Under the pieces are notes generated by a model. That model was not told the DNA's origin and did no database searches. It saw only the letters and a program-made list of their open reading frames with translations. Of a stretch of 64,000 bases of DNA, positions 1 through 64,000 are shown one piece after another; positions within the stretch are counted from its first letter, which is position 1, and each line of letters starts with the position of its first letter. The DNA lies in the sequence record PP328843.1, one strand, 5' to 3'. Origin of the DNA: Escherichia phage 215Ecol030PP. Made by a program: the position numbers and the translations under genes.

Positions 1-2178
1 TTAGGCCGCAAGGGCCTTCATAGTTTTAGCGATTTGGGAAACTTCATCATCACTCAAAGAGTTACGATAACCGATGAAGTCGGAAACAATACGGAATTTC
101 TTGGTAAACTCAGCAACCATTTTATCACTATTTTTTGAAGCATTACGTGATAATTCATCAAAGAGATTAGTTACTGTCCAGATGTCATGACCGATGGTAT
201 CTTTTCCACCATTAAAATATACACCGCGCAATGAACTAACTATATTAGCGAGTCGTGTATATTCTTCAGAAACTTCATCTGTACTGAAGTACTTCATCAT
301 AAAATCTAGTTCAGGATACTTGATAATTTTATCAATATATCGTTGAGCTGAACTTGAATAACCTACGTACTTATCATAATCTACATCATCAAAAGCATCT
401 ACATATAAATCACGCAGAGTTTCAAAAATACATTGGCACTGACCGAGTTCTTTTACCTTTTTCTGCAAAAGCGGACGAATAACATAAAATTCATTAATGC
501 CAATAAGATTAGCCATACGAATCAAAATATTCATAGATGGATGACAAAGAGATGTAGTACCATCCATAGAGAAAATATCAGAACGATGCATATACGCTAC
601 ATAACCAGTAATTTCATCTGCTTCTGATGTGAGCGTAAATAATTCCTCTTTTTCCCAGCGCCCGTCTTTAATTTCAAACTTAAATGCTGTAGCAGCTTTA
701 GGACGAGGAGCTTTACTTTTAACTACCTTTGGAATATAGCTTTTAACTAAAGCTTCAATTTCTGACAAATAATGAATGTTAACTTCATCACTTTCAAACA
801 TCGCCATAATATCAGGAAGCAAATCAATCTGCGATTCTACTTCTGGATTAATAAACAGAAGGCGTTCGTTGTGATGAATATTCAAAGTGTTATTAAATTC
901 ACTATCATCTAACGCATGTGCTAATCCACGGACAATATTAACACGATTTTTAATATTATCAATAACGATATTAATTTTTGTTGTATTAATACCAAACAGA
1001 CGATAACTTGATGCAACGACTGAAGTTTCATGGCTTTGCTTAATGCGTTTCAGTCGAGGGTCAAGATTTACTTCATACACAACTCCCGCGTTGCATAACT
1101 TACTATCAGGTTCAAACATACTCTGCATCTTCTTATATGACAGATTTTTAGTCGTGAATTTGACTGAATTACTAATCATATAATCTCGAGCAGAATACCC
1201 CATCTTCATCAATTCACGATATGTGTGACGAGGAGATGTAGATTCTTTAAATCGTTTTACATCTTCATTAAATGCTTTCTCACTGAGTTCTTTAACTCGT
1301 TCAATAATATTTTTACGAGTGCGATCATCCAGTGAAAGAGCTTCACGTGATGGAGCAATATCAAGTGAACCCATTGGAAACTTAATGTAATTCACTTCAT
1401 TGCGAATGCTTAGCCAGTTACGGTCTCTAATAACACCATCGATAGGATAAACAATACCGCCATAGATAGCATATAATCCACCACGATCAGGCCAGTATCT
1501 TTCTGGATTTACGCCGTAATAATCATCAAAATCCGGAAAATAATCAATTTCGCGGTCAAGACCATTAATGATAGCCAAATCTTTGAATGGTCGCATGATA
1601 TAAGAAACTTCATAAGCAAAGTTTCTAAAGTCTTTTTCTTCAACTGGAACTACGATTTCAATACCAGTTTTATCATCTGGACCCATTTCTTTTACGAATG
1701 TAGGTTTAATCTGTGGACCATCACCATCCATGTAAGCTACATAACCACGAATTTCACCTTTATGATACGAAGTAATACTAAATGTATCAGTATAACTAAA
1801 CGGAGATTTAGAACCTAAACCAAATCCGCCAATGAAATCGTTAGATTCAGCTTTAGATGAACTGAAGTATGAATTATACAACCCAGGAGAATTATCATCA
1901 CCCTGAATATCAAAATCACTCATACCCGGACCAAAATCTCGGCAAACAAATCGCGGGTCTAATCGTCCTGGAACTTGAATGATAAATTTTTCAGGATTTC
2001 CATTGAGAGCATGGGCATCAATCATGTTAGTAATCAATTCACGGACTACTGCGCGAATCTTGTTTGTATACAAATCAGATGACAGAATTTTAAATACTTT
2101 AGGAGATGCTGTGATGCTAAATGCTTTTGATTTAGAACCATTACCAAGAATTGTTTCTTTTTCAGTGGTGATAATCAT
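1..2178 (-). CDS. rIIA: rIIA protein (membrane-associated rapid-lysis / exclusion-sensitivity protein), 725 aa
   Basis: Full-length 725-aa ORF; ATG at 2176-2178 preceded by GAGGAAA SD; sequence recognised as T4 rIIA; stop codon is window positions 1-3. Confidence 0.93.
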
Positions 2179-2188
2179 AATTTCCTCA

Positions 2189-2392
2189 TTAATTCATATT
2201 ACGCTTAATAACTTCAGCAACTTCTAGTAGTTCATCTTTAGTTGCAGTGTCGGATTGAATTTTATCTCTAATATCTTTAAAGCGGTTTTTAAATTCTTCG
2301 GCTTCTCCCATATCGAAAAAGCGTTGAATGATTCTATATTCTCGATGAACTGCTTTATCAAAAAGTTCTAAATTTACTTTATATGATTTCAT
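2189..2392 (-). CDS. small hypothetical protein upstream of rIIA (rIIA.1 position), 67 aa
   Basis: ATG at 2390-2392; tightly packed upstream of rIIA; early promoter immediately upstream. Confidence 0.6.
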
Positions 2393-2417
2393 TTCAATAT
2401 CCTCATTTGCCCAATTA

Positions 2418-2447
2418 ATTATACCACATCCTTGTGGTAAAGTAAAC
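2418..2447 (-). promoter_or_regulatory. T4-type early promoter (sigma70-like, extended -10 TGgTATAAT, -35 GTTTAC) for rIIA.1-rIIA
   Basis: Minus strand reads GTTTAC-15nt-TGGTATAAT; plus-strand attata at 2418-2423 and gtaaac at 2442-2447; near-identical copy at 50188-50217. Confidence 0.55.
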
Positions 2448-2979
2448 TACTGGCTCATCCATTCTTTACGAAGGTCAGCGTTATCTCCCATGAGCATTTC
2501 AAAAAGCTCTTTCCAGTTCTCAGGAAGTTTAACAACATCATATACTGGGTTTTGAATCATCTCACGATATTCAGATTTTTCCAAAGAGCCAAGTCCCTTA
2601 ATATAACGGATGCTATGTTTAGGTAGAGTATCTTTAGCACTCTCATATTCAGCGACTGTATAAAACCATTTTTGAGTTTTGCCAATTTGTGCAATAATTA
2701 CAGGCGTTTTAACAAAGCGAATACGTCCTTGTTCAAACAATTCTGGCCAATTACTAAAAAATCCGAGCAGAGAAGGATAAATAGAACCTAATCCAATAAT
2801 CTCTTAATTATGAGGTATTTCTATGGATAGCCCGAAGGCTATCCATCGTGATCTGCGTCTGTCATAATAGCGACATTCGCATAGTTCATTGAAGAGGATT
2901 TAATAGAACGACGAACATTGTTCTGCAATTTATATTTTTTCATATCAACGCTAGAAGAATCAATTTTTACAAATTTCAT
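2447..2979 (-). CDS. 60: DNA topoisomerase II medium subunit gp60, 160 aa, translated with a 50-nt ribosomal bypass: join(2979..2842, 2791..2447) on minus strand
   Basis: N-terminal 46 codons MKFVKIDSSSVDMKKYKLQNNVRRSIKSSSMNYANVAIMTDADHDG end at GGA (2842-2844) followed by UAG (2839-2841); coding resumes after landing GGA (2792-2794) with LGSIYPSLLGFFSNWPELFEQGRIRF...; 46+114 codons = 160 aa. Confidence 0.9.
2792..2841 (-). other. 50-nt untranslated coding gap of gene 60 (programmed translational bypass / ribosome hopping element)
   Basis: Exactly 50 nt between take-off GGA and resume codon UUA, beginning UAG and ending with matching landing GGA; take-off hairpin GGAUAGCC-UUCG-GGCUAUCC spans 2825-2844. 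Confidence 0.9.
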
Positions 2980-3778
2980 TATACACCTCATAGAACTTTT
3001 CATCAGGAATCCAACCGCGTTTAAATTCATTAAATGCTCGGCCGAATAATTTTGAATTCACAGTTATATTATTAACTGATTTCCATTTAGCAACTCCTGT
3101 TCGTTTATAATGATCGGGGTCATATTTCGTGACGTACCATTCATATAAATTTGGTATTAATTTTACAGCCTCTGGATTTGTCGCTGATTTATTATACCAT
3201 GGTTTCGCTTTTTCAAGTTCAGCTGCTTTTGCAGTAGCAGCAACAGTATTTCCAATACCAACTAATTTTTCAGCTTTAATGCGTGGATCATTAACATGAA
3301 GACGAAAAACTTCGCCCTTTTCATTTTTAAAGCATGTCATGCCTTTAATTCCAGGAAGCTTAACACCTTTATTAACACCGCACCATTCCTTTGGGTTAAA
3401 TGATCCTTTAATTAATAAGGCGCATTTACCCGATTTAATACTTCTCATTAAAACTTTATCTTTCATAAAGTTTTTTGACCATTCAGATACTGCTCTTTGA
3501 TGGTAAATTCTAGCGATTTCATATAATTTACTAGAACGTAAATATTTTTCAGTGTTTAACATTCTATTCATCGCATATGCCATTTCACGATTACGATGAA
3601 TTTTATATAGTAGAAAATGTGCTAAAAAGTGTTCACGAAAAGTCAGTTTCACCAAATTTTCTTTATCATCAGAACCTCCCATTGATCTTGGAAGGATATG
3701 ATGAATTTCACCCTTAAATTTAGAAACGCGGGTTTTACCCCGCACTATTAAGTCATTATAGATTTTTTCGTAATTCAC
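2960..3778 (-). CDS. mobA: MobA HNH homing endonuclease, 272 aa, inserted between topoisomerase genes 39 and 60
   Basis: HNH motif HHILPRSMGGSDDKENLVKLTFREHFLAHF; N-terminus MNYEKIYN matches the MNY..IY N-termini of the two other Mob-type ORFs in the window; apparent GTG start at 3776-3778; 3' end overlaps gene 60 start by about 20 nt. Confidence 0.85.
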   Translation of the reverse strand: MNYEKIYNDLIVRGKTRVSKFKGEIHHILPRSMGGSDDKENLVKLTFREHFLAHFLLYKIHRNREMAYAMNRMLNTEKYLRSSKLYEIARIYHQRAVSEWSKNFMKDKVLMRSIKSGKCALLIKGSFNPKEWCGVNKGVKLPGIKGMTCFKNEKGEVFRLHVNDPRIKAEKLVGIGNTVAATAKAAELEKAKPWYNKSATNPEAVKLIPNLYEWYVTKYDPDHYKRTGVAKWKSVNNITVNSKLFGRAFNEFKRGWIPDEKFYEVYNEICKN

Positions 3779-5306
3779 CTACTGTTATCCATTTACCATT
3801 AATCTGTACTTCATCATTTTCATTTACGATAATTGTATCGCCATTTAGTTCGAAAGTAAACCACTCGCCATCTTCTTTTTCTTCAAACGCTTTTTCACCA
3901 AGAACTAATCCAGTGATTGCGCAAATATCAAACAGTTCTTTGTTTTTAAGCATATCAGCATATGACATACCCCAACTGTTGAGAACTTTACCACGCAATG
4001 GATAACCACCATGAAGTTCTTTATCACGAACATCAATAAGATATCCGATAGCCGAATCACCCTCAGTCAAGAAAAGAGTAGTGTCAGCATCTTTACCACA
4101 AAGATTCGCTTTAATATGTTTATGAACCTTAGCTTTAGAAGCCTTTTTAGCCGCTTTAGTTTCTGCTGCTTTTTCTGCCGCCAATTTACGAGCTAATGCT
4201 GCTTCAATAATCGGCATTAAAATTGCTTCATTATTTAGAATAGCACGTGAAATCTTTTTAGCATCAAGTTGAATATGACTACGGATTTCACCAAATGGAG
4301 AAGTCAAACGCTCTTTAGTTTGAGAATCAAATCGCATGTTTTTCATATCACGAACAAACATAACGATAGTCAAACATTCTTTGACACGCGCTTTAGTTAC
4401 ATCAATTTTGAATTTACGTTTGATTTGTGGAATAAGGTCTTCACAAATATCATCCATAACGCAGTCAATGTGATGGCCACCATTCTTAGTGTGAATGTTA
4501 TTCACATAAGTTAATTGACGAAAACCATCCGGTGAACGACCAACCGCAATAGAACAATTTTCTTGTTCTTGAACGATAGCATGTTCATCATACTGTCGTG
4601 CATATTTCTTAAAATTGCCCTGAACCTTTTTACCATTAAAGGTAAATTGAATATCAGGATAAACTACTGCAAGTGTCTGGAGACGATCCAGTGTAATGTC
4701 AAGATAAACTTGGGACAGCTCATTAGTTTCAAATGACATAAAATCTGGAATGAAAGTAACACGAGTTCCTTTCCATTTTCCAGGAATAGTTTCCCAGGAT
4801 TTATTTTCCATGCCATTTGAACAACGAACTACAATATTATTTTGACCATCGCCAGTTTCACCAACAAACATCACAGAAAAAATGTTTGTCAAACTAGAAC
4901 CAACACCATTCATACCGCCAGTGACGCGTTCTTTATCATCACCGAAGTTACCACCTGCTTTTGGAATAGTCCATGCAGCAACAGGACCAGGAATTTCTTC
5001 ACCGGTAGGTGTTTTAACCATCGCCTGTGGAATACCACGACCGTTATCTTCAACTGTTACTTGATTGTTTTTAATAGTAACATTAATTTTATTTGCGAAT
5101 TTAAACTTAGTACGAATACCTTCATCTACTGAGTTATCGATAATTTCATCAATAAGCTTAACAAGACCAGGTACATACTGAACACTTTCCCATTTACCAA
5201 ACAGAAAGCGCTCATGCATTTCATTAGCAGAAGAGCCAATGTACATGCCGCTACGCTTTTTGATATGTTCAATATCGCTCAGAATTTTAATTTCATTCTT
5301 AATCAT
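3756..5306 (-). CDS. 39: DNA topoisomerase II large (ATPase, GyrB-like) subunit gp39, 516 aa
   Basis: GHKL ATPase and Toprim-type motifs (EDNGRGIP, GGxNGVGSS); ATG at 5304-5306 (the ORF track starts one codon upstream at a GTG). Confidence 0.95.
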   Translation of the reverse strand: MIKNEIKILSDIEHIKKRSGMYIGSSANEMHERFLFGKWESVQYVPGLVKLIDEIIDNSVDEGIRTKFKFANKINVTIKNNQVTVEDNGRGIPQAMVKTPTGEEIPGPVAAWTIPKAGGNFGDDKERVTGGMNGVGSSLTNIFSVMFVGETGDGQNNIVVRCSNGMENKSWETIPGKWKGTRVTFIPDFMSFETNELSQVYLDITLDRLQTLAVVYPDIQFTFNGKKVQGNFKKYARQYDEHAIVQEQENCSIAVGRSPDGFRQLTYVNNIHTKNGGHHIDCVMDDICEDLIPQIKRKFKIDVTKARVKECLTIVMFVRDMKNMRFDSQTKERLTSPFGEIRSHIQLDAKKISRAILNNEAILMPIIEAALARKLAAEKAAETKAAKKASKAKVHKHIKANLCGKDADTTLFLTEGDSAIGYLIDVRDKELHGGYPLRGKVLNSWGMSYADMLKNKELFDICAITGLVLGEKAFEEKEDGEWFTFELNGDTIIVNENDEVQINGKWITVGELRKNL

Positions 5307-5350
5307 CACTTATCCTCGTTTGGTTTCGGGAATATTATACTCCGGTAATC

Positions 5351-5373
5351 ATAAAGCTAAAGGCCCGAAGGCC
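5351..5373 (-). terminator. intrinsic terminator-like hairpin GGCC-UUCG-GGCC followed by U-rich tract
   Basis: Plus strand ggcccgaaggcc at 5362-5373 directly downstream of the 39.1 stop codon on the minus strand. Confidence 0.45.
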
Positions 5374-5375
5374 TT

Positions 5376-5636
5376 TTATTTAAAACGAATAGTTGAATCC
5401 TTAAAGAACAGCCCAGAACATACTGTTCCTTCTACTTTCTGCCCGGTAGGTCCAATAGCACGAAATCCAGTATGTTGGAAATCATTTTCAGAGCAACCGA
5501 GCCAGTTATATCCAGTGATTTCAATATTAGTAAAACCGCTTGAAGACAAAACTTTGGTTGCATTATCAGCATCAGTACATCCTATTAAAGACACTGCTAA
5601 TACTAATGCTGCAATAGAACGATTAACATATTTCAT
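5376..5636 (-). CDS. putative lipoprotein (39.1 position), 86 aa
   Basis: Signal peptide with lipobox-like LIGC; ATG at 5634-5636. Confidence 0.6.
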   Translation of the reverse strand: MKYVNRSIAALVLAVSLIGCTDADNATKVLSSSGFTNIEITGYNWLGCSENDFQHTGFRAIGPTGQKVEGTVCSGLFFKDSTIRFK

Positions 5637-5638
5637 AA

Positions 5639-5815
5639 TTACCCTTTAAGCAAGTCGTAAAATCCGCCATTCACATGCTTAGGAGCGGAAACTAACCGAA
5701 TAGCAATCCGATGACAATCAGGACATACATCAGTATCCCTTTCAGAAATTTTCTTGATTTTTTCGTATTCTTTTGCGCAGTCTTTGGATTGGCATTTATA
5801 ATCATAAAGCGGCAT
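5639..5815 (-). CDS. small zinc-ribbon protein, 58 aa (below the ORF-track size cut-off)
   Basis: Own translation MPLYDYKCQSKDCAKEYEKIKKISERDTDVCPDCHRIAIRLVSAPKHVNGGFYDLLKG; CxxxxC...CxxC zinc-ribbon pattern; fills the gap between adjacent genes exactly. Confidence 0.55.
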   Translation of the reverse strand: MPLYDYKCQSKDCAKEYEKIKKISERDTDVCPDCHRIAIRLVSAPKHVNGGFYDLLKG

Positions 5816-5817
5816 AA

Positions 5818-6237
5818 TTATTCCTTAAAGTGAGCTTTCAACATCTGATACAAGGACCATGCTTGTTCATTATTTTCAATAGTAATTTTCATGACTGGGA
5901 ATTCTGTGAAATCTTCTATTTGTTCTTGCTCTTCCTGCTCTTGTTCTTCAGCTGCCTGGTATGGATTTTCAACTTCATTAAAGAACTCGGCTTCGTTGCT
6001 AGAAAGCCAGATAAAGTTTTCGTCAATGACTGTACCTCGTGATGAATATCCAACTGTGCCAGTAGATGTCACAATTTTAGTAGGACGCCCGTAATAGTCA
6101 ACATCTAAAATTTTAAAAGGTTCCATACCTAAACGGCGTGCATAGATTCCGTTATCAGTATGGTCTTTAATAAAATTTTCTTGAGCTTGTTTATTTTTAA
6201 ATTGATACCATTTATTAACTTCAAATTTAATAGCCAT
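5818..6237 (-). CDS. hypothetical acidic protein (GoF position in T4 gene order), 139 aa
   Basis: ORF in gene train; glutamate/glutamine-rich linker [10 protein letters not shown]; assignment by position only. Confidence 0.55.
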
Positions 6238-6452
6238 TAATAAATTTCCTTCCAGTAAGTTGTGCCATCTTCAGTAATTTCACGAAATACACCATAAATT
6301 GGCTGTTTATCGCCGACTTTCTCATACACATAAACAGAAGTCAAGTGAGTAAACTTGCTAGTATGTTCCTTTTGAACTACTACCAAATCTGGATCGAATA
6401 ATACATCTTCAAATTCGTCATTAGTGCAGTTCTGAACAATTTTACGTTTCAT
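6237..6452 (-). CDS. hypothetical protein (Cef position), 71 aa
   Basis: ORF in gene train; stop/start abuts the downstream gene. Confidence 0.5.
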
Positions 6453-6624
6453 TACAATTTCCTCATTAATTGAACATTGGAGCGATGCGTTTCAGAAGAG
6501 TATCAACACCTTTAGCGAATTTTCCATTTTATTCTCCAAGTTGTTTTCTATATCAGTAGTTGATATTGATATAGTACCATAATCAACTACTGATGTATAT
6601 AGTTTTATGAAAAAATTTTAAACT

Positions 6625-7122
6625 TTATGCACAGCGAGCTTTGCTATAGTGTTTAATCCAACTTTCAGGAATGACTTTGTATGTTCCTAAAAATACCGCG
6701 TTGTACAGCTTAACACCATCTTCTACCCACTGATCGGTAATGTATGCGCACATAGCACGAGTACGGTGTTTTTGAATAACCCCTTCCTCATCTTCAGTAA
6801 ATTCGAATTCATAAGGAGCAACGAACTTGATAGCTTGACCGAGTTTCCACTTAAAGTCTACACCTACATGCGAAGTATCAATCGTTTCAATTCCTTTAGC
6901 GGGAACAGCTTTCAAAAACGCAGATTCAAGAAATTTCGCGCGAACATAACCAAACTGAGGTTTAGACTTTCCATCTTTAGGAATGATACGCACTTTTACT
7001 TCAGAATCTTCATCTTTAACGCCGTGTTTAAGCTGAATGCTTACAATTTCGACCAATTTTCCTGCTGCTTTAGAGCGGGATTTATCAGATACACGAGCAA
7101 TTTCACCAATATTAATAATCAT
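6625..7122 (-). CDS. MotB-position protein, 165 aa; paralog of the next gene
   Basis: ATG at 7120-7122; C-terminal motif TDQWVEDGVKL shared with ORF 7199-7744. Confidence 0.6.
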   Translation of the reverse strand: MIINIGEIARVSDKSRSKAAGKLVEIVSIQLKHGVKDEDSEVKVRIIPKDGKSKPQFGYVRAKFLESAFLKAVPAKGIETIDTSHVGVDFKWKLGQAIKFVAPYEFEFTEDEEGVIQKHRTRAMCAYITDQWVEDGVKLYNAVFLGTYKVIPESWIKHYSKARCA

Positions 7123-7198
7123 AGTTATCTCTCACTTGTTAAAAAGATTTTATACTCCACGGGACCATTATACTCTGGTCCCAAGAGTTTGTAAACTA

Positions 7199-7744
7199 TT
7201 AATTCAAAATAGCTACCACTGCACTACGAGGTACTACACTAAAATCACCTGCATGAACAACGTTCAGAAGTTCAACGCCATCTTCAATCCACTGGTCTGT
7301 TACCCAACCACAGATAGGATTATCAAAAGGACGACGGATAGACACAGCAGCACACAACAGGTCTGTAGGGTCTTGTTCTTCAACTTCTTGGAACAGGATG
7401 AACTCATCTTCATAAACCAGGTTTTTCTTTATTTTGTTATTATCTAACCGGCGACCGTGGATGACGTAAGATTTGTCAAACCACTCACTTTTGGCAAATT
7501 CTTCAACAATAAATTCGCCTTCGCCAAAAACATCAGTCAGAGTTTTATGACCAGAAATCAAGGCATTAGTTTTAATTTTAGGTTCAACCAGTTTGTAGGT
7601 TTTGCCGATTTCAATAGCGGTAGTCATAGTAGGTTCCTTAATTTCCAGTGGTTTAACAGGGCATACATAAGTGCTTACAACATCAAAATCAATCAGTTTA
7701 GCTACCGGATTTGGTATGTATTCAGGATTATAATTAAATTTCAT
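7199..7744 (-). CDS. hypothetical protein, 181 aa, paralog of the preceding gene (shared C-terminal TDQW[IV]EDGV domain)
   Basis: C-terminus ICGWVTDQWIEDGVELLNVVHAGDFSVVP aligns with MCAYITDQWVEDGVKLYNAVFLGTYKVIP of ORF 6625-7122. Confidence 0.6.
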   Translation of the reverse strand: MKFNYNPEYIPNPVAKLIDFDVVSTYVCPVKPLEIKEPTMTTAIEIGKTYKLVEPKIKTNALISGHKTLTDVFGEGEFIVEEFAKSEWFDKSYVIHGRRLDNNKIKKNLVYEDEFILFQEVEEQDPTDLLCAAVSIRRPFDNPICGWVTDQWIEDGVELLNVVHAGDFSVVPRSAVVAILN

Positions 7745-7746
7745 AA

Positions 7747-8247
7747 TTATCTCATTTCAATAAAATCTATGAGTTCAGCATGCGATTTGCGGAACATTAC
7801 TTGGTGCCCGCCAATGATAACTTCATCTTCAGGAACTTCGTATACAGCGAGATAAAATCCTTTAGAAGATAATTCTTCCCGCTCTTCTCGTGTGAACCAT
7901 CTCATCATATCATATTCGCTAGCGAAAGCAAAATGATAAAGACCTATAAACCATCCTGGAATATGATATTCTACTCCAACATAATCTTTCTTGAACTTAG
8001 TATTAATTACTATATTAGCGTTTTTAACTAATAATTTATCTTCGTGTGGTAAAGGAATTCTTTTATTATTATCGCTATGATGCATAAAATTAGGTCTGTC
8101 ATAACCTACGTGTAATAGCCACTCTTCGCTCCATGAATCTATTATACTCCTGTACGGCGTTATTTGAACACAAAGATTTCGACGTATTGTTATAGCATCT
8201 TCATAATCAAGAATACTAAACGATGATTCAACACGATAAATTTTCAT
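7747..8247 (-). CDS. hypothetical protein, about 166 aa
   Basis: Track ORF 7747-8286; the promoter -10 lies inside the track N-terminus so the start is more likely the ATG at 8245-8247 with GAGGA SD. Confidence 0.55.
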   Translation of the reverse strand: MKIYRVESSFSILDYEDAITIRRNLCVQITPYRSIIDSWSEEWLLHVGYDRPNFMHHSDNNKRIPLPHEDKLLVKNANIVINTKFKKDYVGVEYHIPGWFIGLYHFAFASEYDMMRWFTREEREELSSKGFYLAVYEVPEDEVIIGGHQVMFRKSHAELIDFIEMR

Positions 8248-8269
8248 TTTATTATCCTCAGTAGCTATG

Positions 8270-8305
8270 GTGTTATAATACCACAACTAACCGAGGAAGT
8301 AAACA
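8270..8305 (-). promoter_or_regulatory. T4-type early promoter
   Basis: Plus-strand ttataata ... gtaaac (8300-8305) arrangement, i.e. GTTTAC -35 and TATAAT-like -10 on the minus strand. Confidence 0.45.
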
Positions 8306-8310
8306 ACTTT

Positions 8311-8994
8311 TTATCGTTTTGTTGGAAGAGACAAAGGATCGCATTCTTCCTCTGATGGAGCATCTTCAAGACCCATAGCATATCGCAAAGCATACTTCAT
8401 CATCAGGATGTCTTTCGCACAGTCATGAATAGAATTATGCGCAACGAATCCATCTAAAGTTCCTTTTGGAAGAGGACATGTGGTCATATCACGAACAAGC
8501 AGAAGTGCTTCAATTCTGGTACGAATATCACGCTGATTCCAAAATTTACAAGGTTCTAACTTAAATGTATCAAGCTCATTCTCAGAAACACCATTAAGAC
8601 GTTGAATATCGCGAATGAGATCGACTAAAATTGGAAAATCAAACGACATTCCACGGCACCAGCCTTGAGATTTCCAAGGATCGATATTATGCGCATTGAT
8701 GTAATCATTAAATTTTACAATACCATCGATAGTGCTTACATCTTCATCTGATGGTGCAATATTTTTTCGAGCTTCAGGGGATTGATTCTTCCACCATTCG
8801 ATAGTGCTTTTAGTAAAAAGACGATGTCCTTTTTGGCTTTTTAAATCAAATTTGATTTTAATGCCACGTGAAACTAATTCATCAAATGTTTCAACTACTT
8901 CTGGGTTAGGGTCAAAAGCAATTACAGCTAAATCAATAACAGCTGCTTTTTCGCCGCTTCCCATTGTTTCAAAATCTATAATAAAATCAAACAT
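8311..8994 (-). CDS. dexA: exonuclease A (DnaQ-like 3'-5' exonuclease), 227 aa
   Basis: DEDD exonuclease motifs (FIIDFETMG ... H..DC); size and position match T4 dexA. Confidence 0.88.
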   Translation of the reverse strand: MFDFIIDFETMGSGEKAAVIDLAVIAFDPNPEVVETFDELVSRGIKIKFDLKSQKGHRLFTKSTIEWWKNQSPEARKNIAPSDEDVSTIDGIVKFNDYINAHNIDPWKSQGWCRGMSFDFPILVDLIRDIQRLNGVSENELDTFKLEPCKFWNQRDIRTRIEALLLVRDMTTCPLPKGTLDGFVAHNSIHDCAKDILMMKYALRYAMGLEDAPSEEECDPLSLPTKR

Positions 8995-9269
8995 TAAATT
9001 TTCCTTGCTAAATCGCGAATTTGACCTACAGTATAGTCTTGAATATAAACTTTATTGATAGGCTCATCAATAAATTTTGCCACAGATTCAATATCTTTTT
9101 GTATTTCTTCAAGACTGTATACTATCTTTGAAGCTTTTTCGCGAATAGTAATATTTTCAGGACCTGGATTTTCTTCAATGACATCTTTAACACTTGTCAT
9201 AAGAGATTTAAACTGCCACCAACTTAATTCAATCATTAATAACCGCCTTATAAAGATAGCTAATTTCAC
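8994..9269 (-). CDS. hypothetical protein, 91 aa (start uncertain)
   Basis: ORF in gene train; overlaps next ORF at its 5' end so the true start is probably an internal Met. Confidence 0.5.
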   Translation of the reverse strand: MKLAIFIRRLLMIELSWWQFKSLMTSVKDVIEENPGPENITIREKASKIVYSLEEIQKDIESVAKFIDEPINKVYIQDYTVGQIRDLARKI

Positions 9270-9489
9270 CTAAAATGTAATCACTGATTGTAACAGTTTT
9301 TACTTCACCACAAAAGAATTCTAACGCAATCAAATCTCGTTCAATTTCTTCCAATTGAAGCATTAACTTGCCTGATTCAGTTTTCACATTTTTGCGATTT
9401 TTGCTATAAGCTATTTCATAAATTTCGCTTACTTTATCTTGAAGAAGATAAAACTGTTCTTTAGTTATTTCCACGAATAGCTTCCTCAA
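9229..9489 (-). CDS. hypothetical protein, 86 aa
   Basis: ORF in gene train. Confidence 0.5.
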   Translation of the reverse strand: MRKLFVEITKEQFYLLQDKVSEIYEIAYSKNRKNVKTESGKLMLQLEEIERDLIALEFFCGEVKTVTISDYILGEISYLYKAVIND

Positions 9490-9495
9490 ATTTAA

Positions 9496-10815
9496 TCATA
9501 CATAAAATACATCATAACGACCACGGGTAACACCAACATAAAGAAGTTGTTGAGCTAATTCAGCATCTGCATAATGAATACAAGGCGTATAAATGAAAGC
9601 ACGGTCTACAGACATACCCTGAGCTTTATGGAATGTTGATGCAGGAAGTGCTTTCACTTTACTGAACTGTGATTTAGCATCCCAAAAATCGCTCCATGGG
9701 GCTTTTCCGCCTTTATTCCAATTTTTATAAGTTTCTGCCGTTTTACCTAAAAATAAATTAAACTTATATAGCTCTTCATCAGATGAAATTATTTTAATCT
9801 TTTCACGATAATATTCATCATCGCCGTAAGTTTCTACTGTTAAATCCCAATGACGAATTAAGTATTCTCCAGAAACACCACGAGCTTTAACAAAGGTTGA
9901 TGTATACTCTGCTTCTATAATACGAACTAATTGTCCGTTATTAAAAATAATTTCTGACACAGGCTTTCCATCAATTTTATATGTTTTAATTAATGGTTCC
10001 TGCATTACAATAATTTCACCGACAATAAAATCTTTATCAGTTTCAAAAATCTTTTTACGAATAATGCTATTTAACTTATCAACAGATTTATTCGTAAATG
10101 CCATTACGCGATTTTCAAACAAATCATCTAGAGATTTGACGATTGAAAAATAATTTACCATAAAATCGCGTAAAGCGGTATCACCAGTAAATCCACGTAC
10201 TCCATGCCCGTCAACAACTTTATCATAAATCCACTTACCGTTACGAACGTCAGTAGCTACATCAATAATAGGAGCATTACTGCGTTTAACTTCAGTGAGT
10301 TCACACTGATAAAAATCTTTATGTGTAAAGAATGGACTGATATAAGCAGTATTTTCTCCTGGGTCAACAGGTCTAATTTGCTTATTATCACCTATTCCAA
10401 TTATAGTACACCACGGCGGGATAGTTGAAAGCAGAATTTTAAATAGCTTTCTATCATACATTGACACTTCGTCGCAGATTAATACCCTGCATTTAGCTAA
10501 ATCTGGTACTTCCTTCTGTTCAAAAAGAACATTTTCTTCATATGTTACTGGGTTAATTTTAAGAATACTATGAATAGTACTCGCTTCTTTCCCTGATAGT
10601 TTTGAAAGAATCTTTTTAGCTGCATGAGTAGGAGCTGCTAAAATAATACCAGTTTCACCCGTAGATATTAAAGCTTCAATGATGAACTTGGTAAGAGTAG
10701 TCTTACCAGTACCAGCAGGTCCATTAATAGTTACATGATGTTTCTTTTCTTTAATAGCCCTCATAACGATGTTAAAGGCATTTTTCTGGCCTTCGGTCAA
10801 ATCATCAAATGTCAT
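9496..10815 (-). CDS. dda: Dda DNA helicase (SF1B), 439 aa
   Basis: Walker A GPAGTGKTT; ATG at 10813-10815; size matches T4 Dda. Confidence 0.92.
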   Translation of the reverse strand: MTFDDLTEGQKNAFNIVMRAIKEKKHHVTINGPAGTGKTTLTKFIIEALISTGETGIILAAPTHAAKKILSKLSGKEASTIHSILKINPVTYEENVLFEQKEVPDLAKCRVLICDEVSMYDRKLFKILLSTIPPWCTIIGIGDNKQIRPVDPGENTAYISPFFTHKDFYQCELTEVKRSNAPIIDVATDVRNGKWIYDKVVDGHGVRGFTGDTALRDFMVNYFSIVKSLDDLFENRVMAFTNKSVDKLNSIIRKKIFETDKDFIVGEIIVMQEPLIKTYKIDGKPVSEIIFNNGQLVRIIEAEYTSTFVKARGVSGEYLIRHWDLTVETYGDDEYYREKIKIISSDEELYKFNLFLGKTAETYKNWNKGGKAPWSDFWDAKSQFSKVKALPASTFHKAQGMSVDRAFIYTPCIHYADAELAQQLLYVGVTRGRYDVFYV

Positions 10816-11123
10816 CGTAAATTCCCTGCAATTGGTATACTAACAATACGCCCAGTATCTAAAATTCGCTGATATAATCTTTGCGTGTCTACGTCAGGCT
10901 TAACATGTTTAACTTCTATTTTATTAAACCAAAATTTACGTGGAGTCTCAACTAATCTTGGAATTCCCTTACCTAAAGCTAGTCGATACTGCTCTTTAAG
11001 AGTAGTAAATACTTTATCAGCAATATTCCATTCAAAAAATACAGCAGGACGATGTTCATCAAGCGGAACTGGCGCCGTAAATCCGTCTTTGTCTCGGTAA
11101 ACTATCGCATATACATAAACCAT
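10812..11123 (-). CDS. hypothetical protein, 103 aa
   Basis: ATG at 11121-11123; ATGA overlap with dda start. Confidence 0.55.
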   Translation of the reverse strand: MVYVYAIVYRDKDGFTAPVPLDEHRPAVFFEWNIADKVFTTLKEQYRLALGKGIPRLVETPRKFWFNKIEVKHVKPDVDTQRLYQRILDTGRIVSIPIAGNLR

Positions 11124-11124
11124 A

Positions 11125-11871
11125 TTATCCTCGGATAAGTTTAAAAATTGAACAATTTAGCGGGTATCCTCTTTTCAGTTTAAGTTTATCAATAAAAGAC
11201 AAATTTTGATACCGCTCTACACCTTGAATAATTTTATCACACATATCATATTGCATTTCTGCTTCTGACAACTTTTTCACAGTTTTCCAATCCGAACCTT
11301 TAAGAAGAACGTTCAGTTTAACAACTTCAGCGCCTTCTGCTATGCGAGAACCATCAATACGTGCTTTAAGTGCTATAATCCTTAGCTTAATGTCAGAGGT
11401 CTGTTTTGATTTAGAAAGCTGAGAAATGTGTTCAATTCGGTTTTCACGTTTTTTCTGTATAGCTTTAATTTGATTATAAGTCTTTTTGATTTTAGCCCAT
11501 TTCTTTTCATCTAAATTTAGTTTATGAACTTTTTTCGCAGATGAACGACCAATTCGCAAAGCAAACAAATCACGCTTTTCAATCAACTCTTCTAAAGTAT
11601 AATCAGAACGAAATGTATTATACTTTTTCTTTACTGCAATAACATTCCCTTTAATGTATCCAACGTTATTATCAAAACGTTCTAATGATAATTTCTCTCC
11701 TTCAATACGATTATCAAAAGGTTCTCCCGAGTAAGCACAAACTTTCTGATCTAAAATGTTCTTAATGTAATTGAAGTCTAAGTTAAAATCTTTAGAACGT
11801 CTTTTTGCAGATGCCTGAGTATGCTCTAAACGACGTTTAATTTTACGAATTTGATTATTAGACAGTTTCAT
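11125..11871 (-). CDS. Srd-position basic protein, 248 aa
   Basis: Lys/Arg-rich ORF; assignment to T4 srd is by position and size only. Confidence 0.55.
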   Translation of the reverse strand: MKLSNNQIRKIKRRLEHTQASAKRRSKDFNLDFNYIKNILDQKVCAYSGEPFDNRIEGEKLSLERFDNNVGYIKGNVIAVKKKYNTFRSDYTLEELIEKRDLFALRIGRSSAKKVHKLNLDEKKWAKIKKTYNQIKAIQKKRENRIEHISQLSKSKQTSDIKLRIIALKARIDGSRIAEGAEVVKLNVLLKGSDWKTVKKLSEAEMQYDMCDKIIQGVERYQNLSFIDKLKLKRGYPLNCSIFKLIRG

Positions 11872-11994
11872 ATTTTTCTCACATCTTACGGACGGTTAAC
11901 TACTTATACTATAACATTTTTACCTTAACTTGTAAACAACTTTATGTAAAAATGCTTTAAAACTTTCATGGTATAATGAATCTAAGTCCTTCCA

Positions 11995-12597
11995 TTATAG
12001 ATTAAATCCTTCAAAATCAAGAGTATAGATAGTGTATGTTGAACACTTTTTATACTCATATCTATCTGCAATTCTAAATACACTTCCAGCTGGTATCATT
12101 ACTTCTTGTTCATCTGAAACTAATTCCATATTACGATAACGATGACTATCCGGAAACTTAAAGTTTGGATTGTATTCTTTACAGCGTAGAGCTTTTATAG
12201 CATACTCCTGGAAATTGAATACCATAGGAGCTTTGAATTCAAAAATAACTTGTGTGTTATACTCTAAACCGGAAGCAAAATGTAGAGCTATATTTTTATC
12301 ATATGAAGCTGATACGACTTTATCAAATGTAATAATATCAATTCCTTGATTTAACACCTGCTTAGTCTCAGCTGGAACACCTCTCCAAAGAGGTTTATCG
12401 TTTGGTTCCAAACGAGATTTGATTATTTCATTTAACCAAGTATGGTCATCTGGTTTATTAGTAATACAATGAATTAAAAGTTCAATTTCAGATAAATTAA
12501 ACCCTTCAGAAAGTAATTCTTCACGAATAGAAGCACGCACCGATGCATCCATTGATTTTATTTTAAAATCTTTTAGTTGCATTACTGAGTATTTCAT
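11995..12597 (-). CDS. modA: ADP-ribosyltransferase ModA, 200 aa
   Basis: Size and position match T4 ModA; paralogous to the adjacent upstream gene. Confidence 0.7.
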   Translation of the reverse strand: MKYSVMQLKDFKIKSMDASVRASIREELLSEGFNLSEIELLIHCITNKPDDHTWLNEIIKSRLEPNDKPLWRGVPAETKQVLNQGIDIITFDKVVSASYDKNIALHFASGLEYNTQVIFEFKAPMVFNFQEYAIKALRCKEYNPNFKFPDSHRYRNMELVSDEQEVMIPAGSVFRIADRYEYKKCSTYTIYTLDFEGFNL

Positions 12598-13217
12598 TCA
12601 ACTACCTCAATATCATAAACTTTAAATGTTCCAAATGAATCGTGTAATTTTTCTTTTGAAATAGAAGTTATTCTATACTTTCCAATTGGAATCATCCATT
12701 CTTGTTCACGCACAATCATCATTAAGTTATCAGTACGCTCTGAATCTAGCCCATCAGTATCTTCATACGTGTACTTAAACTCAGTATTAGGAGAAGAAAG
12801 TATAATATCGCTGATATGGTCAGAATAATTAAAAGCTTTATCAGTTTTTAAGCGAAATATTATTTCAGTGAAATACTCAACATAAGAAAAACCACATGCT
12901 GTGTGCAAACTAGTAGTAAATGAATCTACTCTGTTCGTTGAAAACACTTCTCCGACTTGTAAATCTTTAATGAGTTCTTTTGTCGATTTTGATATACCAC
13001 GATATAGCTGATAAGGCGATTTAGTTAAATGCTTTTTAACGATTTTATTCAACTGCCGATGAAGAGCTTCATTCTTTTTGGCTTCCATACACTGCCAAAG
13101 AACTGACTGTTCAAAGTCAGTAAATTTTTCACAGACTTTTTTATACATATCATATTGAAAATCAACGCTTTCAGCTTTTATAGATAACTGTTCAACATCT
13201 GTAAGATTAATAATCAT
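12594..13217 (-). CDS. modB: ADP-ribosyltransferase ModB, about 207 aa
   Basis: Paralog of ModA; probable ATG at 13215-13217 with GGAGG SD (track start 13229). Confidence 0.7.
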   Translation of the reverse strand: MIINLTDVEQLSIKAESVDFQYDMYKKVCEKFTDFEQSVLWQCMEAKKNEALHRQLNKIVKKHLTKSPYQLYRGISKSTKELIKDLQVGEVFSTNRVDSFTTSLHTACGFSYVEYFTEIIFRLKTDKAFNYSDHISDIILSSPNTEFKYTYEDTDGLDSERTDNLMMIVREQEWMIPIGKYRITSISKEKLHDSFGTFKVYDIEVVE

Positions 13218-13284
13218 GATAGCCTCCATATACTTCAGAAGCTATCATATCATCGTTAGAAAGGAAAGTAAACAACTTTTTGAA

Positions 13285-13467
13285 TTATTTTGCCCAGGGA
13301 GCCCAAGGCGGAGGGTCAAGATGGTATGAAGCTAGTTCTTCTAGAAGAGCATCTGGGGCTTCAATTCCATAATTCTGTAATACTATACGGTACTCTTTCT
13401 TATAATCACTAGAATCATTCTGGTTATTCGTAGAATGATTATCTTCTAACATCTCAAATAAATCCAT
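13285..13467 (-). CDS. hypothetical protein, 60 aa
   Basis: ORF in gene train. Confidence 0.5.
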   Translation of the reverse strand: MDLFEMLEDNHSTNNQNDSSDYKKEYRIVLQNYGIEAPDALLEELASYHLDPPPWAPWAK

Positions 13468-13475
13468 ATTAATTC

Positions 13476-13946
13476 CTAGCGATAAAAACCAAATTGACGA
13501 TTAGCTTCAATAATCTTTCTTTCTTCTTCGGACATTCTCCAGCGTAGTCCAACATCAAAATGGGCCCAGACCATCTTAACAAATGCATTTATGTCTTTAA
13601 TATCTTCAATGATGAATGTTTTACTTTTAAAAGGCTGACTCGCTAATTTAACTTTATCATCTTCAAACAGGTCAAAAAGACCATATTCATGAGCTCTTTT
13701 ATAGCCTTTAATAGTTAAAGCTTCAGAAGAAGAAAACGGTGAATCAGTATTCTGCAAAATATCTTCAGTATGCTTTATAATTAGAATAATATTTTCTGGA
13801 TATTTTCTTTCTTTTATATCTTTAATTAAAAAATCCGGATTTTCTGCTAAAGGAATAATTAATGAGCATTTTTTATCAAGTGTATTTACTGATTTACCTT
13901 CTTTAGACATGAATTCTACTGAATAATGTTTTGCTACTTCAATCAT
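13476..13946 (-). CDS. hypothetical protein, 156 aa
   Basis: ATG at 13944-13946. Confidence 0.55.
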
Positions 13947-14103
13947 GTGATTTCCTTTTGCCTACTAATGGACCATCGGGAATTTTGTTTTCCTGGATAT
14001 ATTTCTCATTTTCTTCCATCATTTTACTGCCAATTTTAAGAAGCAAATCCAGTGCTTCATTTGCTTTTGCTTTAGCCTCTTCTAACGTTATATCTTTGTT
14101 CAT
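13939..14103 (-). CDS. small hypothetical protein, 54 aa (not in ORF track)
   Basis: Own translation [54 protein letters not shown]; ATGA stop/start overlap with upstream gene. Confidence 0.45.
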
Positions 14104-14303
14104 GATTTATCACCATAGATGTCTCTCATCAATTTAAGCGCTGAGCGTTCTAATTTCTTTTCTTTCTCAGCACTAATCATTGATTTCATCCATTCTTCCG
14201 ATTCGTTCTGCATTTCTTTATTTGCTTGTTCAACCCAACCATCGTCAATATACATTGAGTTTGGTCTATTGAACCATTCAAGAATCTTCTTGGGAGCTTT
14301 CAT
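14100..14303 (-). CDS. hypothetical protein, 67 aa
   Basis: ORF in gene train. Confidence 0.5.
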
Positions 14304-14775
14304 TTATTTTACCTAAAACAATAGTAGGAGCATCGTCAAATTTATGAATTTTTAGTAAATTTGGATTTAACTTATTCCATAAAGAGGTAATAAAATATGA
14401 TAGCGCACTTTCGTCCGTAATTATAAATTTATTTCCTTTATCTATTTTCCAATCATATATTGAATCATATGAATAGAAGGATAACGGTTTATTATTATAA
14501 TATGCTTCACTAACATCAATATAGTTAGATTTAGTAAATGCTTGAATTGCCATAAATGGAGAATTTTGTACAGTTTCAATAATTCCGATCTTTTTAAGTT
14601 TTATTTCAACATCTTCTGGAATTGGCATTGAAATAAAATCTTCTACTAGATACATGTTATTGTCATATCTTTTATCAATCATTACTGCTACGGTAATTGG
14701 AACATCCTTGACAAACGCCATACTAATACTATTGATAAACATTTCAAACAAAATTGCTTCCATAATTTTCCTCAA
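14278..14775 (-). CDS. hypothetical protein, 165 aa
   Basis: ORF in gene train. Confidence 0.55.
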
Positions 14776-15113
14776 TCACAAGATGTAGATGAACAACTAG
14801 AATCACAAGAACTTCCACATGAATCACCTGCCCATACGTGAACAGGAACATTTGTATCATATGAATCAGAACTAGACTGTGTTTTCTGTGCATTAGATGA
14901 TGTAGTAGGTGTTGACCAGCGCCAAGGATTTTTATAATATTCTTGGGCTTCTTCATAAGTCATAGTAACTGCTTCTACTGTTCCATCTCCCATATAAACA
15001 TATTCAACTACAGTTAAAGGAAGGTAGTCATTTGAAATAGGAACTACACCTTCTCCGGGAGTTGTAGAGAAAAAATCCGTAAAGAAACTTTTAAACCAAT
15101 TAAAGATAAACAT
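14772..15113 (-). CDS. hypothetical protein with Cys/Ser-rich C-terminus, 113 aa
   Basis: C-terminal [15 protein letters not shown]. Confidence 0.5.
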
Positions 15114-15319
15114 TACAAAAAGCCTCTTTTGAATTCGACTTGCTTCTCACCATAATCATATCGAATTTCTGCATTAAATTCGACAGAACCATCTGCGTAC
15201 ATCATAAATGAATGCACAACAACTTCTGTAGACCATGGTTGTAGTTCATATTTCTTCATTACATGCCGTGAAATGATAATATCTAAATCTTCATTCGGTT
15301 TAATCCAACGATTTAACAT
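15113..15319 (-). CDS. hypothetical protein, 68 aa
   Basis: Early promoter upstream at about 15340-15378. Confidence 0.5.
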   Translation of the reverse strand: MLNRWIKPNEDLDIIISRHVMKKYELQPWSTEVVVHSFMMYADGSVEFNAEIRYDYGEKQVEFKRGFL

Positions 15320-15380
15320 AGCGCTCTCCTCTATAAGATAATTCTATTATACCATACTCATTTTGGAAAGTAAACTGCAA

Positions 15381-15409
15381 AAACGAAAAAAGGACTCCCG
15401 AAGGAGTCC
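15381..15409 (-). terminator. intrinsic terminator downstream of soc: GGACUCC-UUCG-GGAGUCC plus U6
   Basis: Plus strand aaaaaa ggactcccgaaggagtcc at 15386-15409, 9 nt after the soc stop codon. Confidence 0.6.
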
Positions 15410-15417
15410 TTGAATTA

Positions 15418-15663
15418 TTAACCACCAGTTACTTTCCACAAATCTTCGTTTGCAGCAATCCATTCAGTACGCTGATTTTCTTCATATACAGTAGTATATG
15501 CTGCTTTTTCTGAAGGGAACGTCTGGTAATGAGCACCAGAAATTTTGTGAACGTCAGAATAAAGAGGGAAAGCTACTGAAATTTCCTTTCCTTCAATTTT
15601 CTTATTTCCATCTAATTTCTGCTCAAATGTTTTGATATTAACATAACCGCGAGTACTAGCCAT
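15418..15663 (-). CDS. soc: small outer capsid protein Soc, 81 aa
   Basis: Sequence MASTRGYVNIKTFEQKLDG... recognised as T4 Soc; ATG at 15661-15663. Confidence 0.9.
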   Translation of the reverse strand: MASTRGYVNIKTFEQKLDGNKKIEGKEISVAFPLYSDVHKISGAHYQTFPSEKAAYTTVYEENQRTEWIAANEDLWKVTGG

Positions 15664-15696
15664 GTAATTCTCCTTTTATTTAAATTACATGATTAT

Positions 15697-16371
15697 TTAT
15701 ACATCTTCTTTTCTGAATAAGTAAATTAAATTCTTAAGAGCTGAACTTGTTACATCATATTTTCCTTTAAGCGCCTTTACAACCGGGCCTGTTGCTGGTT
15801 TACCTAAAGAAACCCATAACTCGTGTATTTCGCTTTTAAGTGGTTCATGCCAATGCGGTGCTTTTCTTTGCGCCCTTGAAGTTCCTTCTGAAATCTTTTT
15901 ATTTCCGCCATTCGAATAAAACTTTTTCATTACTTCAGATTGCCGAGCTTTTCGTTCTGCTCTATTTTGGGCTATACGTTGTGAATTCTTCATCCGAGTT
16001 TTTGTTTCAGGGTTGTTTAATCTAAGTTTATGTTCTAATCGTTGTTGCTCAGTCCATTTTCTTCCTTCTCCACCCTGACCACCAGGAGAAATATTAATGC
16101 AAGTATCTGGGTGTTTACGTTTTAATGCAGATATTAGCTCGCGTTCAACTTCATATGATTTTTCTCTAGAACCATGGCATTTTGACCAACGTATTTTATA
16201 ATTAAAACCATACTTACGATATATGTTCCATAGTATTTTGCCTGAACCCGGATATTTATCATCATATGGATTTGCAATAAATGATTCATGTTTCCCAGCG
16301 TACCAAAAGACGCCTTTCGGCGTCCTAACTTTTACTATATATGTTCTATAAAATTTTTGTTTAATACCCAT
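15697..16371 (-). CDS. segF: GIY-YIG homing endonuclease SegF-like, 224 aa
   Basis: GIY-YIG core (YIVKV ... WYAGKH); free-standing next to gene 56; ATG at 16369-16371 (track start is an upstream TTG). Confidence 0.75.
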   Translation of the reverse strand: MGIKQKFYRTYIVKVRTPKGVFWYAGKHESFIANPYDDKYPGSGKILWNIYRKYGFNYKIRWSKCHGSREKSYEVERELISALKRKHPDTCINISPGGQGGEGRKWTEQQRLEHKLRLNNPETKTRMKNSQRIAQNRAERKARQSEVMKKFYSNGGNKKISEGTSRAQRKAPHWHEPLKSEIHELWVSLGKPATGPVVKALKGKYDVTSSALKNLIYLFRKEDV

Positions 16372-16879
16372 TATCTTGACGTTCAAAATTATGTTTATTT
16401 TTCAAATAATAAAGTTTAAAGATTTCTTCCGCATTCATTCCAAGGCCAGCAAACATATTTAATACGAAATGAAATATATCCACAAGCTCAAATTTAATTT
16501 CGAGCTGATCTTCTGGGGACATTTCATCAATGCGTTTTTCTTGCGCTTCAATATAACGTGCTTTCCATTTTTTCCAAACTGCCGATGCATCTTTTTCACC
16601 ACGTGACATTTCACCAAGAGAAGTCAGAAGTTCGCGGAATTCATCGTCAATGCAGTCTTTTTGTTCACGCATCCAAGAAACAACATCACCTGCAGTAGCC
16701 AAATCATCAGGATGACGGTTATATTCAGGTTTATCTTTAGCTAAACGAATCTGCAGAGATTTCTGCATGTCAAGCATTACCTGCAGCGGGTCTTTTTCAT
16801 CACCGAGAATATCCCAATATTCATTTTGAGCTTTATCAGCGCCTTCGATCAGTTGACTACATTCGTTAAAGTAAGCCAT
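16361..16879 (-). CDS. 56: dCTP pyrophosphatase gp56 (MazG-like dCTPase/dUTPase), about 172 aa
   Basis: MazG-type NTP pyrophosphatase; ATG at 16877-16879 with AAGGA SD (track start is an upstream TTG). Confidence 0.85.
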   Translation of the reverse strand: MAYFNECSQLIEGADKAQNEYWDILGDEKDPLQVMLDMQKSLQIRLAKDKPEYNRHPDDLATAGDVVSWMREQKDCIDDEFRELLTSLGEMSRGEKDASAVWKKWKARYIEAQEKRIDEMSPEDQLEIKFELVDIFHFVLNMFAGLGMNAEEIFKLYYLKNKHNFERQDNGY

Positions 16880-16939
16880 TATTTTTCCTTTCAATTCATC
16901 AATAAGTTAAATAATTATATCATTTGAGTATGTAAGCAA

Positions 16940-17728
<789 letters not shown>

Positions 17729-17829
17729 TCATTTATTGCAGCAAAAATGAATTATATAATTCTTCATCATATGTATTTGATAGTAATACTAACACGTTTT
17801 GCGATAAATATTAATTTAAAGGAGGACAT

Positions 17830-18030
17830 ATGGTACAAAAATTAATGGCACTTGTTGATGCCATAAAAGGTAATAAGAAACGTATAGCTTTTACTATTTC
17901 TGCTATGATAGGAATTTTACTCTGGAACTTTATTTTATCACCTGTTGCAATTGCACATGGTATTAATATTCCAATAGTTACTCTTGATACATTCGTAGAT
18001 TTAGCATTTGCTTTAGTTGGGTTAATTTAA
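17830..18030 (+). CDS. plus-strand small membrane protein (two predicted TM helices), 66 aa
   Basis: Only plus-strand ORF outside minus-strand coding sequence; strong SD AAAGGAGGA at 17818-17826 then ATG at 17830; hydrophobic segments. Confidence 0.4.
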   Translation: MVQKLMALVDAIKGNKKRIAFTISAMIGILLWNFILSPVAIAHGINIPIVTLDTFVDLAFALVGLI

Positions 18031-19055
18031 ATCTTAGCATATTTAGATAACCGCATTTTAGCCATCAACCCCTGGGCAATATTATTTTTCATATATTCCA
18101 TAATTTGTTCAGGGGTTGCACCTTCCTTTCTAATCATATCATTGACGTCTTTTGATTTCCAGGGAGATTTATCCCAAAACATAACCCTTTCTCCTGCATC
18201 AACTAATTTAGTCATTCGTTTAATAGTGTCAGGGTGACGAGGTTCATTATCTAAAACCCACACTCGTCTATCTTTAAATGGAACAACTTCTAGGTCTAAT
18301 TGACCACCCGTAATAGCTATACCATTTTCAATAAAAAGCGAATCTATAGGTCCTTCTAGAACATATACATCGCCATCTTTAACTCGTTCAACTCCATAGA
18401 TTTTTGTTGCCTCAGGATAAGCTTTAATGGTGATATATTTTTGAGGAGCATCTTTCTTTAATGCGCGTCCTTGAAAAGACTCAGCCTTTCCGTCAGCATT
18501 ATAAATTGGAATAACAAGACGAGGCTCAGAAATTTCCTTTTTGTATGTTCCCGGTGCGATGCTATTAACTAATTTAGGCCATTCGGTTGTAAACCAAAGA
18601 TATTTCCATTTATCCTTTGGAATACAACGAGCTTTTACATATTTTATAATTGGATGGTCTTCCGCCAGTTTATCTAATCTAACACATGACGGAAGAGATT
18701 TAATTATTTTCTTCTCAGGTTGTTTAGGAAGTTCTTTAGGTTTTTCTACTGGACGACTTTTACCTTTTTCTTTTCTTATTTCAAAGATATACTCACGATA
18801 TAAATCAGGTTCAAACTCCTTTAAATATATTCCGATTGGTACGTGATAGTTACAGTTATAACAATGAATATTTCCTTCATTATTATCACCATAATACCAT
18901 CCACGAGCTTTATTCTGATCGGTTTTTGAATCTCCACAAACGGGGCATCTAAACCGCAATTTAAAAGTTGAACTATTATTTACTTGTGTGAATTTAGGTA
19001 AATGAGCCAATGCACGATACGCAAACTCATTATCAATCCAAGGTATTGATGACAT
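18027..19055 (-). CDS. 61: DNA primase gp61, 342 aa
   Basis: N-terminal zinc ribbon CPVCGDSK...CYNCNYH and Toprim domain; ATG at 19053-19055. Confidence 0.92.
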   Translation of the reverse strand: MSSIPWIDNEFAYRALAHLPKFTQVNNSSTFKLRFRCPVCGDSKTDQNKARGWYYGDNNEGNIHCYNCNYHVPIGIYLKEFEPDLYREYIFEIRKEKGKSRPVEKPKELPKQPEKKIIKSLPSCVRLDKLAEDHPIIKYVKARCIPKDKWKYLWFTTEWPKLVNSIAPGTYKKEISEPRLVIPIYNADGKAESFQGRALKKDAPQKYITIKAYPEATKIYGVERVKDGDVYVLEGPIDSLFIENGIAITGGQLDLEVVPFKDRRVWVLDNEPRHPDTIKRMTKLVDAGERVMFWDKSPWKSKDVNDMIRKEGATPEQIMEYMKNNIAQGLMAKMRLSKYAKI

Positions 19056-19057
19056 TT

Positions 19058-19222
19058 TTACTCTTCTTTTTCTTTAGATTCCTCTTTTTTCTTTTTAGGA
19101 ATCTGTTCAGGACCTTTATTTACTACAGCACCTGATGTTGTTCCAGTAGAGATATTTTCAGGATTACCACCTGAATCTCCAGCAACCATATCTTCTTTAA
19201 TAAATTCTTTATATGTTTTCAT
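19058..19222 (-). CDS. small hypothetical protein (61.1 position), 54 aa (not in ORF track)
   Basis: Own translation MKTYKEFIKEDMVAGDSGGNPENISTGTTSGAVVNKGPEQIPKKKKEESKEKEE; fills the gap between two genes. Confidence 0.45.
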   Translation of the reverse strand: MKTYKEFIKEDMVAGDSGGNPENISTGTTSGAVVNKGPEQIPKKKKEESKEKEE

Positions 19223-19223
19223 A

Positions 19224-19868
19224 TTAACCTCTATTCATAAAAGCATTAAAAATTTGGTCATCAATAGAAACATTTACTTTAGACTGTTTTTCTGCTGGTA
19301 ATTCGTATCCACACACTACAATTTTTTCATCGATATCAAAATATACAGAAGCAATACGATTAATGTTATTTTCAGTTAAGTCTAAATCAACATCAACATC
19401 TTTTTGATCTACACTTAAAGGATAACTAATGCGGGTTATTTTATTATCTTTAACAAAGAGTCCGCCAACATACTCTGTACTACGTTTGAAGTTTACACGT
19501 TTCCGAATTGAAAGATATGATACATCTTTACCGTGAGCTCGGCTCATAGGACATAATGAATAGCTAGAATAAGAGATGTCAAATCCTACACCTTCAATAT
19601 GAGCCAACGCGTCATGATTAAACCAATTATAATCATATGCCAAATCCATTATATTGTAATATGTGAAAGGCACAGGATTAACATCATATGTTGTACCTTT
19701 AAAATCTGCCCAGGCAACGATTTCGTTATCTTTAACAATTACAAAAATTACACCAATATGATATCCGTTATTATTTTCATTCGGCGTTATATTATAACAT
19801 TGTGCATCAGGAAATTTACCGTATTTAAACGGTGGATTTTTGTGCATATAATAAATCATATTATTCAC
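19224..19868 (-). CDS. hypothetical protein (61.2 position), 214 aa
   Basis: ORF in gene train. Confidence 0.55.
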   Translation of the reverse strand: MNNMIYYMHKNPPFKYGKFPDAQCYNITPNENNNGYHIGVIFVIVKDNEIVAWADFKGTTYDVNPVPFTYYNIMDLAYDYNWFNHDALAHIEGVGFDISYSSYSLCPMSRAHGKDVSYLSIRKRVNFKRSTEYVGGLFVKDNKITRISYPLSVDQKDVDVDLDLTENNINRIASVYFDIDEKIVVCGYELPAEKQSKVNVSIDDQIFNAFMNRG

Positions 19869-20154
19869 CTGTGATTTCGGTTACGATATTTTTGTTATTA
19901 AAGTTTTTATCGCAATACAGAACATAATTATACTGCATTACACCACCAGACTTAAGCTGTTTTTGTACTTCAGCTTTCATTTCAGGACGATCGCGCTCAA
20001 CGATATTCATAATATCCGCTTCAATTTGAGTTTCAACTTCAGTCTGATCCGCAGTCATAGACCATTCACACAAATCTTTATCATAACCTGCCATAGCAGG
20101 CTGAGCAGCACAAGAAGCTAAAGCAAAAATTGTAGCAAAAATAAATTTTTTCAT
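19861..20154 (-). CDS. sp: Spackle periplasmic protein Sp, 97 aa
   Basis: Signal peptide MKKFIFATIFALASCAAQPAMA; size and position match T4 sp. Confidence 0.8.
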   Translation of the reverse strand: MKKFIFATIFALASCAAQPAMAGYDKDLCEWSMTADQTEVETQIEADIMNIVERDRPEMKAEVQKQLKSGGVMQYNYVLYCDKNFNNKNIVTEITGE

Positions 20155-20214
20155 GATAATCTCCTCAGTAGTTTATGTTTATATAGTATCTCAATTTCCA
20201 ACAAAAGTAAATAG

Positions 20215-20472
20215 TTATTTTAAAACTTCTGCATAATCACATGTTACAAACTGTTTCTCTAACTTAACGATCTTACGAAAATATCTTTTGCATTGACGAA
20301 TCTGCCTCTTCGTAGGACGTACAGCAAACTTAATAAATTCCACTCGACCAAATGGAGGACTTTCTTCTGCTGGAATATCTAGCACCAATTCCCATGTATC
20401 TGCAATAAGTGCTTTGAATTGCGTATTTTTCCTGACGTTATATGGAGTAGGTTTAAATAAAACAATATGCAT
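20215..20472 (-). CDS. hypothetical basic protein (61.4 position), 85 aa
   Basis: ORF immediately upstream of dmd; this position is, from memory, where a ToxN-inhibiting factor has been reported in T4 (not verifiable here). Confidence 0.55.
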   Translation of the reverse strand: MHIVLFKPTPYNVRKNTQFKALIADTWELVLDIPAEESPPFGRVEFIKFAVRPTKRQIRQCKRYFRKIVKLEKQFVTCDYAEVLK

Positions 20473-20473
20473 A

Positions 20474-20656
20474 TTATCCTCGGCAATCTACTTCACATAC
20501 TTTCTTGTCATCAATGAAAGCTTTAACTAATGCTTTATTAACTTCAGCATATTGAGTAGTAGCCCATTGAACGTCATCTTTCATCATTGTGATTTCTTTA
20601 GTAAACATGCTTTCATTCTTAAACCACCCCATAAAAACTACCTTTACCAATTCCAT
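20474..20656 (-). CDS. dmd: Dmd, discriminator of mRNA degradation (antitoxin against RnlA/LsoA), 60 aa
   Basis: Sequence MELVKVVFMGWFKNESMFTKEITMMKDDVQWATTQYAEV... recognised as T4 Dmd; SD GAGGAG upstream. Confidence 0.85.
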   Translation of the reverse strand: MELVKVVFMGWFKNESMFTKEITMMKDDVQWATTQYAEVNKALVKAFIDDKKVCEVDCRG

Positions 20657-20678
20657 AACAATCTCCTCATTTAACCAA

Positions 20679-20716
20679 CAAGACTACTATACCATAGTCT
20701 TGTCAGCTTGTAAACT
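20679..20716 (-). promoter_or_regulatory. T4-type early promoter for dmd, -10 region enclosed by a 9-bp inverted repeat
   Basis: Plus strand acaagacta-ctatacca-tagtcttgt then gtaaac at 20711-20716. Confidence 0.5.
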
Positions 20717-22142
20717 AAAATTTTAATTCATTTGCCAAAGCATCTAACTGAGCTCGAGTGGATTCATTTCTTTGATAGCGATTCTGCTCAGCCTGAATCT
20801 GTTGTGAACCTGCTACTTCACTCACTTCTGTTGGAGTAGAATCTTGTTCAATTTCTACCCATTTTTGATTTCCTTTTTGAACACCCATCAAAAACTTATT
20901 CCATTTATTCTTATCGCCATATCGTGATTTGATTTGCTTAATGAGTTGTTGTTCAGCAGCTGCTAGCTCCTCGGTTTCAATGACCGCAAGCATAAAATCA
21001 GCTGTTGCTGGAAGACCAGCAGATTCTGCGATATCACTCATGTTAACATCAGAAGAGTCCCAAGCTTGTTTACCGACCTGTGCTGCAGTCCAAAGAACAG
21101 TTTCGGTTTCAACAGCCAGAGCACGCAATTCCTCTGCAATAGCTTTAACAGTTGTGTAACTATTTTCTGAATAAACTCTAATGCGGCAAGATTTACAAAT
21201 ACCCAGATAGTCGACAATAATGATTGTTGGAACAAAATTCTTTTTGAGCTTCAATTCGTTTAAAAGTGATCGAAATGTATTAGCATCTGCTCCACCAGTA
21301 GGATATTGTTTAACGATTAAACGACCAAGAGTAGATTTCTCACGCCATTTTTCCATTTTTCCTTTATACTCAGCGTAAGAAATATGCCCATCATCAATGT
21401 CATCAAGAGAAACATCAAGCATATTAGCATCAATACGCTTAGCACAGACTTCTTCTGCCATTTCCATGGAAATGTAAAGAACATTATGACCAAGCTGCAA
21501 ATAATCTGCTGCTAATGAACAAAGTCCTAATGATTTACCAACGTTAACGCCAGCCATTAAAACGTTCAGTGTTCCAGTCTCAGCTCCGCCTTTAGTAATT
21601 TTGTTTAGAATTCTGAGTTTAAATGGAACCTTACGAGCTTTATTCATATAAGATAGCCAACGCGCTTCATAGTCATCCATCCAATCATGACCAACGTAGC
21701 TATCAAATGAAATTGATAATGCTTGGCGCATGATGTCAGGAATAGCACCAACATCTGGCATTTTCTTATTTCGTTTTTCCGGAGGAAGTTCAGCATTAGT
21801 TTGAATTTCGATTATTTTAGACGTAGCATTAAACATCGCCCTTTGCTGAACATATTTTTCTGTTTCTTTTACTAACCAGCTGTGGTCTTCCGGAGAATCA
21901 GCTAGTTTTGAAATAAGTGTTTTTACACCAGAATATTCTGTTTCAGTAAATGAACTATTTTCTAATGCAACATTTAACGCATTAATAGATGGAACGCTAT
22001 GATACTCATTAACATGGGATTTAATTAATTTGAATGTATTTTTAGCTGGACCACTTTCAAAATATTCTGAATCCATATATGGCCAAACTTTTGAAAAATA
22101 AGCTTGATCAAATATGAGATGAGAAAGAATAATTTCTACCAC
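20715..22142 (-). CDS. 41: replicative DNA helicase gp41 (DnaB-like), 475 aa
   Basis: DnaB-family Walker A/B motifs; apparent GTG start at 22140-22142. Confidence 0.93.
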   Translation of the reverse strand: MVEIILSHLIFDQAYFSKVWPYMDSEYFESGPAKNTFKLIKSHVNEYHSVPSINALNVALENSSFTETEYSGVKTLISKLADSPEDHSWLVKETEKYVQQRAMFNATSKIIEIQTNAELPPEKRNKKMPDVGAIPDIMRQALSISFDSYVGHDWMDDYEARWLSYMNKARKVPFKLRILNKITKGGAETGTLNVLMAGVNVGKSLGLCSLAADYLQLGHNVLYISMEMAEEVCAKRIDANMLDVSLDDIDDGHISYAEYKGKMEKWREKSTLGRLIVKQYPTGGADANTFRSLLNELKLKKNFVPTIIIVDYLGICKSCRIRVYSENSYTTVKAIAEELRALAVETETVLWTAAQVGKQAWDSSDVNMSDIAESAGLPATADFMLAVIETEELAAAEQQLIKQIKSRYGDKNKWNKFLMGVQKGNQKWVEIEQDSTPTEVSEVAGSQQIQAEQNRYQRNESTRAQLDALANELKF

Positions 22143-22151
22143 ACTTACTCC

Positions 22152-22514
22152 TTAAAAGAATTTAAATTTTTTCTTTGACCTTTTATTAAATGCATCTTGT
22201 AGTTGCATTGTAATACATTTTTCTACATGAGGAGCTAACTCAGCTTTTCTTTCTTGGTCAAGAACAGCAAAGTCCATTACAACCTTTCCATCAACCCAAT
22301 CCAGTTTTGTTACATACACTATATGTGTAGAACCATCTTCTAGTTTAATGACAATCTCCTGGATAACATTTTCCATAGCGGATTTAATTATCTTAAGAGA
22401 CTCATTAAAAAGACGTTCTTTTCTTTCTTCTTCCCCCTCCGAAGAGGGGGATTCGTCGATAATTTCTAGATCTAAGTCTAAATCATCTTTATTCATTAAA
22501 TTCTTCCATATCAC
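22152..22514 (-). CDS. 40: gp40 head assembly protein (by position), up to 120 aa
   Basis: ORF between 41 and uvsX; track start is GTG, alternative ATG at 22494-22496. Confidence 0.6.
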   Translation of the reverse strand: MIWKNLMNKDDLDLDLEIIDESPSSEGEEERKERLFNESLKIIKSAMENVIQEIVIKLEDGSTHIVYVTKLDWVDGKVVMDFAVLDQERKAELAPHVEKCITMQLQDAFNKRSKKKFKFF

Positions 22515-23664
22515 TTAACTGTTCGAGGTCAGTTTCTAAATCAGCTGCTGATTTACTTTTACTTTCTGGAGATTTAAATTTTTCAACCTTTGAGTTAATC
22601 AATTCATCAACTTCAGCTTCAACAATTTCATTACTATCAATAGCACCTAACTGATAAGCACGTTTAATAGCATCTCGGAATGGTTGATGCTTAAATAAAG
22701 GACCCCAGAATGTAGTGCAGTTGGTATCTTTTGCACGCCAAGATTTTTCTTCGCGAATCATCTCGCCGGTTTCTTCGTCAAGAAATTCACGAGCATACCA
22801 GCCATTTTTAGGTTTTACTACAAATCCTAATTCAAGAGCCATATCTAACAATCCAGAATAAGGATCGATACCACCGTCAAATTTAACATCAATAAAGAAT
22901 TTACTTTTTTCTTTGACGGTACGAGATTTTTCTACATTTAGAACAAATTGATACCCCTGAAGATCAGAACCATCTTTAATCTGACGTTTACCGATAATGA
23001 ATACGGTATCAGCTGAATACATCGGTCCAGTACCACCTCCCATAACTGTTTTACTAAACATTTCTTGTGTTTCGTATGTATGGTTAATAGCAATACATGG
23101 AATATTTTTAGTACTAAAATAGGGAGTTACGATACGAAATAAGCTTTTCATTGTTTTAGCTCTAGTCATATCACTAACAACTTTTTCATTTAAAGCATCT
23201 TCAGTTTCTTTCTTAGAAGCTAAGTTACCAAGTGAATCGATAAAAACGACTACCTTTTCGCCGCGTTCAATTGCATCCAATTGATTAACCATGTCAATAC
23301 GTAATTGCTCAAGTGATTGAACCGGAGTATGAATTACTCGTTCTGGATCGACTCCCATAGACCGCAAATAAGCAGGAGTAATACCAAATTCACTATCATA
23401 AAACAAACATACTGCATCAGGATATTGACGCATGTAAGATGACACCATTGTTAATCCAAAGTTTGATTTAAATGATTTTGATGGACCTGCCAAAATTAAC
23501 AGACCAGATTGCATACCACCAGTAATTTCACCAGAAAGTGCAATATTCATCATAGGAATTTTTGTTCGAACTACATCTTTTTCATTAAAGAATTTAGATG
23601 CTGTTAATTCTGCAGTCAATTTAGAAGTAGAAGCTTTAATCAAACGAGATTTTAAATCAGACAT
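22489..23664 (-). CDS. uvsX: UvsX recombinase (RecA-like), 391 aa
   Basis: RecA fold Walker A (GPSKSFKS); ATG at 23662-23664. Confidence 0.93.
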   Translation of the reverse strand: MSDLKSRLIKASTSKLTAELTASKFFNEKDVVRTKIPMMNIALSGEITGGMQSGLLILAGPSKSFKSNFGLTMVSSYMRQYPDAVCLFYDSEFGITPAYLRSMGVDPERVIHTPVQSLEQLRIDMVNQLDAIERGEKVVVFIDSLGNLASKKETEDALNEKVVSDMTRAKTMKSLFRIVTPYFSTKNIPCIAINHTYETQEMFSKTVMGGGTGPMYSADTVFIIGKRQIKDGSDLQGYQFVLNVEKSRTVKEKSKFFIDVKFDGGIDPYSGLLDMALELGFVVKPKNGWYAREFLDEETGEMIREEKSWRAKDTNCTTFWGPLFKHQPFRDAIKRAYQLGAIDSNEIVEAEVDELINSKVEKFKSPESKSKSAADLETDLEQLSDMEEFNE

Positions 23665-23672
23665 ATAATACC

Positions 23673-24338
23673 TTATAGTAGTGTTCTTGTTCCACGAAAT
23701 ACTTCGAGCATTCTTGCATAAGATTTATTTGGAAATCCAGCTTCAATTGCTAATTTTTTAAGCTTAATAGCACCGGGTTTTCCAGAGTTTTCCCATATTT
23801 CTTTAATCTTTTCAATGTTATCCCATATTATTGGGTCACGTTTATGTGATGGTTTATTTCTATTATAACCATATGGATTATTAAGCAAAGCTTCTTTTCG
23901 TTTTGCTTTAGTTTCTTCTGACTGCTTTTTGCCTAGCTGGGCTTTCCGGCAAACATCACTAAATCCAAGATGTTTTGGTTTTCCTTTTTGAGCTTTTGAA
24001 ATTTTTTCTTTGGTTTCTGATGAAACTCTATAACCAATTCTTCTACCACCCTCTCCACCAATTTTTAAATTATAAGTCATAGGATCATTTACCACATCTA
24101 TTGTTACTAATTCTCTTTCAGCATCACGGGCTGATTTAAAATCTTTATAAAACCCAAGAATGCTTAAATTGAAATTTTTCTTACCATACTTTTTCTTGGC
24201 TTGTGCTAATAAAGTTCCTGACCCCATATAACCATCATTTAAATCATCGGTTGAATGAGTTCCATAGTAAATTTTATTATTAACTAAATTAGTTATAACA
24301 TAAGTATAATTATATTTCTTTTCTTTATGTCTTTTCAT
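23673..24338 (-). CDS. segA: GIY-YIG homing endonuclease SegA-like, about 221 aa
   Basis: GIY-YIG core (YTYVIT ... YYGTH) with repeated basic xxSxExKxK segments; ATG at 24336-24338. Confidence 0.75.
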   Translation of the reverse strand: MKRHKEKKYNYTYVITNLVNNKIYYGTHSTDDLNDGYMGSGTLLAQAKKKYGKKNFNLSILGFYKDFKSARDAERELVTIDVVNDPMTYNLKIGGEGGRRIGYRVSSETKEKISKAQKGKPKHLGFSDVCRKAQLGKKQSEETKAKRKEALLNNPYGYNRNKPSHKRDPIIWDNIEKIKEIWENSGKPGAIKLKKLAIEAGFPNKSYARMLEVFRGTRTLL

Positions 24339-24342
24339 GTCA

Positions 24343-25185
24343 TTAATCAACTGCTATTGGATGAATAGCATTAAACTTATGAAATGCTTCTGATTTTTCT
24401 TTACGCGAAACGCACATGCGAAGAACCTTTAGTGGTTCATCTTCTTCACCCAACGATTTTCGTTTTTCAATATTAGAAGTTTTCCAACGAGCTTGTTCTG
24501 GAAACTCTCTATTGATTTGCTCAAGCGCTCTATTATGTTTAGAATTACTGCGAATTGAACTACACCCACCAGGAGCTTGTGATTTTCCAGATACAACTAG
24601 ATATTTGAACAAGGCCAAATGTGGATAACCTTGATTAATTAAATTGAGAAATGCATACATATCTTCGCATAAATCAATTTTTCCATACCCAATTTGTTCT
24701 GTCGTAAGTTTTCCGAGGTCATACCATGTATTCGTGAATCCATATGAGTTTTCACGATAATTACCCCAAGATGAAGTAATTTTAAAAATTGGTAGACGAG
24801 CATGACCGTGATAATACCCGCAATCCATGGCATCCTCAACATATTGAATCAATTCATAGAACTGTTCACGAGTTAATTGATTAATTTTATCTACGCGCCG
24901 TTTATCGTCTCTCTTTCGTATTGAACTCATACGAATAGTAGTATCATCATCAATCATCCATATTCGTTGACCTGCATACATATCAGTAATTGCTTTACGA
25001 GTACCGGAAATTCCGTTTACATCATCAGGAATAGTTACAATTTTAGCTCTAGACCCATAGGCATCATAATAAGCTTTTTCTTCATGTTCACGCACTACAA
25101 TATGGGGTTCATAATCAGTCGGAAACATATCAAGGGCAGAAACTGCCCCTACACGTTGATAGCTCGGAATTACGAATTGAATCAT
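24343..25185 (-). CDS. GT-A type (DxD) glycosyltransferase, 280 aa; candidate DNA glucosyl-HMC glucosyltransferase occupying the T4 beta-gt locus
   Basis: DxD motif IWMIDDDTT; lies between segA and gene 42 where T4 carries the 351-aa GT-B beta-glucosyltransferase. Confidence 0.6.
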   Translation of the reverse strand: MIQFVIPSYQRVGAVSALDMFPTDYEPHIVVREHEEKAYYDAYGSRAKIVTIPDDVNGISGTRKAITDMYAGQRIWMIDDDTTIRMSSIRKRDDKRRVDKINQLTREQFYELIQYVEDAMDCGYYHGHARLPIFKITSSWGNYRENSYGFTNTWYDLGKLTTEQIGYGKIDLCEDMYAFLNLINQGYPHLALFKYLVVSGKSQAPGGCSSIRSNSKHNRALEQINREFPEQARWKTSNIEKRKSLGEEDEPLKVLRMCVSRKEKSEAFHKFNAIHPIAVD

Positions 25186-25823
25186 TTAAGTGCCTTACAT
25201 TTATCAAAATGGTATCTTGTCATATTTGGCCCACGTCCTTTTAGTCCGCAATGCGGACATATTTTTTCTATCAAATTATGAGGTTTTCCTTTACGATTTT
25301 TAGACATCGTTTCTTTAATTATTTTAGCTTTTTCTACGCCAAAAATTTCTTCATAAGTTTTACCAGAATTTTCCTTGGCTCGATTTATAATTCCATATGC
25401 CTGCTCATTTTTACCATACATTGGATTACCTTCGCCTTTCATTCTTTTAGAATGATCAGGACGCTTGATTCCACGAAAGGCATTTCCGCACTTATATCTT
25501 TCTTCTGGAGATAGTTTTTTACCGTACATTCCATTTAATTTGCCTGGAAAACTTCCTCCCCATGCTTCATTCTTTAAATTATATGAATCCGGACAATTAG
25601 CAGCATCTAAACAAGTTAAAATAATTTCTTCAACCTGTCTAAACATTGGTCCTTCATATAATATTTCTTTATTAAAGGATTTTATTCCATATTTCTTTTT
25701 AACATGTTGCCAAACTACACCCGAACCATCATAATTCGGGTTGTGACCATCATGACTTCCTATATACCACTTTTTAGTTTTAGGATGTTTATACTTATAA
25801 ACATGCGGCACATTTACTTCCAT
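25182..25823 (-). CDS. Seg-like GIY-YIG homing endonuclease with C-terminal zinc finger, 213 aa
   Basis: GIY-YIG core (VYKYKH...KKWYIGSHDG), repeated GKKLSPEER/GKNEQ segments, C-terminal CPHCGLKGRGPNMTRYHFDKC; ATG at 25821-25823. Confidence 0.7.
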   Translation of the reverse strand: MEVNVPHVYKYKHPKTKKWYIGSHDGHNPNYDGSGVVWQHVKKKYGIKSFNKEILYEGPMFRQVEEIILTCLDAANCPDSYNLKNEAWGGSFPGKLNGMYGKKLSPEERYKCGNAFRGIKRPDHSKRMKGEGNPMYGKNEQAYGIINRAKENSGKTYEEIFGVEKAKIIKETMSKNRKGKPHNLIEKICPHCGLKGRGPNMTRYHFDKCKALK

Positions 25824-26554
25824 TTTCCAGTATAATCCTTTTTAGCAATATGAGTCTCACCGGTGTTCCACCAATGGTCAACTAAATAAAACTGATTTTC
25901 GTACACATGAAGACTTCCAACGTTCCATATAATAGAACCTGCTTTATATTGCCGCGATGGGTCGCCTGCATTCAAATCAGATACTAATTTATCTAGTACG
26001 TATTTTTGCCAAGCATAATCATTACGATAGCCTGCCCAGCAATCATTGCTTCTCATGCTAACAACCGCATTGACTTTCTTATCACGAATCAGGTACTGTA
26101 CTGTATTCGTACACATGAAATCTGACATACCATCTTTATTGTAGTCAAATTGCATGGATGGACGAGTATAAATCATGATACCACGTCGAGAATCAGGATT
26201 TTGACCAAGTTCAGCTAAACACATGTCATATTGAGCATAGTTATCTTCTGACCAGATAGCCCAACCATAATTCGAGTTAATTTCACCTTTAGAAGATGCT
26301 ACCTGCTGCCAAATCTTTGGTGTTTCGCCTGGAATATCTTTAACAAACAAGCTCTTAGATTTATACCATTCAAGTTCACGTTGAATGTATTCATCATTAA
26401 GAGCGCCAAAAATAAACGGTTCATCTGCTACAAATGATGCGCCAATAATTTCAATAGTTTTAACACCAGTTTTATCAACTACGAAATCTTTTTCTTTTAA
26501 TGCAAGCCCCAAATGAAGACGGATTTCTTCAACTGTCATAGAGTCACTAATCAT
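25814..26554 (-). CDS. 42: dCMP hydroxymethylase gp42, 246 aa
   Basis: Thymidylate-synthase-like fold; N-terminus MISDSMTVEEIRLHLG recognised; ATG at 26552-26554. Confidence 0.93.
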   Translation of the reverse strand: MISDSMTVEEIRLHLGLALKEKDFVVDKTGVKTIEIIGASFVADEPFIFGALNDEYIQRELEWYKSKSLFVKDIPGETPKIWQQVASSKGEINSNYGWAIWSEDNYAQYDMCLAELGQNPDSRRGIMIYTRPSMQFDYNKDGMSDFMCTNTVQYLIRDKKVNAVVSMRSNDCWAGYRNDYAWQKYVLDKLVSDLNAGDPSRQYKAGSIIWNVGSLHVYENQFYLVDHWWNTGETHIAKKDYTGKWK

Positions 26555-26707
26555 TTAAACCTCAATTGATACATTCATATTTAACTTGTAACAGTAATAA
26601 ACTCCAACCTAAAATAATAGTTGGAATCATAAGAGGAACCGTTACACTATAGTATATACTTATTATAACCATCAAGATTAAAAGCAATGCTGTTATAATT
26701 TTGCTTT

Positions 26708-26959
26708 TCATTCCTTCTCTCTGATGATAATTACCTGATTTGGCTGCGCAGACTTTTTAGTTTCACCTGCAATTGACCAAATAAATGTAATAAACCAACC
26801 AATAATTGACCAGTTAAACAGTAAAGACGTGAAAAAGATTCCTACTGTCGATTTTGACCCACGCATCAAGGCGATAAACCATGGAAGCATGTATATAATA
26901 ATAGCCAACACGCCTGAAACTAAAACCATAAAAATTGAACCTGCTACTAAAGTTTCCAT
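26708..26959 (-). CDS. imm: Imm superinfection immunity membrane protein, 83 aa
   Basis: Two hydrophobic helices; sequence recognised as T4 Imm. Confidence 0.85.
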   Translation of the reverse strand: METLVAGSIFMVLVSGVLAIIIYMLPWFIALMRGSKSTVGIFFTSLLFNWSIIGWFITFIWSIAGETKKSAQPNQVIIIREKE

Positions 26960-26966
26960 GTTTTCC

Positions 26967-27347
26967 TCACTTAGTCAAATTTTTTACACATGAATTATAA
27001 GAATTCACTACATACTCCATCGGAGCGTTTTTACCTGTACGCCACTGGTAATTATTAGCCCAATTTGCCCAAAGTTCTGCACAGTAGTTTTCAATTTTTT
27101 CTTCGCGTGTAATTACATCCGAATTACGATATGCTTGAGCAGATTCATCTGGACGAATAGCTTCGTCAAAATTCGCCTGCATTTGTTCTACTATTTGCTT
27201 TGGAGCTTCTTTATAACACTTGACATTAGGATTATAAAATTTGCTTGAACAATTTACAATTTTTCCTACATCAGACTGATTTACTACCGGTCCTTGAGCT
27301 ACACAACCAGTAAGACCTAATGCAATAACCAAAATAGCGATTTTCAT
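26967..27347 (-). CDS. putative lipoprotein (imm.1 position), 126 aa
   Basis: Signal peptide with lipobox LGLTGC. Confidence 0.6.
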   Translation of the reverse strand: MKIAILVIALGLTGCVAQGPVVNQSDVGKIVNCSSKFYNPNVKCYKEAPKQIVEQMQANFDEAIRPDESAQAYRNSDVITREEKIENYCAELWANWANNYQWRTGKNAPMEYVVNSYNSCVKNLTK

Positions 27348-27357
27348 AATAATTTCC

Positions 27358-27615
27358 TCAAATGCAAGTAGTAATTACTCCAGTAGTGCTTATGCAGATA
27401 TTACCCATTTGCACACCTAAAGACCCATTTGTATTCACATGAAGATTATCATCAATTTTAACTGATATTTTACCATTAGTGTGAATAACGGTGCTAGATT
27501 CAATCACAGGTTGAGTATCATTTTCAACACTAACAAATGGAACTGCTGCTAATGCAACTAAACAAACTGCTAATGCAACTAAACACACTGCTAAACAACC
27601 ATAAACAATTTTCAT
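27358..27615 (-). CDS. small membrane/secreted protein with internal 7-aa tandem duplication, about 85 aa
   Basis: AVCLVAL-AVCLVAL encoded by a 21-bp tandem repeat at 27551-27592; probable ATG at 27613-27615 with GGAG SD. Confidence 0.55.
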   Translation of the reverse strand: MKIVYGCLAVCLVALAVCLVALAAVPFVSVENDTQPVIESSTVIHTNGKISVKIDDNLHVNTNGSLGVQMGNICISTTGVITTCI

Positions 27616-27639
27616 TTTATTCTCCAATCCATATCAGTT

Positions 27640-27677
27640 GATAGTTGTATAGTACCATGGAAGAACGGGGATGTAAA
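27640..27677 (-). promoter_or_regulatory. T4-type early promoter (member of the gatagttgtatagtacca family)
   Basis: 18-mer gatagttgtatagtacca at 27640-27657 followed by gtaaac at 27672-27677; the 18-mer recurs at 53152, 55063 and 59277. Confidence 0.5.
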
Positions 27678-27760
27678 CAGTTTTGTGAAAAAATTTTTAA
27701 TGAATTTACAGGACCTAGAATCATCTGTTTTTCATAAGTATAGATTTATATTACTTGTAT

Positions 27761-27782
27761 GAAAAAGGGACCCGGAGGTCCC
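27761..27782 (-). terminator. intrinsic terminator downstream of gene 43: GGGACC-UCCG-GGUCCC plus U-run
   Basis: Plus strand aaaaa gggacccggaggtccc at 27762-27782, 14 nt after the gene 43 stop. Confidence 0.55.
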
Positions 27783-27795
27783 TAGATTTATTCTA

Positions 27796-30492
27796 TCAGC
27801 CAAACAGGAAGTCTAACGAAGCTTTTTCTTCATAGTCCATGCCAGCCGATTCACACATACCCGCAAGCGGTTTAACAAACGATTTTTGGAACAAAGTTGA
27901 GTGGTCAATCCAAGATAGCACATCAGAACGAATTTCTTTTGGAAGTTCTGTACCCGATGGCCAAGCAATGCACTTGTCACCAAATGGATTTCCTTCACGT
28001 AATGGAAGAACCATTACTTTATTTCCATCCAAAATTGGAGCTACACCCAGACCACTAACAGCTCGACGATAAGTTAGCACACCGCGAATATGGAACGGGC
28101 ATTTAAATCCTGGCCAACCTTTATCATCATATTTCGCTATATCGTTCGCAGTTTTTACTTCAGCAATAACTTTATAGTCAAGTTGACGATATTCTTTCTC
28201 GAAGTTCTTATAGTATTCTTGGACAGACTCTTCACCTTCCTGAAGAATACGACGAATACTTTCTTCGAGAGCTTCTTGCACTGCTTTTGGTGTTGAACTC
28301 TGCTGAGTTTCCATACCCATGATTTTTAGATGCGGTTCAGCAAATCGCTTATCTTCCATATCATAAACGTTCAGAGCATAACGCTTTTTCGCTTTCCAAA
28401 ATCCACCAACGCCCTTTGAACCAAGCGGAGGGCAAGAAATAGCTTCACGGTCCATATGCATCAGATGCTCGCGGTTATTCATATAATCACATAACTCACG
28501 ATATGCAACATCAATCATAGGTTCCATCTTTTTCTTACCAAACTGATTCATAAATTCAACTAAATCGTTCTGCTCTTTGAATCGGTCAAGACCAACTTTT
28601 TCAATAACTTTATCTACACAAACATATACCGAATCAGTATCACCTGCTGCGATGAAATCTTCACCATTAGTTCCGCATACTTTATTCAGATATTCATTAA
28701 TTTTACGAGCAATCCACTGAATACCGACTTGGCCGAAAATTGTGATAGCAGTAGCATTTCGCAAATCATAGTAACGGAAATGAATATTACCAAGAGCACC
28801 ATAAAGACTGTTAATAAGAATTTTACGGTTCAGCTGATTTGTGTTAGCAAGTGTAGCTGCTTTTTCACATTCTTCGATCAGACTATTAAGAACAGATTCA
28901 GTGTAATTCGATAATTCATTTAAGAAATCATCATTGAACTTAACATATCGTTCAACTTCTGGTTTAGTTGAACAAGACCCTGCACCTTTCATAATAATCT
29001 TTTTAATAGCTTCGGCATTCATTTCTTCAGCGAACATTTTCTTTTTCCAATCTTTACGCTGGAAAAATACTTTAGCGATTTCCTTTGGAATGATACCTTC
29101 TTGATGCTTATCATACATCCATCCATTCGGAGAACAAGAATATTCATCACTCGGTTTAGGAGCTGTTCCTGCGATATATTCATGAATTGGATGAACTTTA
29201 AATTGTCCACGAATAGTCTCAGGACTAATGTTAACCTGGCGAATAATACTCGGATACAGAGACGTCAAGTCAAAACTCATAATGTATCGACGAGCAATTG
29301 GCTTAGGTTCAAACACAAATGCACCCGGAAAACTCTGTTTAACATGCGAACCTTGTTGAGGAATAACCTTATGTTCACCTTTCAATGAGTTAAAAATAAT
29401 AGCATCCCAAGTTTTAATAGGACTCATTACACCAGAAAAAGGCATTTTAGCATAATAAGACATACTTAAAACTAGATCGATAAACCCACGAATTTTATCA
29501 ATTGCTTGAACTGATTCTACGTCAATGATGTTATAACTAATGTATCGTTGATGATTAGTCTCACGAAGTTTATTAATAGGACCGTCGTATGGCAATTTAC
29601 CTTTTTTGGTTTCATGTTGAGCAACTGATTCCAAAGAGAATGATGGCAAATTAGTAAATGCGAATTTCTTGTACAAATCTAAATAATCAAGAATAGATAC
29701 GCCATCAATAGAATAAATTTCTTTGCTACCGTACATATTTTGAATTAGTTTAGATTTTACTCGACCGATTGGAGAGAAGCGTTTCATACTACGTTCACCG
29801 AGAACCATTTTAACACGATTCATGATATACGGAACGTCAAATCCCTCAATATTCCAACCGGTAAAAATAGCAGGTCGTTTCTGTTCCCAGAGATTAATAT
29901 ATTCCATGAGCATATCACGCTCATTATCAAATGGCATATAAATTACTCGGTCAAGAATTTCTTGAGGAACTTCATCACCACCTTCACAGTCAAGCTTAGC
30001 AGCTAACTTTGCATCCCATTTTGATACTGAACCATACATTGAATTCAAAAGGTCGAAAACATAAAAACGATCATCAATTGAATCGTAATGAGTGATAGCA
30101 TCAATTTCATATTCAGCTTTCATTGGGTCAGGAAATTTATCACCAGTAACCTCAATGTCACAGTTAGCTACACGAACAAATTTTCGGTCATAAACAATTT
30201 CTGAACCATATGTATCACTGATATAAGCGAGTTTAAAATCGTTCATACCGAGAGCTTCGAGACCGATGTCTTCCATTCGTTTCATCCAATCTCGAGCATC
30301 TTTCATTGATGGAAATTTTTGAGGAGCACAATTTTTACCATAGATGTCTTTGTACTTTGACTCTTCCTTACAATGCCTAAACATAGTCGGAAGATATTCT
30401 ACTTCACGAGTACGTTCCTTTCCGTTTTCATCAATATAACGTTCAACAATGTTATTTCCGACTGTTTCGATAGAGATATAAAATTCTTTCAT
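27796..30492 (-). CDS. 43: DNA polymerase gp43 (family B, with 3'-5' exonuclease), 898 aa
   Basis: Exo motifs and polymerase motifs (DTDS); ATG at 30490-30492; size matches T4 gp43. Confidence 0.97.
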   Translation of the reverse strand: MKEFYISIETVGNNIVERYIDENGKERTREVEYLPTMFRHCKEESKYKDIYGKNCAPQKFPSMKDARDWMKRMEDIGLEALGMNDFKLAYISDTYGSEIVYDRKFVRVANCDIEVTGDKFPDPMKAEYEIDAITHYDSIDDRFYVFDLLNSMYGSVSKWDAKLAAKLDCEGGDEVPQEILDRVIYMPFDNERDMLMEYINLWEQKRPAIFTGWNIEGFDVPYIMNRVKMVLGERSMKRFSPIGRVKSKLIQNMYGSKEIYSIDGVSILDYLDLYKKFAFTNLPSFSLESVAQHETKKGKLPYDGPINKLRETNHQRYISYNIIDVESVQAIDKIRGFIDLVLSMSYYAKMPFSGVMSPIKTWDAIIFNSLKGEHKVIPQQGSHVKQSFPGAFVFEPKPIARRYIMSFDLTSLYPSIIRQVNISPETIRGQFKVHPIHEYIAGTAPKPSDEYSCSPNGWMYDKHQEGIIPKEIAKVFFQRKDWKKKMFAEEMNAEAIKKIIMKGAGSCSTKPEVERYVKFNDDFLNELSNYTESVLNSLIEECEKAATLANTNQLNRKILINSLYGALGNIHFRYYDLRNATAITIFGQVGIQWIARKINEYLNKVCGTNGEDFIAAGDTDSVYVCVDKVIEKVGLDRFKEQNDLVEFMNQFGKKKMEPMIDVAYRELCDYMNNREHLMHMDREAISCPPLGSKGVGGFWKAKKRYALNVYDMEDKRFAEPHLKIMGMETQQSSTPKAVQEALEESIRRILQEGEESVQEYYKNFEKEYRQLDYKVIAEVKTANDIAKYDDKGWPGFKCPFHIRGVLTYRRAVSGLGVAPILDGNKVMVLPLREGNPFGDKCIAWPSGTELPKEIRSDVLSWIDHSTLFQKSFVKPLAGMCESAGMDYEEKASLDFLFG

Positions 30493-30544
30493 AGATATTC
30501 CTTAGTTTATAGCCCGAGTTATTAGGCTCTTGATATATTATACT

Positions 30545-30566
30545 CCAAATAAGGGGCCGAAGCCCC
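30545..30566 (-). terminator. hairpin GGGGC-UUCG-GCCCC downstream of regA
   Basis: Plus strand ggggccgaagcccc at 30553-30566 followed on the minus strand by UUAUUU. Confidence 0.45.
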
Positions 30567-30570
30567 TTGC

Positions 30571-30939
30571 TTAATTACCAATCGTATATTTAGGAACGAG
30601 TTTCCATTCATGTTTTTGTTTAAAAGAAATAACTCGGAAGTTATTAGTTAAATCTTTCATAAAAGTTCTTTGACCAGGAACGATTTCAATCAGTCCCCAA
30701 TCTTCTAATAGCCATGCAATCGAATCACGACGAACTTCATCTTCTTCTGTCATTTCAACCTGGCGACCATCCATACGAAGCATTTCTTTAAAATGAACGA
30801 TATAGTATAGTCCTTTTTTCTGAAGAATATGACAGGACTGATACAGAACTTTATCTTTATTATTAGCAATTCCCATACGAGTCAAAGTTTCTTTTACTTT
30901 CAGAAAATCTTCAGGTTTTTTAAGAGTAATTTCAATCAT
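30571..30939 (-). CDS. regA: RegA translational repressor of early genes, 122 aa
   Basis: Size and position (between 43 and 62) match T4 regA; ATG at 30937-30939. Confidence 0.88.
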   Translation of the reverse strand: MIEITLKKPEDFLKVKETLTRMGIANNKDKVLYQSCHILQKKGLYYIVHFKEMLRMDGRQVEMTEEDEVRRDSIAWLLEDWGLIEIVPGQRTFMKDLTNNFRVISFKQKHEWKLVPKYTIGN

Positions 30940-30940
30940 T

Positions 30941-31504
30941 TTACCATTCCAATGCTAGTTTTTTGAGTTGTTTCTGTTCTTTTACGTTCTTAGTCACTTC
31001 TTTCAAAAAATCATCCGTGACTAATCCTTTTAGTTCTTTTAATACTAAAGGTAGTTTTCCGTTTTTAGTAAGAATTGATTTATAGTTAATTGCATCATTT
31101 GTATTAACTTGATACCGCTTAGAAAGTAACTTAATAATCAATACTTCGGTGGAATCTTCAACCAGTTTTGCCCATTTACCATATCTTTTACCACGAGGAA
31201 CTGCAGCCATTAGATAATTAAAATGAGCTTCATCACTTAAGCCTGATCCAATTAAATTCATAGCATATACAGCTGGCATGCATTCAGGAAATTGTGATAA
31301 TGCATTTTCGACCATGTATTTTGAATAATCTTTTTGAGCAATAGAGCATTTAGTTTTATTATTAATAGCTCCAATTATTTCAAAAAACTCATTTTCAGCT
31401 TTTTCTTTAAAAGAATCAGCAGCGGATTGGACAGCTGTCCAATCTTTAGAATACCAAGCAACTTGATGCTCGTTTAATTGAATATCATCTTCAAATAAGC
31501 TCAT
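30941..31504 (-). CDS. 62: clamp loader small subunit gp62, 187 aa
   Basis: ATG at 31502-31504 ([13 protein letters not shown]...); track ORF extends upstream from a non-initiating codon. Confidence 0.9.
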
Positions 31505-31505
31505 A

Positions 31506-32465
31506 TCACTTCCACTGCATTTCACATGCTAACTGAATGAAAAGATAAGCTAGATGCAATTCAGTATTAGCTGCAATACCATGATACTGATTATTTTCGC
31601 CGACAATTTCGTACATACGAATAATGCTCTGTGGAGTTACACGTGAATAGATTTCTTCGGCAAGTTTACCCACGAACCACGAATAATCTGCTGCATATTT
31701 TGGTGCTAAAGCTCTGAGTTGTTTAACATCTTTATTTTTGAGAGACTCAAGAACATCATCAATAGCACCACGATCGTTAGTAACCAGTGATAAAATACCA
31801 GCATCCAAAACACCTTTAGATGAATAACTATCGAGCTCGCCAATAGTTTTACGAAAATCAGGAAAATTCTTTTTAACCAAAGCTGCTACAACTTTCATAT
31901 CAGCTATAGCAATTCCTTCATGCTTACAGATTTCAGTCAATCGACGAATCATCTGCTTCATCATTTCAATTTTATCTTCATCGGTCGGTTGACCGAATGT
32001 AATAACTCGGCAGCGTGACTGAAGCGGTTTAATAATACCATCAATATTGTTAGCAGTAATAATAATACTACAGTTTGAACTATAAGCTTCCATAAAGGAA
32101 CGAAGATGTCGCTGAGACTCTGCTAGCCCTGAACGGTCAAATTCATCAATAACGATTACTTTTTGACGACCATCAAATGAAGCTGCACTGGCAAAATTAG
32201 TCAAAGGACCGCGAACGAAATCAATTTTACAATCTGATCCATTCACAAACATCATATCAGCATTTACATCATGACACAATGCTTTTGCTACAGTTGTTTT
32301 ACCTGTTCCTGGAGAAGGAGAATGAAGAATAATATGTGGAATCTTACCTTTACTTGTAATAGATTTAAAGGTTTCTTTATCAAAGGCGGGAAGAATACAT
32401 TCATCGATAGTAGATGGACGATATTTCTGTTCAAGAATGTGTTCTTTTTCATTTACGGTAATCAT
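31506..32465 (-). CDS. 44: clamp loader ATPase subunit gp44 (AAA+), 319 aa
   Basis: Walker [11 protein letters not shown], Walker [12 protein letters not shown] motif; ATG at 32463-32465 with GAGGAAA SD. Confidence 0.95.
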
Positions 32466-32490
32466 AATTTCCTCATTCAAGTTTTAGTGT

Positions 32491-32512
32491 AAATTATAAA
32501 GGGCCGAAGCCC
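32491..32512 (-). terminator. hairpin GGGC-UUCG-GCCC plus U-rich tract downstream of gene 45
   Basis: Plus strand gggccgaagccc at 32501-32512. Confidence 0.45.
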
Positions 32513-32516
32513 TCTA

Positions 32517-33203
32517 TTAAAAATCGTGGGTAGAATCAGCTTCAAGAGCTACTACATAATTCGCGTGTTCACCTTCAAATTTAGCAGCGCCTTGTTTACC
32601 TTTTGCCCAGAGCAGAAGTTTATAATTTCCTGGTTGCATTTTCATATTTGCCATATTGATAATGAAATTAAATGTATTTTCACCATCATAATCACCAAGA
32701 GTCAAAGAATATTTAACACGGGTCAGAGCAGAATCTTCTACTTTATTAAAACCGTTAATTACGATTTTACCTTCTTTTACCGTGATAGCAATTGTATCAA
32801 TTTGCAGACCACGAGATACACGCAACAGTTGTTGAAGGTCTTCAGCTTTAATTTCAGTAACAACAGATGCTATCGGGAATGGAATTGGTTTATTAGGAGC
32901 AACTACTGTACTCGGATCGGCTGCTGGCCAAAAAATTGTTGAGCGAGCATCAGCAATTTTAATATTACCATCTTCTGACTGGGAAATTTCTGCATCATCA
33001 TTAACTAAAGACAGAATACCGAGAAAACCGTTCAAATCGTAAATCGCTACATCAAAATCAATAACGTCAGAAATATTTGCTTCCGCATAAGTTGTACCAT
33101 TAACTGCGCGAGTCATAATAAATTGACCGGATTTAAGCATAATACCGGAGTTAATAGTAGCGAAATTTTTCAAAATATTCAGTGTATCTTTAGACAGTTT
33201 CAT
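32517..33203 (-). CDS. 45: sliding clamp gp45, 228 aa
   Basis: Size, position and sequence match T4 gp45; ATG at 33201-33203. Confidence 0.95.
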   Translation of the reverse strand: MKLSKDTLNILKNFATINSGIMLKSGQFIMTRAVNGTTYAEANISDVIDFDVAIYDLNGFLGILSLVNDDAEISQSEDGNIKIADARSTIFWPAADPSTVVAPNKPIPFPIASVVTEIKAEDLQQLLRVSRGLQIDTIAITVKEGKIVINGFNKVEDSALTRVKYSLTLGDYDGENTFNFIINMANMKMQPGNYKLLLWAKGKQGAAKFEGEHANYVVALEADSTHDF

Positions 33204-33258
33204 GTAATTTCCTTCAATTCAAATGAGATTTAATTTTATAACTAATTTAATAAAGCAA

Positions 33259-33648
33259 TTAACGATTAAAATCAGCCGCAATTGTTTCCGCAACAATTTG
33301 TGCAGCAACAATTAGACGTTCATCTGCATTACCGCAATAATCATCTTCAAGGCGTTCACCACATGAAGTCATAATAAATTTAGCACCGGCGTTTAGGGAT
33401 TCTGCAGTATGTTTGCGCATTAGTTCAATCCATTTATTACTTACTTCACGATCGATAGCTTCATAATACGCATGACGAGCAGGTGCAGATTTAATTTTGT
33501 TCTGAATAACTTCCATTGCGTTATCAGAAAGAGACAAAACCCATGCTCGACGAATTTTATTTTGGTTTTGTGGATTTGATTCAGAACGCACGTGTTTTGG
33601 CTGAATATCTTTTACGTCAACAGTATAATTCACAGTAATTTTAGTCAT
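33259..33648 (-). CDS. rpbA: RNA polymerase-binding protein RpbA, 129 aa
   Basis: Size and position after gene 45 match T4 rpbA. Confidence 0.8.
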
Positions 33649-33657
33649 AATACACCT

Positions 33658-33846
33658 TTAGTCATAATAATCAGTAACAGTCCAAGCTTCATTTCTATTG
33701 GACATTATTTTTGTATATTCTGCTTTAAATGCATTCTTAAGCATAAATTCAGTAACTATATGCTCTTCATTAGAAAAATTATTTCTCAGAATATATCGTT
33801 TTATTTCAGGAATAGTTAATAGATGCTGTCCAGTTGAATATTCCAT
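33658..33846 (-). CDS. hypothetical protein, 62 aa
   Basis: ORF in gene train. Confidence 0.5.
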   Translation of the reverse strand: MEYSTGQHLLTIPEIKRYILRNNFSNEEHIVTEFMLKNAFKAEYTKIMSNRNEAWTVTDYYD

Positions 33847-33901
33847 GTTTTTCCTCCATAGAGATTATACTCTAATAAATTAAAGCATAATCTCTTATAA
33901 A

Positions 33902-35584
33902 TTAAACCATTACAGTAAATCGACCAACTTTCTTCATTTGAAGATGCTGACCATATTCTTGTGGGTCATGGTCTTTATGCGAAATTATAAAAACGTTAGT
34001 GTTTTTCATTGAATTTATAATATTAGCTACACCTTTAATACCTTCGGCATCAAATGACCCATCAAACACTTCATCAAGAATTAATGTACTAATACTAACA
34101 CCAGATACGATAGAAGCAATATCACGCCAAGTAAATAAAAGAGCAATATCAATTCTTGCTTTTTCACCTTCACTAAATGAAGCATAACTAAAATCTTCAC
34201 GACCACGGGATTTAATTGTCTCATTAAATTCTTCATCTAATGTAAACACATAATCCGCTTCCATTATTTTAAGATAATGGTTAATCTGCTTATTAAATAA
34301 TGGAATGTACTTTTTAATAATAGCACCTTTAATACCAGAATCTTTGAGCATATCAGTCAAAATTCCTCGGTGGTATTTTTCCATTACTAAATTAGTTTTT
34401 GTCTTAACAATTTTATCAAGTTCTTCTTGAAGCAGTGCTATTTCATCAGCATGGTCAATAAACTCAGAAGATGCTTTTTCTATAGCCGCTTTAACCTTTT
34501 TGGCTTTATCTACCGTCGTGATTAGAGATTGCTTTTTATTGCGAATATCATTTGCCAACGACTGTTGGGTTTTAATATTATCTCGGTATTCATCAACAAG
34601 AACTTTTAAATTATCACGGTGTGTTGAAAGCTGTTCAAACGAATGCGTGCATTCAGAAACTTTATCTTTAATTTTAGAAACAACTTTATCACCGGAACTT
34701 AATTGTGACAAACAGGTTGGACATAATCCACCTTCGTGATACATATTAATGACTTTATTATACGAGTCAATTTTTGATTTAATTAAAAATGCTTCTTGGC
34801 CGATTTTATTAAATGCATCAGTCGGGTCTTCATCCAAAACAATATTAACTAATCTTTCATTAGCTTCTTCTATTTCCGATTTTAGCGTTCTAGCTTCTTT
34901 TGCCAAATCATCATACATATTTTGAAGACGAGTAAGGTTGTCACCCGTTAATTTTTTCTGGCGTTCAACGTTATCATTATATATTTTAATTTGTTGGATA
35001 ATACTATCTTTTTTAACATCAAGCACTTGGTTCTGCGAATTTAATTCGCGTATTAGTGCTTTATTAAGCTTATCCATTTCAGCTAATGTTCCTACCTCAA
35101 GCAGGTCTTCCACAAGCTTTCTTCGCGCAGGGGTCGACAAACCCATGAAAGGGGTATACCCTGCTGTACCAAGGACAACAATCTGCTTGAAACTGGCATA
35201 TGACATTCCGATAAGCTGTTCAAATTCTGCTTGGAAATCTTTACTGCTGGCAGATTCATTAAGACGTGTACCGTTAACGGTGATTTCGAAAACGTTTGGT
35301 TTTTGTCCTCTTTTGATATAATACTTTTTCTCATCATATTCCATCCACAGTTCAACTAAAAGTTCTTTCTTATTTGTGCTGTTTATTAATTGGCCTTTCT
35401 TTACATCACGAAATGGCTTGCCAAAAAGCCCAAATGTGATGGCTTCTAGCATAGTAGACTTACCACCGCCATTTCGTCCAGTAATAAGAGTTTTTTGAAC
35501 CTTATCTAATTGAATGTCAATCCCATTTTGACCAACTGACATTATATTTTTATATTTTACTCTATTAAGTTTAAAATTCTTCAC
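33902..35584 (-). CDS. 46: recombination endonuclease subunit gp46 (SbcC/Rad50-like ABC ATPase), 560 aa
   Basis: Walker A GRNGGGKST, coiled-coil middle, CPTC zinc hook, C-terminal signature/Walker B; apparent GTG start. Confidence 0.95.
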   Translation of the reverse strand: MKNFKLNRVKYKNIMSVGQNGIDIQLDKVQKTLITGRNGGGKSTMLEAITFGLFGKPFRDVKKGQLINSTNKKELLVELWMEYDEKKYYIKRGQKPNVFEITVNGTRLNESASSKDFQAEFEQLIGMSYASFKQIVVLGTAGYTPFMGLSTPARRKLVEDLLEVGTLAEMDKLNKALIRELNSQNQVLDVKKDSIIQQIKIYNDNVERQKKLTGDNLTRLQNMYDDLAKEARTLKSEIEEANERLVNIVLDEDPTDAFNKIGQEAFLIKSKIDSYNKVINMYHEGGLCPTCLSQLSSGDKVVSKIKDKVSECTHSFEQLSTHRDNLKVLVDEYRDNIKTQQSLANDIRNKKQSLITTVDKAKKVKAAIEKASSEFIDHADEIALLQEELDKIVKTKTNLVMEKYHRGILTDMLKDSGIKGAIIKKYIPLFNKQINHYLKIMEADYVFTLDEEFNETIKSRGREDFSYASFSEGEKARIDIALLFTWRDIASIVSGVSISTLILDEVFDGSFDAEGIKGVANIINSMKNTNVFIISHKDHDPQEYGQHLQMKKVGRFTVMV

Positions 35585-35844
35585 AAAAGATTCCTTTTAA
35601 TGTATCTTTTAGACCATTCTATCATATCATCATAATCTAAAAAGTATTCATCAAATTCAGCCATGCAAACAACACCTTGTGCTGCTTTTGATGTGATATA
35701 AATTATTCCAACATATCTAGAATCTTCTTCGGTATAATCAATGTTTGCTATGAATTCATCATTAATGTCAAATGTCGAAAACTTCACAGTATGCATCCTT
35801 AATACAAGATACGGCCATATCTCGCAATGATTTAGGTGTGTCAT
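35581..35844 (-). CDS. hypothetical protein, 87 aa (start uncertain)
   Basis: ORF in gene train; overlaps upstream ORF. Confidence 0.5.
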   Translation of the reverse strand: MTHLNHCEIWPYLVLRMHTVKFSTFDINDEFIANIDYTEEDSRYVGIIYITSKAAQGVVCMAEFDEYFLDYDDMIEWSKRYIKRNLL

Positions 35845-36031
35845 TATCTAAAATGTTGAAGTTAAAAGATACAGCCCAGTCAGTGCAGACCGTGACCTTT
35901 TTAATACAATTATCTTCAACCTCTAGCGGTTCAAACCAATATTCAATAATTTCTTTATGCCCAATATCATCTTTTACTTCGCATTCAAAATGCTGACTCA
36001 TCATAACATTTTTAAATTCATCAAAAGTCAT
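35768..36031 (-). CDS. hypothetical protein, 87 aa
   Basis: ORF in gene train. Confidence 0.5.
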   Translation of the reverse strand: MTFDEFKNVMMSQHFECEVKDDIGHKEIIEYWFEPLEVEDNCIKKVTVCTDWAVSFNFNILDNDTPKSLRDMAVSCIKDAYCEVFDI

Positions 36032-37047
36032 TGTGTTGCCTCTACATATAGCTGATTTGCATATTGAATAAGTGCTTCGCGATCAGAATCAGTGATGTCT
36101 GGAATTGCATTAATATACTCTTCCATTAATGTCTGAAGCGATTGAACTTCAACTTCTTCACTGTCATCTGACTCGACAGAGTTATCAATCTTTGACACAA
36201 CTCGTAATGAATGCACAACTTTTTCTAGTTCAGATTCGAACTTCGTTAGATTTTTGTCTACTTCAGTTACTATAACACGTACTGATAGATTTGTAAAATC
36301 TTTATAGTCAATTTTTCCTTTAAATGGATAATGAATTCTACGATGCCAAGTAGTGTTGTTTGGAATAAATTCCATTCGTTCTGTTTCTGTATCAAACATC
36401 CAGAACCCACGAGGGTCATTCTCGTCACCTGCAGTTAGTGTCCATGGTGTCCCAATATATCTGACGTTAGCAGCCTCAGAGATAGTATGGAAGTGACCAG
36501 ACCACACTTCTTTATAAGTCTTAAGGAAATCAGGTTCAAGACCGTGAGATTTCATTCCTTTATAAAAATAAAATCCATTCAGTTCCCAGTGACCAACACA
36601 AAAAGAAGCAGATGAAGTTTTGATATGCTCAAGAATTTCACCAGTATTTTCTTCACACATCCAAGGAATTAAATCAATTAAACATCCGTCAAAATCTACT
36701 GTAGTAGGCTTATCATATACTTTAACATTAGGATATTTAGCCAAAAGCTCAGTAGAGGCATTTGGAGTTAAAGTATTTTTAAAGTGCATATCATGGTTTC
36801 CTACAACAGTATGTAGGGTAATACCAGCATCATCAAGCATTTGAACTATTTCACGAGCGAACTCCATAGTTTTATGCGTGATTGCTTTTCGCACATCAAA
36901 AATATCACCATATTGAATCCATACAGTAATTCCATTTTTCTTAGAATATTCTATCGCTTGCTTAATTCCATCAATTTGAATACCGCGAATCCACTCATCA
37001 TCAGCTTTAACGCCTAAATGCCAATCACCTAAATTTAAAATTTTCAT
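36028..37047 (-). CDS. 47: recombination endonuclease subunit gp47 (SbcD/Mre11-like phosphoesterase), 339 aa
   Basis: Calcineurin-like phosphoesterase motifs (DWHLG, GNHD, GHxH); ATG at 37045-37047. Confidence 0.95.
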   Translation of the reverse strand: MKILNLGDWHLGVKADDEWIRGIQIDGIKQAIEYSKKNGITVWIQYGDIFDVRKAITHKTMEFAREIVQMLDDAGITLHTVVGNHDMHFKNTLTPNASTELLAKYPNVKVYDKPTTVDFDGCLIDLIPWMCEENTGEILEHIKTSSASFCVGHWELNGFYFYKGMKSHGLEPDFLKTYKEVWSGHFHTISEAANVRYIGTPWTLTAGDENDPRGFWMFDTETERMEFIPNNTTWHRRIHYPFKGKIDYKDFTNLSVRVIVTEVDKNLTKFESELEKVVHSLRVVSKIDNSVESDDSEEVEVQSLQTLMEEYINAIPDITDSDREALIQYANQLYVEATQ

Positions 37048-37184
37048 ATATCAAGAACCGTCATTGAAATGCAAAATAAAATTATTGAAATAAATTCATC
37101 TGGAGTACTAAAGAACCCAATCCAACACGCTCTGGTGAATAGATAAAATGCAAGAAAAAGTATCACATATCCAAGAAATATCAT
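37044..37184 (-). CDS. small hydrophobic peptide, 46 aa, translationally coupled to gene 47 (not in ORF track)
   Basis: Own translation MIFLGYVILFLAFYLFTRACWIGFFSTPDEFISIILFCISMTVLDI; stop overlaps gene 47 ATG (ATGA). Confidence 0.4.
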   Translation of the reverse strand: MIFLGYVILFLAFYLFTRACWIGFFSTPDEFISIILFCISMTVLDI

Positions 37185-37223
37185 TATATCAAACTCCGCA
37201 TAAAGCTAAAGGGCCGAAGCCCT

Positions 37224-38426
37224 TTATTTTGTAATAATGTCAAACTGTTCTTTAAAGCAGAAGCTTGAATCTTGATGCTGATACAAAAATTCATATGCTT
37301 TTTCTCGCTCACGGTCATAAAGAGCTCGGTCAGATGACAGTTCTTTAATACGCTCGAATGTTGATTCCATGTCATTTTCATCAAACCAAACGATACCGCT
37401 ATCATGAGAAATTAATGGAGTGTTATCAACACGGAATTTTAAATTTTCGCCTGTAGATTTCCAAAATACCGGAATTGTTCCACATGCACCAAGCTCGAGA
37501 TGAGTATATTCTAAAGAACGTTGTAGATATTTTTTATCTAATTTACTCAGCTGATAACCAAATCCGGATTTACTCATGCGTTCAAGCATTTCGCTATTTA
37601 CATAACGATCGAGAATTTGCGTTGGCAAATTAGGAGCAATTTTAATTTGGTCTACTTGATGAAGACGATAATACTCGTATGGAATTCCTTTTTCTTTAAT
37701 AGGAATGAACGCTGGAGAACGTTCCAGACCTTCCATAATAGTACTCAATCCCGCAGGTTTAAGATGTTTTTCATGAAAATCAAACATCTGATAAAAGCCT
37801 TTCCATGTAGTAGTACGACCAATCCAACGGTTGATATTCATGTTAATTTCAGAAACATCTTTCCAGTAGGTTGATCGAACCTTCGCAATATCCATAGGAG
37901 GCTGAAAGTTATATACGGTCGGTGCTTCTTCAATATCATCAAACAAAGAAACAGTTTCCGGATACCATTCTTTCATTAAAACTTTATTAAAATCACCATT
38001 ATCAGAATGGCTAAAAATAACATCAGCTCGACGAACAGTTTCTTCTAATCCCAAATTTCGACGCAAAGAAAGAGAAGAATGGTCATGCTGATAAACTACA
38101 ACACGAACCGAAGGTTTAATGTTATCAATAATTTTTTTATAGTTATTAATAGTGTCTTCTTCGACTGAAGTAGCAGGAACTGAATTGATAACTAGAATAT
38201 CACAATCATTTACCAGCTTAAGTGTTTTATCGTATTCTTTTGCCAATAAAACCGGAATTGAAAATGATTTATAATCATGCGCGCAATTACGGGTAAATGA
38301 TTTATCTTTAGCATAAACCAAAGTTACTTCATGACCATTTTTAATAAACCAATCACGCTGCTCGAGTGAGAATTTTGTTACACCACAACCTTCAAGACCC
38401 CGAGCCATAAAAATGCAAATACGCAT
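37224..38426 (-). CDS. agt: DNA alpha-glucosyltransferase, 400 aa
   Basis: ATG at 38424-38426 with AAGAGGAAA SD (track start is an upstream TTG); size and N-terminus MRICIFMARGLEGCGVTKF match T4 alpha-gt. Confidence 0.88.
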   Translation of the reverse strand: MRICIFMARGLEGCGVTKFSLEQRDWFIKNGHEVTLVYAKDKSFTRNCAHDYKSFSIPVLLAKEYDKTLKLVNDCDILVINSVPATSVEEDTINNYKKIIDNIKPSVRVVVYQHDHSSLSLRRNLGLEETVRRADVIFSHSDNGDFNKVLMKEWYPETVSLFDDIEEAPTVYNFQPPMDIAKVRSTYWKDVSEINMNINRWIGRTTTWKGFYQMFDFHEKHLKPAGLSTIMEGLERSPAFIPIKEKGIPYEYYRLHQVDQIKIAPNLPTQILDRYVNSEMLERMSKSGFGYQLSKLDKKYLQRSLEYTHLELGACGTIPVFWKSTGENLKFRVDNTPLISHDSGIVWFDENDMESTFERIKELSSDRALYDREREKAYEFLYQHQDSSFCFKEQFDIITK

Positions 38427-38484
38427 AGTTTTCCTCTTTTCATTCAATAAATCATGTAAATAATATTTTATTTTCTATAAAACG

Positions 38485-39279
38485 CTACGAATAGGCCCAA
38501 ACATATCCATAAGCAATTTTGCTTTTTCCAGATATGCACTTTTTAATATTAGACATGCATCCTTTAACGGATACAGCTGCGTCTTTAATTTTAGGAAATA
38601 CTCGTAATAATTTTCCAGTAGTATCATATTGAAATACTGGCACATTTCTTTTCTGAGTTATCCCACGTTTAGATTTAGACATTTTTTGTTTAGTTGCATT
38701 AGACATCCTAGAGGGCTTTCCTATGTTATCAGAATAATAATATTTCCATTGAAATCCTCCAGCGGTTTTCCTTTTCCCATCTACACATTGTTTAATTGAA
38801 CTTGAACAGCTATATGACATATCTTCTGCAGCATCTGTAATACATCTATATTTGCGAATAAAATTTCCATTTAAATCATATTGATAAATTGGTTTTCCAG
38901 CATTTCGTCTAGCGTTAGACATGTATTTTTTATTATCATCATCTTTCCAGAACTCTTTCATGCCTTCCGATATTGAGGAAGATACGGCTGTTTTAATCCA
39001 TCCATACATTTTATTATTTAGTCTTGTTCCGTCAGAACTATAACACATCATACGAATAGCTAAAGCCAATTTAGGAAGTCTATAAATTTTAAATAATAAT
39101 AAATGCGCGGTAAAATGTTCTTCTGGTGTCAAAAGAACTAAATTAGTTTTATCATCTGTACCACCCATACATCTAGGAATTATATGATGAGTTTCAGTAT
39201 AGTATGTCAAAAGACTTTTATCATTGCCTCTGTTTAGTCCTTTTTCGATCAGTAAATTATATATGTTTAAATAATTCAT
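38485..39279 (-). CDS. mobB: MobB-like HNH homing endonuclease, 264 aa
   Basis: HNH motif THHIIPRCMGGTDDKTNLVLLTPEEHFTAH; N-terminus MNYLNIYN; free-standing next to agt. Confidence 0.78.
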   Translation of the reverse strand: MNYLNIYNLLIEKGLNRGNDKSLLTYYTETHHIIPRCMGGTDDKTNLVLLTPEEHFTAHLLLFKIYRLPKLALAIRMMCYSSDGTRLNNKMYGWIKTAVSSSISEGMKEFWKDDDNKKYMSNARRNAGKPIYQYDLNGNFIRKYRCITDAAEDMSYSCSSSIKQCVDGKRKTAGGFQWKYYYSDNIGKPSRMSNATKQKMSKSKRGITQKRNVPVFQYDTTGKLLRVFPKIKDAAVSVKGCMSNIKKCISGKSKIAYGYVWAYS

Positions 39280-39328
39280 TTTAATTATTTTACCAAAAAT
39301 TTATAAAGCAATATAGGAGCCGAAGCTC

Positions 39329-39499
39329 CTATCCACATAATACGCCATATAGAGGCTCATTTGAACTTTTAAATCGAATGGGCTTGTACGTAATAGTTCC
39401 TTCGGCTTTAGCTTTATCATAAGACTCTTTAAAACGTCTCATTCTTTCTGCTTTGCCTTTACGGATTTTATCGAAATTTTCAGAAGTCTGGATGTTCAT
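39329..39499 (-). CDS. small basic hypothetical protein, 56 aa (not in ORF track)
   Basis: Own translation MNIQTSENFDKIRKGKAERMRRFKESYDKAKAEGTITYKPIRFKSSNEPLYGVLCG; UUCG hairpin (39316-39329) immediately after the stop. Confidence 0.4.
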   Translation of the reverse strand: MNIQTSENFDKIRKGKAERMRRFKESYDKAKAEGTITYKPIRFKSSNEPLYGVLCG

Positions 39500-39502
39500 C
39501 TT

Positions 39503-39709
39503 TCACAGTTGCCACCATTTTTTGACTTGATAAGAATCAACCCACACTTTCATATTAGGGTCTGCTCTTATAATAGGAGGATTAACTTCTTTAATTGAAC
39601 TATCATGGTATTCTTTTTCAGAAATTTTCACACAAAGATGACCGTTCAAAGATTCAGTAAATCCTGCATTAATTTTAAGACGCTTGAATTTTACGTGTGT
39701 AAGCATCAA
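39503..39709 (-). CDS. hypothetical protein, 68 aa
   Basis: ORF in gene train. Confidence 0.5.
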   Translation of the reverse strand: MMLTHVKFKRLKINAGFTESLNGHLCVKISEKEYHDSSIKEVNPPIIRADPNMKVWVDSYQVKKWWQL

Positions 39710-39992
39710 TCATATCCTCAATCTGTGATCTAGTAGTCTTCCAAAGAATACTAATGAGTTCATCGTTATATGGCTGTTTTAGAATATCCCGACTTTTCTT
39801 GATAGCATATTCGTATTGAGCAAAATTATTGTTTTCAGCTGCAATCTGAGCGTGCTTATAAAGACGATTCAGTTCGCGTTTGTTTTTAGACAATAACTTA
39901 TTTGCTTTTCTTTCTGCTTCAAGACGGTTCTTTTCTTCAATAGAAGAAATAAGCTTTTCCACTTCATCATTGATTTCGGGTTTATCAGTCAT
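39675..39992 (-). CDS. hypothetical protein, 105 aa
   Basis: ORF in gene train. Confidence 0.5.
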   Translation of the reverse strand: MTDKPEINDEVEKLISSIEEKNRLEAERKANKLLSKNKRELNRLYKHAQIAAENNNFAQYEYAIKKSRDILKQPYNDELISILWKTTRSQIEDMIDAYTRKIQAS

Positions 39993-39993
39993 A

Positions 39994-40212
39994 TTATTTC
40001 TCTAATATAAAATAAAAATCATCATCTGTTAAATGATACCGATAGTTTAATTCTACACCATTAGATTTAAAAGCGGTATCATATGGATTTTCTGGATCAA
40101 TATCAATGTCAAGAGCTAAAACTTCCCTGAGATACATTTTAAGTAAATAGGGAATAGCTTCAACTTCAGGTATTTCTTCCAAGAATCCGGAGAGGTTAAT
40201 CGTTAGCCTCAT
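39994..40212 (-). CDS. hypothetical protein, 72 aa
   Basis: ORF in gene train. Confidence 0.5.
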
Positions 40213-40753
40213 ATAAAAAATCCAAACTAGGAGAATCGTCTACAACACTTTTCTTTTCAGCCCCCGGTGTTCTATAGGTTGATTCTTCGTAATGCGTCAT
40301 TTTATCGTAGATGTCTTGAATAAAAGTTTCATCTACTAACGCAACCATATCGTCGTCACGGCTGTCATAGACATTGTGAACGAAGTAACTATATTTCTTT
40401 GCAACTTCCTTACGTTCTTTTTTAATACGTTGGACGAATGCATTAAAACAAGCTTGAGTTATATACGCATGTGGGTTTTTATATTTCGTTTCATCAAAAT
40501 TATGAAGCCCCTTAATAGAAGCTTCTATACCATCTGCAATCATTTCTTGTTTCCAAGACTGGGTGTATCCTGAAAAGTTGAAACGTTTAGATAAGCCTTC
40601 TGCAATAAGCATAATGGCTAATCCGATAGTATCATTCTGACGAACTACTTTATTTGGGTCTTTATTATTTGCTAATTCTGTTTTCCAATCAATAATAGCT
40701 TGTAAAAGCTCTTTATTGTTTACGTAATTATATTTAGGCTTAGTTTCTGACAT
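40196..40753 (-). CDS. 55: late-transcription sigma factor gp55, 185 aa
   Basis: ATG at 40751-40753 with AAGAGGUGA SD; sequence [24 protein letters not shown] recognised. Confidence 0.9.
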
Positions 40754-40831
40754 TTTCACCTCTTAGCTCAATTCATAGATCTATTATATCATAACATTTG
40801 AAGATCTATCTTAAAGCATAGAGGATATCAG

Positions 40832-41101
40832 TTATCTAAGTAAGCAGTATGCTTGGAATACTTTCTCCATCATCTTTTTAAATTCATGAATATCTATATA
40901 ATGACTAGTTAGATCAGCATGATATAAAAAGTCTAAAAACTTTTCATGTGTGCTAACATATTCGCTTTCATTTAATTCAGAAACATGGCTTTCCCAATAT
41001 CCAACACCAGTCTTATTTGGGAAAAATGAAATTTTCATGTATTGGTCAACATAGAAAATGCCATAATTTTCAATAGTAATAGAAATATTAATAAATTTCA
41101 T
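40832..41101 (-). CDS. hypothetical protein, 89 aa
   Basis: ORF in gene train. Confidence 0.5.
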   Translation of the reverse strand: MKFINISITIENYGIFYVDQYMKISFFPNKTGVGYWESHVSELNESEYVSTHEKFLDFLYHADLTSHYIDIHEFKKMMEKVFQAYCLLR

Positions 41102-41313
41102 ACATTCATCAACTTAGCCGCTTCAAGAGCTGCATCTAGTGAATCAAATTGGTCAACGTATTCAATCAATTCGCCATAATTGGCATATAACCACCATTGG
41201 CTAAATTCATACTCAAGGATGAATCCGTTTCCTTCAATTTGAGTTAAACCAATGCCATTTGTATTTACTTCATATCCAGCAAGACGCAAATCGTTAATAA
41301 GAGCTTCGTTCAT
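41098..41313 (-). CDS. hypothetical protein, 71 aa
   Basis: ORF in gene train. Confidence 0.5.
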   Translation of the reverse strand: MNEALINDLRLAGYEVNTNGIGLTQIEGNGFILEYEFSQWWLYANYGELIEYVDQFDSLDAALEAAKLMNV

Positions 41314-41315
41314 AA

Positions 41316-41642
41316 TTATGCCTTAGTAATTTTCAGGTCAGCAAATTTTTTCTTGCGTTGATTTTTCATGCGACGAATAGTTTTATCGGAAATTTCATGC
41401 TTTTGATAAGCTTTAGATTCTACACCAAAAGCTTTAACATCAAATTCTGACAAGATATATTGAACCAACAATTCACGGACAGTATTGCGTCCAATCTTCT
41501 GATCATTCTGTTTCATCGTCTGATGAAGCTCTTTTTCCCATTTATCCAAAATTTGAGGAGTTACAATATCGCCTTTTTCTAGCAAAGAAACTACTTTATC
41601 ATATGCGTAAGAATTAATGACGTTTTTAATTTGAATAGTCAT
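41316..41642 (-). CDS. hypothetical protein, 108 aa
   Basis: ORF in gene train. Confidence 0.5.
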   Translation of the reverse strand: MTIQIKNVINSYAYDKVVSLLEKGDIVTPQILDKWEKELHQTMKQNDQKIGRNTVRELLVQYILSEFDVKAFGVESKAYQKHEISDKTIRRMKNQRKKKFADLKITKA

Positions 41643-41675
41643 ACATTATCCTCAATTACGTTAAAATTTTATTAT

Positions 41676-41694
41676 CCAAAAAGGGCCGAAGCCC
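41676..41694 (-). terminator. intrinsic terminator GGGC-UUCG-GCCC plus UUUUUGG
   Basis: Plus strand ccaaaaagggccgaagccc ending at 41694, directly after the stop of ORF 41695-41895. Confidence 0.55.
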
Positions 41695-41895
41695 TTAGCT
41701 AAACTTTTTGGCACCCTTCCAGCCTTCGTACATCATTGCGACTGACAATGACAAAGCTCCTTCACATGCTGCATACTTATTATTCCAGAACCAATTTAGA
41801 AAAACTTCATCCTCAATACCATTGTGTTTCATGTTCTGGAAAAATTTGGCGCGTTCTTCAGCAATTCGCTGCGATAATTTAGATTCAGGATTCAT
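41695..41895 (-). CDS. hypothetical protein, 66 aa
   Basis: ORF in gene train. Confidence 0.5.
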   Translation of the reverse strand: MNPESKLSQRIAEERAKFFQNMKHNGIEDEVFLNWFWNNKYAACEGALSLSVAMMYEGWKGAKKFS

Positions 41896-42030
41896 TTAAA
41901 TTTCCCACCAATTGCCATTTTCATCAATGAATTTAATCCAGTCATTTACTGACCACTTAGTTGTATCGCCTTTTGGAGTAACATTTAAAGTGTATAACCC
42001 TTGCTTAAAAAGCATTCGTTTGATATTCAT
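41896..42030 (-). CDS. small hypothetical protein, about 44 aa
   Basis: Probable ATG at 42028-42030 with GAGGAAA SD (track ORF 41896-42114 overlaps the upstream gene). Confidence 0.4.
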   Translation of the reverse strand: MNIKRMLFKQGLYTLNVTPKGDTTKWSVNDWIKFIDENGNWWEI

Positions 42031-42037
42031 ATTTTCC

Positions 42038-42331
42038 TCAGCTGTAACGATAGCACTCGTTTGATTTACGTTTAGCAACTCGTTGAGAAGTATTATAATC
42101 AAAATCATCATCAATGTAAACTGATTTTTTCAACTTTCTTACTTCACTACGTAATTGACGATTTAGCTCATCTTTAACTTCTGAATCAATACCTTTCATT
42201 CTACGCCATTTATCTGAGCGAAAAATGTTTTCAACCATATCTTTATGACTTACACCATCAGGAGCTTTACGCTTTCCGAAATAGTCATAATCACGCACTT
42301 TTAAGTCTTTACGACGATACGTTTTACCCAT
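42038..42331 (-). CDS. hypothetical basic protein, about 97 aa
   Basis: Track ORF 42038-42376; in-frame ATG at 42329-42331. Confidence 0.5.
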   Translation of the reverse strand: MGKTYRRKDLKVRDYDYFGKRKAPDGVSHKDMVENIFRSDKWRRMKGIDSEVKDELNRQLRSEVRKLKKSVYIDDDFDYNTSQRVAKRKSNECYRYS

Positions 42332-42506
42332 GGAGTTTAATTTCCTTAGCAACTGAACTAAATACAGCACGATCACAAATCATCTGTTTATGTAACTTGA
42401 GTATAAGATAATAAACTTCAAAACCGTTTACATAAGTAACACGAACAACATTACCATTAATAAAATAATATTGTCCCTTTTTAATTTCTTTATCAACCAC
42501 AACCAT
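42324..42506 (-). CDS. hypothetical protein, 60 aa
   Basis: Early promoter upstream at about 42527-42566. Confidence 0.5.
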   Translation of the reverse strand: MVVVDKEIKKGQYYFINGNVVRVTYVNGFEVYYLILKLHKQMICDRAVFSSVAKEIKLHG

Positions 42507-42640
42507 ATCAAATCCTCAAAGGCAATTCATATGTTAATAATACCATAGTTTGAACTTCTTGTAAACAACTTTGTGAAAATTATTTTAGGGAATGATAAGA
42601 AGGGAACAATAGCTTAGAATGGTAATATACAGAATGTGAG

Positions 42641-42661
42641 AAAGAAAGGCCCAGAGGGCCC
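42641..42661 (-). terminator. GC-rich hairpin plus U-rich tract downstream of nrdH
   Basis: Plus strand aaagaaaggcccagagggccc at 42641-42661. Confidence 0.45.
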
Positions 42662-42664
42662 GTC

Positions 42665-42973
42665 TTAGTCTTCTATGATATCTCTATCATATCCAAGTGA
42701 AATGAGAGTTTCTTTGAAGTGTTTAATGTTCTTTTGTCTAGAATCATTAATGAAAATGACTGGATAACGAATGTTAAGAGATGTGAATCCAGCGCGTTTA
42801 GCAAGAGATACAATCAGCGGACGATCATACTCAATCTTACCATTATTTGTAAGAACTTTATAGAAAGTAAAAGGAGCATTGAGCTCCTTTAGAAGTTTTG
42901 TAACTGATTGACATCCAGGACAACGACCTACTTCATCTGGAATTCCATAGACTTCAATCTTATTTTGTTTCAC
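42665..42973 (-). CDS. nrdH: glutaredoxin-like protein NrdH, 102 aa
   Basis: Redox-active CPGC motif near N-terminus; apparent GTG start. Confidence 0.8.
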   Translation of the reverse strand: MKQNKIEVYGIPDEVGRCPGCQSVTKLLKELNAPFTFYKVLTNNGKIEYDRPLIVSLAKRAGFTSLNIRYPVIFINDSRQKNIKHFKETLISLGYDRDIIED

Positions 42974-42975
42974 AA

Positions 42976-43188
42976 CTATTCCTTACTAAGAGCAGCATTC
43001 AGCTTGTTAGTAATTTTATCCAGACGCTCACTGAACTCACTGGAAGATAAGCCTTTTTCTGGAGAAATTAAACTAATCACGAAAAATATAGCAATAAAAG
43101 GAATAAGGAAAATAGCTCCAACTGCCATAAACAGAAAGAATGTTACAGTTGTAAGAAAATCAGCTAAACCTTTACGAAATTTATACAT
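42976..43188 (-). CDS. small membrane protein, 70 aa
   Basis: Two hydrophobic segments. Confidence 0.5.
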   Translation of the reverse strand: MYKFRKGLADFLTTVTFFLFMAVGAIFLIPFIAIFFVISLISPEKGLSSSEFSERLDKITNKLNAALSKE

Positions 43189-43303
43189 ATTTTACCCTTA
43201 ATTGATTAACCAAGCATTGATAAGCACTAAACTATACTGCGAATAAAATTCTGGACCAAAATGAAAAATCATATCATTTATAGTATCCATAATGCAATTC
43301 AAT

Positions 43304-43774
43304 TTAATCATGTTTCCACACCCCATCGGTATTTGACCAAAGTCGCTGATTATCTGATCCTCGCCACAACTTTTTGGTCGGAAGATTTTTCTCATACTTC
43401 CCATCAATAATAACATCAACATATTTAAGCATTTCTAGTTGTTTAATATCTTCAAACTTATATCCTGTCCACAACCAGATATCTTTCTTCGGAAATCTTG
43501 CTTTAACCCAAGAAACTAAATTTGAAATCTCTTCTCGGTTCTGTGGATAAAGTGGGTCACCACCGGTTAAGGTAAGGCCTTGGATATACGATTTGCTTAA
43601 ATGGGACGCAAGTTCTTTAACGGTATTCATAGTGAATAACTGTCCGTTACGAGCATTCCAAGTACTACGATTATAACAACCTTCGCATTTATGCAAACAT
43701 CCAGTGACGAAGAGAACGACCCTGCATCCAGGACCATTAACAAAGCAGCACGGGTATATTCTATCATAATTCAT
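43304..43774 (-). CDS. nrdG: anaerobic ribonucleotide reductase activating protein NrdG (radical SAM), 156 aa
   Basis: Radical SAM CxxxCxxC (CLHKCEGC); ATG at 43772-43774 (track ORF extends upstream into mobC). Confidence 0.88.
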   Translation of the reverse strand: MNYDRIYPCCFVNGPGCRVVLFVTGCLHKCEGCYNRSTWNARNGQLFTMNTVKELASHLSKSYIQGLTLTGGDPLYPQNREEISNLVSWVKARFPKKDIWLWTGYKFEDIKQLEMLKYVDVIIDGKYEKNLPTKKLWRGSDNQRLWSNTDGVWKHD

Positions 43775-44396
43775 CTTTATATTTCCAAGTATATCCCTTA
43801 TGAATAGATTGAATTCCTTTGCAACATTTATAAACAGCAGAATGAAAAAATCCTGCATTTCTTATTTCAGTTGCTCCAGTTAGTTCTATTGTATTTCCGT
43901 CTGGTGAATAGCCAATAACCGTTTTGGTGTTAAAGCGATTTCTAGAACTATTTTTGATATGCTCTTTATGACTAGTAGACAAAGTTCTTCCTGTTAGCCC
44001 ATCAGATATCCTTTTTCCAAAATCATCAGGAAGAGTTACTTTAGACCTAGCTATGCTCATTAGCTTCTTAGTTTTATCGCTTCTTTTTGCGCCACGCTGA
44101 TTTTCAAATTTCTTAGCTTTTGCATACGCGTATTGTGAAGAAGTAACTTTTCTATGCTTACTATTACTCATTATCCAATATGCATCATACATCTTTCCAC
44201 CATATATTTTAGCCAATAAATGGTGAGCAGTATAGTGGGCCTTATAAGTTAAAAATACTAAGTTGTCTAAATCATCTGAACCACCCATACTTCTTGGAAT
44301 TATATGATGAAGTTCATACCCGGCTTTAGTTTGACGGGGCTTAGATGGGTGTTCAGCAGAATTAACTAGATTTGAATAGATTCTGTCATAATTCAT
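43764..44396 (-). CDS. mobC: MobC-like HNH homing endonuclease, 210 aa
   Basis: HNH motif LHHIIPRSMGGSDDLDNLVFLTYKAHYTAH; N-terminus MNYDRIYS; inserted between nrdD and nrdG. Confidence 0.78.
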   Translation of the reverse strand: MNYDRIYSNLVNSAEHPSKPRQTKAGYELHHIIPRSMGGSDDLDNLVFLTYKAHYTAHHLLAKIYGGKMYDAYWIMSNSKHRKVTSSQYAYAKAKKFENQRGAKRSDKTKKLMSIARSKVTLPDDFGKRISDGLTGRTLSTSHKEHIKNSSRNRFNTKTVIGYSPDGNTIELTGATEIRNAGFFHSAVYKCCKGIQSIHKGYTWKYKDEL

Positions 44397-44408
44397 TGGT
44401 GTTTAACC

Positions 44409-45688
44409 CTATGCATGTTTTACTCGTTTTACCATTTCTTTCATTTTACCTAAATTCCATGGAACAACGCTAGGAGTTCCAAGATATCCGCATGTTCTTC
44501 TTATTGTGTTCATCTTTTTAGGATCAGTTTCTCCACAAATAGAACAAACAAATCCGTTTTCAGTAGGAGTCATTTCATGGGTACTTCCACACGTAAAACA
44601 TTTATCTACTGGCATATTAACACCAAAATAATCTAAATGTTGTGCAGCATAATCCCATACAGCCTCAAGACCTTTTAAGTTATTTTTCATATCAGGAAGT
44701 TCAACATAAGAAATGTGACCACCTGTCGCAATGAAATGATATGGCGCTTCACGAGAAATCTTTTCAAACGGAGTAATATTTTCTTCTACTGAAACATGGA
44801 AACTGTTAGTGTACCAACCTTTATCAGTAACATCCTTTACACTTCCATATTTTTCTGTATCGAGTTTACAGAAGCGATAACAAAGGTTTTCAGCAGGAGT
44901 CGAATATAAACTAAAAGCAAATCCAGTTCTTTCAGTCCACTGTTTAAGACGAGCATTCATTTTAGTTAAAATTTCTCGTCCAATATCACGACCGGCAAGA
45001 ATATTCAATTCGTGAATACCAATGTATCCTAGGGACACTGAACTTCTACCGTTTTTAAATAACTCAATTATGTCGTCATCAGGTTTAAGACGAACCCCGA
45101 ATGCACCTTCTTGGTAAAGAATAGGAGCAACAGTCGCTTTAACTCCTTTTAAGGAACTAATTCTACACATCAAAGCTTCAAAACATAAATCCATTCGCTC
45201 ATTGAATAATTCAGTAAATTTCTGTTCATTGAACTGTGTTCCAATATAAGAATCTAACGCGATGCGAGGAAGATTCAGTGTTACAACACCAAGATTATTA
45301 CGTCCATCAAGAATTTCATTACCAGTCGAATCTTTCCATACGCTCAAGAAACTACGGCAACCCATTGGAGAAACAGGAATAGATGAACCAGTGATAGCTT
45401 TATTGTTCTTAGCTGAAATAATATCAGGATACATCCTTTTGCTTGCACACTCTAGAGCAAGCTGCTTAATATCATAGTTCGGATCGTCTTTATAAAGATT
45501 AACACCTTCTTCAACAAACATAACAAGCTTAGGGAAAATAGGAGTTATCCCATCACGACCGAGACCTTTAATACGATTTTTCAGAATTGCTTTCTGAATC
45601 ATTCGTTCAGTCCAGTCAGTTCCCGTACCAAATGTAATTGTTACAAAAGGAGTCTGTCCGTTTGAACTGAAAAGTGTATTTACTTCAT
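44409..45688 (-). CDS. nrdD: anaerobic ribonucleoside-triphosphate reductase NrdD, exon 2 (C-terminal 426 codons including the split Tyr codon)
   Basis: Glycyl-radical motif RRTCGYLG near C-terminus; proposed splice joins ...QAYE-Y-EVNTLF... and gives 605 aa in total. Confidence 0.85.
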
Positions 45689-45714
45689 CATTATATTCAG
45701 CATGAGTCGCAAAT

Positions 45715-45919
45715 TCATGCTCGTTTATATGAAACAACAAAATTTGGATAGTCCATAGATATGCAACGTTCTTTTATAGTGCTAGGATGAAAATTTAGCG
45801 CTTTAGCTGCTTCTATATAAGACGTATACTTAATACCGTCAACAACCACATATTCAGGAACTTTATGAATAGTAGTCTTTATCTTTTATTTTAGTACAAC
45901 GTCTTTTTATCCATTTCAT
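45715..45919 (-). pseudogene. remnant of intron-encoded homing endonuclease: 18-codon N-terminal stub plus out-of-frame 56-codon C-terminal DNA-binding fragment
   Basis: Late-promoter-like TATAAATA (45949-45956), SD GAGGUGA, ATG at 45917-45919 then MKWIKRRCTKIKDKDYYS-stop; in the +1 frame ...VPEYVVVDGIKYTSYIEAAKALNFHPSTIKERCISMDYPNFVVSYKRA resembles the C-terminal helix-turn-helix tail of GIY-YIG intron endonucleases. Confidence 0.6.
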
Positions 45920-45948
45920 TGTTTCACCTCGTATTCATAAGATAATCT

Positions 45949-45956
45949 TATTTATA
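45949..45956 (-). promoter_or_regulatory. T4 late-promoter-like TATAAATA inside the nrdD intron
   Basis: Exact TATAAATA on the minus strand about 30 nt upstream of the endonuclease stub ATG. Confidence 0.4.
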
Positions 45957-46167
45957 CAAGATGACTGCTGCATGTCGCCATGCAGATTAGACTATATCTT
46001 CATCTTTCGATGCCGGCCGTTTCGAATAGCATTAGCTTCTATTCTACACCGCTACATTCATCACGGTTAGTCGTTAGGCATTTAGTTCAAAAGAACATTT
46101 AGCACGGGATTGTCTACTAGAGAGGTTCCCCGTTTAGACCGGTTTTACATGAGCCTGAATTAAATTA

Positions 46168-46705
46168 ACTCATACGCCTGGAATGCATCGTATACATCTT
46201 TTTCTGTTTTAGATTGAGCATAATTCAACGCATCAGCGATTTGCCATTTTTCTGCATCCTCAATATGTTTTGCATAGGTGCGTTTAACATAAGGAGAAAG
46301 TACTTTATCTACATTTGCAAAAGTCGTTCCGCCATATTGATGGGAAGCAACCTGCGCAGTAATTTGTGCCATAATTGCAGTAGCAACGCCAATTGATTTA
46401 GGAGTTTCAATCTGTGCATTACCTAGCTTAAATCCGTTCTCAAGCATTCCTTTTAAATCTACTAAACAGCAATTAGTAAATGGAAGAGCAGGGGAATAAT
46501 CAATATCATGGAAATGGATAATTCCGCTTTCATGCGCTTTCATAATAAAAGACGGGACCATATTTTTGGCAATGTGTTTAGACACAATACCAGCCATAAG
46601 GTCCCGTTGAGTTGGAAAAACACGAGAATCTTTATTAGCATTCTCGTTTAAAAGGTCTTTATTAGTTTTATGAATCAATCCTTCAATTTCTTTTTCAATT
46701 GTCAT
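46168..46705 (-). CDS. nrdD: anaerobic ribonucleoside-triphosphate reductase NrdD, exon 1 (N-terminal 179 codons)
   Basis: ATG at 46703-46705; ORF continues in frame into the intron for only 2 codons before a stop. Confidence 0.85.
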
Positions 46706-47175
46706 TTTAAACTCTTTCTAAGCTGCTTCTTAAATGAAGCTATTAACTGTGTTTTGGTGTCAGATTCATTATATTCAAATCCTCTTTGAAGCATCTCGGC
46801 CATCATTTCCTCTTTTCCTAAACGAGAAAATTCCTTTGATTTATCTCCAACAAAGTTAGGGTGAATATTATTTTGGGTGTAATCGGATTTTAAATAAGTA
46901 AGTAAATTTTCTAACCATTCAAGATAATCAACACCTTGTCCCTTTAAGCCAGAACGATTAAATTTATGCTTCATTTGACCTTCTGCAGCATTGCAGAGAT
47001 TACAAAGCAATCCACGTATCTTTCCTGCTTTTGGTCCATTTAATTCATGGTCATGATCAAGATGATTAGCTTGAACATCAGGATTTAGTTCTCGTTGGCA
47101 AATTAAGCATTTACCGTTTTGTGCATTATAAAATTTCTGTTTTTCTTCTTTGTATAATTTGCCAGTCAATAACAT
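46702..47175 (-). CDS. 49: endonuclease VII (Holliday junction resolvase) gp49, 157 aa
   Basis: Zinc-binding CLICQ...CNLCN and catalytic HLDHDHE region; sequence recognised as T4 endo VII; ATGA overlap with nrdD start. Confidence 0.93.
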   Translation of the reverse strand: MLLTGKLYKEEKQKFYNAQNGKCLICQRELNPDVQANHLDHDHELNGPKAGKIRGLLCNLCNAAEGQMKHKFNRSGLKGQGVDYLEWLENLLTYLKSDYTQNNIHPNFVGDKSKEFSRLGKEEMMAEMLQRGFEYNESDTKTQLIASFKKQLRKSLK

Positions 47176-47217
47176 AATAAAACCCTTACCTTAAATAGAT
47201 AAGGGTATTTATTATTT

Positions 47218-47394
47218 TTAAGTATTGTAAAACATTCGATGCAATCGTTTATACTGTCGAATCATCTTTTTAGTAGGACGAGAATAGGTTCCTACGCAAG
47301 TGGTCATATGAGGGTCCGTAGAATGTCCTTTAATAAAAAGTTTCCAAACCTTACCGCCATTTAACTTTTCAGTATAAACCAATTCGGTTTTCAT
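47218..47394 (-). CDS. small protein, 58 aa, whose C-terminal 14 aa duplicate the C-terminus of the adjacent Pin-like gene (not in ORF track)
   Basis: Own translation MKTELVYTEKLNGGKVWKLFIKGHSTDPHMTTCVGTYSRPTKKMIRQYKRLHRMFYNT; 3' end lies in a 43-bp direct repeat. Confidence 0.45.
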   Translation of the reverse strand: MKTELVYTEKLNGGKVWKLFIKGHSTDPHMTTCVGTYSRPTKKMIRQYKRLHRMFYNT

Positions 47395-47430
47395 TAAAAT
47401 GCCTTGTCAGAAAAAGAATTTTGAGTTTTT

Positions 47431-47916
47431 TCAAGTATTGTAAAACATTTGATGCAATCGCTTATATTGCCGAATCTTTTGGTCAGAAAAAGAAATTTGA
47501 TTTTCAAGCCATTCAATGTATTCTGCGGCAGCTTGCATCAGGTTACCTTCATAGCCATCGTTATTTTCTTGTGCAGCTAATTTAGCTAATGCGTATGAAA
47601 TACGTTCACCTTGAAAATCGGCTTTAGGCTTCTGAACAACTTGATTAGTTTGCTCTACAACTTCTTCAATTTCGCCATTTTCTACTGATTCAGTATTCCA
47701 CAAACACCAATACGTAATTGGTTTATCGTAGATGTTAATAATCTTTCCATCAGAAAGTTCAATTTCAATAATTCCAGTATCAGGTTCTATATCATCTTCA
47801 CATTCTTTTGCAAGTTCACGAACTTTAAAGACAGTACCTGCACTAAGTTCCGGCCAGTAATTACATAGCCCTGTATCAGCACGATTAATTCTAAACCACT
47901 TATCTACTGTAATCAT
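47431..47916 (-). CDS. PinA-like protein (inhibitor of host Lon protease, by position and size), about 161 aa
   Basis: ATG at 47914-47916; size matches recalled T4 pin; no diagnostic motif. Confidence 0.55.
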   Translation of the reverse strand: MITVDKWFRINRADTGLCNYWPELSAGTVFKVRELAKECEDDIEPDTGIIEIELSDGKIINIYDKPITYWCLWNTESVENGEIEEVVEQTNQVVQKPKADFQGERISYALAKLAAQENNDGYEGNLMQAAAEYIEWLENQISFSDQKIRQYKRLHQMFYNT

Positions 47917-48038
47917 GTCCCATCTCCACATCAATTAAGTCATTTATCGTTGGTTCATTATATACTGTTTCTTCATCAGTGTAAACCGGTTCTTCCGGCT
48001 CTGGCTCTACAGTTTCCCATCTAGCCGCCCACCAAGGT

Positions 48039-48233
48039 TTAACCCCGAAGCTTATTAAGTTCTTCATAACCAATCCAGGATTCTAATCCTGATGGCAGGT
48101 CACATTCAATTTCCCAAAGAAGTTCTTCAATTTTATGAAGACGATCTAATTCTTCAGCTGGAATAGTAACCATTGATGGAGTTCTTGATACACTAATATC
48201 GTAAATCATATTTACCCCAGTTTGACCATGCAA
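48039..48233 (-). CDS. hypothetical protein, 64 aa
   Basis: ORF in gene train. Confidence 0.5.
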   Translation of the reverse strand: MHGQTGVNMIYDISVSRTPSMVTIPAEELDRLHKIEELLWEIECDLPSGLESWIGYEELNKLRG

Positions 48234-48427
48234 TCACCGTATTTCCACTTAGAAATAGACTTTTCACCATTAGAATAATAAACTTCGAGTTTAGCACGAT
48301 TATTTTTAATTTGAATAACCTTGGCTGTCATCAAAGTTCCATACCCATAGTAAACTGCAACTTCATCACCTACATATACCGCGCTTCCGCGGTAATCATG
48401 GATATAATCAGTTCCTTCGAGAATCAT
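48212..48427 (-). CDS. hypothetical protein, 71 aa
   Basis: ORF in gene train. Confidence 0.5.
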   Translation of the reverse strand: MILEGTDYIHDYRGSAVYVGDEVAVYYGYGTLMTAKVIQIKNNRAKLEVYYSNGEKSISKWKYGDCMVKLG

Positions 48428-48687
48428 TTAAAGTATTCCCGCAATTGGTCAAATCCACCAATATGACTTCCATCAGGAGCAAATACCTGAGGCATCGTCA
48501 ATCCGATTTGAGTATCACGACCTAGTTTAGTCAGAAGCTCAGCAATTTTCTCATCATCAAAAACACCTTTTTCCGGCATAATGTTGATAAATTCAAACGG
48601 CTGTTTCTTCACAGTCAAAAGACGTTTTGCATTATCACAATACACACATTTATGAATGTTGCTATCATAACCATATACTTTAAACAT
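48424..48687 (-). CDS. nrdC: thioredoxin/glutaredoxin NrdC, 87 aa
   Basis: Active-site CVYC; sequence recognised as T4 thioredoxin. Confidence 0.88.
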   Translation of the reverse strand: MFKVYGYDSNIHKCVYCDNAKRLLTVKKQPFEFINIMPEKGVFDDEKIAELLTKLGRDTQIGLTMPQVFAPDGSHIGGFDQLREYFK

Positions 48688-48688
48688 A

Positions 48689-48931
48689 TTATTCCTTAAT
48701 TCCTAATACTTGTTTAAAAGTCTCGTCGTAATCAAGACTTTGGCCCGTTTGTTCTTTATGTTTGTATATAATATCACTTACTTCTGATAGCATATTTTTA
48801 TATGAACGAGTTAAAGCTGATTTAAGCACGCTGTATCTATCAGGAAATTTACCATGTTCATTATAATAAGCTATTGCTAATTCACGGACTGCCTTTTCAG
48901 CAGTCTCCATATATTCTTTACGCTTGGCCAT
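48689..48931 (-). CDS. hypothetical protein, about 80 aa
   Basis: Probable start [13 protein letters not shown] within track ORF 48689-49090. Confidence 0.5.
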
Positions 48932-49235
48932 TTTCTTCTCGGTCAAATCGGTGTTTACAATGGCGACATTTATAACGAAGATTATTAGTCTGCCAATGGA
49001 CCAATTGCACCTGTTCAGTTCCACATTCAGGGCAATTAGGAACGTTTTTAGAAGCCCTTTCGCGACGTTCAACCATAACCATAATAGCATCCCAGGCTGG
49101 GGGTTTAAAATCTAAATCGTCACAGCCATGAATCTTTCCACGCATTTCCATATCATCTTCCTCACCAGCCATAATAATTTTAATTAGACTAGAATTACTT
49201 GAAGCTGCAATGTCTTCTAATAGACGCTTTTTCAT
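48918..49235 (-). CDS. zinc-ribbon protein, 105 aa
   Basis: CPEC...CRHC motif. Confidence 0.5.
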
Positions 49236-50158
49236 TTCAATACCTCAATAGCATTACGTAAACCATTTGCTTTTGCATTAAGAGCTTTTAACAATTTGGT
49301 GTGTTCTGCAATTTGGGCTTCAACTTCAATCAAACGAGCATTGAGATATTCGCGTTCTTCACTCAGATTATCAACCTTTTCTACTTTAGGTTCTTTTACA
49401 ACTGGCTTATACGTATTAGGGTTCTTCAGTTTAATTAGAATGCGTGAACTGTATAACATTGAACCATTATCTTCGGTTTCGTCATACATTTCTACTACGT
49501 CCATAATTTTTAACATCATGCGAAGTTTATAAGACAACGAACGAATAGTTTTGTTGTGCTTATTAATTTCTCTAGCTGTCATGGTGCCGAGATTACGTGA
49601 GTAATAATAAGGAACCTGGATATTAATTAATACTGATGAACCACCTGGCTTGTGTGTTACTTCATCAGCAATAACCCAGTCCTTAACATGAACTGTATTT
49701 GTACGGTCATCACCCGCGGTAAACAGTTTGCGAGCATGCTTAAAAAGCATATTCACTTGGGTATTGAATTGACAAGCAAATTTATCAGCAAATTTAGTTT
49801 CAGGAATGGTAGATAACCAATCAGCCAAATGGGTCTTTTTAACATCGTTAACAATAGTAAATTCAACCAAATCGGTTATAGATGTCTCAGATTTAATAAA
49901 GCTCGGCTTCATAAAGTTTTCAATGTTATCACGAGCTACAGTAGAAGATAACATACGAGAACGTTTAAACCATTCAAGCAAATTGCCTAACGAATGAGAA
50001 TAAGCGTTTTGAGTATCTTTACAGATATGATTTTCCTGGCCAACATATTGAAGGAAATCACGAAGAATATTATTAATTACTGCTCTGTGTCCGATCTGAT
50101 AATTGCGGTGTTTAGTAATAAGACTGTCAAAATAATCAATATAATGTTTACGAGTCAT
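49232..50158 (-). CDS. hypothetical protein with C-terminal coiled coil, about 308 aa
   Basis: Probable ATG at 50156-50158 with GAGGAG SD (the track start at 50209 would lie inside the promoter). Confidence 0.55.
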   Translation of the reverse strand: MTRKHYIDYFDSLITKHRNYQIGHRAVINNILRDFLQYVGQENHICKDTQNAYSHSLGNLLEWFKRSRMLSSTVARDNIENFMKPSFIKSETSITDLVEFTIVNDVKKTHLADWLSTIPETKFADKFACQFNTQVNMLFKHARKLFTAGDDRTNTVHVKDWVIADEVTHKPGGSSVLINIQVPYYYSRNLGTMTAREINKHNKTIRSLSYKLRMMLKIMDVVEMYDETEDNGSMLYSSRILIKLKNPNTYKPVVKEPKVEKVDNLSEEREYLNARLIEVEAQIAEHTKLLKALNAKANGLRNAIEVLK

Positions 50159-50187
50159 ATTAATCTCCTCAGTAGAAAGTAAGAACA

Positions 50188-50217
50188 TTATACCACATCC
50201 TTGTGGCAAAGTAAACT
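50188..50217 (-). promoter_or_regulatory. T4-type early promoter, 31/32 nt identical to the rIIA.1 promoter
   Basis: attataccacatccttgtggcaaagtaaacta versus 2418-2449 attataccacatccttgtggtaaagtaaacta. Confidence 0.55.
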
Positions 50218-51238
50218 AGTTCAGTGCATTTAGTGCGTTGTTCAGTTTAGAACGTTGCTTCGTAAGATTTTTGACTTTTTCTTGAGCTTTTTCCAGCATC
50301 TTTTCAGCTTCTAGCACTTCATTGGTCGCTTTAACGAGTTCATCATCTACTGCCTTAAGAGACTTCTCAATCGCATCCGCGTGCCATTTTTCAACAGGTT
50401 TAAGACTCGGATTTTCAATAGGAAGAAAATTCACTTTATTGAATTTCCATGCATCTTTATTACCTGAGCTATACATCCAAAATTTAGGATCGTTTGATGA
50501 GCAATTAGATAAATTTAAGTTATCTTGCACTTCCTGCTTTTTCTCTTGCGGGACTTCATCCTTTCTCAAAAAATCGTATTTAAATGAAACGATCATATCA
50601 AGTTCATACGTTGTTGTATGTTCCCAATTTCGCTCAAAATGAGGTAAAATCTTAGACTGAACAGCGGCAACAACATCCATATACTTAAATGCTTCTGTCA
50701 ACTGTGATTTAAGGCATTCACAAATTGAAAGAGAATTTTTTGTATTAGGTTTAAAGCTAATTCGTGCAGTTCTATTATTTTCTTTTAATGGTCTTACTTC
50801 CATCTGAAGAGTATAACCATCAAATTTCAGGTTCTTTAAGTTAATGTCAGAACCTTTTAATCGACTAGCCGTCGACAAAATTTGCTTTAATTGTTTACGG
50901 AATAGAGCAATAAATCTCCATTCAATACGATAATGATTTGGATTGAAAAATCCAGATGATAAATCGACCTTACTTTGACCAACGCCTTGAACAATCAAAG
51001 GATTTTTATAATCAATAGTTTTACAGAAATCGGTGAGCTGCTCACGAGCAGTCATTTGCGTAATATACCCTGCTTTATTAAAATTACGCACCCATTCACT
51101 GCTATTCTTATACTTAAAGTGATGAATAGTACGATTAACTTTATCAAGGTCTAAATTATTTTCACACAAAAATGTCATAACATCACGAGTATCGCTGGCA
51201 TTACGAACCATATCTTCAATTTGAGAACGAGTTTTCAT
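50216..51238 (-). CDS. hypothetical protein with C-terminal coiled coil, 340 aa
   Basis: ORF in gene train. Confidence 0.55.
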   Translation of the reverse strand: MKTRSQIEDMVRNASDTRDVMTFLCENNLDLDKVNRTIHHFKYKNSSEWVRNFNKAGYITQMTAREQLTDFCKTIDYKNPLIVQGVGQSKVDLSSGFFNPNHYRIEWRFIALFRKQLKQILSTASRLKGSDINLKNLKFDGYTLQMEVRPLKENNRTARISFKPNTKNSLSICECLKSQLTEAFKYMDVVAAVQSKILPHFERNWEHTTTYELDMIVSFKYDFLRKDEVPQEKKQEVQDNLNLSNCSSNDPKFWMYSSGNKDAWKFNKVNFLPIENPSLKPVEKWHADAIEKSLKAVDDELVKATNEVLEAEKMLEKAQEKVKNLTKQRSKLNNALNALN

Positions 51239-51246
51239 GGTGTTCC

Positions 51247-52155
51247 TTAAGATTTAAGTAAATCAACAATTTTAATTAACTTTTCACGCTCAGATTTAGC
51301 TTTACTACTCAATCCAGATAGTCTGAAAATTTCATCGTCATATTGTTGAATAGAAATATTCAGCTCTTCAATCTGCTTATTAAAATAATCAATTTGTTCA
51401 GAATGTTTTTCGTTACTACGAACTGGTACAGGTTTTGTAGGCAATTTGGTTGAACTGGATTCATCCGGGCGATAAATTAAAATACAACTTGAACCAATCG
51501 GGCATTTTGCCCCAGATGAATATTCTAATGTTCCAGCTTCTTTTAAAACTTCAAAAGCCAAACAGAGATGATGCCCCATATTAACATAATCTGTAGAGCG
51601 AGCTCTGATGTAATAATCATCTCCACGAGTACTAAATTTAAAGCATTTAAGGTCTTCTGTATTATTGGTCTTAAAAATCATTTGTTTATCTAGACCTTTA
51701 GCTAATCGAGCGCCTAATGCTAATAATCGTCGTTGATTTTCCCACAAATCCGCAATCATTTGGTCAAATGATAATTTCGGCATTAGTCTACCATAAAGGT
51801 CATATCCTTTATTATAATTGCGAAGGATTTCACTCGCATTAATACGAGACAACGCTCCAATTTTATTAAGGGCTTTCATGATGCGATTAGATAAACCCAT
51901 TCCAGATCCGTTTGTTCGTTGCAAATGTTTATCTAACCCAAACCCAATATCAACTTTAAATTTATCTAAAATTTCAGCATGAACATCTCTGTCAATAACA
52001 TTCAAATCCAAAGTTGGGTTAAATCTATGAAAAAATTTATCTGGCTCTCCACGACGAAGTACAGTCCATTCATTTAATTTTTTATTAACTAAAGATTTAA
52101 TTACTGCATTGACATTATTAATTACTACTGACATATTTTCCTCACTCAATTTCAA
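51247..52155 (-). CDS. hypothetical protein with C-terminal coiled coil, 302 aa
   Basis: ORF in gene train. Confidence 0.55.
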   Translation of the reverse strand: MKLSEENMSVVINNVNAVIKSLVNKKLNEWTVLRRGEPDKFFHRFNPTLDLNVIDRDVHAEILDKFKVDIGFGLDKHLQRTNGSGMGLSNRIMKALNKIGALSRINASEILRNYNKGYDLYGRLMPKLSFDQMIADLWENQRRLLALGARLAKGLDKQMIFKTNNTEDLKCFKFSTRGDDYYIRARSTDYVNMGHHLCLAFEVLKEAGTLEYSSGAKCPIGSSCILIYRPDESSSTKLPTKPVPVRSNEKHSEQIDYFNKQIEELNISIQQYDDEIFRLSGLSSKAKSEREKLIKIVDLLKS

Positions 52156-52549
52156 TTTTACTAAATATACAGAATAAGATGGAACAGACTATATAAGCAC
52201 CACACACAGATTGAACTAATACCATTCCAAAGAACCAAACAATATTATCAAACAATGTCTGTTTTACGTCGAAAGGACGTAAACTTACAGTAATATTATC
52301 GCCTTTTTCTATTGAAGAATACATCTCTGGGGAAATATATTCACTAAATCTATAACCGTCTTTGAGTTCATATACGGCAATAAACGATAAACTAGACCCC
52401 TTTCCTTGAGTTCCTATAAGGGTATTAACTACAGTAACATCATAATCTTTATAATGCATATAATCATTAATTGCATAATAACCATATGCAACTACTACAC
52501 ATAAACAACATATCAATAAATTCAATCTTTTAATTATCAACTGTTTCAT
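52142..52549 (-). CDS. membrane protein, 135 aa
   Basis: N- and C-terminal hydrophobic segments. Confidence 0.5.
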   Translation of the reverse strand: MKQLIIKRLNLLICCLCVVVAYGYYAINDYMHYKDYDVTVVNTLIGTQGKGSSLSFIAVYELKDGYRFSEYISPEMYSSIEKGDNITVSLRPFDVKQTLFDNIVWFFGMVLVQSVCGAYIVCSILFCIFSKIEIE

Positions 52550-52604
52550 AATAATCTCAATTAAAAGGGCTTAGAACCATTATACCATCCTTGGTATAAA
52601 GCGG

Positions 52605-53132
52605 TTATGCGAGTACCGTCTTTAACCGTTCTTCAAACTTCCGAAGAGTATTTTGGCGTTCAGCTCTTTGCTTTTTGTAAGTTTCAATACGCTCTGAAAT
52701 GAGAGTGTATCGTTCATTTACTGATTCTTTCATAAAATCAGGAATTTCACGAGAAGCTTTAATCTCGTCAAATTTATCAATAACAGCTTGCTCTTCAGCA
52801 ATTAAGTTATCATACATCAAAATATCTTTCTTGATGAACTCAATATCTTCTTGAGTTACACGAGATAATTTAGATGCTTTATCCTTTTTGTACTGTTCAT
52901 TAGTATCACGAGACCAGTGTAATGTACGATTTTTATTCGTATTTTTGTAAATTTCTACAATACCAATCTCATCGATAATAACGATCCAATTCCAACGAGA
53001 TTTGTAAATTTGTCCTCCATCAACCGTGATTTCACCTCCAATTGAGATGTCATTAAAGAACTTGCTTTGAGCTTCAGATTTAAATTTACCATCATTGTAG
53101 TTTACCAAGTTGAAAATATCTTTAGCATTCAT
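52605..53132 (-). CDS. hypothetical protein with C-terminal coiled coil, about 175 aa
   Basis: ATG at 53130-53132 with GGAGGA SD; the track start at 53192 falls inside the upstream promoter. Confidence 0.55.
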   Translation of the reverse strand: MNAKDIFNLVNYNDGKFKSEAQSKFFNDISIGGEITVDGGQIYKSRWNWIVIIDEIGIVEIYKNTNKNRTLHWSRDTNEQYKKDKASKLSRVTQEDIEFIKKDILMYDNLIAEEQAVIDKFDEIKASREIPDFMKESVNERYTLISERIETYKKQRAERQNTLRKFEERLKTVLA

Positions 53133-53151
53133 TTTCTGTTCCTCCGTAGTT

Positions 53152-53190
53152 GATAGTTGTATAGTACCACAAAGGAACAGTCTTGTAAAC
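53152..53190 (-). promoter_or_regulatory. T4-type early promoter (gatagttgtatagtacca family)
   Basis: 18-mer at 53152-53169, gtaaac at 53185-53190. Confidence 0.5.
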
Positions 53191-53192
53191 AA

Positions 53193-53507
53193 CTAAAAGA
53201 AACTTCTTTCACAATTTTTTCCACTGAACCACGCGCTCACCGCTTTCTTAGTCTCAGGAGCAGTGTTATCCATAAACCATTCAAAAGCAGCCTTTTTATG
53301 ATTCTGGAGGGCTTCTCGGGCTTTAATCTGCTCACGGTCTATTAACACTAACATATGAGCCTTTCTTGTCACCATGGGCTTCTTATGATTTTTTGAATAC
53401 TCCCAATCATTTGTCCATCGCATCGTTGTTGCGAACTGAAATACAGCTTCTTTAATCTTAGTTTCGTAAATTTCACGAGCCTTTGAGTATAACATCACTA
53501 CCTCCAT
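53193..53507 (-). CDS. hypothetical protein, 100-104 aa
   Basis: Alternative ATG at 53493-53495 with GGAGGU SD. Confidence 0.5.
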   Translation of the reverse strand: MEVVMLYSKAREIYETKIKEAVFQFATTMRWTNDWEYSKNHKKPMVTRKAHMLVLIDREQIKAREALQNHKKAAFEWFMDNTAPETKKAVSAWFSGKNCERSFF

Positions 53508-53596
53508 TTACCAGTTTAATTCTAGTCATCTTTTTGATGGCAGTCCATATAATCTATTTCTGAACTGCCTTTTTGTCTTAGAAGGCCTCTTATGAA

Positions 53597-54583
53597 TTAT
53601 TTCAGAAGAGTAACCTCAGCAATTTCTTCCCAACCGTTTTTGTCGGTCATAATAAAGTCAGCAAGATAAAGTGCAGTACGCAGTGAAACATTGCGTAAAC
53701 GGTTAACATTGACTTTCATCCATGATAATGCTTTATAAGTTTCTTCATCAGAAAGACCGCGCTTTTGCATCATGTCGGTTGAAAGAATAACATCTTCAAC
53801 CCTGACCATAATTTCTTCATTAGTGTGAACACCCAAATCTAAATAAACTGAGCGGGACACTAATGCTTGTAAATGTGGAGCGAGTTTAGTACCACGGTCT
53901 AATTCGCGGTCAATATCAACGTTTGTGATAAAAACAATCGTTCCTTTAAATTCAAACTCACGCTCAATGCCTTTTTCTTCTAAGTAAGAAGATGCAGTGC
54001 TCCAGCAGACTTTACGGGTCTCTCCAGTGTCCAGAGCAGCTTTCAGAAGATTAAGAATGTCCATATCAGAGAAAACATCCACATCATCAATCAAAAGGAC
54101 AGAATTCTCTTCACGATTATTCCAAAGCTGCTCATAAAGACCGATACCGGAGATTTTACCATTAATGCTTTTATACTCAATGTATCCAATATCATTTGCT
54201 TTATTCAAAGCTTTATCTAAAGAATACGTTTTACCAATACCTGCCGCACCAGAGATAATTAATGAACGAATGTTTCCGTTAATAATACCATTCGTCATCA
54301 TTCCCATAACATTAAATCTTTTATTAATGCGGGTTTTCATATCTTCATATGATTCTTTAACTTCTTCAACTTTTACACCATCATATGAAATGTCTGATTT
54401 GTAAACCCAAACACCGCGACGCTTACCGTCAATTTCAACAAAAACTTTACCATCTCCTTGTGCATCTACCGGAGCATTATCTGGGAACCATTCACCTAAG
54501 AGCTCAAAAGTTCCAGAGATTTCTTTACCGAAGTAGATACCCTTATTGATAGTTACAGTTTTCATTTTATTCTCCAATTTCAC
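53597..54583 (-). CDS. P-loop NTPase (AAA-like ATPase), 328 aa
   Basis: Walker A GAAGIGKT and Walker B LLIDDVD. Confidence 0.6.
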   Translation of the reverse strand: MKLENKMKTVTINKGIYFGKEISGTFELLGEWFPDNAPVDAQGDGKVFVEIDGKRRGVWVYKSDISYDGVKVEEVKESYEDMKTRINKRFNVMGMMTNGIINGNIRSLIISGAAGIGKTYSLDKALNKANDIGYIEYKSINGKISGIGLYEQLWNNREENSVLLIDDVDVFSDMDILNLLKAALDTGETRKVCWSTASSYLEEKGIEREFEFKGTIVFITNVDIDRELDRGTKLAPHLQALVSRSVYLDLGVHTNEEIMVRVEDVILSTDMMQKRGLSDEETYKALSWMKVNVNRLRNVSLRTALYLADFIMTDKNGWEEIAEVTLLK

Positions 54584-54634
54584 ATTTGTTTTGATAGGGT
54601 AATAGTATCACACTACTACCCTTCTGTAAACAAT

Positions 54635-54898
54635 TTATTTTAACGTTCGCCAAATTTTTACTGCTTCACGGCGAGATACTTCTACAGCTCCAAGTTCTAC
54701 AGCTTTTTGGCGTCGGCGAGCGTGTAAGTCATAATGTTTAATGCGTTTATCTTGAAACCAAGAACGTTTCATTCCTATTGCTTCTGCCATTTCATGAAGC
54801 TCTTCAATATCTCCATCAGTGAACATATGACAATTTTTAGTTGGATGACCGCGAAGTTTCCATCCATGATTCATTAAAACATCTACGTAAACTGTCAT
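54635..54898 (-). CDS. hypothetical protein, 87 aa
   Basis: ORF in gene train. Confidence 0.5.
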   Translation of the reverse strand: MTVYVDVLMNHGWKLRGHPTKNCHMFTDGDIEELHEMAEAIGMKRSWFQDKRIKHYDLHARRRQKAVELGAVEVSRREAVKIWRTLK

Positions 54899-55044
54899 TG
54901 ATTCTTCTCCAAATAAGTTTCGATAATTTTCTGGGCGAGATAAACCGCGTTATCTTCAGTTGCGTCTTCTAAGAAACTTTCAAAACACTCTGAAATTTCT
55001 TCTGTGTCAATCAACTTTTTTACTTCAATTGGTGTAATTTTCAT
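54895..55044 (-). CDS. small acidic protein, 49 aa (not in ORF track)
   Basis: Own translation MKITPIEVKKLIDTEEISECFESFLEDATEDNAVYLAQKIIETYLEKNQ; ATGA overlap with downstream gene; early promoter upstream at 55063-55101. Confidence 0.4.
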   Translation of the reverse strand: MKITPIEVKKLIDTEEISECFESFLEDATEDNAVYLAQKIIETYLEKNQ

Positions 55045-55168
55045 TTTGTTTTTCCGTTTAAGTGTTTGTTTTGATAGTTGTATAGTACCATAAAGCTTTA
55101 TGCTTGTAAACTGTTTTGTGAAAAATTTTTGAAATAAAAAAAGGGACCTCTAAGGCCCCTTTATGCTT

Positions 55169-55654
55169 TTATTCCATTTCTATTATATGCATGTTCTTTT
55201 TGCTATCAAAATATATGTTTTTAACTGTTAACTCCGAATTAATTGGCAATAAAAACTCTCTTTCATAATCTACCATACAAAGGTTATCATAAAGCTTGTT
55301 AAGCTTATCATCGTCAGTTTGGCCAGATTCTTCAACTGCGATTAAATTTTCTAAAATGTCAATCATAGCAGTCGAATAGTCAAAAACGTTTGCATTTTTT
55401 AACACTACTAAAACATTAGTCATATAGCGTTCTGCAGCAAACGTTTCAGCTATATGAGACTCACTGCTAAAGGAAGTTATTCTTTTAAATTTGATTCTCC
55501 TATTAACTTCAAACTTATAAGATAGTACTTCCTCTATTGTAAGTCCTCTAAAAAGCACGTCTTTAATCTCAAGTTTGTCTTTAATGTAATCATTAACACG
55601 CTTATGATTAAAATCATTAATTTTGTTGCCAAGGCATTGCATTAAAATATGCAT
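55169..55654 (-). CDS. hypothetical protein, 161 aa
   Basis: ORF in gene train. Confidence 0.5.
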   Translation of the reverse strand: MHILMQCLGNKINDFNHKRVNDYIKDKLEIKDVLFRGLTIEEVLSYKFEVNRRIKFKRITSFSSESHIAETFAAERYMTNVLVVLKNANVFDYSTAMIDILENLIAVEESGQTDDDKLNKLYDNLCMVDYEREFLLPINSELTVKNIYFDSKKNMHIIEME

Positions 55655-55750
55655 TGTATTCTCCTCAATTTTTAAAGAGCAATTAATTAACTACACGTAT
55701 ATTATAATATGCTTTGCGGCAGAAGTAAACAACTTTGTGACGTCATTTTA

Positions 55751-55775
55751 AACAAAAAAGGAGCCCGAAGGCTCC
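55751..55775 (-). terminator. intrinsic terminator GGAGCC-UUCG-GGCUCC plus U6
   Basis: Plus strand aaaaaaggagcccgaaggctcc ending at 55775, 3 nt after the stop of ORF 55779-56792. Confidence 0.6.
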
Positions 55776-55778
55776 CTA

Positions 55779-56792
55779 TCATTTATAATAACTTCGGTGG
55801 TTTTCAAGATAGACCTTCTCAAGGAAGTCATCCCAGAAACTCATGTCTACTGTTTTAGGCATACCGTTCTTAGAAGCTTCAGTAGATGCTGCTTCTACTT
55901 GATCGACCACATCTTCCAAAAACTCTTGAACTGTTTTAAATGGATGTTTACCCAACTTCACGTCGAGAATAAATGGAGCATCTTGAAGTGGATAGACTAA
56001 GTCACCAGTTTTGTAAATTTCCAATAGTTGGAGTCCACCACGGCAAGCATGACTCAGAGCTTTCCAGTCAATGCCTTCATTGGCTTCGGCCTTACGAGCA
56101 CGTTCACCGTATTCAGCATCTAATTTGTTCAGTGACTGCTTAAGCTCAATAAGAGAAAGCGTTGTCTGATATTTACGACCCAACACAGTGTAGAACATTT
56201 GTGGGCCTGTTTTCTCATGATTATGGAACACCCATTCACAGAATTCGTTTTCTGGAAGACGATGCTTAATATCTTCAACTTTAGTACGACGCTGCTTAAT
56301 GGAACCGTCTTCTTGGTAATCAACCCATTGCTCAGGGATTTGATTAACTACTTTCAATACATCGCGTAATGCAGCCAAACGAGAACCCTTGACACCGTAT
56401 TTAGAAGCTTGCTTGCGAACATATCCTAAATAGGATTTCATGTTAGTCGTATAAAAACGAGAACGGTTGTCTTGAATAAACTTCCACACATCAGGCAAAT
56501 CAGATTTAACCACTAGTTCAGGTGGAGTGTGAAGCATATCCAACGCTACAGTTTCACCATCTGCTGCTAATTTAAAGAAATATTTAAGACTGTATAGTTC
56601 ATGGTCAATATCATCTTTAGTGTTTTTAGATGATGTGTTGTTAGTGTTTTTACTCATGTGCTCTTTGACATTTCCGATAAGAATATCGCGAGCAGGAGGA
56701 ACAAAGATTTCTTTAAAATCTACATCAGATTCTGGGGTAGAAGTTCCATAAAGATGGCTACCAAAATAACTTTTCATTACTGTTTTCATCAT
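55779..56792 (-). CDS. predicted nucleotidyltransferase (Pol-beta-like superfamily), 337 aa
   Basis: N-terminal GSHLYGTSTPESDVDF matches the GS...D.D nucleotidyltransferase signature. Confidence 0.55.
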   Translation of the reverse strand: MMKTVMKSYFGSHLYGTSTPESDVDFKEIFVPPARDILIGNVKEHMSKNTNNTSSKNTKDDIDHELYSLKYFFKLAADGETVALDMLHTPPELVVKSDLPDVWKFIQDNRSRFYTTNMKSYLGYVRKQASKYGVKGSRLAALRDVLKVVNQIPEQWVDYQEDGSIKQRRTKVEDIKHRLPENEFCEWVFHNHEKTGPQMFYTVLGRKYQTTLSLIELKQSLNKLDAEYGERARKAEANEGIDWKALSHACRGGLQLLEIYKTGDLVYPLQDAPFILDVKLGKHPFKTVQEFLEDVVDQVEAASTEASKNGMPKTVDMSFWDDFLEKVYLENHRSYYK

Positions 56793-57250
56793 TCAGCCTT
56801 ATATTCAATAACAGGACATACTTTAGCTTTACGAGCTTTTAAAAATTCAACGATAATCGATTTCTTGGGTTGAATAGGAGGTAAACCTTTATACGCTCTA
56901 TCAATATTTTCTACGTGTAAAGCATAATCCTTCTTCCATTTATAATCTTTATATTTTTCACGCAAATGTGCAGGAATAACAAATGAACCGATAATAAGTA
57001 AAACAACCAAAAGCGCAAGTATAAATGCTGATGGAAGCAAAGTCCATAAACTACCGAAAATAAGCCAACGTTGTAGACTTTCTGCACAAATAATTGTTAG
57101 CCCTACGAGTATAGTACATCCGAAAAAAGAAACGAAAAATGTAGGAATGGCAATAGACCAAAAGTATGCGCACAGCGTCTTAGGTCGTTGCCATTCATCG
57201 TTAAACAATTTGAATAATTTATAGTGCCAAGAGTTTTCATTAATAATCAT
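56789..57250 (-). CDS. integral membrane protein, 153 aa
   Basis: Multiple hydrophobic helices. Confidence 0.55.
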   Translation of the reverse strand: MIINENSWHYKLFKLFNDEWQRPKTLCAYFWSIAIPTFFVSFFGCTILVGLTIICAESLQRWLIFGSLWTLLPSAFILALLVVLLIIGSFVIPAHLREKYKDYKWKKDYALHVENIDRAYKGLPPIQPKKSIIVEFLKARKAKVCPVIEYKAE

Positions 57251-57252
57251 AA

Positions 57253-57774
57253 TTATCCTTTCATTGAAGGTGTAACAGTTGTTAAATACTTAATCATAGC
57301 TTCAGCTTCTGATTTTGATAATGAAATTTCTTCATTGTTTTGACGAATAGAAATAAAATCCGGATGACGGTCACCACCAGCTTTTAAAACACACATATAA
57401 GTATCAGTTTCATCTTCAATATCTGAAATGATTGAAGCAGTTCCACATGAATGTGGTTTTTGATAAATCAATACAGCTTTTCTTCCACCGTTTGACTGTT
57501 CATAAACTTTTAACACATCAAACAAATCGCTTCTTTTATCAATAGCTAAGATGTTGTTTTCATCTTCAATATTAAATCCTTCGGATACTTCATAAAGTGT
57601 CACCCATAAATCACCAATATCAATAACAGCGTTCACTTTTCCATGACTTTCAAGAGTATGACAAATTTTCTTGATTTCGTCATAACTCATTTTAATAATA
57701 TCATCTCCTTGAATAAGGAAGATGTCATTTTTAAATTCAACACGAATTAAACCACTTCCACTTGAAATAAACAT
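57253..57774 (-). CDS. hypothetical protein, 173 aa; distant paralog of the next gene
   Basis: C-terminus EAEAMIKYLTTVTPSM resembles DEAIALKTYLDSVIPTM of ORF 57781-58338. Confidence 0.5.
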   Translation of the reverse strand: MFISSGSGLIRVEFKNDIFLIQGDDIIKMSYDEIKKICHTLESHGKVNAVIDIGDLWVTLYEVSEGFNIEDENNILAIDKRSDLFDVLKVYEQSNGGRKAVLIYQKPHSCGTASIISDIEDETDTYMCVLKAGGDRHPDFISIRQNNEEISLSKSEAEAMIKYLTTVTPSMKG

Positions 57775-57780
57775 ATTTCC

Positions 57781-58338
57781 TCACTTTGAAATCATAGTTG
57801 GAATGACAGAATCGAGATAAGTCTTTAGCGCAATAGCTTCGTCTTTGGTAAATGTGACAATATACGATCGAAAATCATCAATTTGACGAATAGTTAAGAC
57901 ATCACCATCTTCATAGCATTTTGATACGTTTAAAACAGTTTCATCATTCTGATTGCAAGCGTTAGTAATAATAGCATTGCAATTTTTGAGCCATTTTAAA
58001 CTATGTTTTCTTTCATTAGAATAATAAAAATATTTAATCTTATCTATAAAACTATCCCAATGGATAACTGATAAACACATTGACTCACTTTTAATATTAA
58101 ATCCTGGGCATGAAGAATAAAAATGAATTTTGTGCTCATCATTGATGCTTACTATTTTATCAGTATAAGGATATTCAATTTGGGTTAAATGAATGATTTC
58201 ACTAGGCGTAAAATATAGCATATCGTCTTCTTGTGTCAAACGATACATATTATTTACTTTTTCTATAGCTAATTCACCAAAAAGCGGACTAACTTCTAAT
58301 ACTAATCGTTTCATATTGATTCTCTTCGACTCACCCAC
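57781..58338 (-). CDS. hypothetical protein, 185 aa
   Basis: Early promoter with 12-bp perfect inverted repeat upstream at 58463-58500. Confidence 0.5.
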   Translation of the reverse strand: MGESKRINMKRLVLEVSPLFGELAIEKVNNMYRLTQEDDMLYFTPSEIIHLTQIEYPYTDKIVSINDEHKIHFYSSCPGFNIKSESMCLSVIHWDSFIDKIKYFYYSNERKHSLKWLKNCNAIITNACNQNDETVLNVSKCYEDGDVLTIRQIDDFRSYIVTFTKDEAIALKTYLDSVIPTMISK

Positions 58339-58505
58339 AATTACATACTCCTTTGAATAATATCAATAATGTTGTTCACCAGATTATAAGTAAACATTGG
58401 ATAATTATATTGAATCATCACATACACAACAAACAAAACTTTCATTCTCTTCTCCTTGGCAGTTGACAAGATTACTATATCATAATCTTGTCAACTTGTA
58501 AACCA

Positions 58506-58679
58506 TTAAATGACGTTTTCAATAAAATTCTGAAGCTTTGTGTGAGCATCAACCATGATTTTCATTTCTTCTTTGGCGAAAGCTGTACCTCTTTCCCGAG
58601 AAGAACACTCATAGTCAGAAACTGCATTAGCATATTCTTCAATTAGTTTCATTAAAAACATCTGCTTTTCAGTTTTCAT
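58506..58679 (-). CDS. small hypothetical protein, 57 aa (not in ORF track)
   Basis: Own translation MKTEKQMFLMKLIEEYANAVSDYECSSRERGTAFAKEEMKIMVDAHTKLQNFIENVI; SD AGGUGGA; ATGA overlap with upstream ORF. Confidence 0.4.
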   Translation of the reverse strand: MKTEKQMFLMKLIEEYANAVSDYECSSRERGTAFAKEEMKIMVDAHTKLQNFIENVI

Positions 58680-58863
58680 TGTTCCACCTAATCATTTCAA
58701 GATATTGAACTAACTTAGCTTTAGATTTATCCAAATCCTTTTTAGCTGCTTCTATACCATCGTATGAATATCCTTCACAATGCTCAACTGCTAATTGATA
58801 TGAATCTATTTCAATATCACGTGCTAATTTAATGATTTTTTCAAACTGTTCACGTGTTAGCAT
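58669..58863 (-). CDS. hypothetical protein, 64 aa
   Basis: ORF in gene train. Confidence 0.5.
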   Translation of the reverse strand: MLTREQFEKIIKLARDIEIDSYQLAVEHCEGYSYDGIEAAKKDLDKSKAKLVQYLEMIRWNNEN

Positions 58864-58865
58864 AA

Positions 58866-59105
58866 TTAAACTCTCGTATTATGATCGATAATTTCATCAA
58901 GAAACATATCTAACGCTTCTAAAGCATTATCAACTTTAGCTTCAAATTTTTCAATACCTTTATTTGCAATGCCTGCCGAAAACCAAGCAAAGTCACTAAG
59001 TTCCTCATCTGCTTTACGAATTGAAGCCACTAATTCCTTGATTTTATCCGCTTGTTCGATACTAATCATTATTCCACCACATATGAAAGAGAGAACATTG
59101 CACAC
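58866..59105 (-). CDS. hypothetical protein, 79 aa
   Basis: ORF in gene train. Confidence 0.5.
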
Positions 59106-59302
59106 GCCATATGAGTTGCAGCTTCATCACACATATCATAACGTTTCTTAAGAAGTTCTACAAGTTCTTCACTAGTAACTTCATCCATGTCGACGAAAAA
59201 ATCACCATTAATGATGACGTAGATATTTCCTTCTTGATTAAGTGCTTCAATTTTCATGATGTTCTCCTCTTTATCCGATAGTTGTATAGTACCACAGCTC
59301 AA
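59069..59302 (-). CDS. hypothetical protein, 77 aa (start uncertain)
   Basis: ORF in gene train. Confidence 0.45.
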
Positions 59303-59324
59303 ACGGAAAGTAAACCGGTAAAAT

Positions 59325-59348
59325 GAAAAAAGTCTCCCGAAGGAGACT
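59325..59348 (-). terminator. intrinsic terminator GUCUCC-UUCG-GGAGAC plus U6
   Basis: Plus strand aaaaaagtctcccgaaggagac at 59327-59348, 4 nt after the stop of ORF 59353-59739. Confidence 0.6.
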
Positions 59349-59352
59349 AATG

Positions 59353-59739
59353 TTATTCGAGGGAAAGAAGATACTTACTCTGGTAAAACATTCCAGTAAT
59401 ATCATCTATCGTGCTTTGGATGGCTGGAGGCATTTCTTTATAAATGCTGTTAGATTGGTCTAGTATGCGATCAATCATTTTAATTGTGTCGGTAGGAAGT
59501 TTACTAGCATCTGGAATTGAAGGTGTGTATTTTCTACCAGAATACCCCAAATATCGCTCACCAAATTTATCAATCAAATCTGGCAACTCGGAGAAAATAA
59601 AATCGTATGCTTTGTGTCTAGCATAATTTTTAGTTTCAAAATGTGCAGAATGAAAATAAGCTTGTGCAGCCATTAATAAACCTAAGTATTCATCTGCCTT
59701 TGAAGGTTTTCCACTTTGTGAAAAGTCGCTGAATTTCAT
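59353..59739 (-). CDS. hypothetical protein upstream of rI, 128 aa
   Basis: ORF in gene train. Confidence 0.55.
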
Positions 59740-60029
59740 TCAGTCTCCAATTTAATGTTCATAATTCTAGCGTATGATTGTGCCATCTCCGCGCCTCGTT
59801 CTATACATTCAAAATCAGAAGAGCACGGGTCATTTTTATAGGTCGTTCTCATAAAACTATAGAATTGTTCAGACGATTCTACGCTTTTATTTTCAAAAAG
59901 CATATAAACGTGCCTAATACCAGATTCCATAAATTTATCAAAATGAGGATCGACATTCGCTTCAATCGATGGAGATAAAACAAATGACAATCCTAGCATG
60001 GCAAATAGTGCCGTTGCTTTTAAGGCCAT
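59736..60029 (-). CDS. rI: RI lysis-inhibition regulator (secreted/periplasmic), 97 aa
   Basis: N-terminal signal-anchor MALKATALFAMLGLSFVLSPSIEA; size and position upstream of tk match T4 rI. Confidence 0.78.
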   Translation of the reverse strand: MALKATALFAMLGLSFVLSPSIEANVDPHFDKFMESGIRHVYMLFENKSVESSEQFYSFMRTTYKNDPCSSDFECIERGAEMAQSYARIMNIKLETE

Positions 60030-60041
60030 AAAGGCCTCCTA

Positions 60042-60254
60042 TCATTTTTGCCCTGTATTTACTTTATGCCGATGCACGGCCTTAACTTTATCAAGGTATT
60101 TTTCAAAATTTCGCAATCTAGTATAGTCTGCCGGAGATTGGTTGAGTGATACTTCTCGACGCAAAGCTGAAATGATATTTCCAACTTCCCTACGAATTTC
60201 ATCTAATTGAAGAACGGTAAGATTGCGAAGTTGCTTTTCAGTTAATTGTAGCAT
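60042..60254 (-). CDS. hypothetical protein, 70 aa
   Basis: ORF in gene train. Confidence 0.5.
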
Positions 60255-60296
60255 ATATACCCCTTTAGTTAGATAAACCTATTTATAACTTTTGCA

Positions 60297-60878
60297 CTAA
60301 CCGAGCTTTTTAGTTAATTCATTCCAATGTTTTCTACACAAAGAAACATAAATTTCATCACCAATACAGATTTGATTACCTTCTTTAACTGGTGTTCCAT
60401 CTTCCATTAATCGAGCTGTCATAATAGCTTTTTTACCACAATGACAAACTGCCTTTAGTTCAATAAGTTTATCTGCAATCGCTAAAAGTTCTTTAGAACC
60501 TTCAAACAATTTTCCAGCGAAATCAGTCCTTAATCCATAAGCCATAACAGGAACATTATATGTATCAACAATTCGACTTAATTGATGCACTTGTTCAGTT
60601 TTTAAAAACTGGGCTTCATCTACAAATACGCAATGAATATCTTTTTGTGCTTCAGCCCATTTATAGAACTCGAAAATATCCATATCATCTGTAATAATAT
60701 TTGCTTCCTGCCTAATTCCAATGCGAGAAACGACTTCACAGACAGAATCGCGAGTATCAATAGCAGGCTTAAGAACTAATACACTCATTCCGCGTTCTTT
60801 ATAATTATGTGCAGCAGTCAAAAGAGAAGCAGATTTTCCAGCATTCATTGCTGCATAAGTAAAAATTAAACTCGCCAT
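60297..60878 (-). CDS. tk: thymidine kinase, 193 aa
   Basis: P-loop AMNAGKS and C-terminal zinc-binding cysteines; ATG at 60876-60878. Confidence 0.93.
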   Translation of the reverse strand: MASLIFTYAAMNAGKSASLLTAAHNYKERGMSVLVLKPAIDTRDSVCEVVSRIGIRQEANIITDDMDIFEFYKWAEAQKDIHCVFVDEAQFLKTEQVHQLSRIVDTYNVPVMAYGLRTDFAGKLFEGSKELLAIADKLIELKAVCHCGKKAIMTARLMEDGTPVKEGNQICIGDEIYVSLCRKHWNELTKKLG

Positions 60879-60887
60879 ATCACCTTC

Positions 60888-61073
60888 TTAAAGCGTATTC
60901 ACATAAGCTATTAATTCGTTTTCTTTCTTATCAAACCGATCAGCAAATTCTTCTTGCTGTTCGGGAGATAGCGGGCCGTATTCATCATAAAAGGTGTTTG
61001 CTTCTGTATGCTCATCTAGAAGTTCATGGATAAGCTCAAACAATTTGTCTTTTTGTTCTTTGCTTAGGCTCAT
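60888..61073 (-). CDS. hypothetical acidic protein, 61 aa
   Basis: ORF in gene train. Confidence 0.5.
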   Translation of the reverse strand: MSLSKEQKDKLFELIHELLDEHTEANTFYDEYGPLSPEQQEEFADRFDKKENELIAYVNTL

Positions 61074-61239
61074 ATATTAATTTCCAGAAGTTTTAAAATA
61101 ATTCGCTTTTGCTTAAATATTTCCACAGTTAAATGATCAGTATCTTTTTGACCAATTCCAATGGCAAAACCTTTATTAACAGCGAGTTCAATTAAATTAT
61201 CAAGTTCACGTAACACTTCATATTGTAACTCAGAACTAT

Positions 61240-61467
61240 TCATTTCGGTTTACCTTCTTTAACGAAATCTGGATAAGGATAAAATCCCGAATAAAATCCT
61301 TCACCTTTATGATTGATGCATCCTTTATTAGAACAATAGCACCAATAATCGAAATCACAAGCCATTTCATCATTACATAAAGCAAAAACAACAGGCCATT
61401 TACACTTTTCACAATGGGCATTTTTAAGAATACTAGTTTGGCTCATAACCATGTAACCTTTAAGCAA
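61240..61467 (-). CDS. Cys-rich (probable zinc-binding) small protein, up to 75 aa
   Basis: CEKC...CNDEMAC...CYC...C pattern. Confidence 0.5.
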   Translation of the reverse strand: MLKGYMVMSQTSILKNAHCEKCKWPVVFALCNDEMACDFDYWCYCSNKGCINHKGEGFYSGFYPYPDFVKEGKPK

Positions 61468-61655
61468 TATTCTTCTACATGTTGTTTACGACCTTTCTTA
61501 TCAATAAAGGTATATTCAACGAATGTTCCAATGTAGTCTTTATCTACATCATGTGGACTATTAATTGGACATTTAGTACGGCAAATGCGTTCCCATTGAC
61601 GAATAATTTCCACTTTGTTTTTAGGATCAAACGGATGTGGGTAATGTACTTTCAT
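61443..61655 (-). CDS. hypothetical protein, 70 aa
   Basis: ORF in gene train. Confidence 0.5.
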   Translation of the reverse strand: MKVHYPHPFDPKNKVEIIRQWERICRTKCPINSPHDVDKDYIGTFVEYTFIDKKGRKQHVEEYCLKVTWL

Positions 61656-62106
61656 AATCCACCACTATTAAATCAATATCAGGAGTAAACATGTCGATTA
61701 ATTTAGAAACCTTATCCCAATCGCCGCCAGCAATACCACAACCTATGCGTGGAATGTAAATTACTGGTTTAAACAAAAGGGTTTCTGCCTGTAGATTTAA
61801 TTCTATCATGCAGTTTACTAAAGCACCATAATCAAGATTAGGACCTGGTTCGTATTGCGTATACAGGTTATAGCATATACCAAAACCATTAGGTTTATGT
61901 TTAAAAACAATAGACATATCGCCTAATTTATCACGAGAACCGTACTCAGTAGTGGTTTTATCTATTTCTAAAATTTTGGGATAGGCTCTTGCTAATTGAC
62001 CAGCTACACCTGAACCCATAGTATGAAAACAATTGCACCCGTGCGCAATAATATTACCTTGAAGAAATAGGGCGACAATATCGCCCTTGATATATTTTAC
62101 AATCAT
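61627..62106 (-). CDS. macro-domain-like protein (candidate ADP-ribose binding/hydrolase), 159 aa
   Basis: N-terminal AHGCNCFHTMGSGVAGQLARAYP and C-terminal PRIGCGIAGGDW resemble macro-domain glycine-rich loops; motif-level inference only. Confidence 0.45.
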   Translation of the reverse strand: MIVKYIKGDIVALFLQGNIIAHGCNCFHTMGSGVAGQLARAYPKILEIDKTTTEYGSRDKLGDMSIVFKHKPNGFGICYNLYTQYEPGPNLDYGALVNCMIELNLQAETLLFKPVIYIPRIGCGIAGGDWDKVSKLIDMFTPDIDLIVVDYESTLPTSV

Positions 62107-62444
62107 CTAGTACTCAATCCTCGATTATAAGAATCTACCAAACGGTCAACCATTGAATGACAAGCGGCTTTATCTTTCTCCTCCGCAACTGAACATTCTA
62201 AGGTATTCCACTTTTTAGCATATCGTTTTAATAAAGTATCATTTTTGTATCTGCTTGATTTATCTCTTTCTCCGTCTTTATATGCATATATTAATTTCTG
62301 CGCAAATTCAGCTTGGCATGCTTTATTTTTCCCGCAATAATCCGCTGCAGTACGGTTTACATACTCTCTAATTTCAGTATATGATGTATCTGCTAACGCA
62401 GAAAATGAAATTAATCCTATACATAAAACCAAAATTTTAGTCAT
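62103..62444 (-). CDS. secreted protein (Vs position), 113 aa
   Basis: Signal peptide MTKILVLCIGLISFSALA; four Cys in mature part. Confidence 0.55.
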   Translation of the reverse strand: MTKILVLCIGLISFSALADTSYTEIREYVNRTAADYCGKNKACQAEFAQKLIYAYKDGERDKSSRYKNDTLLKRYAKKWNTLECSVAEEKDKAACHSMVDRLVDSYNRGLSTR

Positions 62445-62982
62445 TTACTATTTCCAAAAGTTTATTATTTTTAAGGTAATTAGCCTTTTCTAGGACTTCA
62501 GAAGCATATTTAGAACCAGCTTTAACATTCCATCCCGAATTATAAGAGGATATTGCTTTTCTTATATCGCCCTTATGTATATTTAACCAATAAGAAAGTT
62601 CAATGTACGCCCAGGAAGCTGAATTGGATCGTTTATTCAACATTCTTTTTATTTCAGCATCGGTCATATTATAACCAAGTTCCTTAACTCTTGCTCGCAT
62701 AGTAGGCAAATAATTTTGGAACATTCCATAAGCGTGATGCTTTGGTTTAGATTTTAAATTAACTCCGCCAGAGCTTTCTTGCCATAAAATAGCAGCCATT
62801 ATATGACCTAATCCGCTCTTGTGGATATTTTTGTGTGTTTTATATTTTCCATCCTTAGAAAATTGTTCCCCGAATTGATACGCGTAACGCATGTTATCGA
62901 GTTGGACATTACTGAAAGTATGCTCGGAGCTATGTGCCATCATTGAAATGGCCAATAGACCAGCGAGTAGTGCTTTTCTCAT
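62437..62982 (-). CDS. secreted lytic-transglycosylase-like protein (SLT domain), 181 aa
   Basis: Signal peptide; SLT motifs ES (WQESSGG), AYGMFQ (GLMQ-like), SYNSGW (AYNxG-like). Confidence 0.6.
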   Translation of the reverse strand: MRKALLAGLLAISMMAHSSEHTFSNVQLDNMRYAYQFGEQFSKDGKYKTHKNIHKSGLGHIMAAILWQESSGGVNLKSKPKHHAYGMFQNYLPTMRARVKELGYNMTDAEIKRMLNKRSNSASWAYIELSYWLNIHKGDIRKAISSYNSGWNVKAGSKYASEVLEKANYLKNNKLLEIVND

Positions 62983-62989
62983 GTTTACC

Positions 62990-63451
62990 TCATTGAGTTT
63001 TAATTACTGCTTTAGAAGCCTTTCCTGGTAAACGACGACTGTTGATAATTGCCATCCTACATTGAAGTGACGGGTCTTTGAACTTCGCGTTAGGTTTACA
63101 AACTGTAAATCCAAGCCAAAGATTTCCATCTGTGATTTCTAAACGTCCAGGACGATATTCAACTCCATCAATAAAATCCTCATCAATGTCAGGACGCGGA
63201 GGCATACTCAGGAATTCATTAACTTCTAAAACATGGTCTTTTATTTTATGGAATAATTCAAAAACGTATGTCTCATCAATCTCCCGTTGAATTGCGCGAT
63301 CAAGAAGATGTTGAGAATATTTTAGATGAAACGATGAGACTCCTGCTGCTTTTGATGCCTCACGAATCTCATTGTTAATTTGACGAAACTCCGACTCAAA
63401 GTGACGACGAAGCTTATTTCGACGGATAAAAACTTCTGTATTGATAGTCAT
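62990..63451 (-). CDS. regB: RegB sequence-specific endoribonuclease, 153 aa
   Basis: Sequence MTINTEVFIRRNKLRRHFESEF... recognised as T4 RegB; ATG at 63449-63451. Confidence 0.9.
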   Translation of the reverse strand: MTINTEVFIRRNKLRRHFESEFRQINNEIREASKAAGVSSFHLKYSQHLLDRAIQREIDETYVFELFHKIKDHVLEVNEFLSMPPRPDIDEDFIDGVEYRPGRLEITDGNLWLGFTVCKPNAKFKDPSLQCRMAIINSRRLPGKASKAVIKTQ

Positions 63452-63470
63452 GTTATTCTCCTCTTAACTG

Positions 63471-63508
63471 ATAGAAAAATTATACCACAGTCAAGAGGAA
63501 AAGTAAAC
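63471..63508 (-). promoter_or_regulatory. T4-type early promoter for regB
   Basis: Plus strand attataccac ... gtaaac (63503-63508). Confidence 0.5.
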
Positions 63509-63510
63509 AG

Positions 63511-63789
63511 TTATTCTTTAAATCTAATCAATTTATTCATAGACTTTGAAACTTCTGCACGAACCTCATGTAGATTTTTGAGCTGTTCAAGACGCTGCTC
63601 ATAGTAAGCAATTTCATCTTCTTCGAGACAGTCCTGTGAATCTTCTTTAAGATAACGTGCATAGTCCTGGAAAGCGTTACGAACTACTTCTTGGAAGTCA
63701 TCAAGACTTTGAATTTTCTTAGGAGCAACAGATACACGACGAGGGGCAGTATAATACTCATAACCAAACCCTGCGCTTAATTGAGCCAT
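63511..63789 (-). CDS. hypothetical acidic helical protein, about 92 aa
   Basis: ATG at 63787-63789 with GAGGAAA SD (track ORF extends to 63831). Confidence 0.55.
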
Positions 63790-64000
63790 TAATATTTTTC
63801 CTCTGGTTGGAACACAGCACGACAAGCCCACATACTGGCTTCTTTGAGTTTCGTTTTAGCAATAGTTAACTGATCAAGACTTTCAGCATAATTCTTCGCG
63901 AATTCACAGTCTTCACAATTATCTAGTGCTTCCCAGAATTCATCATATAAAGCATCAAAGATAAGTCCTAAACGAACTTCAGCGTCTTTGATAGCATTCA
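63789..64000 (-). CDS. hypothetical protein, C-terminal 70 codons only (5' end beyond the window)
   Basis: Open frame from the window edge to TAA at 63789-63791, overlapping the downstream ATG (TAATG); C-terminus ...[18 protein letters not shown]. Confidence 0.45.

Follow-up and report, generated by a model that had tools for sequence, protein, structure and literature searches.

We found that positions 20215-20656 of the window (the whole 64,000-nt stretch of phage DNA that was analyzed) almost certainly correspond to the dmd-tifA early operon of a T4-like (Tequatrovirus) phage, whose two products are predicted, by analogy with experiments on phages T4 and RB69, to act as phage-supplied antitoxins. 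Judged by its sequence, the 85-aa ORF in this locus is tifA, and its identity to the T4 gene product settles its family membership. The identity, function and mechanism of dmd-tifA, together with the island concept, were already known from work published between 2012 and 2023. The practical gain is one of annotation: a gene carried as 'hypothetical' or as DUF7279 can be confidently relabeled tifA.

The two genes belong to a string of minus-strand genes, given here in the direction of their transcription:

22489-23664, minus strand: uvsX
22152-22514, minus strand: gene 40
20715-22142, minus strand: gene 41, helicase
20474-20656, minus strand: dmd (gene 61.5), 60 aa, MELVKVVFMGWFKNES..., protein antitoxin (from the ORF list and sequence)
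20215-20472, minus strand: tifA (gene 61.4), 85 aa, MHIVLFKPTPYNVRKN..., RNA-binding ToxN inhibitor (function from published T4 work)
19861-20154, minus strand: sp (gene 61.3), 97 aa with a signal peptide (Pfam T4_Spackle, 3.5e-45; PHROG 'spackle periplasmic', 2.7e-47)
19224-19859, minus strand: adfA (gene 61.2), 211 aa from its ATG (Pfam AdfA, 1.4e-125)
19058-19222, minus strand: gene 61.1, 54 aa (PHROG 1823, 7e-34)
18027-19055, minus strand: gene 61, primase

The gene order in the window is that of the annotated T4 record (41 / 61.5 / 61.4 / 61.3 / 61.2 / 61.1 / 61). An earlier, sequence-only reading of this DNA had placed dmd and a small basic ORF at 20474-20656 and 20215-20472; both ORFs are real, have those ends and lie on the minus strand, and the 85-aa product is indeed basic (pI 9.83, with 17 Lys and Arg versus 9 Asp and Glu residues). 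The dmd product matches the Pfam Dmd family over its full length (PF17587, 1.6e-46, residues 1-60 of 60), is identical to T4 Dmd (gp61.5) at 60 of 60 residues and matches PDB entry 5hy3 chain B, 'Antitoxin Dmd' (1.8e-37, 100 % identical). There is no protein-level difference from T4 Dmd, and the dmd gene carries one silent change. According to Otsuka & Yonesaki 2012, as cited in PMC9391042 and PMC11257639, T4 Dmd inhibits the RnlA and LsoA toxins.

The two reading frames are closely coupled. The TAA stop codon of dmd is followed, after a gap of one base (20473), by the ATG of tifA, and the tifA Shine-Dalgarno sequence, GAGGA, lies within the final dmd codons. The dmd gene has its own Shine-Dalgarno sequence (GAGGAG, 6 nt 5′ of the ATG) and is preceded, directly after the gene 41 stop codon, by a strong early-type promoter at 20714-20686 on the minus strand (TTTACA, a 17-nt spacer and TATAGT, with TG before the −10). 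In a consensus scan of positions 19000-21000, this promoter was the best sigma-70-type site (10/12, extended −10), and its sequence is identical in T4, where an early promoter upstream of dmd has been described for the two-gene locus of dmd (61.5) and 61.4 (PMC9391042, eLife 2022). A terminator scan of the same 19000-21000 interval found no terminator-like site. The 1-base gap, the lack of a terminator-like site and the promoter 5′ of dmd are consistent with the proposal of the sequence-only reading that the adjacent downstream ORF shares a transcription unit with dmd. A promoter between tifA and sp has also been mentioned (PMC9391042); our consensus scan of the tifA-sp interval found no convincing promoter there, its lone candidate overlapping the sp start codon.

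A separate feature of the same region is a perfect 15-bp hairpin (G-U pairs included) at 20673-20708 on the minus strand, between the gene 41 stop codon and the dmd start codon and overlapping the −10. Its calculated folding free energy is −18.9 kcal/mol (z = −5.5 versus shuffled sequences), and the window and T4 differ at a single position, which exchanges a G-U for a G-C pair. This hairpin could form only in gene 41 read-through RNA, or as a DNA cruciform, and it may be a transcript-end stabilizer or a processing site.

The identity of tifA rests on a direct comparison with T4. The sequence-only reading had stated that a ToxN-inhibiting factor was described at this position in T4; that factor is the putative 85-aa product of T4 gene 61.4, renamed tifA, for ToxN inhibitory factor A (PMC9391042). 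The comparison with published TifA that it had proposed returned not an absence of identity but 84 of 85 identical residues against the T4 gp61.4 CDS (UniProt Y02A), the sole difference being I83V. The window and T4 TifA share their 85-aa length, the 1-nt gap after dmd, the promoter, the Shine-Dalgarno sequence and all published functional residues (F41, P53, T54, K55, R56 and R59), and the window allele differs by the I83V replacement in the C-terminal extension and by silent changes elsewhere. The tifA product also matches Pfam DUF7279 (2.3e-20; 72.7 bits versus a cut-off of 24.5) and PHROG 2375 (2.4e-38).

At the DNA level, 12 tifA codons differ from those of T4, of which 11 are synonymous and one is a conservative replacement; this ratio of 11 silent to 1 conservative change clearly points to purifying selection on the tifA frame. 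It bears directly on the reading that dmd alone is functional and that the 85-aa frame either is open by chance or is what remains of a decayed gene, to which we give practically no credence. That reading can draw on current annotation, as the homologue is labeled 'hypothetical protein' in essentially all matches listed (JS10 has 'gp61.4 hypothetical protein' and Shigella phage pSs-1 has 'gp50') and the family is still a DUF in Pfam. However, a tblastn search found TifA homologues in 641 phage records, and at least 80 % of the query is covered in 628 of them; the ORF has a Shine-Dalgarno sequence and a start codon coupled to the dmd stop; and function has been experimentally shown for the 99 %-identical T4 protein. 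A chance or remnant ORF is thus already refuted by the conservation pattern and by published genetics. The annotation gap itself has lasted 3-4 years since the function was published, with Pfam keeping DUF7279 and NCBIfam offering no model; a search of NCBIfam gave no match for any of four small proteins.

We examined divergent TifA homologues drawn from GenBank phage records. Those with 33-57 % identity come from Mosigvirus, Dhakavirus and Kanagawavirus, and all are flanked by gene 41 (helicase) and gene 61 (primase), with or without other small genes in the interval. In Mosigvirus, the tifA homologue directly abuts dmd. In two Dhakavirus examples, it is located approximately 140 nt downstream of dmd, the gap in UP19 containing an annotated small ORF. 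In the Kanagawavirus example, dmd is not annotated, and the position of the tifA homologue between helicase and primase is kept. Across homologues that are 33-99 % identical, the motif W-E-L ... RPTKRQIRQ.K...R is invariant, its RPTKRQIRQ portion being found in 7 homologues down to 33 % identity. An IMG/VR protein scan returned only five loci, all near-identical, and did not increase this diversity.

The RB69/Mosigvirus type of TifA resembles the window protein in being 57 % identical over residues 1-70, in the adjacency of dmd and tifA and in its basic helix, RPTKRQIRQ.KR.FRK. Unlike the window protein, the Mosigvirus homologue that we aligned (vB_EcoM_EP32a, 57 %) has H41 instead of F41 and is without the C-terminal extension of about 15 aa. 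RB69 TifA, which is reported to have 56 % identity and to be a stronger ToxN inhibitor (PMC9391042, PMC10853763), entirely lacks this extension, where I83V is found in the window protein.

The predicted shape of TifA is that of an L, composed of a three-stranded beta-sheet and a basic C-terminal helix with a Pro-Thr cap (PMC10853763, NAR 2023). A single-sequence AlphaFold2 model of the window TifA (strands at residues 2-6, 27-30 and 46-49 and a helix at 55-72) loosely resembles this published fold, though it is too uncertain to build on; because its mean pLDDT is 44, we did not use it for fold searches. A PDB sequence search yielded no solved relative of TifA at E ≤ 1.

In published work on the T4 locus, T4 plaquing on toxIN cells and rescue from ToxN toxicity require only tifA, which suffices alone, while dmd does not (PMC9391042). 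In five replicate evolution lines, the dmd-tifA locus was amplified, and in T2, T6 and RB69 the tifA homologues adjoin dmd (PMC9391042). Neutralization of ToxN, together with binding to ToxN and to RNA, has been experimentally shown for the TifA proteins of T4, T2, T6 and RB69 (PMC9391042, PMC10853763). Substitutions in the basic helix or its cap (P53A/T54A or K55A/R56A/R59A) cause the loss of RNA binding, ToxN co-precipitation and rescue altogether, and the ToxN-TifA complex is a large ribonucleoprotein that is enriched in 16S rRNA and excludes toxI (PMC10853763).

Carried over from RB69 TifA and the nearly identical T4 protein, these data suggest how the products of the window's operon would act. 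The host RNA polymerase would transcribe dmd-tifA from the early promoter straight after infection. Dmd would bind and block the RNase toxins RnlA and LsoA, which would otherwise be freed as host transcription is shut off and their labile antitoxins decay. TifA would bind RNA through its Pro-Thr-capped basic C-terminal helix (P53, T54, K55, R56 and R59), while the face formed by its beta-sheet and loop, including residue 41, would contact the ToxN surface that normally holds toxI. ToxN released from toxI would then be sequestered, chiefly on 16S rRNA, as part of an inactive ribonucleoprotein, leaving the phage transcripts uncut. The 16S-trapping step is a model, derived from pull-downs with over-expressed RB69 TifA (PMC10853763).

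The nearest functional counterpart on the host side is toxI, which serves as the RNA antitoxin in ToxIN, a type III system. TifA has been modeled on the ToxN surface that binds toxI, and toxI and TifA are mutually exclusive (PMC10853763). The two differ in nature and share no homology: the host's toxI, an RNA repeat of 36 nt, assembles with ToxN into a closed heterohexamer, and the phage protein TifA depends on bulk RNA and builds large ribonucleoprotein particles.

The same RNA-binding activity admits another reading, in which TifA is mainly a general RNA-binding protein with a housekeeping role in the translation or RNA metabolism of the phage, and inhibits ToxN incidentally, chiefly when over-expressed. 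TifA shows little sequence preference in binding RNA, ssDNA and dsDNA (PMC10853763), plasmid-borne toxIN still restricts wild-type T4 carrying one copy of the gene (PMC9391042), and the basic motif is invariant even in homologues that neutralize no tested ToxN, all of which would fit such a role. A single native copy of tifA is nevertheless reported to be sufficient against chromosomal toxIN, and ToxN co-precipitates with TifA during infection (PMC9391042); moreover, ToxN point mutants in the toxI-binding pocket (K111N/R, Y115H and L118S) specifically escape TifA, and the strength of inhibition is tuned by residue 41, with F41S and F41H inhibiting ToxN more strongly (PMC10853763). Together, these results indicate a specific protein-protein interaction between TifA and ToxN. 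We consider a mainly housekeeping role to be quite improbable and retain the antitoxin reading, which no feature of the sequence contradicts.

The allele at residue 41 allows a prediction about this phage. Since the window TifA carries F41, as in T4, it is expected to be of the weaker inhibitor type, which would be enough against chromosomal toxIN and not enough against plasmid-borne toxIN unless the gene is amplified. Searches of the window with tblastn and blastn found no second copy of the dmd-tifA locus; being single-copy, the phage is without the amplified form seen in evolved, toxIN-resistant T4 clones. Like T4, it is predicted by its F41 allele to overcome chromosomal, though not high-copy, toxIN, which is relevant to choosing or engineering T-even phages for ToxIN-carrying hosts.

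The window is nonetheless not T4 itself. Its best 24-kb matches are Tequatroviruses that are 96-97 % identical, and its interval between uvsX and gene 42 (23673-25823) contains three ORFs:

23673-24350, minus strand: homing-endonuclease-like ORF (GIY-YIG and NUMOD3)
24343-25185, minus strand: beta-glucosyl-HMC-alpha-glucosyltransferase, 280 aa (PHROG 842, 5e-88)
25182-25823, minus strand: homing-endonuclease-like ORF (PHROG 314)

The presence of a beta-glucosyl-HMC-alpha-glucosyltransferase makes the phage similar to T2 and T6, and not to T4, in its DNA glucosylation; the window is a T2/T6-like Tequatrovirus. The glucosyltransferase gene thus has a homing-endonuclease-like neighbor on each side.

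Beyond dmd and tifA, the string contains a third published anti-toxin gene, and all three (dmd, tifA and adfA) are present in the window, clustered between genes 41 and 61. Gene 61.2 is adfA, for anti-DarT factor A, and counters DarTG (PMC9391042, PMC11257639). T4 AdfA (gp61.2) comes from the same gene string as TifA, but the two proteins are unrelated; AdfA has another target, of type IV (DarTG), and its gene lies outside 20215-20656. On the strength of three anti-TA functions directed against three types of TA system, dmd, tifA and adfA were proposed to form an 'anti-TA island' (PMC9391042).

Whether the island label describes the whole string can be weighed against a looser reading, in which a site that tolerates insertions between genes 41 and 61 has collected a mixed string of early accessory genes, and the adjacency of dmd, tifA, sp and adfA does not reflect a shared function. 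The genes found between helicase and primase do vary from genus to genus: Mosigvirus, Dhakavirus and Kanagawavirus have extra small ORFs there, and adfA is replaced or absent in some. Published anti-TA functions, against type II RnlAB/LsoAB, type III ToxIN and type IV DarTG, nevertheless account for three of the five small genes, which argues against a string without a common theme. We regard the looser reading as possible, if somewhat doubtful. It concerns the label only and is compatible with every gene identity given above.

The sequence-only reading had joined sp and imm to dmd and the basic ORF as a counter-defence cluster. This claim holds in part: the anti-TA genes dmd, tifA and adfA are clustered, with sp adjacent, but adfA had been missed, and sp (periplasmic Spackle) and imm are both known from T4 as superinfection-exclusion genes, which act in conflicts of phage versus phage and not against host toxins. 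The position of imm is also distant:

26708-26959: imm (Pfam Imm_superinfect, 7.7e-16), approximately 6 kb from dmd-tifA

Genes 41, 40 and uvsX, the glucosyltransferase block and gene 42 are located in between, and imm has another transcription context. A counter-defence label based on sp and imm was therefore rejected, given their role in superinfection exclusion and the 6 kb that separate imm from the operon. The same two points, that sp is a periplasmic superinfection-exclusion gene and not an anti-toxin, and that imm is so distant, favor the looser, mixed-string reading.

Gene 61.1, which is conserved, closes the series of small genes ahead of the primase gene (61) and is the last uncharacterized one of the anti-TA string. 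Its product, for which we found no Pfam or NCBIfam match, has an acidic N-terminal part and a lysine-rich tail; besides PHROG 1823, it matches a longer family, PHROG 2086, over the C-terminal 46 residues of that family. Position and conservation raise the idea that gene 61.1, or the I83V form of TifA, adds or alters an anti-defense specificity and would extend the island past three antitoxins, and that the hairpin upstream of dmd may couple dmd-tifA to gene 41 read-through; we consider this unlikely, though worth stating.

Two further observations concern the genes downstream of tifA. The longest adfA ORF has as its first codon a GTG (19868), which overlaps the stop codon of sp; the Pfam AdfA match begins at residue 4, which corresponds to the ATG at 19859, making this ATG the likelier start. 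Compared to T4, the sp gene shows 6 replacements, of which five fall in its last 17 codons, and 7 silent changes; the corresponding counts for the adjacent tifA are 1 and 11. This pattern suggests that the C-terminus of Spackle either has undergone diversifying change or lies at a recombination boundary.

Follow-up and report, generated by a model that had tools for sequence, protein, structure and literature searches.

According to our analysis, the region between segA and gene 42 of Escherichia phage 215Ecol030PP holds, with a probability of about 85%, the ordinary T2/T6-type hydroxymethylcytosine (HMC) glucosylation module of Tequatrovirus together with two independent selfish endonuclease genes. 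One of these is segA, and the other is a 213-aa gene for which we coined the label seg213 and which we posit to be directed at gene 42. The window, that is the whole stretch of 64,000 nucleotides that was analysed (PP328843.1), displays on its minus strand the gene order uvsX, segA, 280-aa ORF, 213-aa ORF and gene 42 (Table 1). An initial annotation had placed both ORFs between segA and gene 42, where T4 carries its beta-glucosyltransferase gene, and this is borne out by the order uvsX-segA-b-gt-42 in T4T. A chance-ORF origin is excluded for the 280-aa and 213-aa proteins, as each has close homologues in the hundreds and distant ones in the dozens. A sigma-70 promoter scan of positions 23500-26800 was uninformative (14 sites versus 15.8 expected), and the T4 late-promoter sequence TATAAATA, looked for in the locus, is not present there.

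Table 1. Features of the glucosylation locus and associated genes, in window coordinates.
Feature	Coordinates	Strand	Evidence
uvsX, T4-type allele co-inherited with segA	22489..23664	-	DNA identity
segA, GIY-YIG homing endonuclease gene known from T4, 221 aa from ATG	23673..24338 (ATG); 23673-24350 (TTG start)	-	99.5% aa identity to T4 SegA
Last 23 nt of the beta-alpha-gt ORF + 2 nt, flank still in T4 upstream of segA	24341..24365	-	24/25 identical to T4
Beta-glucosyl-HMC-alpha-glucosyltransferase (beta-alpha-gt, T2/T6 type; Pfam TAGT PF20691), 280 aa	24343..25185	-	PHROG, Pfam, T2/T6 identity, AF2 model
DDD (D79-D81), DxD metal and nucleotide-sugar binding motif of beta-alpha-gt	24943..24951	-	Invariant in family alignment
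seg213, predicted free-standing Seg-like GIY-YIG homing endonuclease gene, 213 aa	25182..25823	-	PHROG 314, AF2 model
Exact 630-bp seg213 insertion, present or absent between genomes	25188..25817	-	BLAST breakpoints vs 235Ecol030PP, T2, T6
C-terminal CCHC zinc knuckle of seg213 (C189, C192, H205, C209)	25197..25259	-	Invariant in 35/35 homologues
Gene 42, dCMP hydroxymethylase (thymidylate-synthase fold), predicted seg213 target	25814..26554	-	Pfam Thymidylat_synt
Divergent gene 42 3' tract associated with seg213 (differing by about 20% from seg213-less alleles)	25814..26098	-	Mismatch concentration
45-nt gene 42 patch encoding M-R-S-N-D-CWAGY-R-N-D, by catalytic D179; candidate cleavage/recognition site in alleles without seg213	26015..26059	-	Allele clustering
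Alpha-glucosyltransferase (alpha-gt), maker of the alpha-glucosyl-HMC acceptor for beta-alpha-gt	37224..38426	-	E 2e-257 to T4 AGT structures 1xv5, 1y6f, residues 1-400 (all 400 residues)

Judged by sequence homology, the 280-aa protein is the known beta-glucosyl-HMC-alpha-glucosyltransferase of T2 and T6, with amino-acid identities of 96.8% and 96.1%, respectively, and 9-11 residue differences. A profile search assigned it to PHROG 842 (E 5e-88), and the Pfam family TAGT was matched with 39.8 bits (cutoff 27.5). All 40 family-invariant positions are intact, R11 and the DDD motif included. The initial annotation had recognized a GT-A-type DxD glycosyltransferase from the motif IWMIDDDTT, which is found at residues 75-83, with D79, D80 and D81 invariant in the family alignment. 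In the AF2 model the DDD comes after the predicted strand E74-78, which is the canonical GT-A position after the fourth strand. A sequence search of the PDB gave no significant match for this protein and structure prediction with Foldseek was used instead. The best PDB matches of the model were GT-A enzymes (K4CP, TarP, TarS, PcManGT and ABO GTA/GTB; prob about 1.0), at a moderate confidence (pLDDT 70.7, Foldseek E about 1e-3) and with mainly the N-terminal 90-130 residues aligning.

Enzymes of this type (PF20691) produce gentiobiosyl-HMC in T2 and T6 (PMC6024577; PMC13216743). The protein encoded here would use UDP-glucose to attach a second glucose, in beta-1,6 linkage, to the alpha-glucosyl-HMC made by alpha-gt, yielding gentiobiosyl-HMC. 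The chemistry is presumed from the characterised T2/T6 enzymes, while the homology itself is demonstrated. Both acceptor-supplying partners, alpha-gt and gene 42, are encoded in the window, and the retention of alpha-gt reported earlier was verified by its match to the T4 AGT structures. Since alpha-gt is retained and the 280-aa protein corresponds to the T2/T6 enzyme, the gentiobiosyl-type modification suggested in the initial annotation is the right prediction, and T4-type beta-glucosyl-HMC is expected to be absent because beta-gt is missing from the locus. The predicted DNA is of the T2/T6 type, with alpha-glucosyl and gentiobiosyl HMC and no beta-glucosyl HMC. The extent of gentiobiosylation is not predictable from the gene, as it amounts to 5% in T2 and 72% in T6 with nearly identical enzymes (PMC6024577). 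The type of glucosylation bears on the sensitivity to defences that read it, for instance glycosylases of the Brig1 type and restriction enzymes of the GmrSD type (PMC13216743). The transferase and the modification predicted from it are textbook knowledge.

The initial annotation described the locus as a swap. This holds in so far as T4 differs at the interval, but the arrangement seen here is not unusual. Beta-alpha-gt was found at an identity of at least 90% in 472 phage records, versus 29 records with T4-type beta-gt, and it is the usual state in T4-like coliphages (Tequatrovirus), with T4 as the exception. At the end of the beta-alpha-gt ORF, T4 homology of 99.2% begins at window position 24365, and the T4 sequence at the remnant reads TTCATCgAATAGCAGTTGATTAATG, being identical to the window at 24 of 25 positions. 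Because T4 keeps this 23-nt remnant of the beta-alpha-gt 3' end, it represents the derived state, and beta-alpha-gt is apparently the older state of the interval. The remnant indicates in which direction the modification difference between T4 and T2/T6 arose. An origin of T4 by simple deletion from a two-transferase ancestor, as in CC31/KMB26 (42, beta-alpha-gt, beta-gt, uvsX), was rejected, as the remnant lies downstream and not upstream of beta-gt in T4.

On the other side of the transferase gene, segA takes the same position as in T4, next to uvsX, and its product exceeds the Pfam cutoffs for both GIY-YIG and NUMOD3. The target gene of SegA is uvsX (PMC2988022). The uvsX gene of the window shares 99.2% DNA identity with that of T4 and 87-88% with those of the segA-less phages T2, T6 and fPS-2, consistent with segA having dragged in the T4-type uvsX allele.

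The product of seg213 is a predicted Seg-like GIY-YIG endonuclease with an N-terminal nuclease domain, probable NUMOD3-like repeats and a CCHC zinc knuckle at the C-terminus, in agreement with the endonuclease and zinc-binding motif of the initial annotation. It belongs to the homing endonucleases of PHROG 314 (E 8e-30), and its AF2 model (pLDDT 87.5) finds its top PDB match in the I-TevI catalytic domain (1mk0, also 1ln0; prob 1.00, target TM 0.60-0.66, rmsd about 3 A). The GIY/YIG-type motifs read VYKY ... WYIGS. Seventy homologues were found. In an alignment of 35 of them, Y9, Y20, G22, E64/65 and N82 are conserved and the knuckle, C189-x2-C192 ... H205-x3-C209, which is modelled as a small beta-hairpin plus helix, is invariant throughout. 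A search with seg213 gave no match to Pfam GIY-YIG (PF01541) and nothing significant among PDB sequences. Among its homologues, PF01541 is present in P0059 and P0066, and PF19835 (SegE_GIY-YIG) in others. NUMOD3 reached 18.0 bits, under the cutoff of 20.4; many homologues have precomputed PF07460 matches, and there is almost no variation in the NGM and NPM repeat motifs. The 35-homologue alignment contains no conserved Arg equivalent to R27 of I-TevI, but SegA, which likewise has no obvious R27 equivalent, is an active enzyme (PMC2988022). The closest T4 relative is segC, with 34.7% identity across 62% of the protein, and sequence comparison indicates that none of the T4 seg genes is orthologous to seg213.

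The insertion point of seg213 lies precisely between the stop of gene 42 and the start of beta-alpha-gt. In genomes without seg213 the TGA of gene 42 and the ATG of beta-alpha-gt overlap each other, and in those with seg213 the junction sequences show both overlaps recreated. The gene occurs in about 77 of about 472 beta-alpha-gt-carrying Tequatrovirus records, in copies that are 98-100% identical, and is missing from T2, T6, 235Ecol030PP and PD112. All six distant homologues whose surroundings were examined (44-52% identity) are located directly downstream of a PF00303 thymidylate-synthase-family gene on the same strand, and their downstream neighbours are unrelated. Decay stages of the endonuclease life cycle are seen in PD112, which combines an empty site with a seg213-type gene 42 allele, and in Klebsiella phage GF, which holds a deletion remnant of seg213.

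Gene 42 itself displays a divergent 3' end, which distinguishes seg213 carriers from the other genomes in both Tequatrovirus and Jiaodavirus. Residues 1-152 of gp42 are 100% identical to T4 and T2, and 57 of the approximately 69 mismatches against T2, T4, T6 and 235Ecol fall within the last 285 nt. The left boundary of this tract is the same in Jiaodavirus (Mexia versus Mineola), and the tract is at least 95% identical in 75 records, compared with 77 for seg213. We interpret it as a co-conversion or immunity tract. The alleles of the 45-nt patch group by seg213 status and not by genus (window-Mexia 80%, window-T2 60%, Mexia-Mineola 67%); seg213 carriers encode CWAGY in place of VVFG(F/Y), and their Arg-Ser codons CGC TCA are recoded to AGA AGC. 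Clustering by seg213 status is seen in two distinct patches of gene 42, one at nt 496-540 and the other at about 641-741, and either could hold the cut site. As a universal immunity motif CWAGY/ENQ was discarded, with only one of the six genes next to distant seg213 relatives being similar (AWAGY/EKQ).

We posit that seg213 is an intronless homing endonuclease targeting gene 42. In a mixed infection it would cut gene 42 alleles without seg213 within their last ~250 nt, most likely around the codons for MRSND-VVFG(F/Y)-RND, a placement predicted from allele patterns. Repair of the break by recombination with a genome that has seg213 would copy the endonuclease gene along with the adjoining 3' portion of gene 42, and the recoded form of this portion (CWAGY, ENQ) would protect the carrier from self-cleavage. 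On balance, we lean towards the view that seg213 belongs to an undescribed clade of free-standing GIY-YIG/CCHC homing endonucleases, which would be specialised on thymidylate-synthase-fold pyrimidine hydroxymethylase genes across unrelated phages and would cut active-site coding sequence (RSND...RND). In T-even phages this clade would spread with a recoded gene 42 3' end in which five residues by the catalytic D179 are changed (VVFGF to CWAGY). If true, a selfish element would be reshaping the enzyme that makes hydroxymethylcytosine and moving it between genera. The literature searched contained nothing specific on an endonuclease associated with gene 42 or beta-alpha-gt. No homing endonuclease for gene 42 was described there, and seg213 is a candidate for this role. 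Seg-type endonucleases as such are already known, and we regard seg213 as modestly new. The natural immune and empty-site gene 42 alleles in sequenced phages would make the mapping of its target straightforward.

Other explanations concern both the transferase and the endonuclease. The transferase might have diverged in specificity from the T2/T6 enzymes (other sugar, linkage or acceptor) and produce a new modification, as 9-11 residues differ and TAGT-family enzymes of other phages are linked to other modifications. We regard this as highly improbable in view of the 96-97% identity, the intact invariant positions, a genomic context and alpha-gt partner that are the same as in T2/T6, and near-identical copies by the hundred in ordinary coliphages. 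The initial annotation further proposed that the extra endonuclease might have mobilised the transferase. In a wider form, seg213 or segA would have mobilised a glucosyltransferase cassette, with endonuclease-initiated repair bringing in beta-alpha-gt in place of beta-gt. Homing endonucleases do cause co-conversion of neighbouring DNA and account for the marker exclusion seen when T-even phages are crossed (PMC2988022); they have already been discussed as drivers of variation in this region, and the movement of base-modification genes by them has been speculated upon (PMC8056088). In addition, segA adjoins the transferase gene in either case, beta-gt in T4 and beta-alpha-gt here, and as the next long homology of a T4 donor is found only in gene 42, segA homing could in principle drag the transferase gene along. 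We nevertheless consider such mobilisation quite unlikely. None of the six distant seg213 contexts includes a transferase neighbour, the family being tied to thymidylate-synthase-fold genes, and the divergent tract is restricted to the gene 42 side, the beta-alpha-gt allele sharing 99% identity with its counterpart in a seg213-less genome. Most beta-alpha-gt genomes, including T2 and T6, are without either endonuclease, and beta-alpha-gt, which has left a remnant in T4, predominates and is apparently the older state. The transferase is not supported as cargo mobilised by seg213, but is a passenger that lies between the insertion sites of two endonuclease genes, and seg213 itself appears to travel with gene 42 rather than with the glucosyltransferase.

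It is also conceivable, if unlikely, that seg213 is the remnant of an endonuclease gene that is inactive or in decay, or that it encodes a domesticated DNA-binding protein, and that it hitch-hikes beside a gene 42 tract formed by ordinary mosaic recombination. The lack of a Pfam GIY-YIG match and of an obvious R27 equivalent would fit this explanation, as would the decay form in Klebsiella phage GF, and purifying selection on seg213 is not judgeable within Tequatrovirus because its copies there are nearly identical. However, homologues down to 44% identity have retained intact full-length ORFs with conserved nuclease residues and the invariant CCHC. The location behind thymidylate-synthase-fold genes persists across unrelated phage backbones, which requires repeated site-specific invasion. 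The identical left boundary of the tract in two genera and the clustering of the patch by seg213 status likewise speak against passive hitch-hiking. Simple linkage from one recombination event could also account for the divergent tract, but the tract recurs in two genera. Homing of seg213 into the site behind gene 42 remains our preferred explanation.

Compared with known systems, the transferase resembles T2/T6 beta-alpha-gt (ggt; PF20691) in its length of 280 aa, its location directly downstream of gene 42, its DDD motif and its alpha-gt partner. Unlike there, it is flanked by segA and seg213, which are both missing from T2 and T6, and the oddities of the deposited T2/T6 records (R11H, Q10 amber, DDD shortened to DD) are not found in this copy. 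The beta-gt of T4 (GT-B fold) occupies the same interval, from gene 42 to segA/uvsX, and also glucosylates HMC DNA from UDP-glucose, but it is unrelated in fold and sequence, and its acceptor is free HMC instead of alpha-glucosyl-HMC.

With the T4 Seg endonucleases (SegA-G), seg213 shares the free-standing gene between conserved genes in the same orientation, the GIY-YIG N-terminus, a probable NUMOD3-like linker, the presence/absence polymorphism and the divergent flank in an adjoining essential gene (PMC2988022). Especially similar are SegF and SegG of T4, with intronless homing and co-conversion from a cleavage site distant from the insertion. The C-terminal CCHC knuckle and the predicted target, gene 42, set seg213 apart from the T4 enzymes. 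I-TevI, the top structural match, and I-BmoI are intron-encoded and target thymidylate synthase genes. They have in common with seg213 the GIY-YIG domain, a zinc-binding element, and, as a prediction for seg213, a target of the thymidylate-synthase fold and the use of conserved coding sequence as target (PMC5009752). In contrast to them, seg213 is free-standing and inserted after the stop codon, not inside the gene, and its zinc motif is a C-terminal CCHC, whereas that of I-TevI is a Cys4 in the linker.

The genes from uvsX to gene 42 (dCMP hydroxymethylase) form a tightly packed operon on the minus strand. The initial annotation had placed a 280-aa ORF with the motif IWMIDDDTT between segA and gene 42, next to a 213-aa ORF and at the site of the T4 beta-glucosyltransferase gene (beta-gt). 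This layout was confirmed: the motif occupies residues 75-83, the neighbouring ORF, here called seg213, encodes motifs of the GIY/YIG kind and, at its C terminus, a Cys/His cluster, and the same interval of T4 reads uvsX-segA-b-gt-42. The alpha-glucosyltransferase gene is retained as described. Directly upstream of it lies a 264-aa ORF (38485-39279, minus strand) with an HNH-like motif (HHIIPR...TNLVLLTPEEH), at the position occupied by mobB in T4. It appears to be another free-standing endonuclease gene adjoining a DNA-modification gene.

Features of the DNA-modification loci in the window
Feature	Position	Strand	Basis
uvsX	22489-23664	minus	ORF listing
segA	23673-24350 from TTG; ATG at 24338	minus	ORF listing
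280-aa ORF (beta-alpha-gt)	24343-25185	minus	ORF listing
213-aa ORF (seg213)	25182-25823	minus	ORF listing
gene 42	25814-26554	minus	ORF listing
alpha-glucosyltransferase ORF	37224-38426		full-length match to solved T4 AGT structures, E 2e-257

Profile and structure searches identify the 280-aa protein as the known T2/T6 beta-glucosyl-HMC-alpha-glucosyltransferase (gene beta-alpha-gt). It matched PHROG 842, which bears this name (E 5e-88), and Pfam PF20691 (TAGT; 39.8 bits vs a cutoff of 27.5), with which the enzyme has been equated (PMC13216743), and shared 96.8% identity with the T2 protein and 96.1% with T6 ggt in tblastn. D79-D80-D81 and 37 further positions are invariant among homologues down to 31% identity. 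The AlphaFold model, moderate overall (pLDDT 70.7) and scoring 83-95 for residues 1-80, places the DDD immediately after a beta-strand, and the PDB entries that match it best (K4CP, TarP, TarS, PcManGT and ABO GTA/GTB) are without exception GT-A enzymes, with probabilities of about 1.0 but E-values of about 1e-3. The T2/T6 enzyme transfers glucose in beta-1,6 linkage onto alpha-glucosyl-HMC, and the resulting gentiobiosyl-HMC accounts for 5% of T2 HMC and 72% of T6 HMC (PMC6024577). The gentiobiosyl type, previously suggested as a possibility, is accordingly the right reading and one that was established before; enzyme types and modification class had been recognized rightly. The degree of diglucosylation is not predictable from sequence.

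Some deposited T2 and T6 genomes carry odd alleles of beta-alpha-gt: a TAG at codon 10 (T6, MH550421), a DDD reduced to DD (T6, AP018814) and R11H at a family-invariant Arg (T2, AP018813). Mutation in laboratory stocks or errors in sequencing may account for them, and R11H might be linked to the low (5%) gentiobiosylation of T2. Within the beta-alpha-gt ORF, 35-55 nt from its start (25131-25151, minus strand), a GC-rich hairpin precedes a T-rich run (TAGGGGCAGTTTCTGCCCTTG ATATGTTTCC). The element is kept in T2 and T6, bears a terminator annotation in Yersinia phage fPS-2, and possibly serves attenuation or translational control of beta-alpha-gt.

The arrangement had been taken for an unusual swap, which proved wrong: beta-alpha-gt was found at >=90% identity in 472 phage records (688 with other genera included) vs only 29 for T4-type beta-gt, mostly T4 isolates. 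T2 and T6 show the order uvsX, beta-alpha-gt, 42, with endonuclease genes absent from the interval, and tandem transferases (42, beta-alpha-gt, beta-gt-like, uvsX) are present in CC31 (Karamvirus) and KMB26 (Tequatrovirus). Between gene 42 and uvsX lies a hot spot for transferase cassettes, and T4, rather than the window, is the exception. The beta-gt-like gene of KMB26 (OR539218) and CC31 (GU323318) is 54% identical to T4 beta-gt, and KMB26 beta-alpha-gt is 96.5% identical to that of the window.

Directly upstream of T4 segA (T4T, HM137666, locus about 3735-3760; window 24341-24365) we found TTCATCgAATAGCAGTTGATTAATG, identical at 24/25 positions to a stretch made up of the final 23 nt of beta-alpha-gt and 2 further nt. 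This remnant reaches exactly to the divergence point of segA-less genomes, and the 99.2% homology between the window and T4 begins at window position 24365. The beta-alpha-gt 3' end retained upstream of segA indicates that segA originally adjoined beta-alpha-gt, as in the window, and that the T4 beta-gt arrangement is derived. T4 beta-gt either substituted for beta-alpha-gt or later joined the remnant flank; simple deletion from a CC31-like tandem is excluded because the remnant lies downstream of beta-gt. The 185 nt between beta-gt and the remnant in T4T (locus about 3735-3920) hold a small hydrophobic ORF (MLGPLLLIIGLGLFAFWDFFCYID), unannotated in that record.

SegA of the window is 99.5% identical to T4 SegA, and its uvsX is 99.2% identical to that of T4 but only 87-88% to those of segA-less T2, T6 and fPS-2. 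This T4-type allele alongside segA fits the published target of SegA, which is uvsX (PMC2988022), and the window uvsX looks like a SegA co-conversion tract. segA is rare (about 25/489 matching records), and the combination of segA and seg213 on either side of beta-alpha-gt, as in the window, recurs in a single database record, that of Salmonella phage Manna (98.1% identical).

The description of seg213 as a Seg-like GIY-YIG endonuclease with a C-terminal zinc finger was supported. It matched PHROG 314 (homing endonuclease, E 8e-30), and its confident AlphaFold model (pLDDT 87.5) had the I-TevI catalytic domain 1mk0 as top PDB match (prob 1.00, TM 0.66 on target, rmsd 2.9 A); Pfam returned NUMOD3 alone, below threshold, and a PDB sequence search gave no match. 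Several of its 70 homologues from the database search have SegE_GIY-YIG, NUMOD3 or GIY-YIG Pfam matches. Across a 35-sequence alignment Y20, G22, G33, G46, G94, R203, F206 and the putative zinc-finger residues C189, C192, H205 and C209 are invariant, and Y9, a Y-x-GSG motif, YN (81-82) and NGM/NPM repeats nearly so. The nearest T4 gene, segC, is only 34.7% identical over 62% of the protein, and seg213 is distinct from all named T4 seg genes. Textbook knowledge already covers the transferase and its chemistry as well as the alternation with T4 beta-gt, and both the presence or absence of endonuclease genes as chief variation of the region and the speculation that endonucleases move modification genes are already in print (PMC8056088). 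Our literature search found no publication on a gene 42-associated endonuclease or the seg213 protein family, and most records list a "hypothetical protein"; seg213 is best placed among the Seg-like free-standing GIY-YIG endonucleases, as a member that is new and uncharacterised.

Compared with genomes without it, seg213 is an insertion of exactly 630 bp (25188-25817) and probably mobile. In the uninserted state the gene 42 TGA and the beta-alpha-gt ATG overlap (AAATGATTC); in carriers, the genomes with seg213, the stop of gene 42 shares bases with the seg213 ATG, and the seg213 TGA does so with the beta-alpha-gt ATG. A total of 77 records carry seg213 at >=95% identity, which is about 16% of the Tequatrovirus genomes that have beta-alpha-gt; in Jiaodavirus (Mexia, KP185, Roth67) and Yersinia phage MHG19 this site holds orthologues of 65-69% identity.

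The suggestion that this extra endonuclease lay behind the swap is unsupported, as seg213 is linked with gene 42 rather than with the transferase. Alleles of beta-alpha-gt do not follow the presence of seg213: over beta-alpha-gt, segA and uvsX, the window shares 99% identity with 235Ecol030PP, a close genome without seg213. In carriers (window, Manna, fPS-2), gene 42 departs from the T2, T4, T6 and 235Ecol030PP versions at 68-74 nt, about 57 of them within the final 285 nt (20% divergence); identity over the first 456 nt is about 97%, and the protein encoded there is the same. Between Jiaodavirus Mexia (with the orthologue) and Mineola (without), mismatches per 57 nt are 0-1 up to nt 456, then 5, 15, 25, 17 and 12. 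Carrier alleles of Tequatrovirus and Jiaodavirus read MRSND-CWAGY-RND and (E/Q)NQF; those of non-carriers, CC31 among them, read MRSND-VVFG(F/Y)-RND and (S/E)RHF. A 45-nt patch (gene 42 nt 496-540) groups by seg213 status, not genus, with identities of 80% (window-Mexia), 60% (window-T2) and 67% (Mexia-Mineola, 99.6% identical upstream of it). The divergent tract was found at >=95% in 75 records, matching the 77 of seg213.

Distant relatives of seg213 (44-52% identity, unrelated phage backbones) directly follow a Pfam Thymidylat_synt gene of the same orientation in 6/6 contexts examined; their downstream neighbours are unrelated, and a TAGT neighbour was found in 0/6. On two metagenome contigs carrying one such homologue, P0041, the upstream thymidylate-synthase-family gene has MRSND-AWAGY-RND and YEKQF, motifs resembling the seg213-linked T-even gene 42 allele, and a second NUMOD3-type ORF follows about 1 kb downstream.

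Two genomes represent visible stages of the endonuclease life cycle. Escherichia phage PD112 (NC_054928, gene 42 at locus 3075-3815) lacks seg213, its gene 42 being of the seg213 type (CWAGY, PS, ENQ) to about nt 684 and T2-type in the final 57 nt, an empty site with an allele that is probably resistant; its 90-95% identity class comprises 11 records. Klebsiella phage vB_KpnM_GF (MK421971, locus about 1364-2100) has lost the last ~32 gene 42 codons and most of the seg213 orthologue, leaving a truncated 214-aa gp42 ORF followed by the out-of-frame final ~33 endonuclease codons (CCHC knuckle).

From the exact insertion, the divergent gene 42 tract, its clustering by seg213 status and the distant contexts we infer intronless homing of seg213 with gene 42 as target. 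The flank that is co-converted and resists cleavage would then be the divergent 3' tract, and nt 496-540 and the final ~100 nt of gene 42 are candidate cut sites. Such homing would resemble that of SegF/gene 56 and SegG/gene 32 (PMC2988022), and a thematic parallel exists with I-TevI and I-BmoI, both of which use thymidylate synthase genes (PMC5009752).

Follow-up and report, generated by a model that had tools for sequence, protein, structure and literature searches.

The question raised by this locus is whether the 479 nt that interrupt nrdD are a functional group I intron and, if so, what has become of the homing endonuclease gene within them. For the 64-kb window (the whole stretch of DNA that was analysed), the reading favored here, at a probability of roughly 90%, is a self-splicing intron of the T4 nrdD/sunY lineage whose GIY-YIG endonuclease gene was inactivated by one recent deletion of 566 nt between AAGAC repeats. 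The gene order on the minus strand matches that of T4, with gene 49, nrdD exon 1, the intron, exon 2, mobC and nrdG in succession, and the elements pertinent to the reading frame and to splicing are as follows.

46702-47175, minus strand: gene 49 (endonuclease VII).
46168-46705, minus strand: nrdD exon 1, 538 nt, whose last base, U (46168), is in the U.G pair at the 5′ splice site.
46160-46162, minus strand: in-frame TAA two codons into the intron (the exon-1 frame ends ...AYELI*).
46148-46154, minus strand: internal guide sequence GCUCAUG, forming P1 with exon-1 UAUGAGU (7 pairs, U.G at the splice site).
45968-46203, minus strand: ribozyme core P1-P9 by the Rfam covariance model, including 36 nt of exon 1.
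45689-46167, minus strand: group I intron of 479 nt, derived by deletion from a 1045-nt allele (from Rfam and alignments to the JM10 (L001), SA20RB (L002) and T4 loci).
44409-45688, minus strand: nrdD exon 2.
43764-44396, minus strand: mobC, a free-standing HNH homing endonuclease gene of 210 aa adjoining nrdD (HNH Pfam match).

The NrdD frame is broken after ...DAFQAYE and resumes 479 nt later, as the original prediction had it, and the joined exons amount to 1818 nt, or 605 aa, reading ...DAFQAYE-Y-EVNTLF... across the junction, with excision of the intron restoring an uninterrupted nrdD reading frame. The joined product is identical to T4 NrdD at 590 of 605 residues (97.5%), and the annotated T4 join has the same junction and length, exon 1 being 538 nt in both. 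The U-ending 5′ exon and G-ending intron that had been anticipated are present as U46168 and, for the last intron base, G45689, and the junction between them is that of the annotated T4 join. Rfam family RF00028 matches 45968-46203 of the minus strand over model positions 1-253 of 253, and since the score is 70.9 bits (gathering threshold 50), the E-value 5.5e-16 and this family the sole one matched within the window, the match is not due to chance. Together with P1 and its U.G pair, the terminal G and the restored 605-aa frame, this upholds the proposal of a group I intron in nrdD, and its location at the exact T4 sunY/nrdD insertion site is confirmed.

Comparison with the T4 nrdD (sunY) intron, which had been suggested as a check, shows that the two are homologous and at the same site, with 73.8% identity over 96% of the core. 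The T4 intron, described in the original prediction as about 1 kb long with an intact endonuclease gene, is indeed of that kind, being 1033 nt and encoding I-TevII. The two share the gene, the insertion site and the junction residues, and also the P1-P9 core, late promoter, hairpin sequestering the Shine-Dalgarno (SD) sequence, ORF, homologous 3′-terminal domain with its hairpin, and terminal G, the ORF being placed downstream of P9 in both. The window allele differs in having an extra inner hairpin of 9 nt at the promoter, a td-like P3-P5 block, and a length of 479 nt (ORF deleted) as against 1033 nt.

Aspects of the core have their own bearing on intron history. Its P3-P5 block (46097-46138, minus strand, CTAAACGGGGAACCTCTCTAGTAGACAATCCCGTGCTAAATG) recurs at 100% identity in td introns of many T4-like phages, and matches the td intron of G2133 at 41 of 42 positions, with the T4 nrdD intron differing at about 9 positions there. 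This suggests, from the sequence, that core segments may have been exchanged between td and nrdD introns, and domain shuffling among introns was reportedly described by Bryk and Belfort in 1990. Also, the core (45960-46167, minus strand) is 79-82% identical, and in parts 87%, to introns with HNH ORFs in unrelated large myoviruses (JEP1, phiWec191, nepoznato and Felix O1-like phages; MT740314, LC739540, NC_052658), which is nearer than its likeness to the T4 nrdD intron (~74%). Core and endonuclease gene seem, on such identities, to have had separate histories.

Closer kin of the window's intron are those here termed type 2, full-length introns of the parent type that are 1045 nt long and have a 771-nt ORF for 256 aa. 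In Tequatrovirus and Mosigvirus members such as JM10 (PP400777), SA20RB (OL960581), SHSML-52-1 and HY03, they are 99.6-100% identical to the window over the 479 retained nt and are in the same exon context, with the 208-nt ribozyme core 100% identical, but, unlike the window, they have the 771-nt ORF intact. The intact 256-aa protein matches SegE_GIY-YIG (PF19835) at residues 9-86 (26.6 bits) and NUMOD1 at 171-193, and over its full length shares 56% identity with T4 I-TevII. Pairwise alignment with JM10 and SA20RB leaves a single gap of 566 nt (positions 2882-3447 of the JM10 locus, L001), which is inside the 771-nt ORF (2842-3612 of the same locus, annotated as a homing endonuclease), and outside it there are 0-2 mismatches. 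A full-length metagenomic allele (L011; ENA ERZ28590029 scaffold_13) agrees with the window at 479 of 479 retained positions, which leaves the deletion as all that sets the window's intron apart from a known full-length one. The T4 reference intron was also considered as parent and rejected, its core being ~74% and its ORF 56% identical. That the intron is a deletion derivative, as had been proposed, is thus borne out by the 566-nt gap relative to its relatives, but it descends from a 1045-nt sister allele and not from the reference T4 intron.

What is missing is ORF nucleotides 41-606, and 566 is 2 mod 3. In the full-length relatives AAGAC is present at both ends of the missing segment, in ...GATAAAGAC/GCATT... 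and ...ATTAAGAC/TACTA..., and the left flank reaches 5 nt further by BLAST than the breakpoint of the global aligner. AAGAC at the breakpoints is a microhomology signature of the sort that slippage or illegitimate recombination would leave. The coding remnants on its two sides, and the junction itself, are these.

45917-45919, minus strand: ATG of the stub.
45863-45919, minus strand: stub ORF MKWIKRRCTKIKDKDYYS, 18 codons plus stop, with 15 native residues and then frameshifted YYS.
45875-45879, minus strand: deletion junction, the single kept copy of the 5-nt direct repeat AAGAC.
45715-45879, minus strand: out-of-frame C-terminal remnant, 54 codons plus stop, corresponding to residues 203-256 of the 256-aa protein.

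The C-terminal part, ...VVVDGIKYTSYIEAAKALNFHPSTIKERCISMDYPNFVVSYKRA* at 45715-45849, is in a frame other than that of the stub, and it is homologous to the I-TevII C-terminus (aligning with I-TevII 203-256), in keeping with the endonuclease-tail fragment that had been discerned in another frame. Pfam found no domain in the remnant; that it would be a DNA-binding tail is by analogy to the architecture of I-TevI and I-TevII. The window has no continuous ORF with a GIY-YIG catalytic domain, the domain having been in the deleted part, and as both it and the NUMOD1 region are deleted and the frame is shifted, no endonuclease can be made.

The signals and structures peripheral to the core are all outside the deletion, as are P1-P9, and comprise the following.

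45949-45956, minus strand: late-promoter motif TATAAATA of the defunct endonuclease gene (homologue in T4, annotated in SA20RB).
45924-45964, minus strand: SD-sequestering hairpin of 11 bp, 5′ arm UCAUCUUGUAU and 3′ arm AUACGAGGUGA, enclosing the late-promoter motif.
45927-45930, minus strand: SD sequence GAGG.
45909-45928, minus strand: 5′ strand of a long-range helix over part of the SD sequence and AUG (predicted structure).
45729-45749, minus strand: 3′ strand of the same helix, at the 3′ end of the former ORF (predicted structure).
45699-45721, minus strand: 3′-terminal hairpin (P9.2-like), 7 bp, AGCAUGA-N9-UCAUGCU.

The promoter-like TATAAATA, SD sequence, ATG and 18-codon stub of the original prediction are all where it had put them. 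Across the 64-kb window the minus (coding) strand has 3 copies of the motif and the plus strand has 0, with about 8 per strand expected from composition, and it appears to be avoided outside real promoters. Since the SD hairpin encloses it, late transcripts would be without the 5′ arm; the equivalent hairpin in T4 is CCUCGUAU/AUACGAGG, and the combination of SD hairpin and late promoter is a mode of regulation documented in PMC2988022. The long-range helix, with 20 predicted bp, closes the ORF into a loop. Relative to T4, 4 of the 7 pairs of the terminal hairpin have compensatory double changes (U-A/C-G, G-C/U-A, A-U/G-C and G-C/A-U), and base 45721, which is A in the window and in the metagenomic full-length allele and G in most relatives, turns a G.U pair into A-U. 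(A three-way MAFFT alignment misplaced the large gap and offset the terminal hairpin; pairwise alignment and direct listing of pairs were used instead.) Both the helix that closes the ORF and the terminal hairpin are predicted, with comparative support from only two diverged alleles.

Just upstream of the dead ORF, TATGAATACGAGGTGAA (45922-45938, minus strand) matches the homing site TATGAGT/ATGAAGTAAA at 13 of 17 positions, the site compared being the exon junction, 46158-46174 / 45679-45688. This is the resemblance of operator to homing site described for T4 intron endonucleases, and the operator-like sequence has been kept even with no endonuclease left to bind it.

From these components we infer that the intron RNA still splices. 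P1 would form with exon 1, exogenous G would attack after U46168, and terminal G45689 would then be used for exon ligation to give mRNA for the 605-aa NrdD, the ligated exons reading ...GCGTATGAGT/ATGAAGTAAAT. The deletion would do no more than shorten the loop between the core (P9) and the 3′-terminal domain, from ~730 to ~165 nt, with no helix touched, and the late promoter, SD hairpin and ATG would be fossils that drive synthesis of at most an 18-residue peptide. With no endonuclease made, the intron is no longer able to home by itself. It probably persists because nrdD would survive only a precise loss of the intron, an imprecise one being destructive. With the homing site still interrupted by the intron, I-TevII-type enzymes should be unable to cleave the allele. 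Spread would be confined to general recombination or to action in trans, whether of an intact endonuclease supplied by a co-infecting phage or, conceivably, of the adjoining MobC. An immobile intron that still splices, its endonuclease having entered the degenerative phase of the homing cycle, is most likely what is on view.

Full-length counterparts are widespread. When the region was searched by megablast against 50,697 phage records, 45 covered the whole query, and among the records listed all match in two pieces that span about 1227 nt, versus the 661 nt of the query. With the 256-aa protein as tblastn query, the type-2 ORF was found in 44 records and a T4-type I-TevII in about 25 more, the large deletion being found in none of either type. 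The type-2 ORF is in many metagenome contigs as well, and the exon-1 product with the ...AYELI* tail characteristic of the allele was met in 198 blocks of an assembly collection, with a full-length ORF in 10 of the 10 places examined. Looked up as exact proteins, the 44-aa remnant ORF and the 443-aa extended exon-2 ORF gave no record.

A junction that is present in no other record of four collections (a 71-nt junction probe had 0 of the 50,697 phage records covered to at least 80%, and the exact junction 30-mer had 0 matches in IMG/VR, GTDB genomes and JGI metagenomes) could signify an artefact of sequencing or assembly, or a deletion variant making up a minority of the phage stock, in which case the real genome would have the full 1045-nt intron. 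The 479 of 479 identity to a full-length allele is also what would be expected if the deletion were in silico, as it would be if the deletion were very recent. However, an assembly would not collapse on a repeat of only 5 nt, microhomology at the breakpoint fits real replication slippage or illegitimate recombination, and the flanks are otherwise colinear, so that an origin of this type is quite improbable. Slightly less probable again is that the deletion is real and crippled splicing, nrdD being effectively a pseudogene for an anaerobic reductase that is dispensable in aerobic laboratory growth. Nothing in the sequence points to such a loss: the core, the 3′ domain and the two splice sites are the same as in the relatives, engineered sunY introns that lack the ORF splice well in vitro, and both exons are open and encode a protein at the 97.5% identity to T4 NrdD given above. 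Nevertheless, the sunY core reportedly depends, from work of Michel et al. in 1992, on the remote 3′-terminal domain, so changes to the sequence between them could matter, and the new sequence neighbours brought into the loop by the deletion could in principle favor misfolding.

Possibilities for which selection rather than decay is invoked fare no better. One is a ‘domesticated’ intron, selected for its immunity to I-TevII-type cleavage, with its surviving late promoter, stub and C-terminal DNA-binding remnant expressed so as to hinder the endonuclease of co-infecting phages, as a decoy at the homing site, or to adjust late nrdD expression; this is scarcely likely. The least probable of all is that the remnant, translated from GTG 45849 or by re-initiation past the stop of the stub, has acquired a new function, for instance by binding DNA at the homing or operator site as a decoy or a repressor. 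The retained late promoter, SD sequence and ATG, the stop of the stub a few codons upstream of that GTG, and the persistence of the operator-like 13/17 match upstream would suit it, as would I-TevI being a known autorepressor (PMC2988022). Yet GTG 45849 has no SD sequence before it, the fragment has no Pfam domain, no gene with such a product is on record, and zero substitutions since the deletion mean that there has been no time for selection.

At the same loci the intron is far more conserved than nrdD, with 99.6-100% identity versus ~94-98% for exon 2. Relative to Mosigvirus JM10, a member of a different genus, identity in the flanks of ~80-90% rises to 100% between about 46300 and 45700, a stretch that takes in the intron together with ~130 nt of exon 1 and fewer nt of exon 2. 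From its pattern of identity, this jump looks like the footprint of recent homing, or horizontal intron transfer, with exon co-conversion. Milder decay is to be seen elsewhere: a 1-nt frameshift splits the type-2 ORF in two in F1, FN and 236Ecol005PP, and these are independent events affecting the same endonuclease gene. (The records concerned are PP434423, at 3787-4558 of locus L008, and, for F1 and FN, MT682712 / MZ170041.)

Defunct intron endonucleases and homing in trans both have precedents among T-even phages (PMC2988022, PMC2790892, PMC3984707). The nearest parallel is the T4 nrdB intron, in which I-TevIII is inactive through a large deletion and mobilization is in trans by the neighboring MobE (PMC2988022, PMC2790892), the endonuclease being intact in RB3. 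The window's intron is like it in being a T-even ribonucleotide-reductase intron with a deleted endonuclease (PMC1865063, PMC2790892, PMC2988022) and a free-standing mob HNH gene next door, but differs in the gene involved, in having lost a GIY-YIG rather than an HNH endonuclease, and in the position of the ORF within the intron. The nrdB intron keeps splicing, a property that for the window is deduced from sequence, and trans-homing by the neighbor has been demonstrated for the former and is conjecture for the latter. Both a defunct intron ORF and an adjoining intact free-standing endonuclease gene are nonetheless present in the window, whose mobC is 99-100% identical to T4 mobC across its body, and by analogy mobC is conceivably a candidate trans-mobilizer of the nrdD intron. 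The analogy is pure, since the target of MobC is listed as ‘unknown’, and its activity as ‘ND’, in Table 1 of PMC2988022. What occupies the slot between nrdD and nrdG varies from one carrier of this intron to another (loci L004-L013 compared with the window): the window has the T4-type mobC, and others have a 276-279-aa protein with a hint of NUMOD3, annotated in one case as MobC-like, or nothing.

The intron family, insertion site, regulatory design and decay of T-even endonucleases, the last exemplified by T4 I-TevIII, are all established. The 566-nt deletion, in an allele that is not that of T4, appears to be new to the collections searched. No concept is changed by it, since T-even phages with defunct intron endonucleases were already familiar decades ago. 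In a survey of T-even introns, Sandegren & Sjoberg (JBC, 2004) are said to have noted that “several HEGs have suffered deletions”, and that work and a paper by Sandegren et al. (NAR, 2005) reportedly surveyed T-even introns and mobC/segH. What the locus offers is a clear view, in nature, of the step at which a homing endonuclease degenerates, in which the parent allele is identified, a single microhomology deletion separates the two, and no further drift has ensued. It also brings to attention that T4-like phages circulate a second nrdD-intron allele, with a paralogue of I-TevII that is 56% identical to it; this type-2 allele is, to our knowledge, uncharacterised. PMC10448857 has nothing on I-TevII or nrdD. 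From a practical perspective, annotators should join the two nrdD exons and not call the stub and the remnant genes.

A separate difference is present nearby, between gene 49 and a pin-like gene, where a segment of ~215 nt (47218-47432) is absent from several otherwise colinear relatives (L004, L010, L011 and L012). Within it is an ORF of 58 aa (47218-47394), DUF7279-like in relatives.

Follow-up and report, generated by a model that had tools for sequence, protein, structure and literature searches.

The direct repeat beside the pin gene of Escherichia phage 215Ecol030PP is best explained as the footprint of a gene fusion, after which the donor gene was retained or re-acquired. The probability of this reading is estimated at about 80%. 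Judged from sequence comparison, the 161-aa PinA of the reference phage T4 is likewise a natural chimera, and its last residues appear to derive from the neighboring small gene. The window, which is the whole stretch of DNA analyzed here, comprises 64,000 nt of a Tequatrovirus (T4-like) genome (PP328843.1).

Repeats at the 3' ends of two adjacent genes

The genes around the repeat lie on the minus strand in the order nrdC (48424–48687), three small ORFs, pin (47431–47916), ORF58 (47218–47394), gene 49 (46702–47175), and nrdD. The order nrdC ... 49.1 – pin – 49 is common to the window and T4. Escherichia phage D5505 matches the interval 46700–48000 at 99.4% identity, and 80% or more of this interval is covered by 505 phage records. 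pin encodes PinA, the inhibitor of host Lon protease, with 161 aa counted from its ATG, and is a full-length orthologue of T4 PinA, which has the same length and differs at few positions. ORF58 encodes 58 aa and is a short member of the TifA family (Pfam DUF7279, phrog_3272). Gene 49 (endonuclease VII, 157 aa) is the downstream neighbor of the variable slot. The downstream limit of this slot is a conserved hairpin (47182–47206, minus strand), which lies directly upstream of gene 49, holds the gene 49 Shine-Dalgarno sequence, and is identical in all three arrangements described below. It is annotated as a terminator in the D5505 record.

The two copies of the 43-nt repeat core form the 3' ends of the two minus-strand ORFs and cover the last 14 codons of each. 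Copy A (47221–47263, minus strand) contains the last base of ORF58 codon 44 and codons 45–58 (IRQYKRLHRMFYNT), and is considered to be the native copy. Copy B (47434–47476, minus strand) contains the last base of pin codon 147 and codons 148–161 (IRQYKRLHQMFYNT), and is considered to be the captured copy. They are identical at 39 of 43 bases. ORF58 ends with KKMIRQYKRLHRMFYNT and pin with QKIRQYKRLHQMFYNT, each followed by a stop codon; the tail common to the two proteins is IRQYKRLHxMFYNT, and their last 15 residues are shared. A repeat search of the window extended the similarity to a longer repeat, D1 (47201–47263 and 47414–47476; 63 nt, 83% identical, spacing 213). In a scan of the whole 64-kb window, copies A and B were the only pair of 43-mers with at least 39 matches. 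Such pairs were seen in none of 20 Markov-1 shuffles, and their analytic expectation is 1.2e-8.

A second, shorter repeat, D3, was overlooked in the earlier sequence-only reading and is part of the same structure as D1. Its copies (47406–47428 and 47482–47504) are identical at 21 of 23 bases. Copy 2 of D3 (47482–47504, minus strand) corresponds to pin codons about 138–145 (ENQISFSD), and these codons are repeated in the stretch directly past the pin stop codon. This stretch is a 36-nt relic (47395–47430, minus strand) of an older pin 3' end, non-coding now, which includes copy 1 of D3 (47406–47428); copy 2 is its live counterpart. In its own frame the relic reads ...TQNSFSDKAF and a TAA stop, which overlaps the ATG of ORF58 (TAATG). 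A 40-aa ORF (47394–47516) ending with EKTQNSFSDKAF covers the relic frame. The relic also provides the ribosome-binding site of ORF58, an AAGG Shine-Dalgarno sequence 7 nt before the ATG.

The sequence-only reading had described a 43-bp direct repeat with 39 of 43 identities at two adjacent minus-strand 3' ends, and the repeat search and the window scan confirm it. It had also proposed a partial gene duplication or a recombination scar beside pin, and this is borne out. The repeats are far above chance, and T4, T2, and T6 are natural single-copy alleles that lack exactly the 213 bp. The comparison with related phages that it had suggested revealed three arrangements of the locus.

Source and state of the shared tail

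Several lines of sequence evidence indicate that the shared tail belongs to ORF58 and that Pin is the recipient. The Pfam PinA profile (Inhibitor_I24, PF10465) matches Pin at residues 4–141 with 164.5 bits (cut-off 27), and phrog_2167, a 146-position profile, covers residues 1–146. Both PinA-family profiles end before residue 147, and the tail is therefore not within the conserved core of PinA. Residues 147–161 match phrog_3272, the family of ORF58. In ORF58, Pfam DUF7279 (PF23945) covers residues 7–56 with profile positions 1–53 of 53 (62.7 bits, cut-off 24.5, E = 3e-17), and PF23945 is carried by all ten database homologues. Pins at 40–50% identity end with KSF, RGF, or RRLS and have no tail, while ORF58 homologues at 57–60% identity retain it. 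Natural Pins of 148 aa and of 136–144 aa also lack the tail. The tail motif is seen as well in TifA, RB69ORF087c, and RB69ORF089c.

ORF58 is under purifying selection, which is strongest in its tail. Among the window, SholemSchwarzbard, VR5, RB69, and a Salmonella Dhakavirus, which represent three genera, dN/dS of ORF58 is 0.16–0.30 in all ten pairs, and that of the tail is 0.11–0.19 for the more divergent pairs. These values indicate that ORF58 is a genuine conserved gene, not a by-product. The sequence-only reading took the opposite direction, in which the neighboring short ORF, possibly untranslated, received a duplicate of a C-terminal module of Pin. That the two ORFs share only their last 15 residues and that Pin is the larger, named protein would fit such a direction. 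It is nevertheless very improbable, given that the module falls within the DUF7279 profile and not within those of PinA, that it is present in TifA, RB69ORF087c, and RB69ORF089c, that distant Pins lack it, and that ORF58 is under selection. Residues 1–146 of Pin can be considered as the PinA family body and residues 147–161 as a tail captured from the ORF58 lineage. All fused pins have the derived HQM where ORF58 proteins read HRx, and this shared Gln indicates a single origin of the Tequatrovirus fusion.

What the tail was in its original context can be seen from TifA. A profile built from ORF58 homologues finds one further member in the window at 20215–20472 (minus strand, 85 aa). This ORF58 paralogue is tifA, annotated as orf 61.4 in T4 records, and it matches DUF7279 with 72.5 bits (E = 2.6e-20). 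Gene 61.4 was renamed tifA, and its product is a protein that inhibits ToxN, a type III toxin (PMC9391042). TifA binds RNA, and its model consists of a three-stranded sheet and a C-terminal basic helix capped by a conserved Pro-Thr (PMC10853763). The mutations P53A T54A or K55A R56A R59A abolish both RNA binding and ToxN neutralization (PMC10853763). The shared tail corresponds to most of this basic RNA-binding helix.

The captured 15 residues start at ORF58 Met44. The tail of Pin retains Arg46, Lys49, and Arg50, but it has neither the Pro-Thr cap nor Lys42 and Lys43, the equivalents of TifA K55 and R56. Residues invariant in the family are lost in Pin tails: R53 is changed to Q in all of them, R46 to Q in T4, and H52 to N in the P0016 cluster. 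In the AlphaFold2 (AF2) model of Pin, the tail is a low-confidence continuation of the last helix (pLDDT about 50–56). A sequence search of the PDB with Pin gave no match. Because the cap and the first two basic residues are missing and family-invariant residues are lost, the tail of Pin is most likely a tolerated remnant.

Three arrangements of the locus and their history

In the T4 type (T4, T2, and T6), a fused 161-aa pin has a single copy of the tail and there is no 58-aa ORF; in T4 and T2, pin lies 41 bp upstream of gene 49. In the older type, represented by SholemSchwarzbard, a 148-aa pin ends with ...SFSDRAF, and its stop codon overlaps the ATG of the 58-aa ORF (TAATG). VR5 (Dhakavirus), whose Pin also lacks the tail, has the same TAATG overlap. 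In RB69 (Mosigvirus), the gene order is unchanged, Pin has no tail (...RRLS and stop), and the small ORF lies 9 nt downstream. In the window type (the window, D5505, RB32, PM108, and BCPEco001), the 161-aa pin is followed by the 36-nt relic and then by the 58-aa ORF.

The lengths of these arrangements were compared among the window, D5505, RB32, PM108, BCPEco001, T4, T2, T6, GADU22, and SholemSchwarzbard. The distance from an anchor in pin to the gene 49 hairpin is 95 nt in the T4 type, 232 nt in the older type, and 308 nt in the window type, and the differences are exactly 137, 213, and 76 nt. The T4 sequence GACCGA/ATGATT (the slash marks the join here and below) equals the older-type sequence GACCGA(GCGTTTTA ATG...AAG)ATGATT minus 137 nt. 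The 137 nt absent from T4 are the last 8 nt of pin and ORF58 codons 1–43. The deletion is in frame because the frames of pin and ORF58 are offset by 2, and the T4 fusion joins pin codon 146 to ORF58 codon 44.

The frequency of each arrangement was counted with junction-centered 47-nt BLAST queries against 50,697 phage records; the thresholds were fixed, and duplicate records in RefSeq and GenBank are part of the counts. The window junction is found in 113 records and the pin-tail fusion junction in 365, which leaves about 250 of the T4 type. The older junction is found at 90% identity or higher in 68 records, and 116 matches in the 80–90% band correspond to the window-type relic. Like RB69 and VR5, about 68 Tequatrovirus records have a Pin without the tail (...SFSDRAF and stop in Tequatrovirus), and in most of these phages the pin stop overlaps the ORF start (TAATG). 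About a third of Tequatrovirus genomes contain ORF58, and as a natural allele the window arrangement is common. Two records with matches about 43 nt longer than the query (H46 and H47) are ordinary window-type loci, in which the excess comes from the joining of BLAST pieces. A 43-aa ORF58 ending at the module boundary (P0008) looked like the reciprocal product of the fusion; it is an artefact, since the contig has low coverage, one base of an A-run is missing, and pin is frameshifted too.

The simplest history has two steps, a 137-bp deletion and an illegitimate exchange between a fused and an older-type genome that restored the ORF. As the comparison shows, the older state was a pin of about 146–148 aa (...SFSD(R/K)AF and stop) followed by the 58-aa TifA/DUF7279 gene, whose ATG overlaps the pin stop (TAATG) in Tequatrovirus and Dhakavirus and is 9 nt apart from it in RB69. 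The deletion seen in the alignment with T4 removed the last two codons and the stop of pin together with ORF58 codons 1–43. Its product is the 161-aa PinA of T4, T2, and T6, in which the last 15 residues are a piece of the basic helix of the neighbor. An illegitimate join in an A-run (CTTGAAAA/AACTC) would then have placed the fused pin, through its TGA, before an older-type segment that begins inside the old pin 3' end and extends through an intact ORF58. The structure of this join is visible in the window; its place as the last event is presumed. It leaves the ORF58 tail present twice, 213 bp apart. The join of the fused pin and the relic lies within the A-run (...ACTTGAAAA/AACTCAAAA...). 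The tail end (ACT TGA AAA) and pin (CTT GAA ACT) both contain the sequence CTTGAAA. A simple in-register crossover at CTTGAAA would give three A's fewer than the junction has, which counts against this explanation.

The window type could also have come first, and the T4 type would then descend from it. In that order, a 213-bp tandem duplication from the pin end through ORF58 and a 137-bp deletion in the first copy would have generated the window type, and homologous deletion between the tail copies would afterwards have given rise to the T4 type, perhaps repeatedly. There are T4-type loci with the exact pin allele of the window (T6 is 100% identical over 47428–47485), and 273 records match the fusion junction at 99% identity or more, versus 113 window-type records. 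T4 recombines readily at short repeats (PMC9391042), and the GADU22 locus resembles a chimera of copy B and copy A. This order is somewhat unlikely, as it needs three events instead of two, and a full tandem duplication (pin148-ORF58-relic-ORF58) is seen in none of the loci examined. The most pristine fusion junction, CGA/ATG, is in the T4-type phages T4 and T2, whereas the window-type alleles examined are all derived there (CAA ATG or CAA AAG). This favors the fusion-first order. Mis-assembly, which the sequence-only reading had named as a possible source of the repeat, is a general possibility for any short repeat that may be collapsed or mis-joined. For the window it is extremely improbable, because the same pin-stop/relic junction recurs in 113 phage records that were sequenced independently, among them RB32, D5505, and PM108. 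Besides, the relic shows allelic variation among the window-type records (AAGGCA vs. AGGACA).

The fusion could have been adaptive instead of a tolerated scar, if Pin and the TifA-like protein act together and PinA has gained a further activity from the captured helix, for instance RNA binding, toxin binding, or improved targeting of Lon. Adjacency of pin and the small ORF across three genera, with translational coupling (TAATG) in Tequatrovirus and Dhakavirus, would fit such a view. So would the intact tail in all 365 fused records, and the plausible action of both proteins against toxin-antitoxin defence. The two families have moreover been fused three times separately. Besides the T4-type tail, a Mosigvirus-like contig (L010) encodes a Pin ending with ...LERR/FHRDFYNVY, in which an RB69-type pin is joined to the last 9 codons of an RB69-type small ORF at a shared ACGTTT; this is an independent fusion (P0038). 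In contigs L012 and L013, which come from different samples, pin is extended at its N-terminus by a complete upstream paralogue in the same frame, and the product has 191 aa (P0037). The downstream small ORF is wholly lost in L012, and a DUF7279 fragment, RB69ORF089c, lies upstream of pin in RB69. These further fusions and losses indicate that the slot is unstable. Against adaptation stand the missing cap and K42/K43 equivalents, which are essential in TifA, the lost invariant residues, the low pLDDT of the tail, and the tail-less Pin kept in about 68 Tequatrovirus records and in RB69. In addition, L010 is a single metagenomic contig, and the chance that two partial deletions both stay in frame is not small (about 1 in 9). 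An adaptive origin is thus considered unlikely, and the tolerated remnant is preferred.

A broader speculation is that Pin and this small TifA relative constitute a two-part counter-defence module against toxin-antitoxin systems, that the recurrent fusions reflect their partnership, physical or functional, and that T4 PinA carries a working piece of its partner. The Lon inhibitor would then stabilize antitoxins, while the small RNA-binding protein would neutralize the RNase toxin. We regard this as quite unlikely.

ORF58 and the pin locus compared with known systems

ORF58 and TifA belong to the same Pfam family, and both are small accessory genes of the early region of T-even phages. In BLASTP, their similarity is limited to 15 residues (ORF58 39–53 and TifA 52–66). 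ORF58 RPTKKMIRQYKR and TifA RPTKRQIRQCKR have the same Arg-Pro-Thr-Lys helix cap and basic cluster, and the motifs align residue for residue (RPTKKMIRQYKRLHR and RPTKRQIRQCKRYFR). Among 11 aligned sequences including TifA, R39, P40, T41, and K42 are invariant, and positions K43, R46, K49, and R50 are basic. The AF2 model of ORF58 (mean pLDDT 86.5) contains strands at residues 2–9, 15–22, and 31–36 and a helix at 42–55, and the predicted helix is basic and capped by Pro40-Thr41. This fold, a sheet and a basic helix, is like the published model of TifA, both being predictions and not solved structures. A Foldseek search of the PDB with the ORF58 model gave nothing significant (best E = 0.29). 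Several of the weak matches are dsRNA-binding domains, a lead only, which fits the published RNA binding of TifA.

ORF58 differs from TifA in size and position. It has 58 aa, in contrast to 85 aa, and no C-terminal extension. The loop between its strands 2 and 3 has about 8 residues (23–30) in the model, and the alignment has gaps opposite the extra segments of TifA. TifA has a protruding loop of about 20 residues that is predicted to contact ToxN and whose conservation does not extend to the wider family (PMC10853763). The loop of ORF58 is much shorter than this region, which has been proposed to give ToxN specificity. Ten TifA homologues were assayed previously, none of the short 58-aa type, and six distant ones neutralized no toxin tried (PMC10853763, Table S2). 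ORF58 lies between pin and gene 49, while the dmd-adjacent copy, in the proposed anti-toxin-antitoxin island, is the separate gene at 20215–20472. By homology, ORF58 may be an RNA-binding protein of compact, TifA-like form that could inhibit an RNase toxin of the host, and it is probably co-expressed with the Lon inhibitor Pin. PADLOC gave no match for ORF58, TifA, Pin, or the 56-aa neighbor, and a literature search on DUF7279 and the ORF names gave none either. RB32ORF078c and RB69ORF087c are orthologues of ORF58. The RB32 record already states "similar to RB69ORF087c, JS98orf087clike, pin"; the cause of this similarity, its direction, and the link to TifA are not given there. In a distant contig (L018), pin and gene 49 are separated by a 94-aa ORF that has no relation to DUF7279.

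These relationships matter for the use of T4 PinA, which is the reference Lon inhibitor in biochemistry. The PinA proteins of T4 and the window are alike, and what is new is that residues 147–161 are read as foreign to the PinA family. In mapping the Lon-binding surface, the last 15 residues should be ignored or tested separately. About a third or more of T4-like coliphages have a second, shorter TifA-family member beside the Lon inhibitor, which is a candidate for a new counter-defence specificity. The pin locus is also a clean natural example, in three states, of how accessory genes of T-even phages can be lost, fused, and regained via very short homologies.

Two other explanations were considered for the locus. 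In the PeSL (promoter-plus-stem-loop) cassettes of T4-type phages, a repeated early promoter with a stem-loop flanks a shuffled ORF. Here the repeat consists of coding sequence, neither copy has a sigma-70-like promoter in or beside it, and the only hairpin near the repeats (47182–47206) follows copy A alone. The origin from a promoter cassette is thus unsupported. Insertion by a homing endonuclease is unsupported as well: the 213-bp segment encodes only ORF58 and gives no match to HNH or GIY-YIG.

The copies themselves could serve as substrates for homologous exchange, and a 213-bp deletion between them would turn the window type into the T4 type. The fused-only locus of GADU22 has the states of copy B through CATCAAATG, followed by the TAA stop and the TTTT run of the copy A flank; these are two markers only. 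The flanks of GADU22 are mosaic and no closer to window-type phages. In BCPEco001, copy A bears the CAA of copy B. Both states fit exchange between the copies, at one or two sites each. A repeat-driven deletion is plausible given the known recombination of T4 at short homologies (PMC9391042), and its trace is slight: two linked markers in one phage, GADU22.

This type of event is ordinary for T-even phages. T4 undergoes deletions and amplifications mediated by microhomologies or short repeats, for example dmd-tifA amplifications with compensating deletions (PMC9391042). As in these amplifications, the breakpoints at the pin locus lie in short A/T-rich microhomologies, the A-run at CTTGAAAA and the ACGTTT in the Mosigvirus-like fusion. 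Direct repeats are left in both cases, and the accessory genes are polymorphic in presence and absence. Unlike the dmd-tifA events, which were selected in the laboratory, the alleles of the pin locus are natural and fixed. Besides, one event at the pin locus, unlike the dmd-tifA amplifications, appears to have given an in-frame chimeric protein, which is now the reference form.

TifA-family sequences upstream of pin

In RB69 (L006), a 38-aa ORF, RB69ORF089c (2141–2257), is located upstream of pin, and it matches the C-terminal two-thirds of DUF7279, the TifA family (E = 2.6e-10). TifA-family sequences are therefore present on both sides of the RB69 pin. In two metagenomic Mosigvirus-like contigs (L012 and L013, 1501–2076 in both), the DUF7279 paralogue upstream of pin (MQVKLLYR...RPTKRQLRKAKR...) no longer has a stop codon and reads in frame into pin. 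The fusion product is a two-domain protein of 191 aa. The stop codon of the same upstream paralogue is retained in L010 (TGATATG).

In more distant T4-like contigs, the interval between pin and gene 49 either contains an unrelated 94-aa ORF or is empty (L018 1646–1930; L020 1630–1663). This interval is a general hotspot of accessory-gene turnover.

A conserved block in Pin

The block QENNDGYEGNLMQAAAEYIE corresponds to Pin residues about 113–135 (about 47520–47580, minus strand). Its amino acids are identical between Tequatrovirus and RB69-type Pins, whereas the rest of these proteins is ~50% identical, and it is almost invariant also among Pins of 42% identity. The DNA of the block, judged by eye, is ~90% identical between the Tequatrovirus and RB69-type genes. 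The block could be the functional core of Pin, possibly the contact with Lon. Alternatively, it could be a recombination hotspot positioned just upstream of the rearrangement breakpoints.

Putative counter-defence genes and comparison with T4

Near pin, a 56-aa protein is encoded at 48039–48209 on the minus strand. It matches phrog_3402 (E = 3.5e-39), which is labelled "antitoxin from a toxin-antitoxin system". Its score against the Pfam family of the T7 gp5.9 RecBCD inhibitor is 22.5 bits, slightly under the threshold of 24.5 bits. These matches suggest that the gene, pin and the TifA-like ORF constitute a second counter-defence gene cluster.

The published "anti-TA island" of T4 is carried at 19224–20656 (minus strand), where tifA is the only gene compared with an annotation. 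The order is a 60-aa ORF at the dmd position (20474–20656), adjoining tifA (20215–20472), a 97-aa signal-peptide protein (19861–20154; presumably 61.3, by position), and a 214-aa protein (19224–19868; presumably 61.2/adfA, by position).

The exons of nrdD (44409–45740 and 46160–46705, minus strand) are separated by a group I intron (45968–46203, minus strand; Rfam RF00028, 70.9 bits). The sole ORF of the intron region is 44 aa long (45715–45849), while a 258-aa homing endonuclease is annotated in its place in the T4 nrdD intron; the endonuclease gene therefore appears to have been lost or degraded here.
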